Program-made: the position numbers and the translations under genes
Shown here: piece after piece, positions 1 through 64,000 of the stretch
Numbering within the stretch: position 1 is the stretch's first letter
Layout: each line of letters starts with the position of its first letter
Source: an uncultured Gemmatimonadales bacterium
GTDB taxonomy: Bacteria; Gemmatimonadota; Gemmatimonadetes; Palauibacterales; Palauibacteraceae
DNA length: 64,000 bases
Assembly: GCA_963783385.1 (NCBI GenBank)
Contig: CAWANJ010000002.1
Span: forward strand, 256,001 to 320,000
Direction of reading: 5' to 3'
The notes under the pieces: model-generated
Database searches by the model: none
The model's input: the letters and a program-made list of their open reading frames with translations, nothing else
Told to the model about the DNA's origin: nothing

Positions 1-1119
1 CTGCTCTCCGAGGGCCGCGTGCGGCTCGGCGAGAAGATCGACACCGAGGACGGCGTGTGGCACGCGGACGGCCGGACGATCCGGGACGTACACGGAGAGG
101 ACAGCCTGAGCGTGGCCGATGTCATCCGCTTCTCCAGCAACATTGGGGCGGCCAAGCTCTCCGCGCGGCTGTCGCCCGGCATGCAGTACCACTTCCTCCG
201 GGACTTCGGCTTCGGCGTGCCGACGGGCGTGGAGTACCCGGCGGAATCCTCGGGCCTCCTGCGGAAGCCTGACGACTGGTCCGGCTTCAGCCAGGCGTCC
301 CTGGCCATGGGCTACGAGGTCTCGGTCACTTCCCTCCAGCTCGTCATGGCCTACGGGGCCCTGGCCAACGGCGGCGTCCTCATGCGCCCCTACCTGGTGC
401 GGGAGGTCCGGTCGCCGGAGGGTGGGGTGCTGTACCGGAGGCGGCCCCAGCCCATCCGCCGCGTCATCGATCCGAAGGTGGCCCGTGAGGTGACCCGCGT
501 GCTGGCGACGGTGGTCGAGAGCGGAACCGGGAGCCGGGCTCGAATGGCCACCCTACCCGTGGCCGGAAAGACCGGAACCGCTCGCGTGGCTCTCGGCGAG
601 GGCTACGAGCGCGGCCGCTACTCCGCCTCGTTCGTGGGGTACACTCCCGTCGACGACCCCAAACTGGTCGTGCTCACCAAGCTCGACGACCCGCAGGGCT
701 CCTATTTCGGCGGCTCCACGGCCGCGCCGGTGAGTCGCGCGATGCTGCAGGCCGCGCTGGCGACGCGCGGCGTCACCCTGCCGGCTGGCCGCCTGGCGCA
801 CGTAGCGCCCACCTCGGGACGCCCCATGTGGGGAGGCGACCCGGCCTCCGCGCGGGTGCGGGCGACCGACGAGGCTTCGGGCGGCGGCCCGTTCGTGTTC
901 GCGGTGAACGCCTCGCCCGATCCCTGGCCGGCCGAACGGGAGGGCGAAGACGGCCGGCGGGTCCTCCCGGACCTGCGCGGTTTGCCGGTGCGGTCGGCGG
1001 TGGCCCGCCTGCACGAGCTCGGTCTCCGGGTGGCCCTGCAGGCCACGGGAACGGTCGAAACGCAGTCGCCCGGTCCGGGCGCCAGGGTGTCGGCCGGTGC
1101 GACTATCCGCCTGCACTGA
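1..1119 (+). CDS. ftsI: Cell-division transpeptidase PBP3/FtsI, 3' part (begins upstream of window), with C-terminal PASTA domain
   Basis: SxN motif (SSNIG), KTG motif (AGKTGTA) and PASTA-like tail (VLPDLRGLPVRSA...QSPGPG). Lies directly upstream of murE. Confidence 0.9.
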   Translation: MLSEGRVRLGEKIDTEDGVWHADGRTIRDVHGEDSLSVADVIRFSSNIGAAKLSARLSPGMQYHFLRDFGFGVPTGVEYPAESSGLLRKPDDWSGFSQASLAMGYEVSVTSLQLVMAYGALANGGVLMRPYLVREVRSPEGGVLYRRRPQPIRRVIDPKVAREVTRVLATVVESGTGSRARMATLPVAGKTGTARVALGEGYERGRYSASFVGYTPVDDPKLVVLTKLDDPQGSYFGGSTAAPVSRAMLQAALATRGVTLPAGRLAHVAPTSGRPMWGGDPASARVRATDEASGGGPFVFAVNASPDPWPAEREGEDGRRVLPDLRGLPVRSAVARLHELGLRVALQATGTVETQSPGPGARVSAGATIRLH

Positions 1120-1231
1120 CCCGGCGCGCGCCGGCGTGACGCGACCCGGGGACTCGGGGAGCTCCCGGACGGAGACGCCGGTGAGCTGGCTGGAGGGACG
1201 TGGGGTCGCCGCCGGCCCGATCGCCGGGGCG

Positions 1232-2761
1232 ATGAGAATCGAGGAGGAGGACGTCGGGGAGCCCGTGATCGACACGGAAGCGATCGAGCGGCGCCTGGCA
1301 CGGTGCGGCCTCACGGGCCGCTGGGAGGGCGCGGCGCCCCCGGCGACCTTCTCCGGCATCGCCGACGACTCGCGCCGTGTCGAGTCCGGAGACCTGTTCT
1401 GCGCCATCCCGGGAACGCGCTTCGATGGCCGGGACTTCCTGGACGCGGCGTACGCGGCGGGGGCCGCCGCCGCCCTGCTCGAGCGTCCCGATCCCGCCTG
1501 TCGTCTGCCCCAGCTGGTGGTTCCCGACGCGCGTGCCGCCGCGTCGCACCTCGCCTCGCTCTTCCACGGCGATCCGGGCGTCACGCTCGACGCCGTGGGG
1601 GTCACCGGCACCAACGGGAAGACCACGACGGTGTGGCTGCTCCGGCAGCTGCTCGCAGCGCGAGGTCCCGCGGCCTCGATCGGGACCCTGGGCGTCATCG
1701 GCACGCGGGGCGAGCGGGAGCCGGGCACGCTGACCACGCCGGGCCCGGTGGAGCTCATGGAGCGGCTCGCCGCCCTTCGCGACGCCGGCGCGCGGTTCGT
1801 GGCGCTGGAGGTCTCCTCGCACGCCCTCGACCAGCACCGGACGGACGGGCTGCCGCTGGCCGCGGCCGTGTTCACCAACCTCACGCGCGAGCACCTGGAC
1901 TACCACGCCGACATGGAGAGCTACCGGCGCGCCAAGCTGCGGCTGGCCGGCCGGGTCCGGCCCGACGGCACGTGCGTGGTGAACGCGGACGAGCCGGCAT
2001 GGTCCGGCCTGCAGGCGGGCCAGGTCCGCCGCCTGTCGTTCGGTCTCGGCCCGGAGGCGGACGTGCGGGCGGTGGACGTGGTGGTCGAGTCCGGCGAGAG
2101 CCGCTGGAGCCTCGCCTTCGAGGGACAGACGGCCTCCGTACGGCTGCCGCTCCCCGGGGCGTTCAACGTGCACAACGCGCTCGGAGCGGCCGCGGCCGCG
2201 ATCGCCCTGGGGGTGACGGTGGACGAGGCCGCCACCGCCCTCACCGGCGCGGCCCAGGTGCCCGGGCGCATGGAGGTCCTCCTGCGCTCGCCCGCCCTCG
2301 TGCTGCGCGACTACGCCCATACGCCCGACGCGTTCGAGCGCGCGCTGGCGGCGGTCCGTCCGGAGGCGGGACGGCTCCTCCTCCTGTTCGGGTGCGGCGG
2401 CGACCGGGACCGGGGCAAGCGGCCGCTCATGGGGCGGGTCGCGGCGCGGCGCGCTGATCTCACCTTCCTGACGACGGACAACCCGCGGTCGGAGGATCCG
2501 GCGGAGATCGTCCGCCAGATCGAGGAAGGGATGGGCGGGGCGCCCCACCGGGTGGTCCTGGACCGCAGAGAGGCCATCGCGGACGCCCTCGAACAGGCCC
2601 GCCCCGGTGACGTGGTCCTCCTGGCCGGCAAGGGTCACGAGGATTATCAGATCTACGGCGACCGAAAGGAGCCCTTCGACGAGGCGCACATCGTGGCCGA
2701 GCTGGCGGCGGCCCGCGGCGCGGCGGCGGGGGATCCCGCCGGCCCGGGGAGCCGCGGGTGA
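1232..2761 (+). CDS. murE: UDP-MurNAc-tripeptide ligase MurE (meso-DAP type)
   Basis: Motifs GVTGTNGKTT, LEVSSH, FTNLTREHLDYH, DYAHTPD and GCGGDRD, plus the DNPR DAP-specificity motif. Start is ATG 1232 or GTG 1265. Confidence 0.95.
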   Translation: MRIEEEDVGEPVIDTEAIERRLARCGLTGRWEGAAPPATFSGIADDSRRVESGDLFCAIPGTRFDGRDFLDAAYAAGAAAALLERPDPACRLPQLVVPDARAAASHLASLFHGDPGVTLDAVGVTGTNGKTTTVWLLRQLLAARGPAASIGTLGVIGTRGEREPGTLTTPGPVELMERLAALRDAGARFVALEVSSHALDQHRTDGLPLAAAVFTNLTREHLDYHADMESYRRAKLRLAGRVRPDGTCVVNADEPAWSGLQAGQVRRLSFGLGPEADVRAVDVVVESGESRWSLAFEGQTASVRLPLPGAFNVHNALGAAAAAIALGVTVDEAATALTGAAQVPGRMEVLLRSPALVLRDYAHTPDAFERALAAVRPEAGRLLLLFGCGGDRDRGKRPLMGRVAARRADLTFLTTDNPRSEDPAEIVRQIEEGMGGAPHRVVLDRREAIADALEQARPGDVVLLAGKGHEDYQIYGDRKEPFDEAHIVAELAAARGAAAGDPAGPGSRG

Positions 2762-4260
2762 GCGGGGCCCGGCTGGACTCGGCGTTCGTGCGCCAGGCGC
2801 TCGGCCTGGCCCGGTCGGGGGAGAGTGGCCGCAGGTACGCCTCCGTGTGCGCCGACAGCCGCCAGGCCGGGCCCGGGTCGCTGTTCGCGGCCCTGCCCGG
2901 CGAGCGCACCCACGGCGTCGAGCACCTCGCCGCCGCCGCCGCCCGCGGCGCGGTGGGCGCCATCGTCCCGGCCGGACACGAGCTACCGGCGCTGGACCTC
3001 GAGTGGTTCGCGGTCGAGGATCCGGTGCGCGCGCTCGGAGACCTGGGCGCGGCGTGGCGCGGCCGGGCCCGGGCACGCGTGATCGGCATCACCGGCAGCT
3101 CCGGCAAGACCACCGTCAAGGAGATGCTGGCGGCAGCCCTGTCCGTCGGCCGGAGCGTGCACGCCACCCGCGGCAACCTCAACAGCCTCGTGGGCCTGCC
3201 GCTCACCATCCTGGCGGCCCCGCCGGAGGCCGACGTCTGGGTGCTCGAGCTGGGCGCCAACGCCCCCGGAGAGATCGCCCGCCTCGCCGAGATCGCGGCC
3301 CCGCACGACGCGGTGGTGACGACGGTGAGCCGGGCGCATCTGGAGCGCTTCGGAAGCGTGGAGAACGTCCTGCGCGAGAAGCTGGACCTGGTTCGCGGCG
3401 CGGACCCCTCCGGCGTGGTGGTCGTCGGGGAGCGCCCGTCGGTCCTGGCCCGGGCGGCCCGCGAGATCCGTCCGGACACGGTCGTGGCGGGGCTCGAGGA
3501 GGAGGCCGACTATCGGCCCGAGCGCGCCTCCTGGGACGCGGACCGGGCCGAGTTCGAGCGGGGCGGAGTCGAGTACGCGGTGGCGGCCGGCGGCGAGCAC
3601 CATCTGCGCGATGCCCTCATCGCCGCCGCGGTGGCAGAGGGCATCGGCCTCCCGCCCCGGGAGGTCGCCCGGGGGCTGGCCACCTTCCGGCCGCTCGGGT
3701 GGCGCGGCGCGCTCCGGCGCATGAACGGGCTCACTGTGGTGGCGGACTGCTACAACGCCAACCCGGAGTCGTTCGAGGCCGCGATCGACTACTGCGTGAG
3801 CGCCTTCCCGGACCGTCGGCTGGCGGCCGCGGTCGGGACGATGCTGGAGCTCGGGTCCGCCTCCGACGAGGCCCATCGCGAGGTGGCGGGCCGCCTGCTC
3901 GAGAGCGGGTTCGGCCCGATCGTGGCGACGGGGGAGTTCGTGGGGGCGTTCGAGCGCCTGGCCTCCGCGGGTCTCACCGGGCCGGATCTCGCCGGCGGAG
4001 CCACCGAGCCCGCGGGCCCGGTCGTCGCCGCCGCCGACGCGGACGAGGCGGGCCGCATTTTGAGCGACCTGCTGCGTGGGGACGAGGTCGTGCTGGTCAA
4101 GGGCTCGCGTGGGGTCCACATGGAGCAGGTCGTGGATCGACTGGCGGCCGTGTTCGACGGCGAACCGCTGGCCGCGGTCGCCGGAGGCCGCCCGGCCGGA
4201 GCCGGGCCCGAGGACCGCGCCGAGGGTCCCCTGCGGGCGTTCGGCGGGGAACGGCGCTGA
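2758..4260 (+). CDS. murF: UDP-MurNAc-pentapeptide ligase MurF
   Basis: Motifs GITGSSGKTTVKE, GNLNSLVGLP, DCYNANPES, MLELG and VLVKGSRG. GTGA overlap with murE. Confidence 0.95.
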   Translation: MSGARLDSAFVRQALGLARSGESGRRYASVCADSRQAGPGSLFAALPGERTHGVEHLAAAAARGAVGAIVPAGHELPALDLEWFAVEDPVRALGDLGAAWRGRARARVIGITGSSGKTTVKEMLAAALSVGRSVHATRGNLNSLVGLPLTILAAPPEADVWVLELGANAPGEIARLAEIAAPHDAVVTTVSRAHLERFGSVENVLREKLDLVRGADPSGVVVVGERPSVLARAAREIRPDTVVAGLEEEADYRPERASWDADRAEFERGGVEYAVAAGGEHHLRDALIAAAVAEGIGLPPREVARGLATFRPLGWRGALRRMNGLTVVADCYNANPESFEAAIDYCVSAFPDRRLAAAVGTMLELGSASDEAHREVAGRLLESGFGPIVATGEFVGAFERLASAGLTGPDLAGGATEPAGPVVAAADADEAGRILSDLLRGDEVVLVKGSRGVHMEQVVDRLAAVFDGEPLAAVAGGRPAGAGPEDRAEGPLRAFGGERR

Positions 4261-5366
4261 TGCTCTATCACCTCCTCTTCCCGCTCTCGGACCGGAACAT
4301 CCTGTTCAACCTGTTCCAGTACATCTCCTTCCGAGCCGCCGGCGCCATGGTGACGGCCCTTCTGACGACGTTCCTGGTCGGCCCGCCCGTGATCGCGTGG
4401 CTCCGGCGTCGGGGGTGGGGCCAGGTCGTGCGCCTGGAAGGACCCAAGACCCACCTCGAGAAGGCGGGTACGCCCACGATGGGTGGACTGGTGATCCTGG
4501 CCGCGACCCTGGTGCCCACCTTCCTGTGGGCGCGGCTCGACGAGAGCTACGTGCAGATCGCCTTCGTGGTCACGGCGTGGATGGGGGCGATCGGGTTCCT
4601 GGACGACTACCTCAAGGTGGTCCGGCACGAGCCCAGGGGGCTCATCGCCCGCCAGAAGCTCGCGTGGCAGATGCTCCTCGGGCTGGCGCTGGGCGCCTTC
4701 CTGCTGCTGCATCCGCTGTCGGCCAACACGCCGACCAGCACGTCGCTGCCGTTCTTCAAGAACCTGCACATCGCCTTCTGGGCGCCGGCCTTCCCCCTGT
4801 TCGTGGCCCTGGTCGTAACCGGGAGCTCCAACGCGGTGAACCTCACGGACGGCCTGGACGGACTGGCGGCGGGCCTGGCCGCGATCGCGGCCCTGGCGTT
4901 CGGGGCCTTCGCCTATGTCATGGGCCGCGTCGACACCTCGACGTATCTCCAGATCCTCTACCTGCCGGGGGCCGGCGAGCTCACCGTGTTCTGCGCCGCG
5001 CTCACCGGGGCGGCCATCGGGTTCCTGTGGTTCAACGCGCCTCCGGCTGAGGTGTTCATGGGCGACACCGGGTCGCTCGCCCTCGGGGGCGCCATCGGCG
5101 CCGTGGCGGTGCTGCTCAAGTCCGAGTTCCTCCTCCTGCTCGTGGGCGGCGTGTTCGTGGCCGAGGCCGTCTCCGTCATGGTGCAGACGGGCTGGTTCAA
5201 GCTCACGCGGTGGCGCACGGGCACCGGCCGCCGGCTGTTCCGCATGGCCCCGCTCCACCACCACTTCGAGAAGCTCGGATGGCCGGAGACGCGGGTCGTG
5301 GTGCGCTTCTACATCCTGGCGATCCTGTGCGCGCTGGTCGGACTGGCCACCCTGAAGGTGCGCTGA
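4260..5366 (+). CDS. mraY: Phospho-N-acetylmuramoyl-pentapeptide transferase MraY
   Basis: MLYHLL start overlaps the murF stop. Motifs KAGTPTMGG, GFLDDYLK, NAVNLTDGLDGL, FMGDTGSLALG and MAPLHHHFE. Confidence 0.97.
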   Translation: MLYHLLFPLSDRNILFNLFQYISFRAAGAMVTALLTTFLVGPPVIAWLRRRGWGQVVRLEGPKTHLEKAGTPTMGGLVILAATLVPTFLWARLDESYVQIAFVVTAWMGAIGFLDDYLKVVRHEPRGLIARQKLAWQMLLGLALGAFLLLHPLSANTPTSTSLPFFKNLHIAFWAPAFPLFVALVVTGSSNAVNLTDGLDGLAAGLAAIAALAFGAFAYVMGRVDTSTYLQILYLPGAGELTVFCAALTGAAIGFLWFNAPPAEVFMGDTGSLALGGAIGAVAVLLKSEFLLLLVGGVFVAEAVSVMVQTGWFKLTRWRTGTGRRLFRMAPLHHHFEKLGWPETRVVVRFYILAILCALVGLATLKVR

Positions 5367-6805
5367 TGGGATCCGGGCGGGAGGGCGCGGGCGGAGGGTT
5401 GGAGCGAGGCGGTTCGCCGTTCGAGCCGGAGGCGCGGGTCGCGGTGCTCGGCCTGGGACGCTCGGGCGTGGCGGCGGCGCGCCTGGTGCACGCCCGCGGC
5501 GGGCGGGTCTACGCCTCCGATCGGGTGGACGGCCCCACGCAGCGGGAGGCGGCCGAGGCGCTGCGGGCCGAGGGCATCGACGCCGAAGCCGGGCGCCACG
5601 AGCTCGACCGGGTGCTGGCCGCCGACCTGGTGGTCACGAGCCCCGGCATCGCGCCGGCCACCGAGATCCGCCGGGCAGTCCGGGACGCCGGAGTGCGAAC
5701 CCTGGCGGAGATCGAGGTGGCGTGGCGCTTCCTCGGCTCGCGCGTCGTCGCGATCACGGGCACGAACGGGAAGACGACCACGACGGCGCTGTGTGGCCAC
5801 GTGCTGCGCAGGGGTGGCCTGGACGCCGTCACGGCCGGCAACATCGGCCGGCCGCTGTCCGACGTCGCCCGCCAGGACGAGCAGCCCGAGTGGGTCGTCG
5901 TGGAGGTGAGCTCCTTCCAGCTGGCGGACATCGACCGCTTCAGCCCGGACATCGGAGTGCTTCTCAACCTGGCGCCGGACCACCTGGACCGGTACCGCAA
6001 CGTGGACGGCTACTACGCTGACAAGGCGAGGCTGTTCGACAACGCCTCGGCCGAGAGCCGCTGGGTGTTGAACGCCGATGAGGAGGAGGTCCTCGGGCTC
6101 GCGCGGGGGGCCGCGGGCGAGCACTTCCTCTTTTCGACCTCGCACGCGCAAGAGCTGGGCGCCTTCGTGGACGGGGCCGGGGGGCTGAGGCTGGAGATCC
6201 CAGACCGGTCCGAGCGCTGGTGCGGCGTGGGCGAGCTGCGGCTGGTCGGCGCGCACAACGTGTCGAACGCGCTCGCTGCCGGGCTGGCGGCCGCCCTGGC
6301 CGGGTGCGCCGGACAGGACATCGGCCTGGGACTCGCGTCGTTCGCGGCGCTGCCGCACCGTCTGCAGCCGGTCGCCGGGAACGGCGACGGAATCCTGTGG
6401 GTCAACGACTCGAAAGCGACCAACGTGTCCGCCACCTCGGTCGCCCTGCGCGCGTTCGATCGTCCCCTGGTGCTCATCATGGGGGGACGGGGCAAGGGGG
6501 AATCGTACGCGACCCTCATCCCGCTGCTCCGGGAACGCGTACGCGCCCTGGTCGCCTTCGGCGAGTCGGCTCCCCAGATCGTGGCGGAGCTCGGAGAGGC
6601 CGTGCCCGAGGTGCGCATCGAGGCCGGCATAGAGGCCGTGGTGCGGGCGGCCGACGAGCTGGCCTGTCCGGGTGATGTGGTGCTGTTCTCCCCGGCGTGC
6701 GCGAGCTTCGACATGTTCCGGAACTACGAGGCTCGCGGTGACGCGTTCGTGGAGGCCGTGCGGCGGTGCCGTGCGGGCGTCGCCTCGCCGGAGGCCGGAG
6801 CATGA
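5366..6805 (+). CDS. murD: UDP-MurNAc-L-Ala-D-Glu ligase MurD
   Basis: Motifs GLGRSG, ITGTNGKTTTT, EVSSFQL, DHLDRY, NDSKATN and SPACASFDMF. Confidence 0.97.
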   Translation: MGSGREGAGGGLERGGSPFEPEARVAVLGLGRSGVAAARLVHARGGRVYASDRVDGPTQREAAEALRAEGIDAEAGRHELDRVLAADLVVTSPGIAPATEIRRAVRDAGVRTLAEIEVAWRFLGSRVVAITGTNGKTTTTALCGHVLRRGGLDAVTAGNIGRPLSDVARQDEQPEWVVVEVSSFQLADIDRFSPDIGVLLNLAPDHLDRYRNVDGYYADKARLFDNASAESRWVLNADEEEVLGLARGAAGEHFLFSTSHAQELGAFVDGAGGLRLEIPDRSERWCGVGELRLVGAHNVSNALAAGLAAALAGCAGQDIGLGLASFAALPHRLQPVAGNGDGILWVNDSKATNVSATSVALRAFDRPLVLIMGGRGKGESYATLIPLLRERVRALVAFGESAPQIVAELGEAVPEVRIEAGIEAVVRAADELACPGDVVLFSPACASFDMFRNYEARGDAFVEAVRRCRAGVASPEAGA

Positions 6806-7944
6806 GCGTGTTCGCGCGCGCCCTGGACGTGCAGCAGGAAACGCGGGCCGCCCCGTGGGCGGGCCGGGCCCTGTTCGCGCTCACGGTCCTCCTCCTCGGT
6901 CTCGGCCTCCTGTGGCTGTACAGCGCCAGCTCCTTCGTGGCCACCTCGGAAGGCCTGCCGAGCACCTACTACCTGGTGCAGCAAGCTACGCACGCGGGCG
7001 TGGGTCTCGTGGCCCTGGCGGCTGCCCGGTTCCTCGACTACCGGATCTGGCGTCGCCTCGCCTGGCCCCTGCTGATCGTCTCCATCGTCCTCCTGGTCGT
7101 CGTGATCCTGCCGGGCACGGAAGCCATCGCTCCGCGCGTGAACGGGGCCCGGCGCTGGCTCCGGTTGGGCATGACCGTGCAGCCGTCCGAGCTGGCCAAG
7201 TACGCGCTGGTCGTATGGGTCGCGGCCGTGGCCGTCAAGAAGCAGGACCGGCTCCACAGCCTGCGCTACGGGCTCGGCCCCTTCCTGGTGGTGGCCGGGG
7301 GCATCTGCGGACTTCTCCTGCTGGAGCCGCACTTCTCGGCCGCCCTCCTAGCGGCCGTTGTGACGACCGTGGTGCTGTTCGCCGCCGGAGCCCGGCTGGG
7401 ACACTTCGCTCTCATGGCGGGTTTCGGACTGCCGCTGGCCTGGGTCGTGGTGACCCACGCGGGGTACCGCTCCAGCCGCATCTCGGCCTTCCTCCATCCG
7501 ACCCCGGGTGCGCAGGGAGTCGGCTACCAGCTGCGGCAGTCGCTGATCGCGATCGGCTCGGGTGGTGTGTTCGGGGTAGGCTACGGCGCCAGCCGTCAGA
7601 AGCTGTACTACCTGCCCGAGCCCCAGAACGACTTCATCTTCCCGATCATCGCGGAGGAATGGGGACTGGTGGGCTCCGTCCTGGTCATCGGGCTGTTCCT
7701 GGCCTGGACGCTGGTCGCGCTGCGGATCGCCGCCTCGGCTCCCGACCTGTTCGGACGCCTGCTCGCCATCGGCATCACCGCCCTCATCGCGGTGACCGCC
7801 TTCGGGCACATCGGTGTGACCCTCGGCGTGCTGCCCACGACCGGGATCAACCTGCCGTTCGTGAGCGCCGGCGGCACGCACCTCGTCATGGCCCTGTTCG
7901 GAACGGGCGTCCTCCTGAACATCGCGGCGCAGCGGAGATGTTGA
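6802..7944 (+). CDS. ftsW: SEDS peptidoglycan polymerase FtsW
   Basis: Multi-TM protein with NGARRW, QPSELAK, GYQLRQSLIAIGSGG, LPEPQNDFIF and LPFVSAGG. Confidence 0.95.
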   Translation: MSVFARALDVQQETRAAPWAGRALFALTVLLLGLGLLWLYSASSFVATSEGLPSTYYLVQQATHAGVGLVALAAARFLDYRIWRRLAWPLLIVSIVLLVVVILPGTEAIAPRVNGARRWLRLGMTVQPSELAKYALVVWVAAVAVKKQDRLHSLRYGLGPFLVVAGGICGLLLLEPHFSAALLAAVVTTVVLFAAGARLGHFALMAGFGLPLAWVVVTHAGYRSSRISAFLHPTPGAQGVGYQLRQSLIAIGSGGVFGVGYGASRQKLYYLPEPQNDFIFPIIAEEWGLVGSVLVIGLFLAWTLVALRIAASAPDLFGRLLAIGITALIAVTAFGHIGVTLGVLPTTGINLPFVSAGGTHLVMALFGTGVLLNIAAQRRC

Positions 7945-7947
7945 CGG

Positions 7948-9117
7948 GTGGGCACGCGCGTCCTGATCGCAGGGGGCGGGACGGGGGGACACCTGTATCC
8001 GGCCCTGAACCTGGCCGATGCGCTGAGGCGCGTCGATCCGACGACGAACGTGCTGTACCTGGGAGCGCGGCGCGGGCTGGAGGCCAGCGTGCTTCCGGAG
8101 AGAGGCGTCCCTTATCGGCTGCTCCCGATGCAGCCGCTGCTCAGGAGGCGCCCATGGCGGAACTGGAAGCTGGTGGCGACGGCTCCCGCGGTGGCGTGGG
8201 GCACGCTGGCGGCGTTCAGGAGCTTCCGGCCGGACGTGGTGGTGGGAACGGGTGGCTATGCGGCCGGACCGGCCCTCGCGTGGGCGATGCTGACCGGCCG
8301 ACCGACGGTGCTGCAGGAGCAGAATGCCCGGCCCGGGAGGGTGACGAGACTGTTCGCCCCGCGGGTCGACCAGCTCCACCTGGGATTCCCGGAGGCGCGG
8401 AGGCACCTGGAGCCGGGTCCGGCCACCGAGGTCTTCACCTTCGGGAACCCGATCGCGAGGCCGGAGCGGGCCGCTCCGGGGAGGAGCTTCCCATGGCCGA
8501 AGGGCAGGGTGGTGCTGGTGGCGGGCGGCAGCCAGGGAGCCCGGGGGATCAACCAGCGACTCCTGGCGGATCTGGGGGAGGGGCCGGCGTGGCCGGAGGG
8601 TGCGAGCCTGGTGTGGATCGCGGGCCGGGATCACGCCGAGGCGGTGAGGCGGGCGGCGGAGGCCCTGCCGAGCTCCGGGCACGTACACGTCGTGCCCTAC
8701 ATCGAGGACCTCGGCGCCCAGCTCTCGGCCGTCTCCCTGGCCATCGGGAGGGCCGGGGCGATGTTCGTCTCCGAGCTGGCGGCGGCCGGAGTCCCCTCCG
8801 TGCTCGTCCCGTTCCCGGACGCCGCGGATGCGCACCAGAGCGAGAACGCCCGCGTGCTGGAGGACGCGGGGGCGGCCGTGGTCCGCGAGGAAGCGGAGCT
8901 CCGGCCCGGCGAGCTGTGGGACCTGGCGGCGGAGATCGTGGCCAACGAGCCCCGGCGCGCCCGGATGGCAGCGGCAGCGCGAGCGCGGGGCGCTCCGGAC
9001 GCGGCCGACCGGATCGTCCGGGCGTTGCTGCGTCTGGCGCGGGTCGGCGGGGCGAACGCGCAGGCTGCCCCCGGCCCGCCGGAGTCCCCGGCCCGGAGGA
9101 GAGGGGATGAGAGCTGA
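7948..9117 (+). CDS. murG: Lipid II GlcNAc transferase MurG
   Basis: Motifs AGGGTGGHLYP, GTGGY, EQNARPG, GGSQGA, RAGA..VSE and HQSENA. Confidence 0.97.
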   Translation: MGTRVLIAGGGTGGHLYPALNLADALRRVDPTTNVLYLGARRGLEASVLPERGVPYRLLPMQPLLRRRPWRNWKLVATAPAVAWGTLAAFRSFRPDVVVGTGGYAAGPALAWAMLTGRPTVLQEQNARPGRVTRLFAPRVDQLHLGFPEARRHLEPGPATEVFTFGNPIARPERAAPGRSFPWPKGRVVLVAGGSQGARGINQRLLADLGEGPAWPEGASLVWIAGRDHAEAVRRAAEALPSSGHVHVVPYIEDLGAQLSAVSLAIGRAGAMFVSELAAAGVPSVLVPFPDAADAHQSENARVLEDAGAAVVREEAELRPGELWDLAAEIVANEPRRARMAAAARARGAPDAADRIVRALLRLARVGGANAQAAPGPPESPARRRGDES

Positions 9118-10624
9118 GGCCGCCGTGCAGGCGTTCGATGGCTGGCGGAGAGGAGCGGCCGGATCCGGGTCCGATCGGGGCTGGGCTCCCCATCGCCTGC
9201 CGCGAAGCGCCGATCTTCCGGCTCCCGGGTCCGAGGTCCATTCGATGGGCGCGGCGGGCGCCGGCATGCGCGCCCTCGCCGTGCTCCTGGCCGGTGCCGG
9301 CTACCGGGTGAGCGGCTGTGACCGGAGCGGCGGGCCCGTGGAGGAGATCACCGGGGCGGGCGGTCGACTGGACGACAGACACGACGCCACGCACGCGGAG
9401 GGTCCGGCGCTCCTGGTACGAAGCAGTGCGGTGCCGGAGGATCATCCGGAGGTCCTGGCCGCGCGCCGGCTGGGCGTGCCGGTGTGGCGCCGGGCCCGTG
9501 CCCTGGCCGCGCTCGTCAACGACCGCACCCTGGCGGCCGTGAGCGGCACGCACGGAAAGACCACCATCACGGCCATGACCGCTCTGGCGGCCGAGGCCGC
9601 GGGTCTCGATCCGGCGGCGGCCGTGGGGGGCCGGCTTCCGACCTGGGGCAGCAATGCCCGGAGTGGCGGCGGCAGCGTGGCCATCGTCGAGGCCGACGAG
9701 TTCGATCGATCGTTCCTGGAGCTGGACCCCGACCTCGCGGTGGTGAGCGCGGTGGAGGAGGAACACCTGGAGAGCTACGGCAGCGTGGAGGCGCTCGAGG
9801 CGGCCTACCGAACCTTCGCCGGCCGGGCGTCCTCCCGCCTGGGCGTGCTGTGGTGCGCGGACGAGCCGGGGGCCCGGGCGCTGGGCGCCGCGCTCCGGGG
9901 GACCGCGTCGTACGGGTTCGCGGCCGGGTCCGACTACCGCGTCGAGCCGGTCGAGGGATCGCCCGCGGACGGAGGGGTCGCGCCGCGCCGCGCTCTCCTG
10001 CACGCTCCGGAGGGCGAGGTTCCGTTCCTGCTCGGGGCGCCGGGAGCCCACAACCTCCAGAACGCGGGGGCGGCCCTGGCTGCGGCGCTAAGGCTGGGGT
10101 CCGACGCCGCGGACCTCGCGGAGGCGCTGGCCGGATTCACGGGGGTGGCGCGGCGTCTCCAGCGACTGGCGGCCACCGATCGCGTTTTGGTGGTGGACGA
10201 CTATGCGCATCATCCCACCGAGGTGTCCGCCTCCCTGGCCGCCGCCCGACACCTGGCGCCCGACGCGCGCCTGGTGGCGGTGTTCCAGCCGCACCTGTAT
10301 ACGCGCACGCGCCGCTTCGCCGCCGAGTTCGCCTCGGCGCTGTCGGGGGGCGCGGATCTGGCTTTCGTCCTGCCTGTCTACGGTGCGCGCGAGGCGCCCA
10401 TTGAAGGAGTCGATGCGGGCCTGATCGTCCGCGCGGCCGCCGTCGTTCCGGTGGCTGACGCGGCGCCGGTGGAGGAGACCTCCGCCGAGGAAGTGCTGGA
10501 TCTCGTTCGCGCGGCGGCGGCGGGCCAGAGCCCGAGGACGCTGTTCCTGTTCATGGGAGCCGGCACCATCACCGAGCTCGCGCACGCCTGCGCCGGGGCC
10601 GTGAGCGGCCGGGACGTCCCGTGA
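9107..10624 (+). CDS. murC: UDP-MurNAc-L-alanine ligase MurC
   Basis: Motifs GAAGAGM, SGTHGKTT, EADEFDRSFL, DDYAHHPTE, VFQPHLYTRT and MGAG. Start uncertain. Confidence 0.95.
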   Translation: MRAEAAVQAFDGWRRGAAGSGSDRGWAPHRLPRSADLPAPGSEVHSMGAAGAGMRALAVLLAGAGYRVSGCDRSGGPVEEITGAGGRLDDRHDATHAEGPALLVRSSAVPEDHPEVLAARRLGVPVWRRARALAALVNDRTLAAVSGTHGKTTITAMTALAAEAAGLDPAAAVGGRLPTWGSNARSGGGSVAIVEADEFDRSFLELDPDLAVVSAVEEEHLESYGSVEALEAAYRTFAGRASSRLGVLWCADEPGARALGAALRGTASYGFAAGSDYRVEPVEGSPADGGVAPRRALLHAPEGEVPFLLGAPGAHNLQNAGAALAAALRLGSDAADLAEALAGFTGVARRLQRLAATDRVLVVDDYAHHPTEVSASLAAARHLAPDARLVAVFQPHLYTRTRRFAAEFASALSGGADLAFVLPVYGAREAPIEGVDAGLIVRAAAVVPVADAAPVEETSAEEVLDLVRAAAAGQSPRTLFLFMGAGTITELAHACAGAVSGRDVP

Positions 10625-11355
10625 CGCGCCGCACGCGCCGCCGGATCTACGTGGCCACCATGGCGGCCGCGGTGGGGGCCGGGGCTCCGCTGTGGGCCCC
10701 GGCGGTGCTGGCCCGGCTGCCCGGGTTCCGCGTCGAGAAAGTGCGCGTGGTCGGCACCCACTACGTGCCGCCCGACCGCGTCGCGTCCCTGGCCTCGGTC
10801 GAGCCGGACGCGTCCGTGTGGGACGACCCGGGGCGCTGGGAGGCGCGGGTGCGGTCGGACCCGATGATCGCGGACGCGCGCGTGCGCCGGACGGGAGCAC
10901 ACCGGATCGAGATCCGTGTGACCGAGGTCGAGCCCGTGGCCCTGGTCCCGACGCCGGATCTCGTCCCGGTCGATTCGGCGGGGCACCTCCTGCCCCTGAA
11001 TCCGGCGACGGCCGACCTGGACCTGCCCATCCTGGGATCCAGCGCCAGGGTGGAGGGCGGTCACCTGTCCGATCCGGGGAGCCGGCGGCTGCTCGATGTC
11101 CTGGACCGGCTCCGGTCGGCCGAGCCCGGATTCGTGCGGAGCGCGTCCCAGTTCCTGCGCGTGCCGGGGGGCGTCGAGGTGTTCATGACCGGGGGGGCCG
11201 ACGCGCGCCGGGTGTACCTGCCGGAATCGGATCCGGAGGGGGGACTGCGGCGCGTGGAGGCGGCGCTGGCCGCCCGCGGCGGCGGGTCCTCGGCCGCGCG
11301 CGTCGACGCCCGATTCGACGGGCAGGTGGTCGTGGCGGGCAAGGGGGAGTCGTGA
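10621..11355 (+). CDS. ftsQ: Cell division protein FtsQ/DivIB
   Basis: N-terminal TM, POTRA-like region and C-terminal VDARFDGQVVV. Positioned between murC and ftsA. Confidence 0.85.
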   Translation: MTRRTRRRIYVATMAAAVGAGAPLWAPAVLARLPGFRVEKVRVVGTHYVPPDRVASLASVEPDASVWDDPGRWEARVRSDPMIADARVRRTGAHRIEIRVTEVEPVALVPTPDLVPVDSAGHLLPLNPATADLDLPILGSSARVEGGHLSDPGSRRLLDVLDRLRSAEPGFVRSASQFLRVPGGVEVFMTGGADARRVYLPESDPEGGLRRVEAALAARGGGSSAARVDARFDGQVVVAGKGES

Positions 11356-12575
11356 TCGGCGGGCCGCGCGTGGTGGTGGGGCTGGACGTGGGCTCGACCA
11401 AGACCTGTGCCGTGATCCTCGAGTCGGGTCCCGACGGCGAGGGACCCGACAGGGTCCTGGGGGTGGGGATCGCCCGCACCGAGGGTCTGCGCAGCGAGGC
11501 CGTCACCGACCTCGAGGCCACCACGCGCTCCATCCGGGAGTCCGTCCGCGAGGCCGAGATCATGGCGGGCCTCGAGGTGGAGAGCGTCTACGTCGGCCTC
11601 ACCGGCGCCCACGTGGAGGTGGGGTCGAGCTCGGGCGTGGTGGCCGTGTCCGGCCACGAGATCACCGACCAGGACATGGCCCGCGTCCACGAAGTGGGGC
11701 GCGCCGTGGTCGTGCCGCCCGACCGGGAGCTGGTGCACGCGATACCCCAGGAGTACGCCGTCGATGGCCGGGGGGGCATCCACGCGCCGATCGGGATGAC
11801 GGGCACCCGGCTGGAGGCGGAGCTATGCATCGTGACCGCCGACTCGGCCGCGTGCCGCGACCTGCGGCGGGCGGTGGACCGCGCCGGCTACGGCGTGGAG
11901 GAGCTCGTGCTGGAGCCCCTGGCCAGCAGCCTCGCGGTCCTGCGCGACAGCGAGCGGGAGGCGGGCGTGGCCCTGGTGGAGGTCGGCGGGGCGCGCACGG
12001 AGGTGGCCGTCTTCCAGAGCGGCAAGATCCGCAGGCTGACGTCCCTGCGCTGGGGAGGACAGTCGGTGACCAACGACATCATCAAGGGGCTCGGCGTCCC
12101 GGTCGAGGAAGCGGAGCGGCTCAAGCGCGAGTTCGGCGCCGCGCGCGCCGCCCTCGTCGACCGCGAGGAGCGGCTCGAGGTGCCGGGCCCGGCACCGGGC
12201 GTCACCCGTAAGGTCTCGAGGGAGCTGCTGGCCCACATCATCGAGCAGCGCCTCGACGAGATCTTCGGCCTGGTCTACGACGATCTCGAGGAGGCGGGCC
12301 TTCGGGAAGGCCTGGCCACGGGGATCGTCCTCACGGGAGGTACGGTGTCGCTGCCCGGCGCGGTGGAGCTGGCGCAGGGCGTGTTCAATCTGCCGGTGCG
12401 GCTCGGCGAGCCCGGCGCGGACCTGACAGGACTTGCCGATGCCGTGCGGCGGCCGAAGTTCGCCACGGCCGTGGGCCTGGCGCTGTACGGGAAGATGCGG
12501 GAGGGACGACGAGGAGGCGGCGTAGCGGGCCGGACACTGGCCCGGGTCACGGAGTGGCTGAGGGACTTCTTCTAG
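11352..12575 (+). CDS. ftsA: Cell division protein FtsA
   Basis: Motifs VGLDVGSTKT, PIGMTGTRLE, LEPLASS, AERLK, GIVLTGG and FATAVGL. Confidence 0.96.
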   Translation: MIGGPRVVVGLDVGSTKTCAVILESGPDGEGPDRVLGVGIARTEGLRSEAVTDLEATTRSIRESVREAEIMAGLEVESVYVGLTGAHVEVGSSSGVVAVSGHEITDQDMARVHEVGRAVVVPPDRELVHAIPQEYAVDGRGGIHAPIGMTGTRLEAELCIVTADSAACRDLRRAVDRAGYGVEELVLEPLASSLAVLRDSEREAGVALVEVGGARTEVAVFQSGKIRRLTSLRWGGQSVTNDIIKGLGVPVEEAERLKREFGAARAALVDREERLEVPGPAPGVTRKVSRELLAHIIEQRLDEIFGLVYDDLEEAGLREGLATGIVLTGGTVSLPGAVELAQGVFNLPVRLGEPGADLTGLADAVRRPKFATAVGLALYGKMREGRRGGGVAGRTLARVTEWLRDFF

Positions 12576-12586
12576 AGGAGGACAGG

Positions 12587-13795
12587 ATGGTCTTCGAGTT
12601 CGATGACAGTATGGCCCGGAACGCCAAGATGAAGGTGGTCGGCGTCGGCGGCGCGGGCGGCAACGCCATCAACCGCATGATCGCCGAGCAGCTCGAGGGC
12701 GTGGAGTTCATCGCGATCAACACGGACGTCCAGTCGCTGAAGCGCTGCGAGTCCCACCTCACCATCCAGATCGGGAAGAAGCTGACGCGCGGACTCGGGG
12801 CCGGAGCCCGACCGGAAATCGGTCGCCAGGCGATTGCCGAGTCCGAGGACGAGGTGCACAGGGCGCTGGACGGAGCGGACCTCGTGTTCGTCACCGCGGG
12901 TATGGGGGGAGGCACCGGCACGGGAGCCGCGCCGACCGTGGGACGGATCGCCCGCGAAATGGGTGCCCTGGCCATCGCGATCGTGACGCGTCCGTTCCAC
13001 TTCGAGGGGCGCAAGCGGATGCGCCACGCCGAGATCGGGCTGCGGGAGCTCCGGCGCACCGTGGACACGATGATCGTGGTGCCCAACGAGCGGCTCCTGT
13101 CCGTGGTGGGGAAGGGGACGACCTTCCGGGACGCGCTCAAGAAGGCGGACGAGGTCCTGCTCCACGCCACGCAGGGCATCTCCGACCTCATCAGCGTCAC
13201 CGGCGAGGTCAACGTGGACTTCGCCGACGTGCGCACCGTGATGTCGAACCGGGGCGACGCGCTCATGGGAACGGGTAAGGCCACGGGGGAGAACCGGGCG
13301 GTCGAGTCGGCCCAGCAGGCCATTTGCTCTCCGCTGCTCGACAGCGTATCGATCAACGGGGCCACGGGCGTCCTCGTGAACATCTCCGGCGGTCCGGACC
13401 TCACCATCGACGAGGTCACGACCATCAACTCCATCGTCCAGGAGGCGGCGGGCGAGGAGGCCGAGATGATCTTCGGCGCCGTGCAGGATGGCGGCCTCGA
13501 GGGCCAGGTTCGCGTGACGGTCATCGCCACCGGCTTCGGCACGGTCGTCGAGGAGGAAGAGGAAGAGCGCGTGGAGAGGGCCCCGGTCAGGCGCGGCCCC
13601 ACCCGGCAGCGCGAGCCGGTCGCGGCCTTCGTCGGCCCGAAGCTGGTGAAGGAGGAGCGGGAGGTCGGCGAGCCCGCTCCCGAGCGGGACAAGGCGCCGG
13701 AGCGGCGGGAAGAGGAGGAGCGCCCACGTCCCACGCGTCGCGAGGACCTCGAGGACCTCGAGATCCCGACCTTCATCCGGCGGCAGATGGACTGA
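12587..13795 (+). CDS. ftsZ: Cell division protein FtsZ
   Basis: GVGGAGGNA, tubulin motif GMGGGTGTG, NVDFADV and C-terminal peptide DLEIPTFIR. Shine-Dalgarno (SD) GAGGAGG. Confidence 0.99.
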   Translation: MVFEFDDSMARNAKMKVVGVGGAGGNAINRMIAEQLEGVEFIAINTDVQSLKRCESHLTIQIGKKLTRGLGAGARPEIGRQAIAESEDEVHRALDGADLVFVTAGMGGGTGTGAAPTVGRIAREMGALAIAIVTRPFHFEGRKRMRHAEIGLRELRRTVDTMIVVPNERLLSVVGKGTTFRDALKKADEVLLHATQGISDLISVTGEVNVDFADVRTVMSNRGDALMGTGKATGENRAVESAQQAICSPLLDSVSINGATGVLVNISGGPDLTIDEVTTINSIVQEAAGEEAEMIFGAVQDGGLEGQVRVTVIATGFGTVVEEEEEERVERAPVRRGPTRQREPVAAFVGPKLVKEEREVGEPAPERDKAPERREEEERPRPTRREDLEDLEIPTFIRRQMD

Positions 13796-13823
13796 GTCCA
13801 CGAACCAGACACCCGGAGAGCGC

Positions 13824-15224
13824 ATGCCATCGACGCCGCACGAGCTCGGGCCACCGCCCGACCCCGCCGCGCACGGGGATCCCGGTTCCGGGGGACCGCG
13901 CGTTCGCGTCGTCGGTATCGCCGCGGGGGTCGTGCTCGCGTCGGTTCTGCTCGTGAGCCTGATCGCCCGGAGCAGCGGGTCGCAGGCCCCCCGTCCCCCC
14001 GACCCGCCCGACTCTCACCCCGCCCTCACTCCCGTGCCTACGCCGGCGGCGGCTCCGCCGGTGGTGCGGGACGCGGACACCATCCGCGCGGGCCGCAGCC
14101 TGGGGCAGGTGCTCGCCTCGGCCGGCCTGGGCGGAGACGGCTACGGCCAGGTCCTGACCGCGATCCGTTCCCACGTGAACCCGCGACGGCTGCCGCGCGG
14201 GCTCGTGGTACGAACCACGGCGCGGGTCCCCGAGACCACGGACCGTGTCGCGCTGGCCCTCGACCAGGACCGGACCCTGGTCCTGGACCGCCGGCGCGAG
14301 GGGTGGAGAACCAGGATCGACTCCGTGTCGGTCTCGATCGACACCCTGTACGTGGGGGGCGTCATCGAGTCCAACCTGTGGACCTCGGAGCTGTTCGGCG
14401 ACACCGCGCGCCTGGCTCCCAACGAGAACGTCGAGATCTTCCTCAAGCTGGCGCAGATCTACGCGTGGCAGGTGGACTTCTTCCGCGACATCCGCCCCGG
14501 TGACGCCTTTCGGGTGATGGTCCGGCGCGAGGTGCGCCCGGACGGAAGCGTGCGCCGGGCCGACGTGCTGGCGGCGGAGTTCTTGAACCAGGGACGGCGG
14601 CTCCCGGCCGTGCGCTTCGTCACGGCGGATGGCCCGGAGGAGTACTACGACGAGAACGGCAACGCCACCCGAAAGGCCTTCCTGCGCGCCCCCCTGAAAT
14701 TCAGCCCGGTCACCTCTGGCTTCAGCCGTCGCCGCTACCACCCCATCCTCCACCGATGGCGGGCGCACCGGGGCATCGACTACGGCGCCGCCCGGGGCAC
14801 GCCCGTGCACGCCACCGGCGCCGGCGTCGTGACCCGGGCGGGCCGGTGGGACGGCTACGGCCGCATGATCGAGATTCGCCACAACTCGCTGTACCGAACC
14901 CGCTACGCGCACCTGAGGGGGCTGGCCAGGGGCATCCACCGCGGAGCCCGGGTCCAACAGAACCAGGTCATCGGCTACGTGGGGATGACGGGCCTGGCCA
15001 CGGCCCCACACCTCCACTACGAGTTCCTGGTGAACGGCGTCCAGCGCGATCCGAGGAGGGTGAAGCTCCCGCCCGGCAAGCCCATACCCCGGAGCCAGCT
15101 CGCCAGCTTCGAGCGCCGCCGCGATCGGCGACTGGAGCGGCTCGACGGCCTGGGCTTCCCGCCGGCCGCGCACCTGGCTGCGGCACCGGGCGACACGGAC
15201 CTCGGCCGGGATCCCTCCGAGTAG
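13824..15224 (+). CDS. M23 family peptidoglycan DD-endopeptidase (MepM-like)
   Basis: N-terminal TM. Motifs HRGID (HxxxD), YAHL and TAPHLHYEF (HxH). Confidence 0.9.
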   Translation: MPSTPHELGPPPDPAAHGDPGSGGPRVRVVGIAAGVVLASVLLVSLIARSSGSQAPRPPDPPDSHPALTPVPTPAAAPPVVRDADTIRAGRSLGQVLASAGLGGDGYGQVLTAIRSHVNPRRLPRGLVVRTTARVPETTDRVALALDQDRTLVLDRRREGWRTRIDSVSVSIDTLYVGGVIESNLWTSELFGDTARLAPNENVEIFLKLAQIYAWQVDFFRDIRPGDAFRVMVRREVRPDGSVRRADVLAAEFLNQGRRLPAVRFVTADGPEEYYDENGNATRKAFLRAPLKFSPVTSGFSRRRYHPILHRWRAHRGIDYGAARGTPVHATGAGVVTRAGRWDGYGRMIEIRHNSLYRTRYAHLRGLARGIHRGARVQQNQVIGYVGMTGLATAPHLHYEFLVNGVQRDPRRVKLPPGKPIPRSQLASFERRRDRRLERLDGLGFPPAAHLAAAPGDTDLGRDPSE

Positions 15225-15339
15225 CGGGACGCGCACGGGCCGGCGCCGGATCCGCTCCGGCCCCGGTCGGTATATTCTCCCCAGACGACGCCGCGCCCCG
15301 GCCGCGCGGCTCCCGCCGTGACTTCGACACCGGGACACC

Positions 15340-16284
15340 GTGAGCGACACCAGGCTGGACGTGGGGAGGAAGGCCTCCCTCTGGCAGCGCATCAAGGACA
15401 TCGCCCTCACCGACGTGGGGACGCTGATCCGCGGCATCGACGGGGAGTCGATCGCGGAGCTCGAGCGCGTCCTCCTGGAGTCCGACTTCGGGCTCGATGC
15501 GGCGCTCGACCTGGTGGACGACCTCGAGCGCGCCGCGCAGCGCGGCGACGTGAACACCGAGCCCGAGCTCCGGGAGCGGCTGGCCGACCGGGTGCGGGAG
15601 ATCCTGCTGGAGGCCCGCGGAGAAGGGGACGCGCGGCCCGGCCAGGATCTGCGCTGGCCGGAGCAGGGTCCCTGCGTCGTCCTCCTGCTGGGGGTGAACG
15701 GCAGCGGCAAGACGACCACGGCGGCCAAGCTCGCGCACCGGGCCCGGGCGGCGGGAAAGAGCGTGGTCCTGGCGGCCGGAGACACCTTCCGTGCGGCAGC
15801 CCGCGAGCAGCTCGAAACCTGGGCCCGCCGCACGGGCGCTCGCTTCGTGGGCGGTCAGCAGGGCGGGGATCCCGCGGCCGTGGCCTACGACGCGGTCGAG
15901 TCCGCGGTGGAGCGAGGCGAGGACCTGGTCGTCCTGGACACGGCCGGACGCCTCCACACGCACAGGGGCCTGCTGGACGAGCTCGCCAAGGTGGACCGGG
16001 TCGTGGGACGCCTGGTGGAGGGCGCCCCCCACGAGAGGCTCCTGGTCGTGGACGCGACCTCGGGACAGAACGTCCTGGTCCAGGCGCGGGAGTTCGGAAA
16101 CGAGGTCCCGCTCAGCGGCCTCGTCCTCGCCAAGCTCGACTCGACGGCCCGCGGCGGGGCGGTGGTGGCCGTGGCCCGGGAGACGGGCCTTCCGGTGCGC
16201 CTGGTGGGAACGGGCGAGACGCCGGACGACCTGGAGCCCTTCGACCCCTCGCGTTTCGTGGAGGGGATCCTGGGTCCCGCGTGA
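15340..16284 (+). CDS. ftsY: Signal recognition particle receptor FtsY (short form, NG domain only)
   Basis: Motifs GVNGSGKTTT, DTFRAAA, DTAGR, KLDSTARGG and GTGE..DDLEPF. Confidence 0.96.
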   Translation: MSDTRLDVGRKASLWQRIKDIALTDVGTLIRGIDGESIAELERVLLESDFGLDAALDLVDDLERAAQRGDVNTEPELRERLADRVREILLEARGEGDARPGQDLRWPEQGPCVVLLLGVNGSGKTTTAAKLAHRARAAGKSVVLAAGDTFRAAAREQLETWARRTGARFVGGQQGGDPAAVAYDAVESAVERGEDLVVLDTAGRLHTHRGLLDELAKVDRVVGRLVEGAPHERLLVVDATSGQNVLVQAREFGNEVPLSGLVLAKLDSTARGGAVVAVARETGLPVRLVGTGETPDDLEPFDPSRFVEGILGPA

Positions 16285-16294
16285 GGCCCGCGCC

Positions 16295-18400
16295 TTGAGC
16301 GGCCGCTCCCTCCTCTCCAGCTCCGTCCAGTACCTCAAGGGCGTGGGTCCCCGGCGGGCCGAGCGCTTCGCGCGCCTCGAGGTGCGCACCGGCCGGGATC
16401 TCCTCTTCCACCTGCCCCATCGCTACGAGGACGCCACCACGGTAACGCCGATCGCGTCCCTGGAGCCGGGGGACGAGGCGACCGTGATCGGCCGGATCGT
16501 GTCGCAGGGCGTGCTGGCCACCCGGAAGCGGCTGCGGATCTTCCGGGCGGTGCTCCGGGACGACACGGGGCTCATCGAGGCCGCGTGGCCCGGCCAGCCG
16601 TGGCTCGACCGGAGCCTGCGGAAGGGAGACCTTCTCCTGGCCTCGGGCCCGGTGCGCTTCTTCCATGGCCGCCAGCTCCAGCCGCGTGAGTTCACCGTGC
16701 TGGCGTCGGGAGAGGAGGACGGTGACGGGGAAGGGGACGACGCGGCCGGGGAACGGGGCGGCCGCGTGTTCCCCGTGTACCCCGCCACGGAGGGGCTCAG
16801 CCACCGGCAGATCCGAGGGATCGTCCGGGAGAACCTGGCCGACCTTCTCCGCGAAGCCGACGAGCGGGATCCGGTGCCGGCGGCGTGGCGGGAGGCGCTG
16901 GACCTGCCGGGTCTGGGCGCGGCCCTGCGGGCCCTGCACGTGCCGCGGTCAATGCGCGAGGTGGAGCCCGCCCGGCGGCGGGTGGCGTTCGACGAGCTCC
17001 TGTTCCTCCAGCTCCTGCACGCCCGGGCCCGGCACCGGCTCAAGCGCGAGAGCCGCGGGATCGCCCACGACGCCGCGGCCGACCTCACCGGACCCTTCCT
17101 CGAGGGACTCCCCTTCCGCCTCACGGGGGCTCAGGAGCGGGCCTGGGCCGAGATCCGGTCCGACATGGAGCGGCCCGAGCGCATGTACCGGCTGCTACAG
17201 GGGGACGTGGGATGCGGCAAGACCGTGGTGGCGGCCGCGGCGCTGCTGCGCTCCGTGGAGTCGGGCCACCAGGCCGCGCTCATGGCCCCGACCGAGTTGC
17301 TGGCCGAGCAGCACCTCCGCACCCTGTCGGAGCTCACCGCTGGCCTGGGCGTCGAGCCCGTGTTGGTCACGGGCCGGCTCACCCCGGGGCAGCGCAGGGA
17401 CCGGCTCGAGAGCCTGGCGGCGGGGAAGGCTCGCCTCGTGGTCGGGACGCACGCGCTCATCCAGGAGGACGTGGCCTGGCACGACCTCGGCCTCGCCGTC
17501 GTGGACGAGCAGCACCGCTTCGGGGTCGAGCAGCGCCGCCTGCTGCGCGACGCCTCGGGTGCCGCGGACATGCTGGTGATGTCGGCCACCCCGATCCCGC
17601 GCTCGCTGGCGCTGACGCTGTACGGCGACCTGGACCTGTCCGTCATCGACGAGATGCCTCCCGGGCGGCGCCCCGTGGTGACGGGGGTGCGCGGTCCCGG
17701 GGCGCGCGAGGCCGCGTTCACGTTCCTCCGGGAGAAGATCGCCGAGGGCCGGCAGGCGTACGTGGTCTATCCGCTGATCGAGGAGTCCGAGGCGGTGGAT
17801 GCCCGTTCGGCCACGCGGATGCGGGACCGGCTGGCCGACCGCTTCCCCGAGCTGCGCGTCGAGCTGCTGCACGGACGCCTCTCCTCGGAGGAGAAGGAGG
17901 CGGTCATGCGCCGCTTCCTGGCCGGGGAGGCCGAGATCCTGGTCGCCACGACGGTGATCGAGGTGGGCATCGACGTGCCCAACGCGACGCTCATGTACAT
18001 CGAGGACGCCGAGCGCTTCGGGCTGGCCCAGCTCCACCAGCTCCGGGGCCGGGTGGGGCGGGGCGCCGAGCAGAGCTACTGCGTGGCCTTCCACTCCGGG
18101 AGCGGCGAGCCGCCCGAGCGTCTGGCCGTGTTCGCCTCCACCACGAACGGGTTCGAGCTCGCCCGGGCGGACCTCCGGCTGCGGGGGCAGGGGGACCTGT
18201 TCGGTCCCGAGCAGCACGGCATGCCGGCGCTGCGTCACGCCGATCTCGAGCGGGACGCCGACCTGGCGGCCGAGGCCCGACGCCGGGCGCGGGAGATGGT
18301 GGCGGACGATCCGGGCCTCGGCCGGCCGGAGAACCGGGGCCTGGCCCGGGAGCTGGCCGAGCGCCACGGCGATCGCGAGGGGCTGTACGGCGTGGGTTGA
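16295..18400 (+). CDS. recG: ATP-dependent DNA helicase RecG
   Basis: Motifs LKGVGP, LLQGDVGCGKT, MAPTELLAEQH, DEQHRFGV, MSATPIPR, ATTVIEVGIDVPNA and QLRGRVGRG. TTG start inferred. Confidence 0.96.
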   Translation: MSGRSLLSSSVQYLKGVGPRRAERFARLEVRTGRDLLFHLPHRYEDATTVTPIASLEPGDEATVIGRIVSQGVLATRKRLRIFRAVLRDDTGLIEAAWPGQPWLDRSLRKGDLLLASGPVRFFHGRQLQPREFTVLASGEEDGDGEGDDAAGERGGRVFPVYPATEGLSHRQIRGIVRENLADLLREADERDPVPAAWREALDLPGLGAALRALHVPRSMREVEPARRRVAFDELLFLQLLHARARHRLKRESRGIAHDAAADLTGPFLEGLPFRLTGAQERAWAEIRSDMERPERMYRLLQGDVGCGKTVVAAAALLRSVESGHQAALMAPTELLAEQHLRTLSELTAGLGVEPVLVTGRLTPGQRRDRLESLAAGKARLVVGTHALIQEDVAWHDLGLAVVDEQHRFGVEQRRLLRDASGAADMLVMSATPIPRSLALTLYGDLDLSVIDEMPPGRRPVVTGVRGPGAREAAFTFLREKIAEGRQAYVVYPLIEESEAVDARSATRMRDRLADRFPELRVELLHGRLSSEEKEAVMRRFLAGEAEILVATTVIEVGIDVPNATLMYIEDAERFGLAQLHQLRGRVGRGAEQSYCVAFHSGSGEPPERLAVFASTTNGFELARADLRLRGQGDLFGPEQHGMPALRHADLERDADLAAEARRRAREMVADDPGLGRPENRGLARELAERHGDREGLYGVG

Positions 18401-18461
18401 GCCGGGGGCCGTGACCGGGCCGGTCTTTGACAGGCAGCGGGCTCTCTCCTACGCTCGATCC

Positions 18462-19479
18462 ATGTCCATGGCTCCCTTCCTTTCCGGCACGACCCTGCGG
18501 GACCGCCCCGTGCTCGTCACGGGAGCGCACCGGCTTCATCGGCGGCCGGCTGTGCGAGCGGCTGGCGACCGGGGAGGGCGCGCGGGTGATGGGCGTGGGC
18601 CGGAGCGTCGACAGGGCCCGGGAGCTCGAGGACGACGGCGTCGAGCTCGTGGCCGCCGATCTCCTGGACACGGATCGTTTCCCGGGGCTGCTGGATGGCC
18701 GGGACATCGTGTTCCACGCGGCCGCTTCCTTCTCGCAGGACGTCGAACAGGCCGGCGCCCTCAACGTGACGGCCACCGGCGAGCTGGTCAGGGCGGCGGG
18801 CGCCGCCGGGGTCCGTCGCTTCGTCCTGGTGAGCTCGGTGTCGGTCTACGGGCAGCCCGACCGGCGGATCGTGGACGAGTCGGCTCCGCTCGCCCTCGAA
18901 GCGGAGGCCGCCTACCCGCGCACCAAGGCTCGTTCCGAGGTGGCCGTCCACACGGCGGCCCGCGAGGCCGGCCTCCAGTTCTCGATCGTGCGGCCGGCCT
19001 GCGTGTTCGGGCCCCGGTCGGCAATCTGGACCGTGTCAATGTGGGCCTGCATCCGGGAGGGGATCCCGGTCCTGGTGGGGGATGGCTCGGGGCCTTTCGG
19101 TGGCATCTACGTGGATGACCTGGTGGACCTGCTGCTCCTGGCGGCGGTGGAGGACGCGGCGGTCGGCGAGGCGTTCAACGCCTGCGACGCCCCGGTGCCG
19201 TGGACCGAGTTCGCGCGCGCCTACGGCGACGCGGCCGGGATCGAGCCGCGGTCGATTCCCCCGGGAGAGGCCGCGGCCCTCCTCCGGGCCGGACCGGCTT
19301 CGGATGGCCCGCCCGACCCGGGGTATCCGACCATCCTGTATGTCGGGCTCGCCTCGCTCGAGGAGATCGTGTTTCCCGCCGATCGCGCCCGCCGGGCCCT
19401 GGGCTGGAGGCCGCGGGTGGGGATCTGGGGAGGGTTGGAGCGTACCGTGGCCTGGTTGCGGCGCGAGGGCCTGGCCTGA
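18462..19479 (+). CDS. NAD-dependent epimerase/dehydratase (extended SDR), frameshifted near 18527
   Basis: VLVTGA lies in one frame and TGFIGG in another; one extra C in GCG-C-ACC splits the GxxGxxG motif. Downstream motifs are VFHAAA, SSVSVYG, YPRTK (YxxxK) and RPACVFGP. Confidence 0.85.
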
Positions 19480-20237
19480 CCCGAAGGCGGCGACTCCACG
19501 GCCCCGGCGAGGCCGCCGGCGCGCCGCCCACGCGCGAGCCCGGAAACGGAGCCCTCGTCTACGGATGCGCGTTCGCGGCGGTCACGGCGACCTACCTCGT
19601 CTACCCGAGGCTCGACCTCCTCGTATCGGGGTTGTTCTACTCGGCTTCGCGGGGCTTCTACCTGGGGGCCGAGCCCTGGGCCCACTTCCTGGCCGTGTAC
19701 CTGATTCCGGGTCTGTCCTGGGTCCTGGGGGTCGGGCTGGTGGCGGCGCTCGCCTGGGTCTGGGGTCGCCGGGGCACCTCCGGGCGGCGGCGACGGGTCG
19801 TGAGCTACCTGGCCGCCGCGTACGCTCTCGGGCCGGGGCTCCTCACCAACGTGCTGCTCAAGGACCACTGGGGCCGGGCGCGTCCGCTGCACGTGACGGC
19901 TTTCGGCGGGGACCGACTGTTCACGACGCCGCTCCTTCCCGCTCATCAATGTTCGACCAATTGCTCGTTCGTTTCCGGTCACGTCTCCGTGCCCTTCTTT
20001 CTCATGGCCTTCGTCTACCTGGTCCCGGATCGGCGCCGGCGCCGCCGGGCGACCTGGGGCGTCGTGCTGTTCGGTCTGCTGGTCGGGTTCGAGCGCATCG
20101 TCCAGGGGAAGCACTTCCTCTCGGACGTGCTCTACTCGGCCCTGTTCAACGCCGGCATCGCCTGGATCCTGTACCTGCTCATCGTGCGGCGGCGCGGGGT
20201 CGGCCCGGCGGTTCCCCCCGGGAAGGCGTCACCGTAG
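19476..20237 (+). CDS. PAP2 family membrane phosphatase (resembles lipid A 4'-phosphatase LpxF type)
   Basis: PAP2 motifs C1 KDHWGRARP, C2 SFVSGH and C3 RIVQGKHFLSDV, with multiple TMs. Start codon uncertain. Confidence 0.8.
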   Translation: MTRRRRLHGPGEAAGAPPTREPGNGALVYGCAFAAVTATYLVYPRLDLLVSGLFYSASRGFYLGAEPWAHFLAVYLIPGLSWVLGVGLVAALAWVWGRRGTSGRRRRVVSYLAAAYALGPGLLTNVLLKDHWGRARPLHVTAFGGDRLFTTPLLPAHQCSTNCSFVSGHVSVPFFLMAFVYLVPDRRRRRRATWGVVLFGLLVGFERIVQGKHFLSDVLYSALFNAGIAWILYLLIVRRRGVGPAVPPGKASP

Positions 20238-20346
20238 CTTGGCCGCGGTCCCGCGGCCGATCCGCTCCACGGGGAGGGAAGCGCGGCGGCTCGCGCGGGG
20301 CCCGCGGGTGGAGGATGGACGGATCTCCCCGAGGAAGAGGCCACTC

Positions 20347-22140
20347 ATGATGCGCGCGTGCTCGATCGGGTCCGGACGGAGTCCCATCCTCGCCGTGCTG
20401 GCGGGGATCCTGTTCGCGGCGCTGACGTCGGCCGCACCCCGGAGCCTGCGGGCCCAGCAGGGCGGAGCCGAAGCGGACACGACGCCGACGTGGCCCGAGA
20501 TCACCCCGGCCGACCTGGAGGCGGCCCTCAAGATCATGGGGCTCTCCTACACGGGGTCCGAGCTCGACACGCTGCTGGCCCGGCGCGGGCGCTTCGGGAA
20601 TGACTTCTCCGGTCGGGGAGACCGGCGGAACGCCTACGCGGCCCTCCGCTCGGTGCCGCTCTCGAACGCGGACCGGCCGGCGCTCTTCTTCCGCCCGCTG
20701 CCTCCGGCCGAGCCGATCGCCGATCGGGCCCCCGAACTCGCCCCCGTTCCGACGGGGGTGAAGCGCCCGGCGAAGCTGGAGGACGTGGCCTTCTGGCCCA
20801 TTCCGAAGCTGGCCGCCCTGCTGCGCTCCGGTCAGGTGACCTCGGTCGAGCTCACGCGCATGTACCTGGCCCGCCTTCGGCGCTACGACCCGGAGCTGCA
20901 TGCCGTCGTGACGCTCACCGACAGCCTCGCTCTCGCCCAGGCGCGCCGGGCCGACAGCGACTTCGCGGCCGGGAAGGTGAAGAGCCTGGTCCAGGGCATC
21001 CCGTTCGGAGTCAAGGACCTGTACGCCGTGCCCGGCTACCCGACCACCTGGGGCGCGAGGCCCTACGAGCACCAGGTGATCGACGAGACGGCGACACCGG
21101 TGCGGAAGCTGGAGGACGCGGGCGCCGTGCTGGTCGCCAAGCTCACCTCCGGGGCCCTGGCCATGGGCGACGTGTGGTTCGGCGGCATGACGCGGAATCC
21201 GTGGAACACCGAGGAAGGCTCCAGCGGCTCCTCGGCCGGGCCGGCCGCGGCGGTCTCCGCCGGGCTGGTGCCCTTCGCCCTGGGCACCGAGACGCTGGGC
21301 TCCATCGTGTCCCCCTCGACGCGCACCGGGATCACGGGCCTGCGGCCCAGCTTCGGCCGGGTGAGCAAGCACGGCGTCATGGCACTGTCCTGGACGATGG
21401 ACAAGGCCGGGCCGCTGTGCCGCGACGCCTCCGACTGCGCCATCGTATTCAACGTGATCCGTGGGACCGACCCGGCCGACCCCTCCGCCGTGGGCGGCCC
21501 CTTCCCCTACCGGGACGGGACGAAGCTCTCCGACCTGAGGATCGGCTACCTGAAATCCGCCTTCGACGGGGAACGGCAGGGTGGGGAGCTCGATCGCGCC
21601 GTGCTGGACGTGCTTCGGGCCCGGGGCGCCAGACTGGTCCCGCTGGAGCTTCCCGACCTCCCGGTCAACGCGATGCGTATCATTCTGGACGCCGAGGCCG
21701 CCGCGGCCTTCGACACCCTGACCCGCTCGAACCGGGACTCGCTCCTCGTGCGGCAGACCTCGAACGCGTGGCCGAACATCTTCCGGTCGGCGCGCTTCAT
21801 TCCGGCCGTCGAGTACATCGAAGCCAACCGCGTGCGCCGGATTCTCCAGGAGAGGATGCGCGACCTCCTGAAGGGCGTGGACGTGTACGTGTCGCCCGCC
21901 TTCGCGGGAGGGAACCTGCTGGTCACCAACCTCACCGGGCATCCCTGCGTGGCGGTGCCGGACGGATTCCGGAAGAACGGCGATCCGGCCAGCATCACGT
22001 TTTGCGGCCGCATGTACGGAGAGGCGGCCGCGCTCGAGGCGGCCGCCGCCTACCAGGCCGCCACGCCCTGGGAGGAGGCGCACCCGGAGGCGTTCGGAGG
22101 TCACGGACGGCCGCAGGCGACGTCCGGAGGCGGTCGCTGA
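20347..22140 (+). CDS. Secreted amidase-signature family hydrolase
   Basis: Signal peptide. Motifs GIPFGVKD, GSSGSSAG and GTETLGSIVSPS. Confidence 0.88.
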   Translation: MMRACSIGSGRSPILAVLAGILFAALTSAAPRSLRAQQGGAEADTTPTWPEITPADLEAALKIMGLSYTGSELDTLLARRGRFGNDFSGRGDRRNAYAALRSVPLSNADRPALFFRPLPPAEPIADRAPELAPVPTGVKRPAKLEDVAFWPIPKLAALLRSGQVTSVELTRMYLARLRRYDPELHAVVTLTDSLALAQARRADSDFAAGKVKSLVQGIPFGVKDLYAVPGYPTTWGARPYEHQVIDETATPVRKLEDAGAVLVAKLTSGALAMGDVWFGGMTRNPWNTEEGSSGSSAGPAAAVSAGLVPFALGTETLGSIVSPSTRTGITGLRPSFGRVSKHGVMALSWTMDKAGPLCRDASDCAIVFNVIRGTDPADPSAVGGPFPYRDGTKLSDLRIGYLKSAFDGERQGGELDRAVLDVLRARGARLVPLELPDLPVNAMRIILDAEAAAAFDTLTRSNRDSLLVRQTSNAWPNIFRSARFIPAVEYIEANRVRRILQERMRDLLKGVDVYVSPAFAGGNLLVTNLTGHPCVAVPDGFRKNGDPASITFCGRMYGEAAALEAAAAYQAATPWEEAHPEAFGGHGRPQATSGGGR

Positions 22141-22157
22141 GGGCTCGGAGGAGGCCC

Positions 22158-22418
22158 ATGACGTCCCGATCAATGGACACGGTGCTGACGACCGCTCGCG
22201 TCGTGGCGTGCGCCATGGCGCTGGGCGTCGTGCTCCTGTGGGTCGTGGCCTGGTTCATCGTGAGCGGGGCGGGAAGCGGCATGGCGCGGACCGCCTTCCT
22301 GGGGCCCCGGGCCGCCCTGGAAGTGCGGGGCGTCGCGGCCCTCGGCGGTCTCGTGGGCGCGCTGGCGCTGCGTGGTCGCGCCGTGCGGGCCGGTCGGGAG
22401 TGGTTCGAGGGACGCTGA
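22158..22418 (+). CDS. Small hypothetical membrane protein (possibly truncated)
   Basis: SD GGAGGAGG before ATG. 86 aa with two hydrophobic segments. Confidence 0.45.
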   Translation: MTSRSMDTVLTTARVVACAMALGVVLLWVVAWFIVSGAGSGMARTAFLGPRAALEVRGVAALGGLVGALALRGRAVRAGREWFEGR

Positions 22419-22751
22419 TCACGCGGAGCTCTTCCACCGCGTCACGGCGTCGGGCGTCGCTCCCCGAGCACGCACTCCGCGGCCTTCCCCGATCCCCCCG
22501 ACCGTCCGGCGACCCTCTGCGGACGCCTCCGGCGCTCTCCGGTCTCCTCCGCCCCGCTCCGGTCGGCTCCCGCCCTGTCCCGCGGCGAGCTGCCGGACCG
22601 CCCCGCCGCGACCCGGAGCCGACGACCCTCTGTGAAACCTTTACGTCTACAGGTGTACTAGTATCGGATTTGGCAAGCCGGAACGCGGACAAACCCTTGT
22701 GATGACAGGCGTTCCGTTCGGGCGTGGCCCTTGCTGGAGCACCGCCGTGTG

Positions 22752-23606
22752 ATGAAGAAGCTGGGTCGGCACCTGCTGGTGCTCGTGTGGATCGCGGTCG
22801 CGGCCGTCCCCCTCGTCTGGGGACTGCCCTACTACCGTCTTTCTCCCATGCAGCGCGCCTACTCCCCCCTCGACCACCTGTTCTCCTCGACCGGCCTCGT
22901 GGGCCACGGCCTGGGCGTCATCGGAACCCTGATGCTGGTCGTGGGCGTGGGGACCTACTCGGTCCGAAAGCGCGTGAAGCGGTTCAACCGGGCTGGCAAC
23001 CTGAGCGGGTGGTTGGACTTCCACATCTTCCTGTGCACCCTGGGACCCTTCCTGGTGGTCCTGCACACCGGCTTCAAGGTCAACGGCATCGTGGCCATCG
23101 CCTTCTGGAGCATGGTGATCGTGGTGGCCAGCGGCGTGTTCGGCCGCTACGTGTACGTGCGCATCCCCAAGACGCTGAACGGGCAGTTCCTGTCGCTGCA
23201 GGCCCTCGAGGAGCGCCAGCGCGAGCTGCTGGAGGAGATCCGGGGGGATGTGGGAGAGGAGGTCGCCGCCCTCATCGCGCCCGAGCCGCTGGCCATGCCG
23301 GAGCGGACGGGCTTCCTGAGGGCCGCGATCGAGGCGGTGCGCTTCGACCTCCGCTCGCGGGGCCAGCGGCGGAGGATGCGGCGCTCGCTGGAGGGTCGAG
23401 ACCTGCCCGAGTCGGTCCGCAGCCACGCCCTCGCGCTGGCACAGGAGAGGGCGCGGCTCCGGCAGCAGATCCTCCTCCTCACCCCCTTTCAACGCGCATT
23501 CCGCTACTGGCACGCCTTCCACCTGCCGCTCGCCTACGTGATGCTGGTCGTGGTGGCCGTGCACGTCGCGGTGGCCTTCCTGTTCGGCTACAAGTGGATC
23601 TTCTGA
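22752..23606 (+). CDS. Ferric-reductase/cytochrome-b-like inner membrane protein of the multiheme cluster
   Basis: About 5-6 TM segments. His in WLDFH, VVLHTGF, YWHAFHLPL and VAVHV are candidate heme b ligands. Central helical soluble domain. Alternative TTG start at 22731. Confidence 0.7.
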   Translation: MKKLGRHLLVLVWIAVAAVPLVWGLPYYRLSPMQRAYSPLDHLFSSTGLVGHGLGVIGTLMLVVGVGTYSVRKRVKRFNRAGNLSGWLDFHIFLCTLGPFLVVLHTGFKVNGIVAIAFWSMVIVVASGVFGRYVYVRIPKTLNGQFLSLQALEERQRELLEEIRGDVGEEVAALIAPEPLAMPERTGFLRAAIEAVRFDLRSRGQRRRMRRSLEGRDLPESVRSHALALAQERARLRQQILLLTPFQRAFRYWHAFHLPLAYVMLVVVAVHVAVAFLFGYKWIF

Positions 23607-25114
23607 GCGGCCGGGCCGGGGTGCGCCGGGCGCTGGCGGGAGTGCCGCTGGCGCTCCTCCTCCTGCTCGGCGGGACACACGGGGCGGCGGCCCAGCTCAT
23701 CTCCCCGGGCAAGCTGGCGGCCGCCCACTCGGACCTCGAGGGGATCCGGCGCTGCACGTCGTGCCACGAGCTCGGCAAGCGCGGGGTCTCGGATGCGAAG
23801 TGCCTCGCCTGCCACACGCCGCTCGAGGCACGCATCGAAGCGAAGAAGGGCTACCACGCCACCCTGGTCGGGCAGCCGTGCGCCTCCTGCCACAAGGACC
23901 ACCTGGGGCCGGACGCGGCGCTGGTCCGCTTCGACACGACGGCCTTCGATCACTCCAGGACCGGCTACCGGCTGGATGGAAAGCACGCAGGGGCCGCCTG
24001 CCACTCGTGCCACAAGCCCGCCTTCATCACGGCCTCCGACGTGCGCGCCTTCAAGGGCCGCCACGGCACCCTGGCCAGCACCTACCTGGGCCTGGGGACC
24101 GCGTGCGTGGACTGTCACACCAGCGATGATCCGCACCACGGACAGTTCCAGGGCCGGGCCTGTTCGAGTTGCCACACGACCGAGACGTGGAAGAAGGCGC
24201 CCGGCTTCGACCACGACCGGGCGCGCTACCGGCTGACCGGTGCGCACCGCACGGTGGACTGCGAGAAGTGCCACCGCACGGAGAGGAACTCGTCCGGACA
24301 CTGGGTGCGCTACACCAGCCTCTCCTTCGGGAAGTGCACGTCGTGCCACGAGGATCCCCACGGCGGCGGCATGGGGCCCGAGTGCACGTCGTGCCACACG
24401 ACGTCCGGCTGGAAGAAGCTCGACCGGAGCACGTTCGAACGGCGCTTCGACCATGCGAAGACCGACTTCAAGCTGGTGGGCCGGCACGCCTCCATCTCGT
24501 GCGCCAGCTGCCACGTGACCGGTACGGCGCCGGACAGCTCGATTCGCATGGCCTTCAAGCCCGGCACGTCGAGCCGGCCGTATCCGCCGCCCGTGGCGAA
24601 CAACTGCAGGTCCTGTCACCTGGACTACCACCACGGGGTGTTCGACACGCTCGCCGACAGCGGGGCGTGCGGGTCCTGCCACACGCAGGACGACTGGAAG
24701 CCTTCCACCTTCGACCTCTTCCGGCACGACCGGGAGACGACCTACAAGCTGGAGGGGGCGCACAGGGCCGTCCCGTGCGAGGGGTGCCACGACAACCCGA
24801 AGCTCGGGCAGACGTACCTCACTTTCCGCTTCGACCACGTGACCTGCCGGACCTGTCACGAGCGCACCGACGACCCGCATCACGGACAGTTCGGGGACGC
24901 GGCGTGCGAGAGCTGCCACACGGACGCGTCGTTTCAGGACGCACCCCGCTTCGACCACGGCCGCACGCGCTTCCCGCTCACGGGTGCCCACGCCGACGTC
25001 CCGTGCGCCTCGTGTCACAAGAAGGAACGCTTCCCGGACGGGTCGATGGTCGTCCGCTACCGGCCGCTCGGCATCGAATGCCGGGACTGCCACGCCAACC
25101 GTGGAGCCGCATGA
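23594..25114 (+). CDS. Secreted multiheme cytochrome c, 17 CxxCH motifs
   Basis: Signal peptide ending AAA-Q. 17 CxxCH counted, in repeating FDH...L.GxH...CxxCH modules. Overlaps the upstream gene; start GTG 23594 or 23621. Confidence 0.92.
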   Translation: MDLLSGRAGVRRALAGVPLALLLLLGGTHGAAAQLISPGKLAAAHSDLEGIRRCTSCHELGKRGVSDAKCLACHTPLEARIEAKKGYHATLVGQPCASCHKDHLGPDAALVRFDTTAFDHSRTGYRLDGKHAGAACHSCHKPAFITASDVRAFKGRHGTLASTYLGLGTACVDCHTSDDPHHGQFQGRACSSCHTTETWKKAPGFDHDRARYRLTGAHRTVDCEKCHRTERNSSGHWVRYTSLSFGKCTSCHEDPHGGGMGPECTSCHTTSGWKKLDRSTFERRFDHAKTDFKLVGRHASISCASCHVTGTAPDSSIRMAFKPGTSSRPYPPPVANNCRSCHLDYHHGVFDTLADSGACGSCHTQDDWKPSTFDLFRHDRETTYKLEGAHRAVPCEGCHDNPKLGQTYLTFRFDHVTCRTCHERTDDPHHGQFGDAACESCHTDASFQDAPRFDHGRTRFPLTGAHADVPCASCHKKERFPDGSMVVRYRPLGIECRDCHANRGAA

Positions 25115-26181
25115 TGCGCCACCGTTCGATCGCGCTGGCCGGTGTCCTGGCCCTCGCTCTCGGGGCGGGGCCCCTCGGGGCGCAGCAGAGCCTTCCCAAC
25201 CCGCACGGGCCACTTCCCAGCGGCCTCGATTGCTCGGACTGCCACACGGCCGCCAGCTGGAAGCCCGCGCACATTCCGGCCGACTTCGACCACGGCACGT
25301 TGTCGGGCTTCGCGCTCGACGGCCGGCATGCGAGCGTCTCGTGCACGGGCTGCCACCTGGATCTGAAGTTCGACGCTCCGAGGATCGCGCAGAACGACTG
25401 CGCCTCCTGCCACGCCGACTTCCACCACGGCCAGTTCGCGCAGGGATGCGGGGAATGCCACAACACGACGTCGTTCGCGGACGTCCCGGCGATCCGGATC
25501 CACGCGCAGTCGGGCTTCCCGCTCACCGGGGCGCACCTGCAGATCAGCTGCCAGAGCTGCCACTACGACGCCCGCGGCGGGAACTACCAGAACCTGGACC
25601 GGCAGTGCATCGCCTGCCATCGGAAGGAGTTTGAGACCGTCAAGTCGATCGACCACGTCGCGCAGGGCTTCCCCACGACCTGTCTGCAGTGCCACGACAC
25701 CCGCGCGTGGGCCGACGCTCCCGCGTTCGACCACTCCATGACGGGCTTCCCGCTGGTCGGCGCGCACGTCAGGCTGAGGTGTGCGAGCTGCCACATCCAG
25801 CCCGGCAACGCGCTCAAGTTCAACGCGAGTGGCCCCAACGACTGCATCGCCTGTCACCAGGCCGACTTCGAGAGGGCCCACGACAACAACGGCTTCCCGA
25901 CGACCTGCTTGGACTGCCACACGGTCGACTCCTTCCACGGGGCCGACTTCGACCACGACGGGAAGTTCTTCCCGATCTTCTCGGGAGCCCACAAGGGACG
26001 GTGGAACGCCTGTACGGACTGTCACCAGGCCGCGCCCAGTGACTACAGTTCCTTCACCTGCACGTCGGGAGGATGTCATGCGCAGGGCGAGACCGACGCC
26101 AGGCACCAGGAGGTGCGGAACTACGTGTACGACAGCCAGGCCTGTTACGCCTGCCACGCGTCGGGGCGCGGCGGTGATTGA
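25111..26181 (+). CDS. Secreted multiheme cytochrome c, 12 CxxCH + 1 CX4CH
   Basis: ATGA overlap with the upstream gene. Signal peptide MMRHRSIALAGVLALALGAGPLGA-Q. Heme motifs counted from the translation. Confidence 0.92.
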   Translation: MMRHRSIALAGVLALALGAGPLGAQQSLPNPHGPLPSGLDCSDCHTAASWKPAHIPADFDHGTLSGFALDGRHASVSCTGCHLDLKFDAPRIAQNDCASCHADFHHGQFAQGCGECHNTTSFADVPAIRIHAQSGFPLTGAHLQISCQSCHYDARGGNYQNLDRQCIACHRKEFETVKSIDHVAQGFPTTCLQCHDTRAWADAPAFDHSMTGFPLVGAHVRLRCASCHIQPGNALKFNASGPNDCIACHQADFERAHDNNGFPTTCLDCHTVDSFHGADFDHDGKFFPIFSGAHKGRWNACTDCHQAAPSDYSSFTCTSGGCHAQGETDARHQEVRNYVYDSQACYACHASGRGGD

Positions 26182-27928
26182 GCGACGTGGGACGCGGGCG
26201 GGCGGGACCGAGGTGACCCACGCCGGACGACGCCGGGCCCGGATGGCGATCGGAGCGGCGGTGGCCCTGGCCTCGACGGCAATGGTCGGGCCGGCCCCGG
26301 CCGCCGCTGCGCCGATTCGATCCGATACGGTTCCGCCGGCCGCGGCCGATACCGCGGCCCGCCGCGGAGTCGTGGCGGCGCTCGTGGACCAGATCGCCGG
26401 GACCACCCTCTACCTGCGTGCGGGCAAGGACGCCGGGCTCGCGGCCGGCGACACGATCGCGGTGTCGCGCGACAGCGCCGGCGCCATCGTCGGTCGGTTC
26501 ACCGTCATCGCGGCGACGGCCGAACGCTCGGTGGTGACCTTCGAGGGCGCTACCTTCCCGGTCACGCGGGGCCAGACCCTCTACCTGCGTCTCGGGGCCG
26601 CCGCGCCCGTCGTGGCCGGGGCCGGGGAGACGGAGCGTGCCGGTGGGGGCGGAGCCGTCGGCGGGGCGGCGGCCGCCGGTCGGGCGGCCGGTGCGATGGC
26701 TCGGGGAAGCGGGGAGCCGACGAGCGGGCCGTCCGGACCGACCGCCACCGGTCGTGTGTCCCTCGACCTCGACCTGCGCCGCTCGGTGACCAAGTTCGGC
26801 GGCGGCGACCCGGTGAGCACGACCCGCACGTTCGCCACCCCCTCGCTGTGGCTCCAGACCGCCGTCCGGGACCTCCCGGGCGGGCTCAGCCTGGACGCCA
26901 GCGCCCGCGTGTCGCAGCGCATCAGCAGCCCCTCCATCGTGGATCCCCGCACGGCGCCCGAGATCTACGAGGCCTCGCTCGACAAGCGGTTCGGCGATGT
27001 CCCCCTCGACCTCCGTCTCGGGCGCTTCTACAGCCCGTACGATCCCTTCGGCGGCTACTGGGACGGCCTGTCGCTTCACTACGGGAGCACCTTCGGGGGC
27101 GGGGTCATGGCCGGGTTCGAGCCCAAGCGCAGCAACCAGGCGCCCCAGGGAGAGCTACCCAAGGCCAGCGCCTTCCTGGACTATCGATCGGCGCCGGGCG
27201 CCGGCGTGGGTTACAACGGCACGCTCTCCTTCACGGCCATGCGTCCCACGGCGAGCAGCGGCCTGGCCGACCACACCTTCGCGAGCATGTCCCAGCGGCT
27301 CCGGGTGGGCCGCTGGTACCTGACCCAGGACGCCCAGGTGGACCGGGGCGCGGCTGGCACGGGCTGGACCCTGACGCGGGCGCGGCTGTGGGCCTCGGGT
27401 CCGGTGACGAAGGAGCTGTCCCTGCGCGGCGGCGTGTCCCGGTACAGGCCCTACCTGTACTGGATGTCGGACAGCGTGCTCATCTCCTACCGCCGGGACG
27501 AGGCCAGGGGAGGCTTTACGCTGCGGCTGCCGGGCGCGTGGATCGGGGCCGACGCCGGGATCGACCACGACGAGGGGGTCGGGACCGGCCACACCTTCTC
27601 CGGCTACTTCGGTCTGAGCCGGATCACGCCGCTCGACCTGGGCTTCGATGCGTCGGCGAGCTGGTTCACGAACGGGACGACGCGCGTGCTGACCGCCTCG
27701 GCACACTTCACGAAGGCTCTCGGACGCGTGAGCGCCCGGCTGGGCTACGACCTGTACCGCTCGGAGGCTCCCCAGGGCTTCTGGATCATGAGCCACGCGG
27801 CGGACCTGGGCCTCGACGTCCCCCTGTCGGGCGGCTTCCACTACTCGATCCTGGGACAGTTCCGGATCGGCGGCGGCCTGGGCGAGACGCGCCTGTATAC
27901 GAGCCTTTCCAAGTTCTTCGGCCCATGA
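26174..27928 (+). CDS. Putative outer-membrane beta-barrel (porin-like) protein with small N-terminal beta domain
   Basis: Signal peptide and Ala/Gly linker, then about 390 aa of alternating amphipathic strands rich in G/Y/F/W/S, ending LYTSLSKFFGP. Start 26174, 26213 or 26243. Confidence 0.65.
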   Translation: MIERRGTRAGGTEVTHAGRRRARMAIGAAVALASTAMVGPAPAAAAPIRSDTVPPAAADTAARRGVVAALVDQIAGTTLYLRAGKDAGLAAGDTIAVSRDSAGAIVGRFTVIAATAERSVVTFEGATFPVTRGQTLYLRLGAAAPVVAGAGETERAGGGGAVGGAAAAGRAAGAMARGSGEPTSGPSGPTATGRVSLDLDLRRSVTKFGGGDPVSTTRTFATPSLWLQTAVRDLPGGLSLDASARVSQRISSPSIVDPRTAPEIYEASLDKRFGDVPLDLRLGRFYSPYDPFGGYWDGLSLHYGSTFGGGVMAGFEPKRSNQAPQGELPKASAFLDYRSAPGAGVGYNGTLSFTAMRPTASSGLADHTFASMSQRLRVGRWYLTQDAQVDRGAAGTGWTLTRARLWASGPVTKELSLRGGVSRYRPYLYWMSDSVLISYRRDEARGGFTLRLPGAWIGADAGIDHDEGVGTGHTFSGYFGLSRITPLDLGFDASASWFTNGTTRVLTASAHFTKALGRVSARLGYDLYRSEAPQGFWIMSHAADLGLDVPLSGGFHYSILGQFRIGGGLGETRLYTSLSKFFGP

Positions 27929-29301
27929 GCGACGGCGCCATCATCCTGGCCGCGGGCCTGTCGCTGGCCCTCGTCTTCATGGTGCCGTTCGTGATTCGGC
28001 TCCGGCGCCGGGAGGCGGCCACGCGCGAGGCGGAACTCCAGGCCCTGCGCTACGGGCTGCACGAGCCGGTGACGCTCCACCCCGTGGTGGATCCCGACGT
28101 GTGCATCGGATCGGGCGCCTGCGTCCGCGCCTGCCCGGAGGTGGACGTGCTCGGTCTCATCGATGGGCAGGCCAGGGCCGTGGCCCCGGGACGCTGCGTG
28201 GGCCACGGCCTGTGCGAACGCTCCTGCCCCGTGGACGCCATTCAACTGGTGTTCGGAACCGAGAAGCGGGGCGTCGATCTCCCCCGCATTCAGGGCAACT
28301 TCGAGACGAACGTGCCGGGCCTGTACGTGGTGGGCGAGCTGGGCGGCATGGGACTCATCCGCAACGCGTTCGCCCAGGGACGCCAGTGCGTGGAAGGCAT
28401 CGCCCGGGACCTCCGCCAGAACGGCGGCCACCGATCGGCCGGCACCGGCGACCCGGGTCGGGTGCGGGGCGGGAACGGAGGGGCCCCCGACCCCCTGGAC
28501 GTGGTCGTGGTGGGCTGCGGCCCGGCCGGCCTCTCCGCTTCGCTCGAGTGCCTGGAGCGCGGCCTCCGCTTCACGACCATCGAGCGCGAGTCGGACCTGG
28601 GCGGCACGGTGCGTCACTACCCGCGCAAAAAGCTCGTGATGACCTCCTCGTTCAGCATTCCGGGTCATGGGAAGGTGAAGGCGGGGGAGATCCAGAAGGA
28701 TGGCCTCATCGGCCTGTGGCGTAGCGTGCTCGACGAGAGCGGGCTCGAGGTCAACCGAGGTGAGACAGTCCTCGAGGTCAATCGTGCCAACGGCAATGGA
28801 TTTCATGTTGTTACGGACAGGCAAAGATACAGCACGCGCCGGGTGGTCCTCGCCATCGGACGGCGGGGCGTACCGCGCACGCTCGGGGTCCCGGGCGAAG
28901 ACCTGCCCAATGTGGCGTACTCGCTGCGCGAGCCGGAGGCGTACCAGGGTGACCGCGTGCTCGTCGTCGGGGGAGGCGACTCGGCGGTCGAGGCCGCCCT
29001 GGCCCTGTCGTCCGAGTCCGGGAACACGGTGAGGCTCTCCTACCGCGGCGAGCGGTTCACGCGCATCAAGCCGGCCAACCACGACCGCGTCGAGGCGGCG
29101 ATCGCCGGTGGGAAGCTGGAGGTGCTGTTCGGCACGAACGTGGCCGAGATCGCGCTGGACCACGTCGTGCTGGAGGACGGAGAGGGACGGAGCCACACCG
29201 TCCCCAACGACCAGGTGCTCGTGTTCATTGGCGGCACGCTCCCCACGCCCTTCCTGAAGGCGTGCGGGATCGCCGTCGACACCAAGTTCGGTACCGTCTG
29301 A
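27925..29301 (+). CDS. Membrane-anchored Fe-S ferredoxin / TrxR-like NAD(P)H:FAD oxidoreductase
   Basis: N-terminal TM. Fe-S motifs CIGSGACVRACP and CVGHGLCERSCP. Flavoprotein motifs TNVPGLYVVGE, VVGCGPAG, LAIGRRG and VVGGGDSA...SYR. ATGA overlap with the barrel gene. Confidence 0.88.
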   Translation: MSDGAIILAAGLSLALVFMVPFVIRLRRREAATREAELQALRYGLHEPVTLHPVVDPDVCIGSGACVRACPEVDVLGLIDGQARAVAPGRCVGHGLCERSCPVDAIQLVFGTEKRGVDLPRIQGNFETNVPGLYVVGELGGMGLIRNAFAQGRQCVEGIARDLRQNGGHRSAGTGDPGRVRGGNGGAPDPLDVVVVGCGPAGLSASLECLERGLRFTTIERESDLGGTVRHYPRKKLVMTSSFSIPGHGKVKAGEIQKDGLIGLWRSVLDESGLEVNRGETVLEVNRANGNGFHVVTDRQRYSTRRVVLAIGRRGVPRTLGVPGEDLPNVAYSLREPEAYQGDRVLVVGGGDSAVEAALALSSESGNTVRLSYRGERFTRIKPANHDRVEAAIAGGKLEVLFGTNVAEIALDHVVLEDGEGRSHTVPNDQVLVFIGGTLPTPFLKACGIAVDTKFGTV

Positions 29302-29512
29302 GCTGACGCGTCTCCCTCCCGCGCGGGAGGCGCCGCCGTACCGTGGCCCGGACCGCGAGAGGCTTCGCGGACGCCCGAGGCCGTGGAGGAGGTCCCCGGC
29401 CACGCGGTTCGAGCCGGCCGGAGGCCCGAAGCCCACCCGCTTCCCGCGCGCGGGTCACTGCCCACGTGTGACGTCCTATGTTGGGCGTCCCTGAACGCGA
29501 TGGAGCGCCCCG

Positions 29513-31024
29513 ATGCGTGGACATTCGACGTTCCTGGCCGGTGCCCTGTTCCTGGTCCTGTCCGCGGGACCGCTACGCGCCCAGGACGGGCACAAGAACC
29601 CCCACGGACCGCTGCCCGAGGGGCTCGACTGCGCGGACTGCCACGCGGCCAGCGGGTGGAAGCCCGCGCACGTCCCGGCGGACTTCGATCACCGGAGGTG
29701 GTCCGGCTTCGCCCTGGACGGTCGGCACGCCACGGCGTCCTGCGGCGCCTGCCATCTGGATCTCCGGTTCAATGCGCCGAAGATCGCCGAGGACGACTGC
29801 GCGTCCTGCCACGCCGACTTCCACCGCGGCCAGTTCGCCGAGCCGTGCGCGACCTGCCACGGCATGACCTCGTTCGCGCAGGTGCCCGCGGTCCGGATCC
29901 ACGCCCGCTCGGGCTTCCCGCTCACCGGAGCGCACCTGCAGATCAGCTGCCAGAGCTGTCACTTCGACTCCCGGGCGGGAAGCTACCGGAACCTGGACCG
30001 CCAGTGCGTCGCCTGTCACCGACGTGACTTCGAGACGGTCAAGTCCATCGACCACGAGGCCCGCGGCTTCTCGACGGAGTGCCTCCAGTGCCACGACACG
30101 CGCGCGTGGGCGGACGCGCCGAAATTCGACCACGCTCTCACCGGGTTCGCGCTGGTCGGGGCGCACGTCCAGCTCCGCTGCTCGAGCTGTCACGTCCAGC
30201 CGGGCAACGCGCTCAGGTTCACGCCGAGCGGTCCCAACGATTGCATCGCGTGCCACCAGGCGGACTACCAGCGGGCCCACGGGGGCGGCGGCTTCCCGAC
30301 CACCTGCCTGGACTGCCACTCCGTGGATTCGTTCCACGGGGCCAGCTTCGACCACGCGTCGGTGGGATTCCCGCTGGTGGGAGCCCACCAGAACGCCGCC
30401 TGCTCGGGCTGCCACATCCAGCCGGGCAACGCCCTCAAGTTCAACCCGAGCGGTCCCAACGACTGCGTCGCGTGCCACCAGGCCGACTTCACGCAGGCCC
30501 ACGGCGGCAGCGGCTTCCCGACCACCTGCCTGGACTGTCACGACCAGAACTCTTGGCAGGGCGCAGACTTCGACCATTCATCGACCGGCTTCCCACTGGT
30601 GGGAGCCCACCAGAGCCTCCAGTGCTCGGGCTGTCACATCCAGCCGGGCAACGCCCTCAAGTTCAACCCGAGCGGTCCCAACGACTGCATCGCGTGCCAC
30701 CAGGCGGACTTCACGCAGGCCCACGGTGGGAGCGGCTTCCCGACCACGTGCCTGGACTGTCACGACCAGAACTCGTTCCAGAACGCGGACTTCGACCACG
30801 ACGCGCAGTTCTTCCCCATCTACTCGGGGTCGCACCAGGGACGGTGGACCGCCTGCACGGACTGTCACCTGTCCGCGCCGGCCGACTTCGCGAGCTTCAG
30901 CTGCACGTCGGGCGGCTGCCACGGGAGGTCCGATACCGACTCCCGGCATGGCGACGTCCGGAACTACGTGTACGACAGCCAGGCGTGCTACTCGTGCCAT
31001 CCGCGCGGACGGGGCGGCGACTGA
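29513..31024 (+). CDS. Secreted multiheme cytochrome c, 18 CxxCH + 1 CX4CH; repeat-expanded paralog of 25111-26181
   Basis: Signal peptide ending LRA-Q. Colinear with the 13-heme gene, plus two extra 74-aa modules. Confidence 0.93.
   Translation: MRGHSTFLAGALFLVLSAGPLRAQDGHKNPHGPLPEGLDCADCHAASGWKPAHVPADFDHRRWSGFALDGRHATASCGACHLDLRFNAPKIAEDDCASCHADFHRGQFAEPCATCHGMTSFAQVPAVRIHARSGFPLTGAHLQISCQSCHFDSRAGSYRNLDRQCVACHRRDFETVKSIDHEARGFSTECLQCHDTRAWADAPKFDHALTGFALVGAHVQLRCSSCHVQPGNALRFTPSGPNDCIACHQADYQRAHGGGGFPTTCLDCHSVDSFHGASFDHASVGFPLVGAHQNAACSGCHIQPGNALKFNPSGPNDCVACHQADFTQAHGGSGFPTTCLDCHDQNSWQGADFDHSSTGFPLVGAHQSLQCSGCHIQPGNALKFNPSGPNDCIACHQADFTQAHGGSGFPTTCLDCHDQNSFQNADFDHDAQFFPIYSGSHQGRWTACTDCHLSAPADFASFSCTSGGCHGRSDTDSRHGDVRNYVYDSQACYSCHPRGRGGD
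30125..30790 (+). repeat. Three tandem 222-bp intragenic repeats, each encoding a 74-aa three-heme module
   Basis: TTCGACCA (FDH) recurs at 30125, 30347, 30569 and 30791, an exact 222-bp period. Copies 2 and 3 are nearly identical over their 3' two-thirds. The paralog has a single copy at 25726-25947. Confidence 0.92.
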
Positions 31025-31197
31025 TCGGGCGGGAGCCGGGCGGACGGATCGAGGGCCCCGGCCCGGGGGGACGTGGCTCGCGCTCGTCGCTCCCCGGTCT
31101 CAATGCAACCCGGATGGCCCCGGACTCGTAGGGTGGAGGGACGGTCCCCGGGGAGAGGCCCCGCGGACCACGACCCCCGACCTGGTGGGAGTCCGCC

Positions 31198-31413
31198 ATG
31201 AGCGACCAGCGCAATCCTGGCACGGCCGCCGTCCTGAGCGCCCTCATCCCCGGCGTGGGGCAGATCTACAACGGCACGTTCCTCCGGGGGATCTTCTGGC
31301 TCATCGTCACGCCGGGTCTGTGGATCGGCTCGGGCGGGACACTGGGTTGGATCTGCCACGTGATCGCCGCGGTGACGGCCCATCACTATGCTTCGGAGCA
31401 CCGGTACCGGTGA
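31198..31413 (+). CDS. Small membrane protein (TM2/DUF5683-like, NPGxAAVLSxxIPGxGQIYNG)
   Basis: 71 aa with the recognisable LS..IPGVGQIYNG motif, hydrophobic segments and SD GGGAG. Confidence 0.75.
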   Translation: MSDQRNPGTAAVLSALIPGVGQIYNGTFLRGIFWLIVTPGLWIGSGGTLGWICHVIAAVTAHHYASEHRYR

Positions 31414-31529
31414 GATCCGGGGCCGCGTGAGCGGCCGTCCGCGCGGCCGTCGAGGGGGCTTCGGCGCCGCCAATGCCGGGGGGCGGAGTCGCCGCCCCCC
31501 GCGTGCGCCCATCCCGTAGAGGAGGCAGC

Positions 31530-31598
31530 ATGAGGAAGCTCGCCCTGGTCATCCTGCTCGAGCTGGGCCGGAGGTTGTTCAAGCTGCGGCGTTGCTGA
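31530..31598 (+). CDS. Candidate 22-aa small protein MRKLALVILLELGRRLFKLRRC
   Basis: Strong SD AGAGGAGG just before ATG and mostly G/C-ending codons. Below the ORF-track length cutoff. Confidence 0.35.
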   Translation: MRKLALVILLELGRRLFKLRRC

Positions 31599-31605
31599 AG
31601 GCCGG

Positions 31606-33864
31606 TCAGCCTCCGGAGCGCGCGGAGGCGCTCCGCGGCGACCCGCCCCCCGCCAGGGAGTGGGTCCACAGCATGAGGACGCCGCAGCCGCCGATGCCCG
31701 AGCCGCCGTACTGCGGCGGCACGGTGGAGGTCTCGTGCACCTCCACGCCCTCCGTGGCCTCGGGCGGCACGCTGACCATGATGTCGACGAAGGCGTCCTT
31801 GGACACGCGGTGGCCGTCGACGTAGAAGGTGGGCGAGCAGCTAGGTCCGCCGAGTGGCAGGCCCTGCTGGCCCGCGGCCCGCCCCAGGCTCACGGTGTAG
31901 CACCCGACCACCACGAGGCCCGTGTGCCCCTGGCGACAAAGGGTGATGTGCACCTGGGGCATGCGCTCCAGCGCTCCCCGCAGCCCGTAGCGCTCGATCG
32001 TCGCTCGGTCCGCGAAGTGACCCCCCGCCGCCCGCTCCATGCGCTCGTAGAAGCCCTTCACCTGGGCGTTGCGTATGGAGCGCTCCACCTGGACCGAGAG
32101 CTCGCGGAGCGGGATGGCCTGCGTGGTCAGCCGGAAGTCGGCCACGGTCAGGGCGCTCCGCTGCAGCGACAGCCGGGCCGTGTCGGAGGCATAGCCCAGG
32201 TAGCGGGCCGTGACCCGCGCGGCACCCCCGGGGAGCCCATCGAGCCGGAAGTGGCCCGAGGCGCTGGTGGTGGCGCTCCTGTCCGTGCCCACGACCTGGA
32301 GGACGGCGCCCTCGAGAGGCTTCCCGGAGGCGGCGGCGCGCACCGTGCCTATCAGCGTCCCGCCGCCCGAGGAGGAGCTGGCCGACGCGCCCGCCGAGTC
32401 CCGGATACTCACCCCGGCCGCGGCCCGGAGGCGGCCCACCAGGGCCTCGGTCGCCTGGCCGGTCGGGGCTGCGCCGCGCGCGGGCTCGCCGACCAGCTCG
32501 ATCACCTGGACGCCGTCGGCCGCCACCTCCACCGTGGCCGTCGCGCCCGCCGTGTCGGCGCCGACGCTGTCCGCGACCACGCGGTACCGCCCCGGCGTGA
32601 CGCCCGGGAACAGGAACCGGCCCCGCGCGTTCGTCCGCGTGGCCAGCTCCGTGCCCTCGATGCGCACCCTCGCGTGTGACACCGGCTGCCCGCCGGCGCT
32701 GTCCACAACCGTGCCCCCGATCTGGCCCTGGTGCGGCGCCACGGCGACGTGTTCGGACGTCTGCGCCCGGACGAGCTCGCCACCGAACTCCTGCCAGGTG
32801 CCGACCTCGAACTCCACCTTCGTCTTGTAGAGGAGATCCGGGCTCGGGGAGCGGCCCGCCAGCTCGCGTCGCTCGACGACCGAGGGGAGCCGGATCCACC
32901 AGCGATCCACCACCCATTCGCCGCCCGGCAGCGCCCGGTAGTCCAGCCGGCCGTGGGCGAGAGAGTCGGGGTAGGGCTCGCCGAGGTGCACGTAGCGGAA
33001 GGTCAGGGAGCGGAGGTGCGCGGTGGCGGTGTCCACCCACAGCGTGCCCTCGACCTCGGGAACCCGGCGATTCAGGGTCGGGGAGAAGGCCAGCCCGACC
33101 TGTCCCGGGGCCGAGTCGGGGCCCGGGACGAGCCGGAAGCAGTGGGTCGCGCCGAACGCGTCCGAGAGGAGCGCTGGGGCATCGGGGGCGTGGACGTCGA
33201 GACCGCCCCCCGGCACGGACGACGCGAACCCGCGTTGCACCAGGGTGTCGAGCGGCACGCTGCGGTAGGTGGCGCGGCCCACCTTCGAGCCCAATGTCGC
33301 AGCTTCCTTCACCACGCGCAGGTCCCGGTCCAGGAACCGATCGTAGCGCCGGAGCTGGAAGCGGTCGCCCTCCTGTTCCTCCGTCCGCCGCGTGCGCTCC
33401 AGCGCCTTGCGCACCTCGGACCACAGCGCCGCCAGCGCCGGCCCCTCCTCGGATCGGATCCGGCACTCGCCCCGGGAGCTCCCCTCCACGCGGATGGCGC
33501 CCAGCTCCACCGGCCGGACGGGCACCCGGAACACGCGGCGCAGAATGCCCGTCGACGGCACACCCACCGGCCGGGAGCGCCACGTCTCGAAGCCGATCCG
33601 CTCGACCTCGATCCGGTAGCGTCCCGGTGTCACCGAGTCCAGCTGGAATCCGCCATCGGGCCCGGAGAGAGTCCAGGCGCGCTCGACTTCGCCGGTGTCG
33701 ATGAGGCGGACCATCGCGCCCGAGATGGGCGCGCCGCCGCCGGCCTCGACGAGCTTTCCGACGACCCCCTGCGCGCGGGCGGGCACGGGCAGGGTGAGAC
33801 CCAGGAGCAGCGCGATGAACGCGAGCCCGGGACGAGGCGGACGCGCGCCGCGTGAATCCGACAT
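31606..33864 (-). CDS. Secreted protein with three carboxypeptidase-regulatory-like (transthyretin-fold) domains and a C-terminal TonB-plug-like segment
   Basis: Signal peptide ARA-Q. Three G.V.D...G.P+.GA.V...G.F.L..+.PG.Y repeats. Ends C.PTFYVDG...EGVEV......PPQYGG....CGVLMLWT. Confidence 0.75.
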   Translation of the reverse strand: MSDSRGARPPRPGLAFIALLLGLTLPVPARAQGVVGKLVEAGGGAPISGAMVRLIDTGEVERAWTLSGPDGGFQLDSVTPGRYRIEVERIGFETWRSRPVGVPSTGILRRVFRVPVRPVELGAIRVEGSSRGECRIRSEEGPALAALWSEVRKALERTRRTEEQEGDRFQLRRYDRFLDRDLRVVKEAATLGSKVGRATYRSVPLDTLVQRGFASSVPGGGLDVHAPDAPALLSDAFGATHCFRLVPGPDSAPGQVGLAFSPTLNRRVPEVEGTLWVDTATAHLRSLTFRYVHLGEPYPDSLAHGRLDYRALPGGEWVVDRWWIRLPSVVERRELAGRSPSPDLLYKTKVEFEVGTWQEFGGELVRAQTSEHVAVAPHQGQIGGTVVDSAGGQPVSHARVRIEGTELATRTNARGRFLFPGVTPGRYRVVADSVGADTAGATATVEVAADGVQVIELVGEPARGAAPTGQATEALVGRLRAAAGVSIRDSAGASASSSSGGGTLIGTVRAAASGKPLEGAVLQVVGTDRSATTSASGHFRLDGLPGGAARVTARYLGYASDTARLSLQRSALTVADFRLTTQAIPLRELSVQVERSIRNAQVKGFYERMERAAGGHFADRATIERYGLRGALERMPQVHITLCRQGHTGLVVVGCYTVSLGRAAGQQGLPLGGPSCSPTFYVDGHRVSKDAFVDIMVSVPPEATEGVEVHETSTVPPQYGGSGIGGCGVLMLWTHSLAGGGSPRSASARSGG

Positions 33865-34031
33865 TGGATGAGGTCCTTGAAGCAGGGGCACCGGGCCACC
33901 CGTGCGAGGGTGCCCATCCCGCGCAGCTCAAACTGGAGACGTCCGGTCCCGACGGCCAGTCTCGAGCCATTGACGGGGCCGACGCGACCCCCGACCCTGA
34001 GAGAGGTGGGGACCGATAGCGAGGAGGGGAC

Positions 34032-34574
34032 ATGAGGTCCGCAGCCGGGGTGAAGATCCGGCCGGCCGCGCCGGTCGATGCCGGAGAGCTGGCCCGACTC
34101 CGTTTCGCCTTCCGTGCCGCGATCGACCCGGCATCCGAGGACCCGGACGCGTTCCGGGGACGGTGCGAGGCGTGGATGGCCGAGAGGCTCGGCGACTCGT
34201 CGACGGGCTGGAGGGCCTGGGTCGCGGAGGTCGGACCCGGCGCCGGCCCGGGGGCGGAGGCGTCCCCCGCCCGCCTGGTGGGCCACGTGTGGGTCCGGCG
34301 GCTCGAGAAGATCCCGAATCCCGTGGGCGAGGTCGAGGCGCACGCCTACTTGACCAACATGTACGTGGAGCCCGAGCACCGCGGCGCCGGGCTCGGCGCG
34401 AGGCTCCTGTCCGCCGCCCTCGCCTGGTGCCGCGAGCAGCGGGTGGGCTCGGTCGTGCTGTGGCCCACCGAGCGCAGCCGGCCGCTGTATGGCCGCGCCG
34501 GCTTCCGCGACACCGGGGATGTCCTCGAGCTGCCGCTGAACCCCGCGCACTGCGGCCGGGCCGGGGTGCCGTGA
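34032..34574 (+). CDS. GNAT family N-acetyltransferase
   Basis: Acetyl-CoA motif TNMYVEPEHRGAGLG and LYGRAGF. SD GAGGAGG. Confidence 0.88.
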   Translation: MRSAAGVKIRPAAPVDAGELARLRFAFRAAIDPASEDPDAFRGRCEAWMAERLGDSSTGWRAWVAEVGPGAGPGAEASPARLVGHVWVRRLEKIPNPVGEVEAHAYLTNMYVEPEHRGAGLGARLLSAALAWCREQRVGSVVLWPTERSRPLYGRAGFRDTGDVLELPLNPAHCGRAGVP

Positions 34575-34663
34575 GCGGTCGGGGGAGCGCCGGAGCCGGC
34601 CGCGGTCGAGGGATGCACGGCGGCATGATGGGCGTCCGCGCGCCGAGCGCGGCGGAGGACTGA

Positions 34664-35910
34664 GTGGGAGCAGGCTCGTTGCCGGCCACCTCGAGAAGCC
34701 ACGACCGACGCTGGGCCCGGATCGGGATCGTGGTCCAGTTCCTGGCGCTGCTGCGGATCCTGGCCCAGTACCTGTGGCTCGAGGCTCACGGCGGAGGCGC
34801 GTTCACGGCGGCGGCCGGTCATCCGTGGGTGGTCGGAGCCCTCCTCACCTCGACGCTCGCCCTCGTGGCCGTGCTGCTCTACTTCGACGGCCGTTTCCGG
34901 GGCGCCGCGGTGGTGGCCGGTCTCACGGTGGTGATCCTGCTCGTGTATCGGTTCGCCGTGCCCGGCATCGCTTCCGCCGAAACGCTCCGGAGCGGAGCGT
35001 CGCCACGCGCGTCGGCCCTGGCCGACACGGCTCGAGGGATACGGAGCGTGGCCCTCACATTCGACGATCTGCCGTGGGCGGACGCGGAGGTGCCGCTGGA
35101 CAGCGTGGCCGAGTCGCACGCGCCGCTGCTCGCCGTCCTCCGGGCCATGGCGCCCCCGCCGTGGCGTTCGTGATCGGACGCCGCGCGCTGGCCGGCCGCT
35201 AGGCGGATCGGCGACTGGACCTCCTGCGGGCCTGGCGCGACGCGGGCGTGGAGCTCGGGAACCATACCTGGTCCCATCTCTCCTTCCAGAAGACGCCGCT
35301 GAACCGCTACGAGGACGACGTGCTGCGGGGTGACGTCATCCCGCGGCTGCTGATGCGGGAGGTGGGGAAGGAGCCGCGCTACTTCCGGCCGCCCTTCAAC
35401 CAGACGGGCCCGACGCGGGAGGCCCGGGACGCGTTCGCGGCCTTCCTGGCCGAGCGCGGCTACGCGCTGGCGCCATTCACGGTCGAGGACGTGGACTACG
35501 CGTTCGACGACCTGTACAGGGCCGCCGCCGGCGACACGGCGCGCCAGGCACGCATCGGGCGGACGTACATCGCCCACTTCGACACGGCCATGGCGTTCGG
35601 GGAGCGGCTCTCGCGGGAGACGTTCCACCGCGACATTCCTCAGGTTCTGCTGCTGCACGCCGACGACCTCAACGCCCTCTATCTCGAACGGTTCCTCGAT
35701 CACCTCGAGGCGCGCGGCTACCGGTTCATCTCCATGGCGGCCGCGCTCTCGGACCCGGCCTACGCGACGACCGACGGCTACGTGGGGCGGTACGGCATCT
35801 CGTGGCTCCATCGATGGAGACAGGGGCTCGGCCTTCCGAGTCGGCTGCGACTGGAGCCCGATCCGCCCGCCTGGGTCCTGCACGACTACCAGGCGTTGCA
35901 CCGGAAGTAG
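34664..35910 (+). pseudogene. Membrane-anchored polysaccharide deacetylase (CE4/NodB), interrupted by a frameshift near 35145 and an in-frame TAG at 35200-35202
   Basis: Motif 1 ALTFDD is in ORF 34664-35173. HGAPAVAFVIG...TAG...ELGNHTWSH, RYFRPPF and LLLH are in the other frame. Could be a real pseudogene or sequence error. Confidence 0.75.
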
Positions 35911-35956
35911 CGAGGTGTCGGGCCATCGACGACCGGGGCCGCATCGCGGGCTCACG

Positions 35957-35986
35957 TTGACAAAAATCCAGGTGAACCGGTAGGAT
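35957..35986 (+). promoter_or_regulatory. Sigma70-type promoter for the DUF4242 gene
   Basis: TTGACA-18 nt-TAGGAT in an AT-richer intergenic patch, about 75 nt before ATG 36063. Confidence 0.55.
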
Positions 35987-36062
35987 CCGGTCCTCTTTCG
36001 GCCGCCCCTCCGGGTACTCCGGCAGGGACTGCGGCCGCCCAACACATGTACGGGAGGCCATC

Positions 36063-36338
36063 ATGCCGCGGTTCATCATCGAGCGTGAGATTCCGGGCGC
36101 CGGGAAGCTGTCCCCGGAGGAGCTCCAGGGCATCTCCCAGACCTCGTGCAACGTCCTGCGATCCATGGGTCCGGAGATCCAGTGGGTCCAGAGCTACGTG
36201 ACCGGAGACAAGATCTACTGCGTCTACCTCTCACCGGACGAGGAGACGATTCGCGAGCACGCGCGGCAGGGAGGATTTCCCGCCAACCGCGTGTCCAGGG
36301 TCAGCACCATCATCGATCCGACGACCGCGGAGGGCTGA
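36063..36338 (+). CDS. DUF4242 domain protein
   Basis: MPRFIIEREIPGAG...IQWVQSYVTGDKIYCVY...IREHA..GGFPANR. SD GGAGG. Confidence 0.85.
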   Translation: MPRFIIEREIPGAGKLSPEELQGISQTSCNVLRSMGPEIQWVQSYVTGDKIYCVYLSPDEETIREHARQGGFPANRVSRVSTIIDPTTAEG

Positions 36339-36362
36339 GGCCGGGGAGGGCGGCGGCCGGCC

Positions 36363-37085
36363 TCAGCGGGAGGAGGGCTCCGGGTCCGTCTTCCACGGCG
36401 CCGGCCGGTCCCGCCAGAGATCGGGGAAGTCGCGGCGCAGCGCCCCGACCTTGGGAAGGTCGTTGAACGCGATGTAGGGCTGGTCGGGGTGGTGCAGCAG
36501 GTAATCCTGGTGGTACGTCTCGGCCGGATAGAAGCCGGGAAGCGGCTGGACCTCGGTCACGATGGGGCGGAGGAAGGCGTGGGCCCGGGTGAGCTGCGCG
36601 ATGTAGGCTCGGGCCTCGGTCGCCTGCCGGTCGCCGGTCGTCCAGATGGCCGAGCGGTACTGGGGCCCCACGTCGGGGCCCTGCCGGTTCTTCTCGGTGG
36701 GATCGTGCACGACCGAGAAGAACAGCCGCAGGAGGGTCCCGAAGGAGACCCGTGACGGGTCGTAGATGACCCGCACCGACTCCGCCTGCTTCGTGCGCCC
36801 CGTGCTGGTCTGGGCATAGGTGGCCGTGGCGGCCGTGCCACCCGCGTAGCCCGCCGTCGCCACCTCGACCCCCTTCACGCGCTGGTAGACGGCCTGGACG
36901 CCCCAGAAGCAGCCGCCGGAGAACACGACCGTGTCCGGCCCGGTGGCGGTGACGGCGGCCGTGTCGACCGGCGCCGGAAGGGACGGGGGCGCCGCGCTCT
37001 CCCCGGCCGCGCGCGAGCCCCACACGGCCGAGGCAGCGATCGCGGCCGCGAGAATCGTGGCTCCGCTCCACGGCATTCGCTTCAT
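36363..37085 (-). CDS. msrA: Peptide methionine sulfoxide reductase MsrA, exported, single Cys
   Basis: Motifs GGCFWG, GYAGG, HDPT..NRQGPD.G.QYRSAI and AETYHQDY. N-terminal signal peptide. Confidence 0.93.
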   Translation of the reverse strand: MKRMPWSGATILAAAIAASAVWGSRAAGESAAPPSLPAPVDTAAVTATGPDTVVFSGGCFWGVQAVYQRVKGVEVATAGYAGGTAATATYAQTSTGRTKQAESVRVIYDPSRVSFGTLLRLFFSVVHDPTEKNRQGPDVGPQYRSAIWTTGDRQATEARAYIAQLTRAHAFLRPIVTEVQPLPGFYPAETYHQDYLLHHPDQPYIAFNDLPKVGALRRDFPDLWRDRPAPWKTDPEPSSR

Positions 37086-37399
37086 CCCTGGCGTCTCCTT
37101 TCAGCCACGTCACGGGTGCCCGGAACCACCGGGCGGTCCTCGCACCCGGACGCCTGCGTGTCTCCCGTTGGTTATCCTTCCTACACTCCTGCAAGGGGCG
37201 CGCTCCGCTTCCGGTTCCCTCGTCGACTACCAGCTGGAATGCGGTGCGTCGAGGCCAGGCGGAGCTATGGGACGTGAAGGAGTCGAACGGACGCTTGTGC
37301 CGTTCGGATCTCGCGTGTAGTGTCGGCCGCGGGCCCGATCGGAGGTCGGTCGCGGTCCACGAGTGGCCTCGTGACTCTTCTCCTGGCAGGAGTGATCGC

Positions 37400-40300
37400 A
37401 TGCCCCGGCTTCGGCCGTCCGCCCTGTGCCTCGTCCTCGCGCTCGCGCTGTCCGCCGGCCCCCTGACCGCTCAGGACGCGTCCTCTCCCACACGACTCCT
37501 GCACCAGCCGGACGTGAGCGCCACCTCCGTCGCGTTCGCGTACGCCGGGGACATCTGGATCGTGCCCCGGTCCGGCGGCGACGCGCGGCGCGTCACCTCC
37601 TCGCCGACCGTCGACGCGGACCCCCACTTCTCGCCCGACGGCAAATGGCTGGCCTTCACGGGATCCTACGGGGGCAACCCGGACGTGTACGTGGTCCCGG
37701 TCGACGGAGGCGAGCCGCGGCGGCTGACCTGGCACCCCGGCGCCGACCAGGTGCGCGGGTGGACACCGGACGGCCAGCGCGTGGTGTTCGTCTCGACCCG
37801 CACCGGCGTCCCCGACGCCGAGCCCAAGCTGTGGACCGTGGCCACGACGGGCGGGCTTCCGGAGCCCATGGTCATCCCAAGGGCCCAGGCCGGCTCCATC
37901 TCTCCCGACGGCAAGTACGCCGCCTACCAGATGGTGCGTCCCTGGGAGAGCGAGATGCAGAACTACCGGGGCGGTCAGAACCAGCCGATCCGCATCCTGG
38001 ACCTGGCCAGCTACGCCCTGAAGAAGGTCCCTTGGACGAACAGCCGGGACCAGCAGCCCGTGTGGCAGGGCAAGACCATCTACTTCATCTCGGACCGCGA
38101 CTGGACCAACAACGTGTGGTCCTACGACACCGGGACAGGCGCCCTGAAGCAGATCACCCGCTACTCCGACTTCGAGGTGGAGAGCGTCAACACGGGCGGC
38201 GGCGCCGTCGTCTACGCCCAGGCCGGCGACATCCACCTGTACGACCCCTCCACGGGGCAGGACCGGAAGCTGGACGTTCACGTGACCGGCGACTTCCCGT
38301 GGGCCATGCCGCACGCCGTGGACGTGTCGGGGGACCTCACGAACCCGCAGCTCTCGCCCACGGGCGTGCGCGCCCTGTTCGAGGGGCGCGGGGACGTGTT
38401 CACGGTGCCCACGAAGGAGGGCACCTGGAGGGACCTGACCCGCTCCTCCGGCGCGGCGGACCGCTCGCCGGTGTGGTCGCCGGACGGGAAGCGGATCGCC
38501 TGGTTCAGCGACGCCTCCGGCGAGTACCGCCTCATGGTGGGCAGCCAGGACGGGACGGGCGTCGTCAAGGCCTACCCGATCCCGCATCCCAGCTACTTCT
38601 ACGACCCGGCCTGGTCGCCCGACGGCACCAGGATCCTGTTCAGCGACGCGGAGATGAACCTGCGCTACCTGGACCTCGAGACCGGCAAGACCACGCAGGT
38701 CGACCAGGGCAACTACACCTGGCCCAACCGCGACATGGCGCCGATCTGGTCGCCCGACTCGCGCTGGATCGCCTACCAGAAGCGGCTGCCGGGCTCGCAG
38801 TTCCACGCCATCTTCGTGTACTCGTTGGCCGACGGGCAGGCTCACCAGGTCACCGACGGGATGTCCGAGGCCATCGACCCGGCATGGGACGCGAGCGGGA
38901 AGTACCTGCTCTTCCTGGCCTCGACGGACTTCGCCCTCAACACGGGCTGGCTGGACATGAGCTCCTACGACCGGCCCGTGCACCGCGGCATCTACCTGGC
39001 CGTGCTCCCCTCGGGCGTGCCCTCGCCCCTCCTCCCGGAGACGGGGGACGAGCCCGGGTCCGGCACCTCGAACGGGAACGGCGAGAAGGGTGGAAAGGCG
39101 GCCGCGGACACGGCGGCCCCGCACGTCACCATCGACTTCGACGGCCTGTCGCAGCGCATCGTGGCCCTGGACGTCCCCAGCCGGGAATACGGCGTGCTCC
39201 GGGCCGGCAAGGCGGGACAGTTCTTCTACCTGGAGCGCGTCCCGAACCACGCCGACATCCTGCACCGCTACGACCTGAAGGAGAAGAAGGCGGTCGACTT
39301 CGTGGAGGCGGCCGCGCCGGAATACGCCCTCTCCCGGGACGGGAAGAAGCTCCTGTACGAGGGGGCGAACGGCGAGGGGCGTCCCAGCCACCACTGGTCC
39401 GTGGTCGAGGCCGACGGCGCGCCACCGGCGGCGGGCAAGGGCGCCCTGGCCACGTCGGGGCTCAAGATGGACCTGGACCCGACGGCCGAGTGGAAGCAGA
39501 TCTTCGACGAGGCGTGGCGCATCGAGCGCGACTACCTGTACGTGGCCAACATGAACGGCGCGGACTGGCCGGCCATCAAGACCAAGTACGCCGTGCTCCT
39601 CCCCTACGTGCGTCACCGCGCCGACCTCAGCCAGCTCCTGGACGAGATGCAGGGCGAGCTGTCGATCGCGCACAGCTTCGTGGGCGGCGGCGACCTGCCG
39701 AAGGCGGACGCCGAGCCGGCCGGGCTCCTCGGGGCGGACCTCGCGGTCGACCACGGGCGCTACCGCATCCAGAAGATCTACACGGGCGAGAACTGGAACC
39801 CCGACCTCCGGGCCCCGCTCTCCGCGCCCGGCGTGGACGTGCAAGCAGGGCGACTACATCCTGGCGGTGAACGGCCACGACGCTGCAGGCGCCCGAGAGC
39901 CCGTACGCGCCCTTCGTGGGCACCGTGGGCCGGCAGGTGCAGCTCCGGGTGAACGACCGTCCGACCGAGGAGGGCTCGCGCCTGGTCACCGTCGTGCCGG
40001 TGGCCAGCGAGGCGGCGCTGCGCACGCGCGACTGGATCGAGTCGAACCGCCGGAAGGTGGACAGCCTCTCGAACGGCAAGCTCGCGTACGTCTACGTTCC
40101 CAACACCGGGCGGGGCGGCTACACGAGCTTCAACCGCTACTACTTCTCCCAGCAGGAGAAGAAGGGCGCGGTCATCGACGAGCGCTTCAACCACGGCGGC
40201 AGCATCGCCGACTACATGGTCGACATCATGAGCCGCAAGCTGCACGGCTACTTCAGCCAGCGGCTCGGGAACCGCTACGACGCCGTGACCGCGCCGGCGG

Positions 40301-40722
40301 CGGCCATCTGGGGGCCGAAGGTGCTCCTCATCAACGAGATGAGCGGCTCCGGCGGGGACATGTTCCCGTACATGTTCAAGCAGATGGGCATCGGTCCCCT
40401 GATCGGGACGAAGACCTGGGGCGGCCTGGTGGGGTGGGGCGGAGAGCCACGCTTCGTGGACGGCGGCTTCATCTCGGCGCCGAGCACCGGCTTCTACGAC
40501 CCGCAGGGCCACTGGGCGGTCGAGAACGAGGGCGTCGCGCCCGATATCGAGGTGGAGCAGACGCCGGCGCAGCTCATCGCGGGTCACGACCCGCAGCTCG
40601 AGCGCGGCGTGGCCGAGGCGATGAAGCGGCTGCAGGAGCACCCGTTCGAGCGCAAGCCCGTGCCGCCGGGGCCCGATCGGGCCCACCCGCAGAAGGGCGG
40701 GGCGGGCGGCGGAGGACGCTAG
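37400..40722 (+). CDS. Tricorn-like S41 protease (PD40 propellers, PDZ, catalytic domain), two +1 frameshifts near 39849 and 39882
   Basis: Repeated WSPDG, then DERFNHGG, SGSGGD and ENEGVAPD. Removing two bases restores VQAGDYILAVNGH(D/E)LQAPESPY. Confidence 0.88.
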
Positions 40723-40744
40723 CCGCCGGGCCGGCCGAGCGAGC

Positions 40745-40773
40745 AGGGCCCCGCGCGGGACGCGCGGGGCCCT
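40745..40773 (+). terminator. GC-rich hairpin after the tricorn gene
   Basis: Perfect 12-bp stem AGGGCCCCGCGC / GCGCGGGGCCCT with a 5-nt loop, but no U-tract. Confidence 0.35.
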
Positions 40774-40809
40774 CGAGCCGGACGACGCGACCTCGAGCAG
40801 GAGGAGACC

Positions 40810-41316
40810 ATGGCGAGCTCGTCCGAGGTGAACTTCGTACGGCAACAGGGCTTCCGTGAGGCCGCGGCGCCATCGTGCGGTCTCCACTACCGGGCTCTGG
40901 TGTTCCAGCCGCGGATCGTCGGGGTGGTGCTGGCCGCCGCGGTCGTCCTGCAGGCGTGGTACCTGTTCCTCCCGCTCGGGGCGCTCCTGTGGTGGAACGC
41001 TGTCGCCCCCGAGGCCAACCCGTTCGATGCGGCCTACAACCTCCTGCTCGCCGGGCGTGGCGGTCGGCTGCGGCTGGAGCCAGCCCCGCCCCCGCGCCGC
41101 TTCGCCCAGGGCATGGCCGGCAGCCTCATGATCGCGATCGGACTCGCCCTCCTCGCGGGCGCGACCGTGCTGGCCTGGGTGCTGGAGGCGTTCGTGGTCG
41201 CGGCCTTCAGCGCCCTCGTTTTCGGCAAGTTCTGCCTGGGCTCCTACATCTTCTACTGGATGCGCGGCGAGGGTGAGTTCGCCAACCGCACGCTTCCCTG
41301 GTCGAAGGAGAGGTGA
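40810..41316 (+). CDS. DUF4395 family membrane protein
   Basis: Motifs PRRFAQGMAG and FGKFCLG, multiple TMs, SD AGGAGG. Confidence 0.75.
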   Translation: MASSSEVNFVRQQGFREAAAPSCGLHYRALVFQPRIVGVVLAAAVVLQAWYLFLPLGALLWWNAVAPEANPFDAAYNLLLAGRGGRLRLEPAPPPRRFAQGMAGSLMIAIGLALLAGATVLAWVLEAFVVAAFSALVFGKFCLGSYIFYWMRGEGEFANRTLPWSKER

Positions 41317-41321
41317 TTCGC

Positions 41322-42062
41322 GTGGACGATAGCGCCGCCCGTCCGGCTCCCGACCCCGTGCGCCGACAGGTCCGGCTCCTGACGGCCTACGCGGTCCTGT
41401 CCACGGCCGCCATCCTCGTCCTCCTGTGGGCGACCTTCCTGCGGCCGACGACGACGAGCTTCGGGCACATCCGCGCGCAGCGGGTGGACGTCGTGGAGCC
41501 CGATGGTCGCCTGGCCCTGGTCCTCTCGGACGAGGCGCGCATGCCGGGCCCGATCCTGAACGGTCGCGAGGTCCAGCCGCGCCACGGCGCGGCCGGCCTC
41601 CTGTTCTTCAACGCGAACGGGGACGAGACGGGGGGACTCGTGTACGGCGACTCCCGCGGAGACTCGGCCCGGGAGCACGAGGTGCACATGTCGTTCGACC
41701 AGTACGAGGACGACCAGGTCCTGATTCTGGACCACATCCAGAGGGGAGACCGGGTGGCCACCGGGATCCGGGTCATGGACCGGCGGGCGCCCTTCACCCT
41801 GGCGAAGATGGTGGAGATGCAGCGGCTGTCGAAGGAGGGCACGGCCGATCAGCAGCAGGAGGCGAAGCGCTGGCTGGCGGAACACGGGAAGGAGTATCGC
41901 GCGGCCAACCGGGTCGTCCTCGGGAGCTACGGTCGCTCCGCCCTCCTGCAGCTCAACGACACCGAGGGCCGTCCCCGCATCCGCATGGTCGTGGACTCGA
42001 CGGACGCCGTGCGCCTCGAGTTCCTGGACGCGAGCGGGAAGGTCGTGCGGCGGTTGCCCTGA
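41322..42062 (+). CDS. Hypothetical single-TM protein with beta-rich extracytoplasmic domain
   Basis: Open frame with coding-like codon usage and an N-terminal TM. Contains RAQRVDVVEPDG, GLLFFN..GDE.GGL and LEFLDASGKVV. Start 41313 or 41322. Confidence 0.65.
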   Translation: MDDSAARPAPDPVRRQVRLLTAYAVLSTAAILVLLWATFLRPTTTSFGHIRAQRVDVVEPDGRLALVLSDEARMPGPILNGREVQPRHGAAGLLFFNANGDETGGLVYGDSRGDSAREHEVHMSFDQYEDDQVLILDHIQRGDRVATGIRVMDRRAPFTLAKMVEMQRLSKEGTADQQQEAKRWLAEHGKEYRAANRVVLGSYGRSALLQLNDTEGRPRIRMVVDSTDAVRLEFLDASGKVVRRLP

Positions 42063-42143
42063 GCGACGAGGGCGGCCGACCGCCCTCCGTCCGAATGGTT
42101 TCGAGGCCGACGGGCGGTCGATGGTGCGCCCCGGGAGCGGACC

Positions 42144-43859
42144 TCAGCTTTTCAGTCCGATGACCTGTACGAGCCTCGCGTAACGGGCATCGGCGCGGAG
42201 CGGATCGTAGCTCGGATCCACGTGCAGGTAGATGAGGCCGGACGATCGCGCCGCCAGGGCGCGATCCAGGGCCGCGAAGGCCCGATCGAGGTCTCCGAGC
42301 GCCGCCCAGCCGGCCGCCACGAACTCGGCGCGGACGTAGCCGGCCGCCTCGTCGGCTTCGAGGGCCGTGAGGATCGTGGTGGCCTCGTCCTTCCGGCCGA
42401 GGGCCGCCAGCGCCTGGGTCACGTGGGCCCGTACCGAGAGGAAGGCATCGGTACGGTCCGCCTCGCGCAGCGTCTCCAGGGCGCGCTCCGGCTCTCCGCT
42501 GGCCAGATACGCCTGACCCATGTGCACCAGCGCGTGGGTGAACCCGGGGTTGACATCCAGGGTCCGGCGTGCCTGCTCGATGGCCTCGTCGTAGCGGCGG
42601 AGGTAGAGGAGGAACCGGGCCGTGAACCGCCCGAAGGTGGCCGACATGGGATCGAGGGCCAGGGCGGAGCGCATCTCCTCGACAGCCTCGGGGAGCTGGC
42701 CATTGGGGGGCAGGATGGTGGCCAGCCCCCAGTGCGCGTCGGCGTAGTTGGGGTTCACGGCCACGGCGCGCCGCAGGGCGAGTTCGGCTTCGTCGAACGC
42801 CCAGTCGTACCAGCCCAGCACCTTGCCCAGGGCCGTGTGCGCTTCGGAAAGGGTGTCGTCCAGCTCGATGGCGCGCTGCGCCGCCCGCTTCGCCTCGGGA
42901 TACGCTTCGGCCGGAGGCACCCAGTCGTCCGCGAGGTTCATCCAGGAGTCGGCGATGCCGGCGTAGGCGCGGGCGTATCCCGGGTCGACGTCGAGGGCCT
43001 TCTCGTAGAAGACCAGGCTGCGGCGCAGCTCCTCCTCCGTGAACCGGTTGTAGACGTAACGCCCCTTCAGGTAGAGCTGGTACGCCTCCACGTTGCCGGT
43101 GGTCTGGTGCACGAGCGGAGCCGCGCGGATGTCGCCCCCGAGCTGCACCTTGAGAGCCTCCACGATCGAGCGCGCGATGTCGTCCTGGATGGCGAACACA
43201 TCCTCGAGCTTCCGGTCGTAGCTCTCCGACCACAGGTGATAGCCCCTGGCGGCGCTGATCAACTGGGCCGTGATCCGAAGTCGGTTTCCGGACTTCCGGA
43301 CGCTGCCCTCCAGGACCGTCGCGACTCCGAGCTTCTCGGCGATCTCGCGCACGTCCGCACGGTGGTCCTTGAACGCGAACGAGGACGTCCGGGACGCCAC
43401 CTTGATGTCCCGGACCTTGACGAGGGCGTTGAGGATCTCCTCCGTCATCCCGTCGCTGAAGTACTCGTTGTCCCGATCGTCGCTCATGTTGACGAAGGGA
43501 AGGACCGCGATGGAGCGCTCGTCCGGGGCACGAGCGGTCGCCTGGGTCGGCGGGGCGGCGGCCGCGGAGCCCGTGGCATCGCCCTCGCCAACGGCCGTTC
43601 GGGTATCGCCCTGCCCGTCGGCCGGTTTCGATCCGTGGGAGGCGTGGGAACGGTCGGCGCTCCACGCGATGACCAGGGCGACGGGAAAGCCCAGCAGCGC
43701 GAGGGCGACGACGAGGGAGATGCCCCACCGGGGGATGGCCAGCGCGGGAAAGATGACCGAGGCCGCCTGGATGACGATCCACGCCACCACCACGTAGACC
43801 GCGACCACGCGGAAGATGCGTCTCCGCCTGATCTCTCCCAGCAGGGCTCCGAATTCCAT
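42144..43859 (-). CDS. TolB-like/TPR signalling protein with two N-terminal TM helices
   Basis: SIAVLPFVNMS...EYFSDGMTEEIL and LEGSVRKSGNRLRITAQLI, followed by TPR repeats. No kinase or cyclase domain. Confidence 0.85.
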   Translation of the reverse strand: MEFGALLGEIRRRRIFRVVAVYVVVAWIVIQAASVIFPALAIPRWGISLVVALALLGFPVALVIAWSADRSHASHGSKPADGQGDTRTAVGEGDATGSAAAAPPTQATARAPDERSIAVLPFVNMSDDRDNEYFSDGMTEEILNALVKVRDIKVASRTSSFAFKDHRADVREIAEKLGVATVLEGSVRKSGNRLRITAQLISAARGYHLWSESYDRKLEDVFAIQDDIARSIVEALKVQLGGDIRAAPLVHQTTGNVEAYQLYLKGRYVYNRFTEEELRRSLVFYEKALDVDPGYARAYAGIADSWMNLADDWVPPAEAYPEAKRAAQRAIELDDTLSEAHTALGKVLGWYDWAFDEAELALRRAVAVNPNYADAHWGLATILPPNGQLPEAVEEMRSALALDPMSATFGRFTARFLLYLRRYDEAIEQARRTLDVNPGFTHALVHMGQAYLASGEPERALETLREADRTDAFLSVRAHVTQALAALGRKDEATTILTALEADEAAGYVRAEFVAAGWAALGDLDRAFAALDRALAARSSGLIYLHVDPSYDPLRADARYARLVQVIGLKS

Positions 43860-44086
43860 CGAGAGGTTCCAGTCCCGCCGGTTGAGGGATGGCGCCGCGA
43901 AGGACGTTACCGTGCGATCGGTTCCGAGCGCCGACCGATCGGCGCGTCCCCAAGATAGACCGGGGCGCGGGGCCTCGACAGGGCGGTGCGCGCCCGTGCG
44001 GACGTCGATCCGCGGGGTCGTGTGATGGCGAGCATGGAGCGGTGGGAGGGAGGCGGGCCGCCGCGCCGCCTCCCCCGCCCCGGCGC

Positions 44087-46901
44087 CTACGGCTCGGATT
44101 TCCCTCCGTCCATGGACAGGGTCTTCACGTCGGCCACGCCGAGGGCCCGGATCGGCGCCTCGATCTTCGACCGGTCACCCACCACCACCCAGATCATGCG
44201 GCCGGGCCGCACGACCTCCCGGGCGGCCGCGTTGGCCTGCTCGAGCGTCACCGAGCGCACCCGATCCGGGTAGGTGCTCCAGTAGTCCATCGGCAGGCCG
44301 AACTCGACGAGCTCCGAGATGTCGCTCGCCACGGCCTGGCTCGTCTCCCACCGCCCGGGCAGGGTCCGGGTGGCCTGGTCCTTGACCTTGGTGAGCTCGT
44401 CGGCCGTCACCGGCTTCTGACCCACGATGCCCTGGAACTCGCCCAGCGCCTCCCGGATCGACTCGGCCGTCTTGTCGGTCTGGACGGGGGCGTAGAGGAT
44501 GAACGGGCGCTGTCCGTGCGCGTCCAGGAGCAGGGTCTGGGCCCCGTAGGACCAGTGCTTGTCCTCGCGGAGGTTCATGTTGACGCGCGAGGTGAAGCTC
44601 CCGCCCAGGACCGTGTTCATCATCTGGATCTGGACCTCGTCCGGGTTGGCCTTGGGCGGCGCCACCTCGCCGGCGAAGATGAGCGACTGGGGCGAGCCCG
44701 GCTTGTCCACCAGGTAGATGGTCGGCCGTGCGGGGGCGTCCACGTGACCGATCTCCTTTCGAGGAACGCTCCCCTTCTTCCAGCCCGAGAACAGCTTTTC
44801 CAGCCTGGGCTCGAGCTCCTCCATCGAAATGGGGCCGACCACCACCAGGGTGGCGTTGTTGGGAACCAGCCACGTGTCGTGGAACGTCTGAAGGCCGGCC
44901 CGGTCGATCCTGGCGATCGACGCCTCGGTGCCGGACCCGGTGAGCGGGTTGCCGTAGGCGTGGTGCTCGCCGTACAGGAGTCCCGGCAGGAGCCGGAGGG
45001 CCATGGTGATCGGCTGGTTCTTCTCCTGAGTGATGGACGCGAGGAGCTGCTTCCGCTGCCGCTCCAGCTCCTCGGAGGGGAAGCTGGGGCGGAGGAGGAT
45101 GTCGCCCAGCAGCTCCAGGGACGGATCGAGGTTCTCCTGCAGGGCCGACAGGGTCACGAAGGAGGCGTCCAGGTCCGAGCTGGTCCCGATACGGGCTCCG
45201 AGCTCCTGCTCGCGCTCGCTGATCTGGAGGGCGTTCATGTTCGTGGTGCCCTCGTCCAGCATGCCCATGGCGAGACGGGCGGTGCCCGGTATGTCCAGCG
45301 CGTCGGACGCGTAGCCCGCGTCGAAGATGAGTCGGAAGTTCACTACCGGGACGGCGTCACGCCGCGCCAGGAGCACCCGCAGGCCGTTGGAGAGGGTGGT
45401 CCGCTCGATGGCCGGGAAGCTCGGCGCGGGAGGCGCCCCGGGCACGGGAACGCCTTTAGAACGGTCCACCTGGCTCGCCGCGGCCGCGTAGGAGGGGAAG
45501 GGACGCACGGTCAGGATGAACACGCCGTCCGACAGCCAGTCGCGCGCCGTCTTCTGCAGGTCCGCCGCGGTCGCCCCGGCCACGTCGGAGAGCTGCTTCT
45601 TGTAGGTGTCGGGGTCGCCCCTGTAGGCCTGACCGCGGGCCAGGATGTCCGACTTGCCCCCGAAGCCGCCGATGCGCTCGATGCCGCGGAGGAAGTTGGC
45701 CCGGTAGCCTGTCTTCACCCGCGCGAGCTCGTCGGCCGTGGGGCCCTCGGCCAGGAAGCGCGCCATCTCTTCGTGGATCTCGGCACGAAGCGTGGCAGGG
45801 TCCTGACCGGGCTTGGCGGTCGCGATGACCATGAACTGCCCGCCGATCTCGTTCAGGCTCGCGAACGCGTTCACGCTGGTGGCGATCTGGTCGTCGTAGA
45901 CCAGCCGCTTGTACAGGCGGCTCGCCTTGCCGGTGGACAGCACGTCGCTCACCAGGTCGAGGTAGGTGGCGTCCGTGGACCCCCACTCCGGGATGTTCCA
46001 CACCTCGTATACGCGGGCCAGGGGCACGCGGTCGTCCATTTCCATGGTGTGCGTGCCATACATCCTGGCGACCCACGTCCCCTGGTGATCGACCGGAGGC
46101 CCGGGCGGGATGTCGCCGAAGTACTTCTCGACCTCCGCCTCCACCTTCGCCGCGTCCACGTCCCCGGCGATCGACAGCACGGCGTTGGACGGCCCGTAGT
46201 ACTGCCCGAACCACTCCCTGACATCGGCCACGCTGGCCGCGTCCAGGTCCTTCATCGAGCCGATCACCGTGTGGTGGTAGGGATGCCCGACGGGGTACGT
46301 GTTGTGGGCGATGAAGGTGAAGACCTTGCCGTAGGGTTGGTTCTCGCCCTGCCTCTTCTCGTTCTGCACCACGCCGCGCTGCTCGTCGACCTTGGCTGTG
46401 TCGATGGCGCCGACCAGGTGGCCCATGCGGTCCGACTCCATCCACAGGGCCATGTCCAGCGCCGTGTTCGGCACGTTCTCGAAGTAGTTGGTGCGGTCCT
46501 CGTTCGTGGTGCCGTTCATGTCGGTGGCGCCCGCCCGCTCGAACGGCTTGAAGTACTCGTCGTCGAAGTTCTCCGAGCCGTTGAACATCAGGTGCTCGAA
46601 CAGGTGGGCGAAGCCGCTGCGGCCATCGGGCTCGTTCTTGGAGCCCACGTGATACCAGAATGTTCACGGCCACGATCGGCGCCTTGTGGTCTTCGTGGAC
46701 CAGGAGGGTGAGGCCGTTGGCCAGCACGAACCTCTGAAAGGGGATGTCCACGGCGGCCGCCGCGGAGCCCACCGACCCCCTGTCGGAGGTCCTCGAAGCC
46801 GCGGCCGTGGCCGTCGACTGAGCGGCCGTGGATCCGGGCAGCACGGTAGCCGCCGCGAGTGCGACGGTGACGAGCACGGAATTCGGGAAGCGACGGAGCA
46901 T
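44087..46901 (-). CDS. Secreted M16 zinc peptidase (PqqL-like), frameshift near 46659
   Basis: Signal peptide, LANGL..LVHEDH and the HLFEH zinc motif. One extra T turns AVNIWYHVGS into AVNILVSRG. Confidence 0.88.
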
Positions 46902-47151
46902 GGCTTCACCTCGCTGCGAGATTCTGCCTCCCCCGGACGGAGGTCCGGGGATCGATGCCGGGCGTGCCGGTCGGGGCGTTCGACGGCGGTCGAAGTTAGA
47001 GAGTCAAAAAACTCTCGATGCCGAGCGGTCCGCGCAAGGCGCCGCGTGGAAGACAGGCCGCCGTGCGGCCAACGTGTCGCCGGGCCGGGCGGTTCCGCCG
47101 CCGTCCCGCAGCCCTCGTTGCCGGCGGCTTCCTCGCCTAGCTTGAGTGTCC

Positions 47152-48066
47152 ATGGCCACCGCCCGCTTCGTCCTCGCCCCCGACGCCCCCTTCGACTTCG
47201 AGGGAACGGCACACTCCCACGGTTGGGTCGTGCTCGCCCCCAACGCGTGGGACGAGACCACCGGCAGCATGCACCGGGTCCACCGCCTGGCGACGGGGCG
47301 GGTCGTCCGCCTGGAGCTCGGCGCCGGCGAGGGGTCGCGGAGCGGGGTGGCCGTCCGGGTCGAGCACCGCGGCCGGCTCCTGGCCGCGGACCGGCGCGCC
47401 CTGGAGGCCGACGTGCGGCACATGTTCCGCCTGGACGAGGAGCTGCGGCCCTTCTACGCCCTGTGCCGCGGGCGCGGCCGCCCCTGGAATCGCGTGTGCG
47501 GGGGCCTGGGACGGCTCCTCCGCTCTCCGACTTTGTTCGAGGACACCGTCAAGACCCTGTGCACCACCAACGTCCAGTGGGGCGGCACGAAGCGCATGGT
47601 GCGGGGCCTCGTGGACGCCTTCGGCGATCCGTGGCCGGGGGATCGGTCCCTTCGTGCCTTCCCGAGCGCGGAGACGCTGGCTGCCGTTTCGGCGGCCGAG
47701 TTCGACGCCCGCACGTCGCTGGGCTACCGTGCGGCGTACGTGCACGAGCTGGCCGGGCGCGTCGCCTCGGGCGACCTGGATCTCGAGGCCCTGGGTCGAT
47801 CCGCCCTCCCGACCGCCGAGCTTCGGGAGGAGCTCCTGGCCATCAAGGGCGTGGGGCCGTACGCGGCGGCCACGCTCCTCATGCTGGTGGGGCGTTACGA
47901 CGAGCTGGCCGTGGACAGCGTGTTCCGCGAGTTCGTGGCCGACAAGTACTTCGCCGGCGAGCGCCCGTCCGACGCGCAGGCCCGAGCCGTGTACGACGGG
48001 TGGGGCGAGTGGAAGTACCTGGCGTACTGGTTCGACCTGTGGGAGGGGGTGACGGAGGGGCTCTAA
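47152..48066 (+). CDS. HhH-GPD DNA glycosylase (AlkA/Ogg-like)
   Basis: RLLRSPTLFED, AFPSAE, LGYRA, HhH motif LLAIKGVGPYAA and catalytic VD. Confidence 0.85.
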   Translation: MATARFVLAPDAPFDFEGTAHSHGWVVLAPNAWDETTGSMHRVHRLATGRVVRLELGAGEGSRSGVAVRVEHRGRLLAADRRALEADVRHMFRLDEELRPFYALCRGRGRPWNRVCGGLGRLLRSPTLFEDTVKTLCTTNVQWGGTKRMVRGLVDAFGDPWPGDRSLRAFPSAETLAAVSAAEFDARTSLGYRAAYVHELAGRVASGDLDLEALGRSALPTAELREELLAIKGVGPYAAATLLMLVGRYDELAVDSVFREFVADKYFAGERPSDAQARAVYDGWGEWKYLAYWFDLWEGVTEGL

Positions 48067-48108
48067 TGTCTCCCTCCCGTCGCTCCACGTCCTCGACGAG
48101 GAGTCCCC

Positions 48109-48540
48109 ATGCGACGACTACCCCTGTCCGCCATGGCGCTGGTCCGGATCGCGGAAGCGTTCGACCGGCTACCCTCGCTCCCTGGCGGGGTGAACTGGAG
48201 CCTGTTCACCTTCGTGCTCGGGACGCTCGGAACGGTCCTGCTGCTGTTCGGCGCCCCGTTCGGACCCGGTCCGGACCGCCTCCTCCTGGCGGTCGTCGCC
48301 GCGGTCGCGTGGTGCCTGATGACGGCCATCATGCCGCGCAAGCTGCTGGAGATCTCGCGCGGCGGTCCGGCGGGCCGCCTGGTCCTGTGGTGGATGAGCG
48401 GGAGCGTGATCGAGTGGGGGCTGCTCGACCCGTGGGGGACCGGCGGGCGCTTCGTATTGTGGTTCGCTCTCGCCGGCTTCTTCGCCTTCCTCTGCCACGG
48501 GCGCTACGCCCTCCTCGTGCTGGAGGAGTCCGAACGCTGA
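48109..48540 (+). CDS. Hypothetical membrane protein (about 4 TM)
   Basis: SD GAGGAG and hydrophobic segments. Confidence 0.5.
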   Translation: MRRLPLSAMALVRIAEAFDRLPSLPGGVNWSLFTFVLGTLGTVLLLFGAPFGPGPDRLLLAVVAAVAWCLMTAIMPRKLLEISRGGPAGRLVLWWMSGSVIEWGLLDPWGTGGRFVLWFALAGFFAFLCHGRYALLVLEESER

Positions 48541-48568
48541 GTCCGCTCCTCCGCCGCGGCCCGCCGGC

Positions 48569-50143
48569 CTAGCGACCCGGCGGCAGCGCCGGGAAGCCCG
48601 GCGGCGGCCGCCGGTGGTCGGTAGCCTGCTCGTACGCGTAGGCCAGCCTCAAGATCGTCCCTTCATCCCACGGCCGGGCCAGGATCTGGAGACCGGCCGG
48701 GTACTTGCCGTAGGAGAACCCCATCGGCACGGTCCCCGCCGGCATCCCCGTGGGCGGGGCGATGAGCTGGCTGTTGTCGCCGCGGTACTCGGCGGCGGCG
48801 CGGTCCAGGTGGGCGGGGGGATAGGTCCAGGTCGGATACACGATCGCCTCGACCCGGGCGCTGTCCATGGCCGCCACCACGTCCCGCAGGAAGCTCTGTC
48901 GGCCCGGGTTGTCCGCGTAGTCGGGGCAGGGCGGCTCCCACTTCGAGGGCGGCACGTCGGCGGGGTACTTGGCGAAGTACTCGAGGTCCTGCTCCACGTA
49001 GGACGAATACTGACCCGTCTTCAGCACCTCCATCACGTCGTGTATGGGAGCCTCGGGCCCGAGGGAGGCCAGGTACTCGTGCATGTCGTACCGGAACCGG
49101 GGGCAGAAGTCGTCGTCCTTCAGGTGCTCCTCGAGGTGGGGGATCACGATCGAGTCGACGATCACTGCGCCGCCGGCGCGCAGGTCCGCTACGGCCTGGT
49201 CGAACAGCCGCAGGACCGACGTGTCGCTCTTCGCGGGGTCGGCCAGGGCGCGCAGCACCCCAATGCGGGCGCCCCGCAGTCCGTCCCGCTCGAGGAACTT
49301 CGTGTAGTCCGTCGCCACGTGGCCCCGCGAGGCCGTCGTGTACGGATCGTCCGGGTCGGGGCCCGCGATCACGCTCAGGACGCGGGCCGCGTCGGCGACC
49401 GTTCTCGCCATCGGCCCCGCCACGTCCCGGTCGAAGGCCAGGGGGATGACGCCGGCCCGGCTCACCAGTCCGATCGTGGAGCGGATGCCGAACAGGTCCA
49501 GGTGCGAGGAGGGCCCGCGGATCGAATTTCCGGTGTCCGTTCCCAGGCCCACCAGCCCGAAGCTGGCCGCAACGCCCGAGGCCGTGCCTCCGCTCGAGCC
49601 GGCCGGCACCCGGTCCAGCGCGTAGGCGTTGGCGGTGGTGTCGAAGGACGAGCTCACGGTCTGCTTCGCGCTGAACGCCCACTCGGCCATGTTCGTCTTG
49701 GCCACGACCACCGCGCCGGCCTGGCGGATGCGGCGAACGACGGTGGCATCGGTGGGCGGGATGTTGTGCAGGAGGGCGATCGAGCCGCCCGTCGTCGGGA
49801 GGTCGTGGGTGTCGTAGTTGTCCTTGACCAGCATCGGCACGCAGAACAGCGCTCCGAGGGAGTCCCCTCGCGCCAGCCGGGCGTCCAGGGAATCGGCCCG
49901 CTGGAGGGCTCGCGGGTTGATCACCGTGATCGCGTGGAGCCCCGTGGAGTCGTCGTAGGCCCGGATGCGGCCCAGGTACGCCTCGACCACCATCCGGCAG
50001 GTCGTCCGTCCCGAGCGGAGCGCGGCCTCGACCGTGGGAATCGTCGCCTCGACCACGTCGATCGGAGCGGGGGCCGGTTTCCGCGAGCACGACAGGACCA
50101 GGGGGACCAGGATCAGGGCGGCGAGCGGGCGGCAATGTCGCAC
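48569..50143 (-). CDS. Amidase-signature family lipoprotein
   Basis: Lipobox LVLSC. Motifs LVKDNYDT, KTNMAEWA, GSSGG and GTDTGNSIRGPS. Confidence 0.88.
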   Translation of the reverse strand: MRHCRPLAALILVPLVLSCSRKPAPAPIDVVEATIPTVEAALRSGRTTCRMVVEAYLGRIRAYDDSTGLHAITVINPRALQRADSLDARLARGDSLGALFCVPMLVKDNYDTHDLPTTGGSIALLHNIPPTDATVVRRIRQAGAVVVAKTNMAEWAFSAKQTVSSSFDTTANAYALDRVPAGSSGGTASGVAASFGLVGLGTDTGNSIRGPSSHLDLFGIRSTIGLVSRAGVIPLAFDRDVAGPMARTVADAARVLSVIAGPDPDDPYTTASRGHVATDYTKFLERDGLRGARIGVLRALADPAKSDTSVLRLFDQAVADLRAGGAVIVDSIVIPHLEEHLKDDDFCPRFRYDMHEYLASLGPEAPIHDVMEVLKTGQYSSYVEQDLEYFAKYPADVPPSKWEPPCPDYADNPGRQSFLRDVVAAMDSARVEAIVYPTWTYPPAHLDRAAAEYRGDNSQLIAPPTGMPAGTVPMGFSYGKYPAGLQILARPWDEGTILRLAYAYEQATDHRRPPPGFPALPPGR

Positions 50144-50286
50144 GAGCGGCTCCTCCGAGGCGGTGATCGCGTGCGGCCACGCGGGCCGCGTCCCGGGAAG
50201 CTAGGGCGACGCGACGCCGGCGGGAAGCAACGGGGCCACGCCCGGGGCGGAGGCTTCGAGGCCCGCGGACGGGGCCGAGGGGAGGG

Positions 50287-51825
50287 CTAGCGGTAGAAGC
50301 GGACCACGCCGGCGCGCCAGTCCACCTCCACCGTATCCACCTGCCCGAGGAACGACTGGCCGAGCAGGATGGAGCGCGCCGGCAGGCCGATGCGCTCGAG
50401 CACGGGCAGCACGGCCACGGCCGCGGGAATCGCTTCGAAGCGGGTACCACCCAGGTCCAGGGCCTGGAGGGTGTCGGGCCAGGCCGGGATCGCGGCGCCG
50501 TCCAGGCCCGAGAGCATGGTGGGCTGGCCCGTCACGGGGAACATCCCCAGGTCGCTGGCCAGGTCGGGAGTGACCAGGGTCGTGGGCGAGCCCGTGTCGA
50601 GCACGAGCGGAACCGTGTGGCCTCCGACGACACCCGGGATGACGATGAGGCCGGCCACCTCCACGAAGGGAACCTCGGCGCGAGCCCGGGATCGCGAATG
50701 CCGGGCCTCCTCCTCGGAGAGGAGCTCGAGCGATCCGTCACGGGTGGCCGTGGGCATGTGGATCCGCACGACGTCGGCACGTCCGAGCAGGTCCGTGCCG
50801 ACGACGCCGGCGAAGCTGTGACGCTCGAGGGTCGGGAGATCGTCGAGCACGTCCACGGCGGCGTCGCGGAAGTCGACGCCGCCGACCCTGAGCCCGGCCA
50901 CCCGGATGGCGTTCACCCGGGCCAGTTCGCCGCCCAGGGCCCGGGTGCCGCGGTCCCGGCGGAAGTGCGGGAGGCGCAGCGCGGCCGGCGTCATGCGGGC
51001 CCCGCTCGCCATGGCCAGGATCAGGATCGACAACGTGGTGCGGTTGGCACCCAGGTCCAGGATCGCCTCGCCCGTTCCGCCGCCGGGCACCGACAGTGTG
51101 CCGGTGAGGTAGGGGCCCACGCCATGGATCGGCATCGTGCCCGTGACGACGCCCGGACCTCGCGTGCGTGCGTCGCTGGCGACCACGATGCGGTCCGGAC
51201 CCAACGCGGCGGCCGCCCTCCCGGGGAGCGCCGACGGGACGAGCGGATCCCGAGCCAGCGTCCGGCCCTCCCGGAGCAGGTAGCCACGGAGGACTCCGTC
51301 TCCCAGCACGGTGATCCGGACCTGGCTGCGCCGGAGATCCGCGAGCGACACGCGAGGTGTACGGGTCGCGCCCCCGAGCCCATCGCGGTAGGTGATCGAC
51401 ACCCAGCCATCGCCGCAGTGGACCGTGGCGGCAGCTCCGGGGCCGGGGTGGGCGCGGAAGGCGCGACGCTGCACGCCGTCCACCGGAGGAAGCAGGATGG
51501 CGACGATACCGCTCGGGTCCCCGAGAGGGAAAGCCTCGATCGAGCCGGCGGCCAGCCCGTCCACCTCGAGCCGCAGCCCGGCCCCGTCGCGGCGCAGGAG
51601 GAAGAGGGGGCAGGTCGACGGCCCGGGCCGGGCGGCCGGTCCCTGCCGAGGGGAGGAGCCGGGCACCGCGGCCCGGAGGCGACTCCCGTCTCGGGAGCCC
51701 GACCACAGGAGCGCCGCGACCAGCGCCGCAGCCACGAAGCGGACGCGCCCGAGTGCGCCGAAGCGCCACGCCCGGGCGGCGGCGCCATCGATGGCGGCAC
51801 GCGATGTCGTCTTGCGCTCGTCCAT
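50287..51825 (-). CDS. Exported protein with two retropepsin-like aspartyl protease domains
   Basis: AILDLGA...GVVGTDLL and VLDTGS...LLGQSFL.....VDW. N-terminal hydrophobic segment. Confidence 0.75.
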   Translation of the reverse strand: MDERKTTSRAAIDGAAARAWRFGALGRVRFVAAALVAALLWSGSRDGSRLRAAVPGSSPRQGPAARPGPSTCPLFLLRRDGAGLRLEVDGLAAGSIEAFPLGDPSGIVAILLPPVDGVQRRAFRAHPGPGAAATVHCGDGWVSITYRDGLGGATRTPRVSLADLRRSQVRITVLGDGVLRGYLLREGRTLARDPLVPSALPGRAAAALGPDRIVVASDARTRGPGVVTGTMPIHGVGPYLTGTLSVPGGGTGEAILDLGANRTTLSILILAMASGARMTPAALRLPHFRRDRGTRALGGELARVNAIRVAGLRVGGVDFRDAAVDVLDDLPTLERHSFAGVVGTDLLGRADVVRIHMPTATRDGSLELLSEEEARHSRSRARAEVPFVEVAGLIVIPGVVGGHTVPLVLDTGSPTTLVTPDLASDLGMFPVTGQPTMLSGLDGAAIPAWPDTLQALDLGGTRFEAIPAAVAVLPVLERIGLPARSILLGQSFLGQVDTVEVDWRAGVVRFYR

Positions 51826-51957
51826 GACCACTCCTCCCCCAACATACAGGACGGGGCCTCCCAATGCTTCGCGGGCTCGCTGCGGCGGATCGGTCGAACC
51901 GCGGGGCGGCTTGCGACTCGGTGCGACGAGCGGCGTGGCCGATCGGCGACGCCGCGG

Positions 51958-52476
51958 TTGACCGTCGCGCGGCCGGCGGCGTACGAGGGATGCGCGCTGC
52001 GAACGCCGCCGTGGCCCCTCCTCGTGACCGAGGCTCCGGCCGACCGCGACGGACTGGTCGCGTGGCTTGAAGAGTCCGCTGGCGAGGCCGACATCATGCT
52101 CCCCGACGCCGCGGCCACCGCCGACCGTCTGCTGGAGGAGGGCGCCGCCGTCCTCTGGGAGCATGCCGGCCGTCCGCGGTCCATGGCCGCCATCGGGGGC
52201 GAGTCTCCGCACACCGCCCGCATCGGCTACGTGTACACGCCCCCCGCCGAGCGGGGGAGGGGCTACGCCACGGCCTGCGTGGCCGCGCTCACCGAGCGGC
52301 TTCTGACGCGGGGCGTCGAGGCCGTGGTGCTGTTCACCGACCTCACCAACCCCACGCCGAACGCCCTGTACGCCCGTCTGGGCTATCGACCCGTGCAGGA
52401 CTCGACAATTAGATATAGATGGACTGTGACTACGAGGTGCGCGCCGACGATTTGGAAAGCGATGCGGGATGTGTGA
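51958..52476 (+). CDS. GNAT (FR47-like) acetyltransferase, apparently shortened or partial
   Basis: RIGYVYTPPAERGRGYA and LFTDLTNPTPNALYARLGY. No clear start or SD. Confidence 0.6.
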   Translation: MTVARPAAYEGCALRTPPWPLLVTEAPADRDGLVAWLEESAGEADIMLPDAAATADRLLEEGAAVLWEHAGRPRSMAAIGGESPHTARIGYVYTPPAERGRGYATACVAALTERLLTRGVEAVVLFTDLTNPTPNALYARLGYRPVQDSTIRYRWTVTTRCAPTIWKAMRDV

Positions 52477-52506
52477 TCGGGCGGAGGGGCCGCCCGTAGA
52501 CCGGCG

Positions 52507-52535
52507 ACGGGGCCGGCCCGGAGACGGCCCCGTTT
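52507..52535. terminator. Hairpin between convergent genes
   Basis: 9-bp stem ACGGGGCCG / CGGCCCCGT followed by TT. Confidence 0.45.
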
Positions 52536-52548
52536 CCGCCGGTCGCGT

Positions 52549-52698
52549 CTATACGGCGCGCCGCCCCGAAAGCAGATTCCAGATGATAACGATGACGGCG
52601 ATGACGAGAAGTATGTGGATGAGTCCGCCGCCCACGTGGAAGGCGAAGAAGCCGAGTAACCACAGGATGAACAGGATGACGGCGATGGTCCAGAGCAT
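52549..52698 (-). CDS. lmo0937-family (DUF5670) 49-aa membrane protein
   Basis: MLWTIAVILFILWLLGFFAFHVGGGLIHILLVIAVIVIIWNLLSGRRAV with SD GGAGGA. Missed by the ORF track. Confidence 0.85.
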   Translation of the reverse strand: MLWTIAVILFILWLLGFFAFHVGGGLIHILLVIAVIVIIWNLLSGRRAV

Positions 52699-52824
52699 GG
52701 TCGATCCTCCGCGCGGGAGACGAGCGAACCGCTATGGTTCACTTGCAGCGCAAGTAACGGGCCCGGGCCGACGCGGGCGACCGCCCGGCGAGGTGCCGCG
52801 GCGCGGATGGGGGAGGGGGAGCGT

Positions 52825-55041
52825 CTAGAGACGCAGCCGCGTCAGGCGCAGCGAGTTGCCGGTCACGGCGAGGGCGGCGCCCATGTCCCCCACGATGACC
52901 GCCAGGGCGAGGCCCACCAGTCCGAGAGGAACGCCGGCGGCCAGGAGGCCCTTGAGCACGATCGACGCGGAGATGTTCTCGCGGATCACGCCGCGCGCCC
53001 GGTGGGAGAGGCGGATCGCGTAGGCCAGGCGGGAGAGGTCATCCCCCATGAGCGCGACGTCGGCCGTCTCCAGGGCGACGTCGCTCCCGGCCACGCCCAT
53101 GGCCACGCCGACGCGGGCGGCGGCCAGCGCCGGTCCGTCGTTCACCCCGTCCCCCACCATGGCCACCGGGCCGTAGCGTTCTTCCAGCCGGCGCACCATG
53201 TCGACCTTCTGCTCGGGAAGCAGGTCCGCGTGGACCTCATCGATCCCGACTTCCGCGGCGATGGCCTCCGCGGTGGGCCGGTTGTCACCGGTGAGCATGA
53301 CGACGTGCTCGATCCCGGCTTCGCGCAGGCTCCGGATGGCGGCGGCCGCCTCGGCGCGCGGGCGGTCCGCCACGGCCAGGAGGCCGAGCGGGCGGCCGGG
53401 CTTCCCCAGCAGGACCACCGTCTTGCCTGCCTCCTGGAGCCGCTCGAGGCGGGTCCCGTCCACGGACGCGCCTTCGAACAGGTCGGCCCGGCCGATGAGG
53501 TAGGGCTCGCCGTCCAGGTGCGCGCTCACGCCCAGGCCCCTCTTTCCCTCGAACGACGTGACGGCCCGGCCGTCGGGCTGCACCCCCCGGTCGCGGGCGC
53601 CGCGCAGGATGGCGCCGGCCACGGGGTGCTCCGAGCGCGCCTCGAGGGCCGCCGCCACCGCCAGGACCTCGTCCTCGCCGAGGTCGCCCAGCGCCACGAC
53701 GTCCGTGAGCTCCGGGTGTCCATGGGTCAGGGTCCCTGTCTTGTCCAGCGCCATGGCCCGCACCTGGCCGAGGGCCTCCAGGTGGGTCCCGCCCTTGATG
53801 AGGACGCCCCGGCGGGCTGCGGCCGTGATTCCGCTCACCACGGCGACGGGCGTGGAGATGACCAGCGCGCAGGGGCAGGCGATCACCAGCAGGGTGAGCC
53901 CGCGCAGGATCCAGGTCGTGACCTCGGCCCCGAAGGCCAGCGGCGGCACGGCCGCCACCACCACGGCCAGCACCACGACGCCCGGCGTGTACCATCGGGA
54001 GAAGCGCTCCACGAACCGCTCGGTCGGCGCCTTCTTCTCCTCGGCCTCCTGCACCAGGTGGACGATGCGGGCCAGGGTGGTGGCCGAGGCCCGCTTTTCG
54101 GTCCGGACCCTGAGGAAGCCTCCGGTGATGATCGTGCCCGCGAACACCTCGTCCCCGACCTCCCGGTCCACCGGCATCGACTCGCCGGTGATGGGCGCCT
54201 CGTTCACGGCCGAGCTCCCCTCGATCACCCGACCGTCCACCGGAATCTTGTCGCCCGGCCGCACGACCACGACCTCGCCGACCTCGACGTCATCGGCGCG
54301 CACGGCCTGCTCGGCTCCACCACGCTCGACCATGGCCCGGTCGGGAGCCAGCTCCATGAGCGCCTCGATGGACCGGCGCGCGCGGTCCACCGAGTAGTCC
54401 TCCAGCAACTCCGCGAACGAGAACAGGAAGGCGATGGCGCCCGCCTCCAGGAACTCGCCCAGCCCGACGGCCCCGAGGATGGCCACGGTCATGAGGAAGT
54501 TCATGTCCAGGGAGAGAGTCCTCGCCGCCCTCAGCCCCTTGGGGAAGAAGTTCCAGCCTCCGACCAGTGCCGCCGCCAGGAAGGCCAGGTCACCGGCATG
54601 GAGGTCGTGGCGCGGGAAGCTCGCCAGCACCGGTCCCGGGGCGAGCCAGCCCAGGAGGAGACCGACTCCGAACAGCCCGGCGGATACGTAGGCCAGGACC
54701 GCTTCCCGGCTCGTCCAGGTCCCGGCCACGGACCGGGGCGCTGCTCCCGGCTCACCGTCTTGGACAGACTCGGCCACGTAGCCCAGCCGGCCGACTTCTG
54801 TCCGGATCCGGTCCGCGGTCAGCCTCGCGGGGTCGAACTCCACGACCAGGCGCCGGGAGACCGGGTGTCCCTCCGCGTCCGCGACCCCCTCGAGGCGGAC
54901 GAGCCGGTCGCGGATGCGGCGGGCGCAGTCGGGGCAGTCCATCCCCCCGACCCGGAGCTGGAGGACCCGGCGGCCGGCGCCGTCGGCCGGGTGGCCGTCG
55001 GCGTCCCGCGCCTCGCTCGCGGCGGACCTACTCGCGGACAT
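52825..55041 (-). CDS. Heavy-metal (Zn/Cd/Pb) P1B-type ATPase, CadA/ZntA-like
   Basis: HMA motif GMDCPDC, then TGES, ACPCALVIS, DKTGTLT, SEHP, MLTGDN and GDGVND. Confidence 0.95.
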   Translation of the reverse strand: MSASRSAASEARDADGHPADGAGRRVLQLRVGGMDCPDCARRIRDRLVRLEGVADAEGHPVSRRLVVEFDPARLTADRIRTEVGRLGYVAESVQDGEPGAAPRSVAGTWTSREAVLAYVSAGLFGVGLLLGWLAPGPVLASFPRHDLHAGDLAFLAAALVGGWNFFPKGLRAARTLSLDMNFLMTVAILGAVGLGEFLEAGAIAFLFSFAELLEDYSVDRARRSIEALMELAPDRAMVERGGAEQAVRADDVEVGEVVVVRPGDKIPVDGRVIEGSSAVNEAPITGESMPVDREVGDEVFAGTIITGGFLRVRTEKRASATTLARIVHLVQEAEEKKAPTERFVERFSRWYTPGVVVLAVVVAAVPPLAFGAEVTTWILRGLTLLVIACPCALVISTPVAVVSGITAAARRGVLIKGGTHLEALGQVRAMALDKTGTLTHGHPELTDVVALGDLGEDEVLAVAAALEARSEHPVAGAILRGARDRGVQPDGRAVTSFEGKRGLGVSAHLDGEPYLIGRADLFEGASVDGTRLERLQEAGKTVVLLGKPGRPLGLLAVADRPRAEAAAAIRSLREAGIEHVVMLTGDNRPTAEAIAAEVGIDEVHADLLPEQKVDMVRRLEERYGPVAMVGDGVNDGPALAAARVGVAMGVAGSDVALETADVALMGDDLSRLAYAIRLSHRARGVIRENISASIVLKGLLAAGVPLGLVGLALAVIVGDMGAALAVTGNSLRLTRLRL

Positions 55042-55414
55042 GCTGGAGACCGATCGCGAACAGGGAGGCGATGTGCTCGTCGTCCAGGCGGTAGTAGGCC
55101 ATGCGGCCGTCCTTCCGGTAGCGCACGATCTTCATCTGCCGGAGCTGCCGCAGGTGGTGGCTGACCGCCGACTGGCTCACGCCGACCACGGCCGCCAGGT
55201 CGCACACGCACAGCTCGCGTCTGGCGAGGGCGTCCACGATCTGGAGGCGCGTCGGGTTGGCCAGGATCTGGAAGGTGTCGGCCAGGTAGGTGAGGTGCTC
55301 CGCATCCTCCCGCTCGCTCAGCGCCTCGTGCACCGCGTCCTCGTGCACGAGGTGCACGTCGCAGAGGTCGTCGGTGTCGGATGCCGCCGGTTCGCGGCTC
55401 TTGCCGGGCTCCAT
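55028..55414 (-). CDS. ArsR/SmtB family metal-sensing repressor
   Basis: ELCVCDL, SQSAVSHHLRQLR and an alpha5-type DDEH...QHVRE site. SD GGAGG. Overlaps the ATPase start. Confidence 0.93.
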   Translation of the reverse strand: MEPGKSREPAASDTDDLCDVHLVHEDAVHEALSEREDAEHLTYLADTFQILANPTRLQIVDALARRELCVCDLAAVVGVSQSAVSHHLRQLRQMKIVRYRKDGRMAYYRLDDEHIASLFAIGLQHVRE

Positions 55415-55457
55415 CGGTGTCCTCCGCTTCTCCGCCCGAGCTCCCGACTCGGGCATA

Positions 55458-55513
55458 CGTATGAAGAGGTGTTCAGATGACACGATGATAGCGCTCCGTG
55501 CCCGCCGGTACAA
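55458..55513 (-). promoter_or_regulatory. Promoter (TTGTAC-17-TATCAT) and SmtB-type operator CATCTGAACA-CC-TCTTCATACG
   Basis: On the minus strand, -35 is at 55508-55513 and -10 at 55485-55490. An imperfect inverted repeat at 55458-55479 has the TGAA-N6-TTCA core typical of SmtB/CzrA operators. Confidence 0.7.
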
Positions 55514-55574
55514 GCGACCCGGCCCGCGACGTGCCGCGCTTGGCGGCACCGGCGGGGCCACCTAGCTTGGGGCC

Positions 55575-56645
55575 ATGCGTCACCCGGCGTCGTCCGCCGC
55601 CCTGCTCCTCCTCGGTCTGACCGCCTGCGGCGGGGGAGGCTCCGCCGTGGGTCCCACGCCCTCGGCCGCGCCCCGCACCTACGAGATGGGCTGGTCCGCC
55701 GTCCCGCCCCGGCCCAGCGAGGCGTCGTTCTTCGCCGCCACGCAGGCCGCGGCGGAGGTCTCCGACGTGGCCATCCTGCAGCAGCCCGTGCCCTGGGCCC
55801 AGCTGCTGGCCGGAGCCCCGATGGACTCGCTCGTCGAGGACCGGGGGGGCGTGGCGGACTACCTGCGCGCGCTGGGCGAGAAGATCGTCTTCCTGGTCGA
55901 CCCGCTGGACGGGCTCGACCGCACGAAGGAGACGCCGGAGCTGGTGGCCGCCGGCCGCAGCATCCTGGAGCCCGACATCCGGGCCACGCACGAGGCCTGG
56001 GTCCGGGCCATCGCCTCGCGGATCCAGCCCGAGTGGATGGGTCTGGCCTCGGAGATCAACACGCTGGCCGTCCACGGGGACTCGACGCTCTACCGCACGC
56101 TGGTCGGGATGATCGACAGCCTGGCGCCCGAAGTCCGCTCCCTGAGCCCGGGCACGAAGGTGTTCGTGTCCTTCCAGGTCGAGGACGCGTGGGGGTACTT
56201 CGGCGGGCCGGGCATCGACTCGTTCCAGCTCATCGGCGACTTCGACATCGACGCGCTGGGGCTGTCGTCTTACCCGGTGTTCGTGTTCCCGACACCGGCC
56301 GACATCCCGGACGACTACCTGCAGCGCTTCCGGGACGCCACCAGCCTGCCCCTCATCATGGTCGAGGGAGGGTGGAGCTCCGAGAACAGCGCTGTCTTCC
56401 AGTCCACTCCGCAGGAGCAGGTCGACTTCTTCCGGCGCTACGAGACGCTGCTCGACGGGGTCGACGCGCGCCTGTGGGTCATGCTCGTGTTCGCCGACCT
56501 CGACATCCCTTCCCTGGGCCTACCCCCGGACCGCGCCGCCGGCCTCGCTCCGTTCGCCCACATGGGGATCCTGGACTCGGACCTCAACCCGAAGCCGTCG
56601 TACGGCGTGTGGAAGGAGATCTTCGCGCGGCCGCTGGGGTCGTGA
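55575..56645 (+). CDS. Lipoprotein, possible clan GH-A glycoside-hydrolase-like TIM barrel
   Basis: Lipobox LTAC. SEIN, LGLSSYP and MVEGGWSS resemble acid/base and nucleophile regions. Confidence 0.55.
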   Translation: MRHPASSAALLLLGLTACGGGGSAVGPTPSAAPRTYEMGWSAVPPRPSEASFFAATQAAAEVSDVAILQQPVPWAQLLAGAPMDSLVEDRGGVADYLRALGEKIVFLVDPLDGLDRTKETPELVAAGRSILEPDIRATHEAWVRAIASRIQPEWMGLASEINTLAVHGDSTLYRTLVGMIDSLAPEVRSLSPGTKVFVSFQVEDAWGYFGGPGIDSFQLIGDFDIDALGLSSYPVFVFPTPADIPDDYLQRFRDATSLPLIMVEGGWSSENSAVFQSTPQEQVDFFRRYETLLDGVDARLWVMLVFADLDIPSLGLPPDRAAGLAPFAHMGILDSDLNPKPSYGVWKEIFARPLGS

Positions 56646-56710
56646 GGCTGCGACCCGCGTTCGCCCGTGCTCGCGTTGACCCTGCCGCGCCCCCGGTCTA
56701 GCTTCGCGCC

Positions 56711-58030
56711 ATGTCGCTCACGAGATCGACCATCGACAGACTCTCCGAGCACGCAGGCCAGGAGGTCGAGCTCCTGGCCTGGGTGCGGAACTTCCGCTCG
56801 AGCGGGAAGATCGCCTTCCTCATCGTGCGTGACGGCACCTCGCTCCCGGACGGGACGCCGGACGTGCAGGCCGTGGTTTCCCGGGGCGACGTCGACGAGG
56901 AGAGCTGGGAGGCGGCGCAGGCCGCCCACTACGAGGCCAGCGTGCGCGTGGTCGGCCAGGTGCGCGAGGACGCTCGGGCGCCCGGCGGATACGAGCTCTC
57001 GGTGCGGGAGCTCCGCGTCCTCGGCCCCTCGGCGGACTATCCCATCCAGCCCAAGGAGCACGGGCCCGAGTTCCTGCACGACCACCGGCACCTGTGGCTC
57101 CGCCATCCCCGCCAGGTCGCCATCCTCCGGATCCGGGACGAGGTCGAGAAGGCGATCCGCGACTTTTTCTACGATCGACACTTTACGCTGATCGACACGC
57201 CCATCCTCACGGGCTCGATCGGGGAGGAGGCGGGGGAGCTGTTCGAGACCGAATACTTCGACCTCGGCACCGCCTACCTGGCCCAGACCGGACAGCTCTA
57301 CGTGGAGGCCGCCGCGGCGGCGCTCGGCAACGTTTACTGCTTCGGGCCCACGTTCCGAGCCGAGAAATCCAAGACGCGCCGGCACCTGACCGAGTTCTGG
57401 ATGGTCGAGCCCGAGATGGCGTGGACGGACAGCGAGGCCAACATGGCCGTCCAGCAGGACTTCGTCGCCTTCATCGTGGGACGGGTCCTGGAGCGCGGCC
57501 GCGCCGAGCTCGACGTCCTGGAGCGCGACATCTCCAGGCTCGAGGCGGTGGCTCCGCCCTTCGACCGCATGAGCTATACGGAGACGGTCGAGTATCTCCA
57601 GGGGAAGGGGAGCGCGATCACCTGGGGAGAAGACCTGGGAGGCGAGGACCAGACCCTCCTCACCGAGGACCGTCCCAAGCCCGTGTTCGTGTATGACTTC
57701 CCGAAGGAGGCCAAGGCCTTCTACATGAAGGAGAACCCGGAGGACCCGCGCACGGTGAAGTGCGACGACCTGTACGCGCCCGAGGGGTTCGGGGAGATCA
57801 TCGGGGGGAGCCAGCGGGAGGACGACTACGACCGGCTTCTGGCCAGGATCCGAGAGGAGGGCCTCCCCGAGGACGCCTATGGCTGGTACCTGGATCTCCG
57901 CCGCTATGGCACCTTCCCGCATTCGGGCTTCGGCCTGGGCGTCGAGCGTACGGTGGCCTGGATGTGCGGCGTCTCCCACATCCGCGAGGTCATCCCCTTC
58001 CCGAGGATGATCAACCGCCTGACGCCGTAG
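56711..58030 (+). CDS. asnS: Asparagine--tRNA ligase
   Basis: Motifs RHLWLR, YLAQTGQLY, GPTFRAEKSKTRRHLTEFWM, EIIGGSQRE and PHSGFGLGVER. Confidence 0.96.
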   Translation: MSLTRSTIDRLSEHAGQEVELLAWVRNFRSSGKIAFLIVRDGTSLPDGTPDVQAVVSRGDVDEESWEAAQAAHYEASVRVVGQVREDARAPGGYELSVRELRVLGPSADYPIQPKEHGPEFLHDHRHLWLRHPRQVAILRIRDEVEKAIRDFFYDRHFTLIDTPILTGSIGEEAGELFETEYFDLGTAYLAQTGQLYVEAAAAALGNVYCFGPTFRAEKSKTRRHLTEFWMVEPEMAWTDSEANMAVQQDFVAFIVGRVLERGRAELDVLERDISRLEAVAPPFDRMSYTETVEYLQGKGSAITWGEDLGGEDQTLLTEDRPKPVFVYDFPKEAKAFYMKENPEDPRTVKCDDLYAPEGFGEIIGGSQREDDYDRLLARIREEGLPEDAYGWYLDLRRYGTFPHSGFGLGVERTVAWMCGVSHIREVIPFPRMINRLTP

Positions 58031-58048
58031 GAGAACCCGACCACGGAA

Positions 58049-58083
58049 AAGGCCGGCCGCGGGAGCGATCTCGGGCCGGCCTT
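58049..58083. terminator. Probable bidirectional terminator between convergent asnS and gltA
   Basis: Stem AAGGCCGGCC / GGCCGGCCTT with flanking A/T runs. Confidence 0.6.
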
Positions 58084-58142
58084 CTCGGTGGGGCGCCGGC
58101 GGCTGCCGCGGAGGCGAACCGCCGGCGATTCGGAGCGCGGAG

Positions 58143-59483
58143 CTACACCATTGCGGTTTCCGCTTCCAGGCTCTCCTTCTCCCGCTCCTCGATGGGCACG
58201 TAGGGCCGCTCGTCCGCCCCGGTGTAGACCTGGCGGGGCCGGGCGATCTTCTGGTCCGGGTCCGTGAGCATCTCCTGCCACTGGGCCAGCCAGCCCGAGA
58301 CGCGCGGGATCGCGAACAGGACCGGGAACATGTCCACGGGGAAGCCCATGGCCTGGTAGATGATTCCCGAGTAGAAGTCCACGTTCGGGTACAGCTTGCG
58401 GCTCACGAAGTACTCGTCTTCGAGGGCGACCCGCTCCAGCTCCAGGGCCAGGTCCAGCAGCGGCGAGCTGCCCGTCACCTCGAACACATCGCGCGCCATG
58501 GACTTCAGAATCCGGGCGCGGGGATCGTAGTTCTTGTACACCCGGTGGCCGAAGCCCATGAGCCGGAAGTCGCCGGACTTGGCGCGGTCGACGAACTCCG
58601 GCACCCGGTCCTTCGTCCCGATCTCCCGCAGCATCCGCAGGACCTGCTCGTTGGCCCCCCCGTGAAGCGGTCCGTACAGCGCCGCCGCCGCTGCGGCCAC
58701 CGACACGTACGGGTCGGCGTGGGACGAGCCCACCGAGCGCATGGCGTTGGCCGAGCAGTTCTGTTCGTGGTCCGCGTGCAGGATGAACAGCACCTCGAGC
58801 GCCTTCTGAAGGATAGGGTTGGGCGCCTGCTTGGGCTCCCCGATGCTGAACATCATGTTCAGGAAGTTGCCCGTGTAGCTCAGGTCGTTGTCCGGGTACA
58901 CGAACGGGAGCCCCTTCGAGTGCCGATAGGCGAAGGCGGCCAGGGTGGGCATCTTGGCGATCAGCCGCACGATCTGCGTCCGCCTGATCTCCGGGTCGGC
59001 GATGTCCCGGGCCTCGGGATAGAAGGTGGACAATGCCGCCACCGTGGAGACGAGCATGCCCATCGGGTGCGCGTCGTAGTGGAAGCCGTCGGTGAACTTC
59101 TTGATGGACTCGTGCACGTAGGTGTGGAACGTGATCTCGTGGGTCCACGCCTCGAGCTCGTCGCGGGTGGGCAGGCGCCCGTGCACGACCAGGTAGGCCA
59201 CCTCCAGGTAGCTGCCGTGCTCCGCCAGCTCCTCGATCGGGTAGCCCCGGTAGCGGAGGATGCCCTTGTCGCCGTCGATGTGCGTGATCGAGCTGTGGCA
59301 CGAAGCGGTATTCTTGAAACCGGGGTCGTAGCCCAGCAGACCGAAGTCGTCCTCGGACGCCTTGATCTGGCGGAGGTCGGCCGTCGGGATGGAGGCTCCG
59401 TACTCCGGATAGGTACCGTAGGAGATCGGGACCTCGTACTGCTTCCCGGTCCGGTTGTCCGTGATGGTCAGGGTATCTGGCAT
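58143..59483 (-). CDS. gltA: Citrate synthase
   Basis: Motifs ILRYRGYPIE, LHADHEQNCS, GPLHGGANE, MGFGHRVYK and YPNVDFYSG. SD AAGGAGGT. Confidence 0.97.
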   Translation of the reverse strand: MPDTLTITDNRTGKQYEVPISYGTYPEYGASIPTADLRQIKASEDDFGLLGYDPGFKNTASCHSSITHIDGDKGILRYRGYPIEELAEHGSYLEVAYLVVHGRLPTRDELEAWTHEITFHTYVHESIKKFTDGFHYDAHPMGMLVSTVAALSTFYPEARDIADPEIRRTQIVRLIAKMPTLAAFAYRHSKGLPFVYPDNDLSYTGNFLNMMFSIGEPKQAPNPILQKALEVLFILHADHEQNCSANAMRSVGSSHADPYVSVAAAAAALYGPLHGGANEQVLRMLREIGTKDRVPEFVDRAKSGDFRLMGFGHRVYKNYDPRARILKSMARDVFEVTGSSPLLDLALELERVALEDEYFVSRKLYPNVDFYSGIIYQAMGFPVDMFPVLFAIPRVSGWLAQWQEMLTDPDQKIARPRQVYTGADERPYVPIEEREKESLEAETAMV

Positions 59484-59657
59484 CGCCGTACCTCCTTCTG
59501 GATCTCGTGCTGCACCGGCTCCTCACAGCGACCGGCCGGGATGGTGCGCCCCCGCCGCTCGTCCGCGCGTTGCGGCCAATACCGCAATCTGCGGGCCGCT
59601 CACAACGCGATCTGTAGGGAAATCGCGGATCGTGGCGTGGGGAATGCTCCCGGAGGG

Positions 59658-60569
59658 TCAGTCGCCCTCGCCCGCCTTCACCTCGTCCCACAGGACGTCC
59701 AGCTCGGCCAGGGTCGCCGATGCGGGGTCGAGCCTGCGTTCCGACGCCAGGGCGAGCAGGGCGCGGAAGCGGGTCCGGAACTTCCGGTTGGCGGCGCCGA
59801 GCGCGTTGGAGGGGTGCACGCCCGCGCGGCGGGCCAGGTTGACGGCGGCGAACAGGAGGTCTCCGACCTCCTCCTCGAGGCGCGGGTGGGAGGGGCCCGG
59901 CAGCCGGCCGCCGGAGTCCGCATCTCGGCCCCGAGCGTCTCCGGTGCGTCCCAGCTCCTCCTCGAGCTCGTCGAGCTCTTCGCGCACCTTGGCGAGCGGA
60001 CCGGCCACGTCGTCCCAGTCGAAGCCGAGGGCGGCGGCCCGCTGCTGCAGCCGATACCCACGCGCCAGCGGCTCCAGGGTCCCGGGAACGCCGGCGAAGG
60101 GGTCGGCGGGCATGTCCGCCGGCCCCGCGGTTTCCCCGGCCCCGGCCTCCGCACCCGGCCGGGGCTGCGCCCCGCCCGCCTCCCTGGCCCGTTCCACCGC
60201 CTTGAGCGCCTCCCAGTCCGGCGGCTCCTCCTCGTCACCGTACACGTGCGGATGGCGGCGCCGCATCTTGTCCTCGAGCCCCGCCACCACGTTCGTCGCG
60301 TCGAACGCGCCGCGCTCCTCGGCGAGGACGATCTGGAAGGCCACGTTGAGCAGGAGGTCGCCCAGCTCCTCGGCCAGGGCCGCGTCGTCCCCGGCCGCCA
60401 CCGCCTCGGCCGTCTCGTGCGCCTCCTCGAGCAGGTAGGGCCGCAGGCTCTCTCGCGTCTGCCTGGCGTCCCACGGGCAGCGCTCGCGCAGCAGGCGCAC
60501 GAGCGCGAGGGCCGTTCCCAGCGTCCCGTCGCCCGGCCGGCCGTAGGGCGCGTGCAGGGGCTCGCTCAC
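59658..60569 (-). CDS. mazG: Nucleoside triphosphate pyrophosphohydrolase MazG
   Basis: Motifs CPWDARQT, EELGDLL, RRHPHVY, GFDW, EEEVGDLLF and ANRKF..RF. GTGA overlap with the upstream peptidase. Confidence 0.93.
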   Translation of the reverse strand: MSEPLHAPYGRPGDGTLGTALALVRLLRERCPWDARQTRESLRPYLLEEAHETAEAVAAGDDAALAEELGDLLLNVAFQIVLAEERGAFDATNVVAGLEDKMRRRHPHVYGDEEEPPDWEALKAVERAREAGGAQPRPGAEAGAGETAGPADMPADPFAGVPGTLEPLARGYRLQQRAAALGFDWDDVAGPLAKVREELDELEEELGRTGDARGRDADSGGRLPGPSHPRLEEEVGDLLFAAVNLARRAGVHPSNALGAANRKFRTRFRALLALASERRLDPASATLAELDVLWDEVKAGEGD

Positions 60570-62813
60570 CGGGAGCCGCCCCCGATACGCAGCACCCCGT
60601 CGAACCATCTCGCCGTGGCGCTGTCCGCTTCGAGCCAGCTCGCGTAACGCAGGAAGTCGTGGATCTCGTCGGGGATCACCAGCTCCTCGAACCGGACGCC
60701 GCGGGCCCGCAGGCGCTGGACCAGGTCCACGGTCTGGTGGAAGTGGACGTTGCGGTCGTCGTCTCCCTGGACGAGGAGGACGGGGCTCGTCCACCGGTCC
60801 ATCCACGCCACCGGCGAGGAGCGCCACGCCACGTGGAGGGCACGCCCCAGGTCGCCCTTCTCGTAGCGGAGCTCCCGGTCCGGGAGGTCCAGCCAGCTGC
60901 GGAGCGTGTAGGTCCAGTCGTGCACCCCGTGCATGTCGACGCCCGTCGCGAACACGTCCGAGTTGCGGGCCAGGGCGAGCGCGGTCAGGTAGCCGCCGTA
61001 GGAGCCGCCCCAGATGCCGATGCGGGCCGAGTCCACGTCGGGCAGCGAGCGCAGGTAGCCGGCCCCGGCCAGCACGTCCCGATACTCGGAAGCTCCCCGC
61101 CAGCCCGCGTCGGACGGATGGTGGAATGCGCGGCCGTAGCCGATGCCGAGCCTGATAGTTCACCGAGCAGGACGACGTAGCCGTGGTCGGCCAGGTACTG
61201 GTTCACCGCGTAGCTGTTCGAGTAGTACAGGAAGTAGTGCCACCCGAGCAGCATCTGCCGCGGCGGGCCCCCGTGTACGAAGATCACGGCGGGCTTGCGG
61301 CCGCTCCCTCCCCGGTCGAACAGCTGCCCGTGCACCAGGACCCGTCCTCGGCCCGGAAGGCGACGTTCTTCGGAACCACCAGGTCGGCCGTCGGAAAGTC
61401 GGACGGGATCCGGTCCCGCCCCAGGAGCTTCGTCGTGCCTCCGGAGCCGGCACGACCGCCGCGAGCGGGGGACGCCTGGGGCCCGCCGACACCAAGGCCA
61501 CGCCGGACCCGTCGCCCGTCACGACCGGGTAGTAGGAGAGGTCCGCGCCCGAGGTCAGGGCTCGTGGCGCCCCTCCGGCGGGCGACACGCGGAACAGGTG
61601 GCGCCGATCGACGTCCCCGGGCGCCCCCCCGGCGTTGGCGTTGTAGACCAGGAAGCGCCCGTCCGGGCTGGCGGCCACGTACTCGACCATGAAGGAGCCG
61701 GGGGTGAGCAGGGTCGGCGCCGCGCCGCCGTCCGCCGGGACCGAGTACAGGTGGGGCCATCCGTCCAGGTCCGCCAGGAAGGTCAGGCGGCCCCCGGCCA
61801 TCCAGTGCAGGTTGGCCTGGCCGGCGGTCTGCGGGTAGGAGCCTCGGGGCGTGTCCGGCGAGGCCCACACCTGGCGGGCCCTCCCCGTAGCGGCGTCGGC
61901 CACCCGGATCGACCAGGGGGTCGGCGTTTCCTCGAGAATGGGATCCGGCGGGCCGCCCCTCCCGTGCCTTCGCACGAACGCCACCTCCCGCCCGTCGGGC
62001 GACCAGCGCGGGCTACCGTCCAGGCCCGTCGACGGATCGAGGAAGCGGACCGAGTCGGAGCCCATGCGGTACACCCCGATGAACGCGTGGTCACCCCGGC
62101 CGCTCTGAAACGCCAGCCGGCGCCCGTCCGGGGACCAGCGGAGGTCGCGGTCGCGTCCACGGTCGAAGAACAGCGCCGCCGGGGCCGCCGAGTCGGCGAG
62201 CGCCACGGACCACACGGCCCCGTCCTTCAGGAAGGCGACCGTGTCCGAGGTGGGCGAGGGGGTGGGCTCGTCGCCGGCGGCGACCTTTCGCGGCGTGCCG
62301 CCCGCGAACGGCACCGCCCACATGGCCACCTCGGGACGGGCCGACGAGGCGTCCGGGTTGGGCGGGACCGCCTCGGACCAGTTGCCGCCATGGTCGCCCC
62401 CGCGCACGTACAGGATCGTCGCGCCGTCGTGGGTGAACGCGAGCCCGGTGAGCTCCTGGCCGTCGTCTTTCGGTGTAGTCGGTGACGCGGTGGGGCGCGA
62501 AGTCGGGACCCTCGGCCGCGTAGATGTTCCGCACGCCGCGCTCCCACAGGACCCAGGCGATCCGGCTTCCGGTCGGCGATGCCGCGATCTCGGAAGGGAA
62601 GGGGAAGCCCAGCACCTGGCGGAGCGCGAAGGTGTCCGCGGCCGCCGGACCGTACAGGTCCGTCTCCGCCGGTCGGCGAGCCGCGCGCGCGGCCCGGGCC
62701 TCCGTCCCCGCCGGCCTGGCGGCGGCCGGTCGGGCCGAGCCCGCCGCCACGAGCGCCAGGAGGAGCATGCCGGCCGTCCATGCCGCCCGCCCGTGATCGG
62801 TCCGATCCTGCAT
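60566..62813 (-). CDS. Secreted S9 (prolyl oligopeptidase/acylaminoacyl peptidase-like) serine peptidase with about five frameshifts
   Basis: Signal peptide, WSPDG repeats, HGGP, GGSYGG nucleophile, DDRNV and DEIH are spread across frames. Shifts near 62470, 61450, 61340, 61167 and 61152. Confidence 0.85.
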
Positions 62814-62943
62814 GCGTCTCCTCCGTCGCCCGGGAACCGGTTTCGCCTGCCGACCGCCGCGCGAAGATGGAGGGCCACGGCGGCCGCCGATAGGGCGAAC
62901 TCCGGTTGATCGGCCCCGAGACGCCCGGTATGATGGGCCGACC

Positions 62944-64000
62944 TTGAACACGGCACCGGAGGACGAGACGCGGCGCGCCTGGGTCGAGGTGGACCTGGGC
63001 GCGCTCCGACGCAACTTCGCCACGCTCGCGGAGCGTGCCGGAGGTGCATCCCGGCTCCTCGTCATGCTCAAGGCGGACGGCTACGGGCTGGGCGCCGTCG
63101 CCGTGGCCCGAGCGCTCGGGGAGGCGCCGCCCTGGGCCTACGGGGTGGCCACCCTCGAGGAGGGGGCCGAGCTGCGCCGGGTCGGGGTCGAGGGGCGCGT
63201 CATCGTGTTCTCGCCGTGCCCTCCCCTGGATGCCGGGGCGCTGGCCGCGAGTTCGCTCGAGCCGGCCGTGTCCTCGCTCGACGCGCTGCGACGCTTCGGG
63301 TCGGCCGCGCGCGAGGGCGGTCCGCTGTCGGTGCACCTGGAGATCGACACGGGCATGGGCCGTCTGGGCCTGCTGGCCGAGGACGCGGACCGGTGGACGG
63401 GCGAGCTGGCGGAAGCGCTACGAACGTACCCCCTGAGGCTGGCGAGTACCTTCACCCACTTCCACTCGGCCGACTCCGACCCGGACGCCACGCGGGAGCA
63501 GGAGCGACGGTTCCGGTCGGCGCTGGACGCCCTGCGCGCCGCGGGTGTGGACCCGGGCCTCACCCACGCCGCCAACAGCGCGGCCCTGTTCTCGCAGGGC
63601 ACCTCGGACCACGATCTGGCGCGCCCGGGCATCTACCTGTACGGCGGCGGCCCGGGCGACCCGGAGCCCGTGGCGTCGGTCCGTGCACGGGTCCTGGACG
63701 TGCGGACGCTTCCCGCCGGCCACGCCGTGAGCTACGGCGCCACCTGGCGTGCCGAGGGTCCCGCGCGGCTCGCGACGCTGGGTATCGGGTACGGGGACGG
63801 GCTGCGGACCCGACTGTCCAATCGGGGGTTCGTCCTCCTGGGTGGGCGGAAGGCACCGATCCGGGGCGCCGTGTGTATGGATGTGACCGTAGTCCAGGTC
63901 GCGCCCGATTCGTCGGTCGCGCCGGGCGACCGGGCGACGCTCCTGGGGACGGACGGAGAGGAGAGGATCACGCTGGCCGAGCTGGCAGACGCGTACGACG
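62944..64000 (+). CDS. alr: Alanine racemase (runs off window end)
   Basis: RAWVEVDLGAL, PLP-lysine motif LKADGYG, HLEIDTGMGRLG, RPGIYLYG, VSYGATW, GYGDG and GAVCMD. Confidence 0.93.
   Translation, partial: MNTAPEDETRRAWVEVDLGALRRNFATLAERAGGASRLLVMLKADGYGLGAVAVARALGEAPPWAYGVATLEEGAELRRVGVEGRVIVFSPCPPLDAGALAASSLEPAVSSLDALRRFGSAAREGGPLSVHLEIDTGMGRLGLLAEDADRWTGELAEALRTYPLRLASTFTHFHSADSDPDATREQERRFRSALDALRAAGVDPGLTHAANSAALFSQGTSDHDLARPGIYLYGGGPGDPEPVASVRARVLDVRTLPAGHAVSYGATWRAEGPARLATLGIGYGDGLRTRLSNRGFVLLGGRKAPIRGAVCMDVTVVQVAPDSSVAPGDRATLLGTDGEERITLAELADAYD

Follow-up and report, generated by a model that had tools for sequence, protein, structure and literature searches.

A probable PCC3-type porin-cytochrome cluster with an iron-sulfur flavoprotein predicted to dock on its inner-membrane protein

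Results

Six genes on one strand

The window, a 64,000-nucleotide stretch from an uncultured Gemmatimonadales bacterium, contains six open reading frames on its forward strand, at the coordinates given in a preliminary description of this DNA, and a short upstream element.

22630..22657, + strand: short conserved stretch found by by-eye comparison, with the imperfect palindrome TACA-NN-TGTA at 22648-22657
22752..23606, + strand: gene A, 284-aa inner-membrane protein, a predicted di-heme b protein of the PCC3/PCC4-type IMP kind
23621..25114, + strand: gene B, 497-aa secreted cytochrome c with 17 CxxCH in tri-heme repeats
25111..26181, + strand: gene C, 356-aa secreted cytochrome c with 12 CxxCH and 1 CX4CH in tri-heme repeats
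26174..27928, + strand (start GTG 26174 or ATG 26243): gene D, outer-membrane protein according to its structure model
27925..29301, + strand: gene E, 458-aa TM-anchored cytoplasmic flavoprotein with Fer4 and Pyr_redox domains
29513..31024, + strand: gene F, 503-aa paralogue of C with 18 CxxCH and 1 CX4CH, longer than C by two tri-heme repeats

The first five genes had been described as overlapping. B and C, and D and E, indeed overlap by 4 nt, but the stop of A at 23606 and the likely GTG start of B at 23621 leave 14 nt between them. The overlap of C and D is conditional on the use of GTG 26174; the other start, ATG 26243, fits a 561-aa database protein that is 99% identical to D. The six-gene set is not a chance assembly, as judged from its uniform GC3 (0.89-0.94 across all six genes) and its conservation in many genomes. 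The heme motifs added up, as first counted, to 47 CxxCH and 2 CX4CH (17 in B, 12+1 in C, 18+1 in F). Judging from its sequence, F is an accessory duplicate: it shares 78% nucleotide identity with C over 824 nt and contains an internal repeat of 84%; only a 29-codon remnant of it survives in L001, the closest relative, and in L002 and L003 it does not follow E.

Comparison by eye showed the stretch at 22630..22657 in the window, in L001 and in L002, and in part in L003; it might conceivably be an operator or promoter element. No sigma-70 promoter or terminator match was found. The Rex, CRP, FNR and Fur consensus sequences showed no convincing enrichment 5' of A in 112 loci; that of Rex occurred in 5 of them, versus 0.9% in shuffles, and the window scores only 8/14.

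The inner-membrane protein, the cytochromes and the barrel

A contains 10 His and five TM helices, in agreement with its first description as a His-rich multi-TM protein, as well as a cytoplasmic helical hairpin. It carries two WX3HX13H motifs (W87-H91-H105 and W253-H257-H271) and SGxxG at 127-131. The four motif His were invariant in 53/53 close members, and two HX13H were found in 114 of 115 long-type homologues. The pattern suggests that A binds two b hemes. Two such ligand pairs on TM3 and TM5 are a NOX/FRD feature, and A has all features that define the IMP of PCC3, a predicted porin-cytochrome cluster (~300 aa, five TM, two WX3HX13H, SGXXG; He 2017, PMC5566968). Foldseek with the A model and a search of PDB sequences with the A profile both returned nothing at an E-value of 0.001, and the ESM Atlas yielded unnamed clusters only. 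VIA gave no clear cytochrome b match either, its best hit being to ABC-transporter helices (Z 11.1, rmsd 6.2, 149 aligned); such searches say little about a helical bundle. PF01794, the ferric-reductase TM family, matched 2/43 long homologues and 0/53 close members; PF01292, the hydrogenase-type cytochrome b, matched one distant relative at 1.5e-6, below the cut-off, and weakly 4/53 close members. Of the 7 checked loci with a distant relative of A, 6 had a different kind of NAD(P)H flavoprotein next to it.

B and C both have signal peptides; no Cys follows that of C, which therefore lacks a lipoprotein anchor. The tri-heme repeats amount to 29.2 (B), 27.4 (C) and 26.5 (F) residues per heme. 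Motif counts were 17, 20 or 23 in 86 of 88 classified B-type homologues, whereas all 68 classified C-type homologues had 3n+1 motifs over a range of 10-67, which fits a wire reaching past a periplasm of fixed width. B is likely the wire that spans the periplasm, as its place in the PCC3 order and the narrow spread of its sizes suggest, and C, from gene order and size ranges, is likely a barrel-associated, outward-facing wire of variable length. Neither had a relative among PDB sequences at an E-value of 0.001, and the DmsE/MtrA decaheme family (TIGR03508) did not match B, C or F.

In a test set in advance, D was modelled as a membrane barrel, as had been proposed (pLDDT 86.2, 22 strands in residues 131-523). 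The predicted architecture comprises a small N-terminal beta domain, a disordered linker and the 22-strand barrel, with no TonB-type plug in the barrel range. Outer-membrane barrels dominated the fold search (top Z 20.4, rmsd 3.9, 368 aligned), the best matches being TonB-dependent/SusC barrels and ushers; MtrB ranked 19th (Z 15.9, rmsd 4.7, 337 aligned). PF11854 (MtrB_PioB) was absent from 59/59 D homologues at an E-value of 0.05, FlgT_C matched 5/59 weakly, and the ESM Atlas offered unnamed clusters only.

E is a predicted iron-sulfur flavoprotein with a permuted fold

E has one N-terminal TM helix followed by Fer4 and Pyr_redox domains, as expected for the TM-anchored Fe-S/FAD/NAD(P)H oxidoreductase first proposed. 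Its ferredoxin domain presents two atypical cluster sites, C60/S63/C66/C101 and C91/H94/C97/C70; H94 was kept in 44/44 homologues, and position 63 was Cys in only 3/44. The flavin domain is a circularly permuted TrxR/YpdA-type FAD/NADPH fold (closest PDB entry 7a7b, E-value 1e-30), and no FNR-type dehydrogenase (FAD_binding_8/NAD_binding_6) was found in E. The TrxR CxxC is absent at the position where the genome's own TrxR carries it, and E stays below the equivalog cut-offs for TrxR (59 vs 343 bits) and YpdA (164 vs 340 bits). The NADPH-type arginines R374/R380 were present in 91/114 homologues.

We considered the possibility that H254 of A supplies the missing fourth ligand of the three-Cys cluster, and rejected it: this His is retained in the 18 split pairs that have Cys at position 63, and most fusions have Arg at 254.

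A and E are linked, fused in other bacteria and predicted to be in contact

A gene-neighbourhood survey bore out that the flavoprotein and TM genes are kept beside the cytochromes: A, E, D and at least two cytochromes occurred together in 65/68 informative loci, and D accompanied long cytochromes in 66/68. Four orders were observed (A-B-C-D-E, A-E-B-C-D, E-A-B-C-D, and E divergent from A). Among 301 genomes of the phylum, which are related and hence not independent, 64 had A and E, one a weak A match only, four E only and 232 neither, so that E was present in 64 of the 65 A-positive genomes. One locus, L115, has A alone and carries an internal stop. Across 75 loci, A and E correlate in identity (r 0.83); as related lineages have a common history, this was not counted as support. 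Hosts were found in Gemmatimonadota, Rhodothermota and Bacteroidota, in about one-fifth of the sampled genomes of the first phylum and one-tenth of those of the last. In the cultured Emticicia oligotrophica, plasmid pEMTOL02 bears the complete five-gene set, preceded by a ccsA gene of its own.

Full E-A fusions of ~740 aa and compatible topology made up 37/43 long A homologues. A metagenome scan with a fusion protein gave no fusion locus among 53, of which only L138-L141 were inspected; separately, the long open frames L131-L133, suspected fusions within the phylum, were ordinary split genes. The partnership of A and E was also backed by complex prediction, with a score of 0.61 versus 0.01 for the best of 3 controls; this mark was reached by 116/157 solved pairs and 2/215 mismatched pairs, with analyst-supplied alignments and ligands in the A-E prediction, and split-gene halves can pass it by likeness. 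At least 91% of contacts agreed between runs, with partner pLDDT of at least 70. In the model, residues 58-65 and 99-104 of E lie against 82-88 and 251-256 of A, beside H91/H257, which would place the Fe-S loop of E next to the cytoplasmic heme site of A.

Host genome

The genome encodes Ccm maturation, a point that the preliminary description had wanted confirmed, as well as a transhydrogenase and heme-copper oxidases. Domain and family searches agreed with the first observation that no NapC/CymA- or NrfD-type gene lies within the cluster; such genes are present elsewhere in the genome. Quinol-linked routes to periplasmic cytochromes also lie elsewhere (an NrfH-like 21-heme protein, two Rieske/cytochrome b pairs and ACIII). 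Neither an MtrB_PioB porin nor a DmsE/MtrA decaheme was found in this genome, which is 92% complete.

Discussion

A probable path from NADPH to the exterior

By their parts and order, A-B-C-D form a PCC3-type cluster, and we think it probable, with moderate confidence, that E docks on A and passes NADPH electrons via the predicted b hemes of A and the wire to the outside without a quinone step. Both the conserved five-gene set and the E-A fusions seen elsewhere make it likely that NADPH electrons are sent out and that quinones are not used. As to cofactors and carrier order, we infer that electrons would move from NADPH to the FAD of E, then to its His-ligated and three-Cys Fe-S clusters, and from there to the cytoplasm-side heme b (H91/H257) and the periplasm-side heme b (H105/H271) of A. 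Cytochrome B would take them across the periplasm to C (or F), placed inside barrel D or past it, and thence to an outside acceptor. Outward electron transfer consumes rather than generates membrane potential, so the likely role would be that of a reductant valve or of low-potential electron delivery rather than primary respiration; minerals, humics or partner cells beyond the reducing reach of menaquinol would be the recipients. The quinol-linked routes and heme-copper oxidases of the genome, the missing lipid anchor of C and the lone A of L115 count against this reading.

The quinone pool might instead join the wire at A. If A were a quinone-reactive di-heme cytochrome b, E and A would make up an NAD(P)H:quinone oxidoreductase, and A would be a three-way junction with no bypass. 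We consider this unlikely, though it deserves attention. A three-Cys cluster also adjoins a membrane heme b in the quinone-linked NarGHI and Sdh, and the PF01292 matches among A relatives point in the same direction. The PCC3 IMP has been likened to, and modelled as, a quinone-active cytochrome b, yet the same work recognized in its HX13H spacing on TM3/TM5 the FRD/NOX pattern (He 2017, PMC5566968). The genes on either side of Slit_1446-1449, one of the type PCC3 clusters, code for an HD hydrolase and an aldolase, and neither for a flavoprotein, so the IMP may function with no E next to it. The strict linkage of A with E, and their fusions, nevertheless indicate that the dominant partner of A is a pyridine-nucleotide enzyme.

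It seems improbable that the electrons stay inside the cell, with E and A feeding periplasmic cytochromes (as a capacitor or for small-substrate reduction) and D acting as a substrate channel or an export or assembly pore. Clusters of IMP, cytochrome and redox protein without a porin do exist (He 2017 Table S6, PMC5566968), as do related short-IMP loci (L082, L100-L103) in which a D-type barrel, the only kind looked for, was absent. The best fold matches of D and the missing lipobox of C would also fit such a role, but the modelled barrel has no plug, D goes with the long cytochromes, and the heme range of C-type proteins, compared with that of B-type ones, fits a wire extending beyond the periplasm.

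Least probable of all, and to our mind very doubtful, is inward flow, in which Fe(II) minerals, Fe(0), a cathode or a partner cell would donate electrons from outside and the chain would reduce NAD(P)+ directly. TrxR-type ferredoxin-NADP reductases, near PDB relatives of E, often produce NADPH, but from most outside donors this reduction is uphill in both redox and membrane potential. PCC3 occurs in iron oxidisers, and a role in uptake has been proposed for it, yet both ES-1 clusters are downregulated on Fe(II) (PMC5566968, PMC10734462), and the three host phyla found here are not known lithotrophs.

Were the NADPH-fed conduit real, ordinary soil, sediment and marine heterotrophs could dump reductant through it. 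To our knowledge, the characterised porin-cytochrome conduits take their electrons from the quinone pool, and this sets a limit to the potential available from them; with NADPH as the source, low-potential minerals, humics and partner cells would become reducible, and the IMP of the predicted PCC3 family, now modelled as quinone-active, would be reassigned. More tentatively, we suggest that this may be a widespread five-subunit machine that wires cytoplasmic NADPH to the exterior independently of the quinone pool: a NOX-like module with a permuted TrxR fold and His- and three-Cys-ligated clusters, a heme wire whose reach changes in three-heme steps (10 to 67), and acceptors below the potential of menaquinol. 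The natural fusions offer a one-chain form of the enzyme, and the E. oligotrophica plasmid a cultured carrier of all five genes.

Comparison with known systems

The preliminary description had guessed at PCC3, represented in Sideroxydans ES-1 by Slit_0867-0870 and Slit_1446-1449 (He 2017, PMC5566968; Hoover 2023, PMC10734462), and by published features A-B-C-D do match this cluster in parts and order. Common to both are the ~300-aa, 5-TM IMP with two WX3HX13H and SGXXG, two repeat-rich cytochromes (26-30 aa per heme), one of narrow and one of wide heme range (21/24/27 vs 10-35 as published), a large porin (22 strands in L. cholodnii, 22 in the D model) and the gene order, which in the labels of Slit_1446-1449 runs from the IMP through a periplasmic and an extracellular MHC to the porin. 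B-type counts are 17/20/23 here, and the window's 17 and 13 hemes lie at or below the published low end. As published, PCC3 comprises four genes, is recorded from Proteobacteria and has a quinone-linked model. In the loci surveyed here, a TM-Fe-S-FAD enzyme constantly accompanies these four as a fifth gene and is sometimes fused to the IMP. This constant partnership is what goes beyond PCC3, and a literature search, mostly of papers outside subscription, gave no description of PCC3 together with an E-type flavoprotein.

The preliminary description had also suggested a possible union of two designs. A PCC3-like wire with E beside A stands, but it is less unique than thought, since flavoprotein genes adjoin sister clusters already in print. 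In the parts available of the papers on PCC4/Ptd (He 2017; Elbon et al., 10.1101/2023.11.21.568154) and FNR-associated decaheme PCCs (PMC13264449), a porin, multiheme cytochromes, a ferric-reductase-like IMP, an FAD/NAD(P) oxidoreductase and an Fe-S protein are clustered; those parts offer neither a mechanism for the flavoproteins nor a route from NAD(P)H to the exterior, and describe the function as unknown or as linked to quinones. The A profile matched the IMP of two PCC4/Ptd-like loci (E-value ~1e-22). As far as these sources go, the differences are cytochromes of 4, 5 and 10 hemes (17, 13 and 19 motifs here), an IMP of a distant family, and a separate cNMP-Fe-S gene before the IMP along with a separate flavoprotein gene; the window cluster has no cNMP domain.

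Family, PDB and Pfam searches mapped no component to a characterised complex. With MtrCAB, MtoAB and PioAB, the cluster would share a barrel and a multiheme wire across the outer membrane, D resembling MtrB as many large barrels do; it differs in its 22 predicted strands, in having neither a lipoprotein cytochrome nor CymA, and in the lack of family matches to MtrB_PioB (D) and DmsE/MtrA (B, C, F).

YpdA/Bdr (7a7b) and TrxR-type ferredoxin-NADP reductases (3ab1, 5ygq) are the nearest solved relatives of the flavin domain of E and likewise lack CxxC, but E is circularly permuted and has its own ferredoxin domain and a TM anchor. NOX enzymes combine NAD(P)H, FAD and two bis-His hemes with an FNR-type fold and pass electrons to O2. 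The present system would share the first three, with HX13H on TM3/TM5 and the E-A fusion as the one-chain equivalent; it differs in its permuted TrxR-fold dehydrogenase with inserted Fe-S clusters, and its acceptor would be a cytochrome wire rather than O2 or soluble Fe(III).

The cluster and its linkage

All six open reading frames claimed for the putative electron conduit proved to be real and on the + strand of the window (G000:C2:256001-320000; the source genome, G000, has 3.54 Mb and is 92% complete):

22752-23606, + strand, gene A, predicted di-heme b inner-membrane protein (IMP)
23621-25114, + strand, gene B, secreted multiheme cytochrome c
25111-26181, + strand, gene C, secreted multiheme cytochrome c
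26174 (or 26243)-27928, + strand, gene D, predicted outer-membrane barrel protein
27925-29301, + strand, gene E, TM-anchored Fe-S/FAD/NADPH flavoprotein
29513-31024, + strand, gene F, secreted multiheme cytochrome c

The heme motif counts were also correct (17 in B, 12+1 in C, 18+1 in F). The preliminary description had all five genes A to E overlapping, but A and B are separated by a 14-nt gap. The neighbours are ordinary (epimerase, PAP2 and amidase upstream, a carboxypeptidase-regulatory-domain protein downstream), and this flanking context is common to the three closest loci. Among named proteins, the nearest relatives of A carry the label Gemmatimonadota. A stretch upstream of A (window 22630-22657), containing a TACA-NN-TGTA palindrome, is conserved in the three closest loci, in one of them partly.

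A match to A was present in 121 loci, 115 of the long type and 6 distant. After exclusion of 47 long-type loci that were too short (downstream < 8 kb or upstream < 1.5 kb), A, E and D occurred together with two or more cytochromes in 65 of the remaining 68, a non-random sample of best hits and hand-picked long contigs; the exceptions were L046, L048 and L115. Four gene orders occurred, one with E divergent from A. Among 301 genomes of the phylum, 64 had both A and E and 232 had neither; E occurred without A in 4 (in assemblies of 80-250 contigs), and the one other genome gave a weak A hit alone. Within the family of the host the cluster occurs sporadically, in 2 of 22 other genomes. In the phylum to which a Draconibacterium genome belongs, 38 of 301 genomes had an A match, 32 of these at E < 1e-50. 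With the A profile, 976 representatives were retrieved at E no higher than 1e-30. We conclude that this is a real, conserved cluster of the predicted porin-cytochrome type PCC3, with E as a fifth subunit.

A cultured organism, Emticicia oligotrophica, carries ccsA-A-E-B-C-D as a self-contained module on plasmid pEMTOL02 (L081; NC_018749.1, 78197-89995).

The inner-membrane protein A and the flavoprotein E

The model of A (pLDDT 84.8) shows a cytoplasmic helical hairpin in addition to five TM helices; no solved relative of A was found. Residues H91, H105, H257 and H271 were identical in all 53 aligned sequences (52 of 120 matches having been picked for diversity) and make up a pair of WX3HX13H motifs that bracket SGxxG. 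Among the 115 long-type homologues, two HX13H were present in 114, two WX3HX13H in 107 and SGxxG in all. The basic loops suggest that H91/H257 lie towards the cytoplasm and H105/H271 towards the periplasm.

In E, a single TM helix and the basic residues after it precede a ferredoxin domain and an FAD/NADPH part of TrxR fold, the latter closest to YpdA and TrxR-type FNRs. His94 replaces a Cys of one cluster motif in 44/44 sequences; position 63, in the other, is T, S or I in 41/44, Cys being commoner there in a divergent subfamily and in fusions. Two TrxR-like proteins of the source genome aligned with E in swapped order: their C-terminal FAD segment matched E residues 121-172, weakly (E 0.004 and 0.08), and their N-terminal part residues 192-456, which indicates circular permutation. 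The CxxC of TrxR was sought in E and is absent. R374 and R380, which we take to be the NADP(H)-type arginines of the TrxR motif, were retained in 91 of 114 sequences (21 of 114 unparsed), and this conservation points to NADP(H) as the probable coenzyme.

Modelling of A with E, two hemes and two clusters supported the proposed pairing, with a score of 0.61 versus 0.01 for the best control. The score mark was reached by 116 of 157 solved pairs and 2 of 215 mismatched pairs, a calibration that is only roughly valid here and that split-gene halves can pass through likeness. At least 91% of contacts agreed between runs, with a partner pLDDT of at least 70. In the model, the TM helix of E packs against TM4/TM5 of A, and the E loop with C60, S63 and C101 contacts A beside the cytoplasmic heme ligands. 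Furthermore, 37 of 43 long A homologues were full E-A fusions (~740 aa, E on the N-terminal side), several of them named Planctomycetota; five of the other six join the A-like domain to other Fe-S domains, and for the last no domain is recorded. Of 7 checked loci with distant A relatives, 6 had a different NAD(P)H flavoprotein beside the relative: an FNR-type one in L082, Pyr_redox proteins in L100, L101 and L103, and PCC4-like ones in L129 and L130. None was seen at L102, where one neighbour was scanned. The partnership of E with A is thus well supported.

P0165, P0168, P0194, P0196 and P0197 represent an independent fusion type, A-like domains with a different Fe-S domain, two of them also with cNMP-binding domains. 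On a Methylophaga plasmid (L082:10061-13415), a porin-less module of three genes (FNR/2Fe-2S flavoprotein, distant IMP, 7-heme cytochrome) sits amid heavy-metal and ccm genes; full-length relatives of its IMP occur on many conjugative plasmids, with 53 other plasmid records. L129 and L130 (G446, G310; Bacteroidota sample) are clusters resembling PCC4 and the PCC4-like operon Ptd, with a cNMP-Fe-S protein, IMP, decaheme, FHA proteins and a Pyr_redox-FHA-Fer2 protein.

The barrel and the cytochromes

As had been claimed, D is predicted to be a barrel, of 22 strands (model residues 131-523, pLDDT 86.2), to which a disordered linker attaches a small N-terminal beta domain. Its fold matches were outer-membrane barrels of all kinds, MtrB appearing at rank 19; a match to the MtrB family was sought in 59 members and found in none. 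The N-terminal domain (window 26351-26590, model residues 7-80) is weakly FlgT_C-like in 5/59 members.

B, C and F are built of tri-heme repeats with 26-29 aa per heme; their non-motif His outnumber the hemes and Met are few, which fits bis-His ligation. The 224 complete multiheme ORFs of the loci were sorted by end-motif patterns into 88 B-type, 68 C-type and 68 unclassed. The B-type had 17, 20 or 23 motifs in 86/88 and the C-type 3n+1 motifs in 68/68 (range 10 to 67). F corresponds to C plus two extra repeats. In the closest relative nearly all of it is missing, so that the sequence upstream of F runs directly into its last 29 codons (L001:16567-16725), and it is absent after E in the second and third closest loci, indicating that F is accessory. 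In L084-L086 (G121, G124, G164), an extra cytochrome run (9, 20, 16 motifs) lies across from the cluster, beyond the divergent E, which suggests two wires around one flavoprotein.

Electron route and genome context

We favour, with modest confidence, an outward route from NADPH to the exterior. NADPH would reduce the FAD of E, from which electrons would pass through the His-ligated cluster and the three-Cys cluster to the two predicted b hemes of A, then to B, to C within barrel D and to an outside acceptor. Electron transfer from cytoplasm to periplasm is aided by, and consumes, membrane potential; the conduit would therefore serve as a valve for reductant or as a donor of low-potential electrons rather than as a coupling site.

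That this route bypasses quinones, as first proposed, is somewhat short of an even bet. We considered the possibility of a quinone junction at A. He et al. 2017 (PMC5566968) compared the PCC3/PCC4 IMP to the ferric-reductase/NOX heme domain, yet modelled it as quinone-active. In addition, one type PCC3 cluster of Sideroxydans ES-1, Slit_1446-1449, is flanked by an HD hydrolase (Slit_1445) and an aldolase (Slit_1450) and by no flavoprotein, which counts against a quinone-free, flavoprotein-fed reading. Set beside the A-E partnership, such a junction appears rather unlikely. That electrons do not cross the outer membrane is improbable, and inward electron uptake slightly more so.

The source genome encodes the cytochrome maturation machinery that had been listed for checking (CcmA, B, C, E, F, G and H-like genes, C1:685-692 kb), a transhydrogenase beta subunit, heme-copper oxidases and ACIII-like genes. 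A second large multiheme cluster (G000:C9:838000-855000; L106, L107; motifs 9, 4, 4, 4, 3, 13, 9, 21, 11) adjoins a V-type ATPase operon and contains two Rieske/cytochrome b pairs, an FdnI-like cytochrome b and a 21-heme protein with an NrfH-like N-terminus. Together with the ACIII-like genes, it indicates that quinol-linked routes to the periplasm exist in this genome, so that quinone bypass would at most be a property of the A-E cluster. Two ORFs of the second cluster (L106:11857-13484) had no family match. Elsewhere (L108; G000:C3:150644-158188), a Ser/Thr kinase is flanked by a MauG/MbnH-like diheme protein and an octaheme HAO/HDH-like cytochrome, whose family match (E 4e-26) is far below the cut-off.

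Comparison with known systems

The suspected link to PCC3 held: A-B-C-D shows all testable published features of this type, the assignment being by described features and order. It repeats the gene order of Slit_1446-1449, and A carries the two WX3HX13H and SGxxG that define the PCC3/PCC4 IMP (He et al. 2017, PMC5566968). The contrast between B-type and C-type heme counts matches that between the narrow periplasmic (21/24/27) and wide extracellular (10-35) ranges of PCC3 (Hoover 2023, PMC10734462). In the literature accessible to us, the function of PCC3 is a prediction; PCC3 was downregulated on Fe(II) in ES-1. The unnamed novel PCCs of Bacteroidetes in He 2019 may include the A-E family.

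Flavoproteins beside sister clusters are already in print: He 2017 Table S6 (PMC5566968) records an 'other redox protein', the function of PtdC in the ptd operon was called 'completely unknown' (10.1101/2023.11.21.568154), and an FNR gene lies near 7/11 decaheme PCCs, 'suggesting potential functional coupling' (PMC13264449). Searches of the accessible literature turned up no description of PCC3 with an E-type enzyme; Supplementary Figure 4 and Tables S3-S5 of PMC5566968 may list these taxa or PCC4 redox domains. What is new relative to the published descriptions found, as far as their accessible parts extend, is E as the fifth subunit of a PCC3-type cluster.
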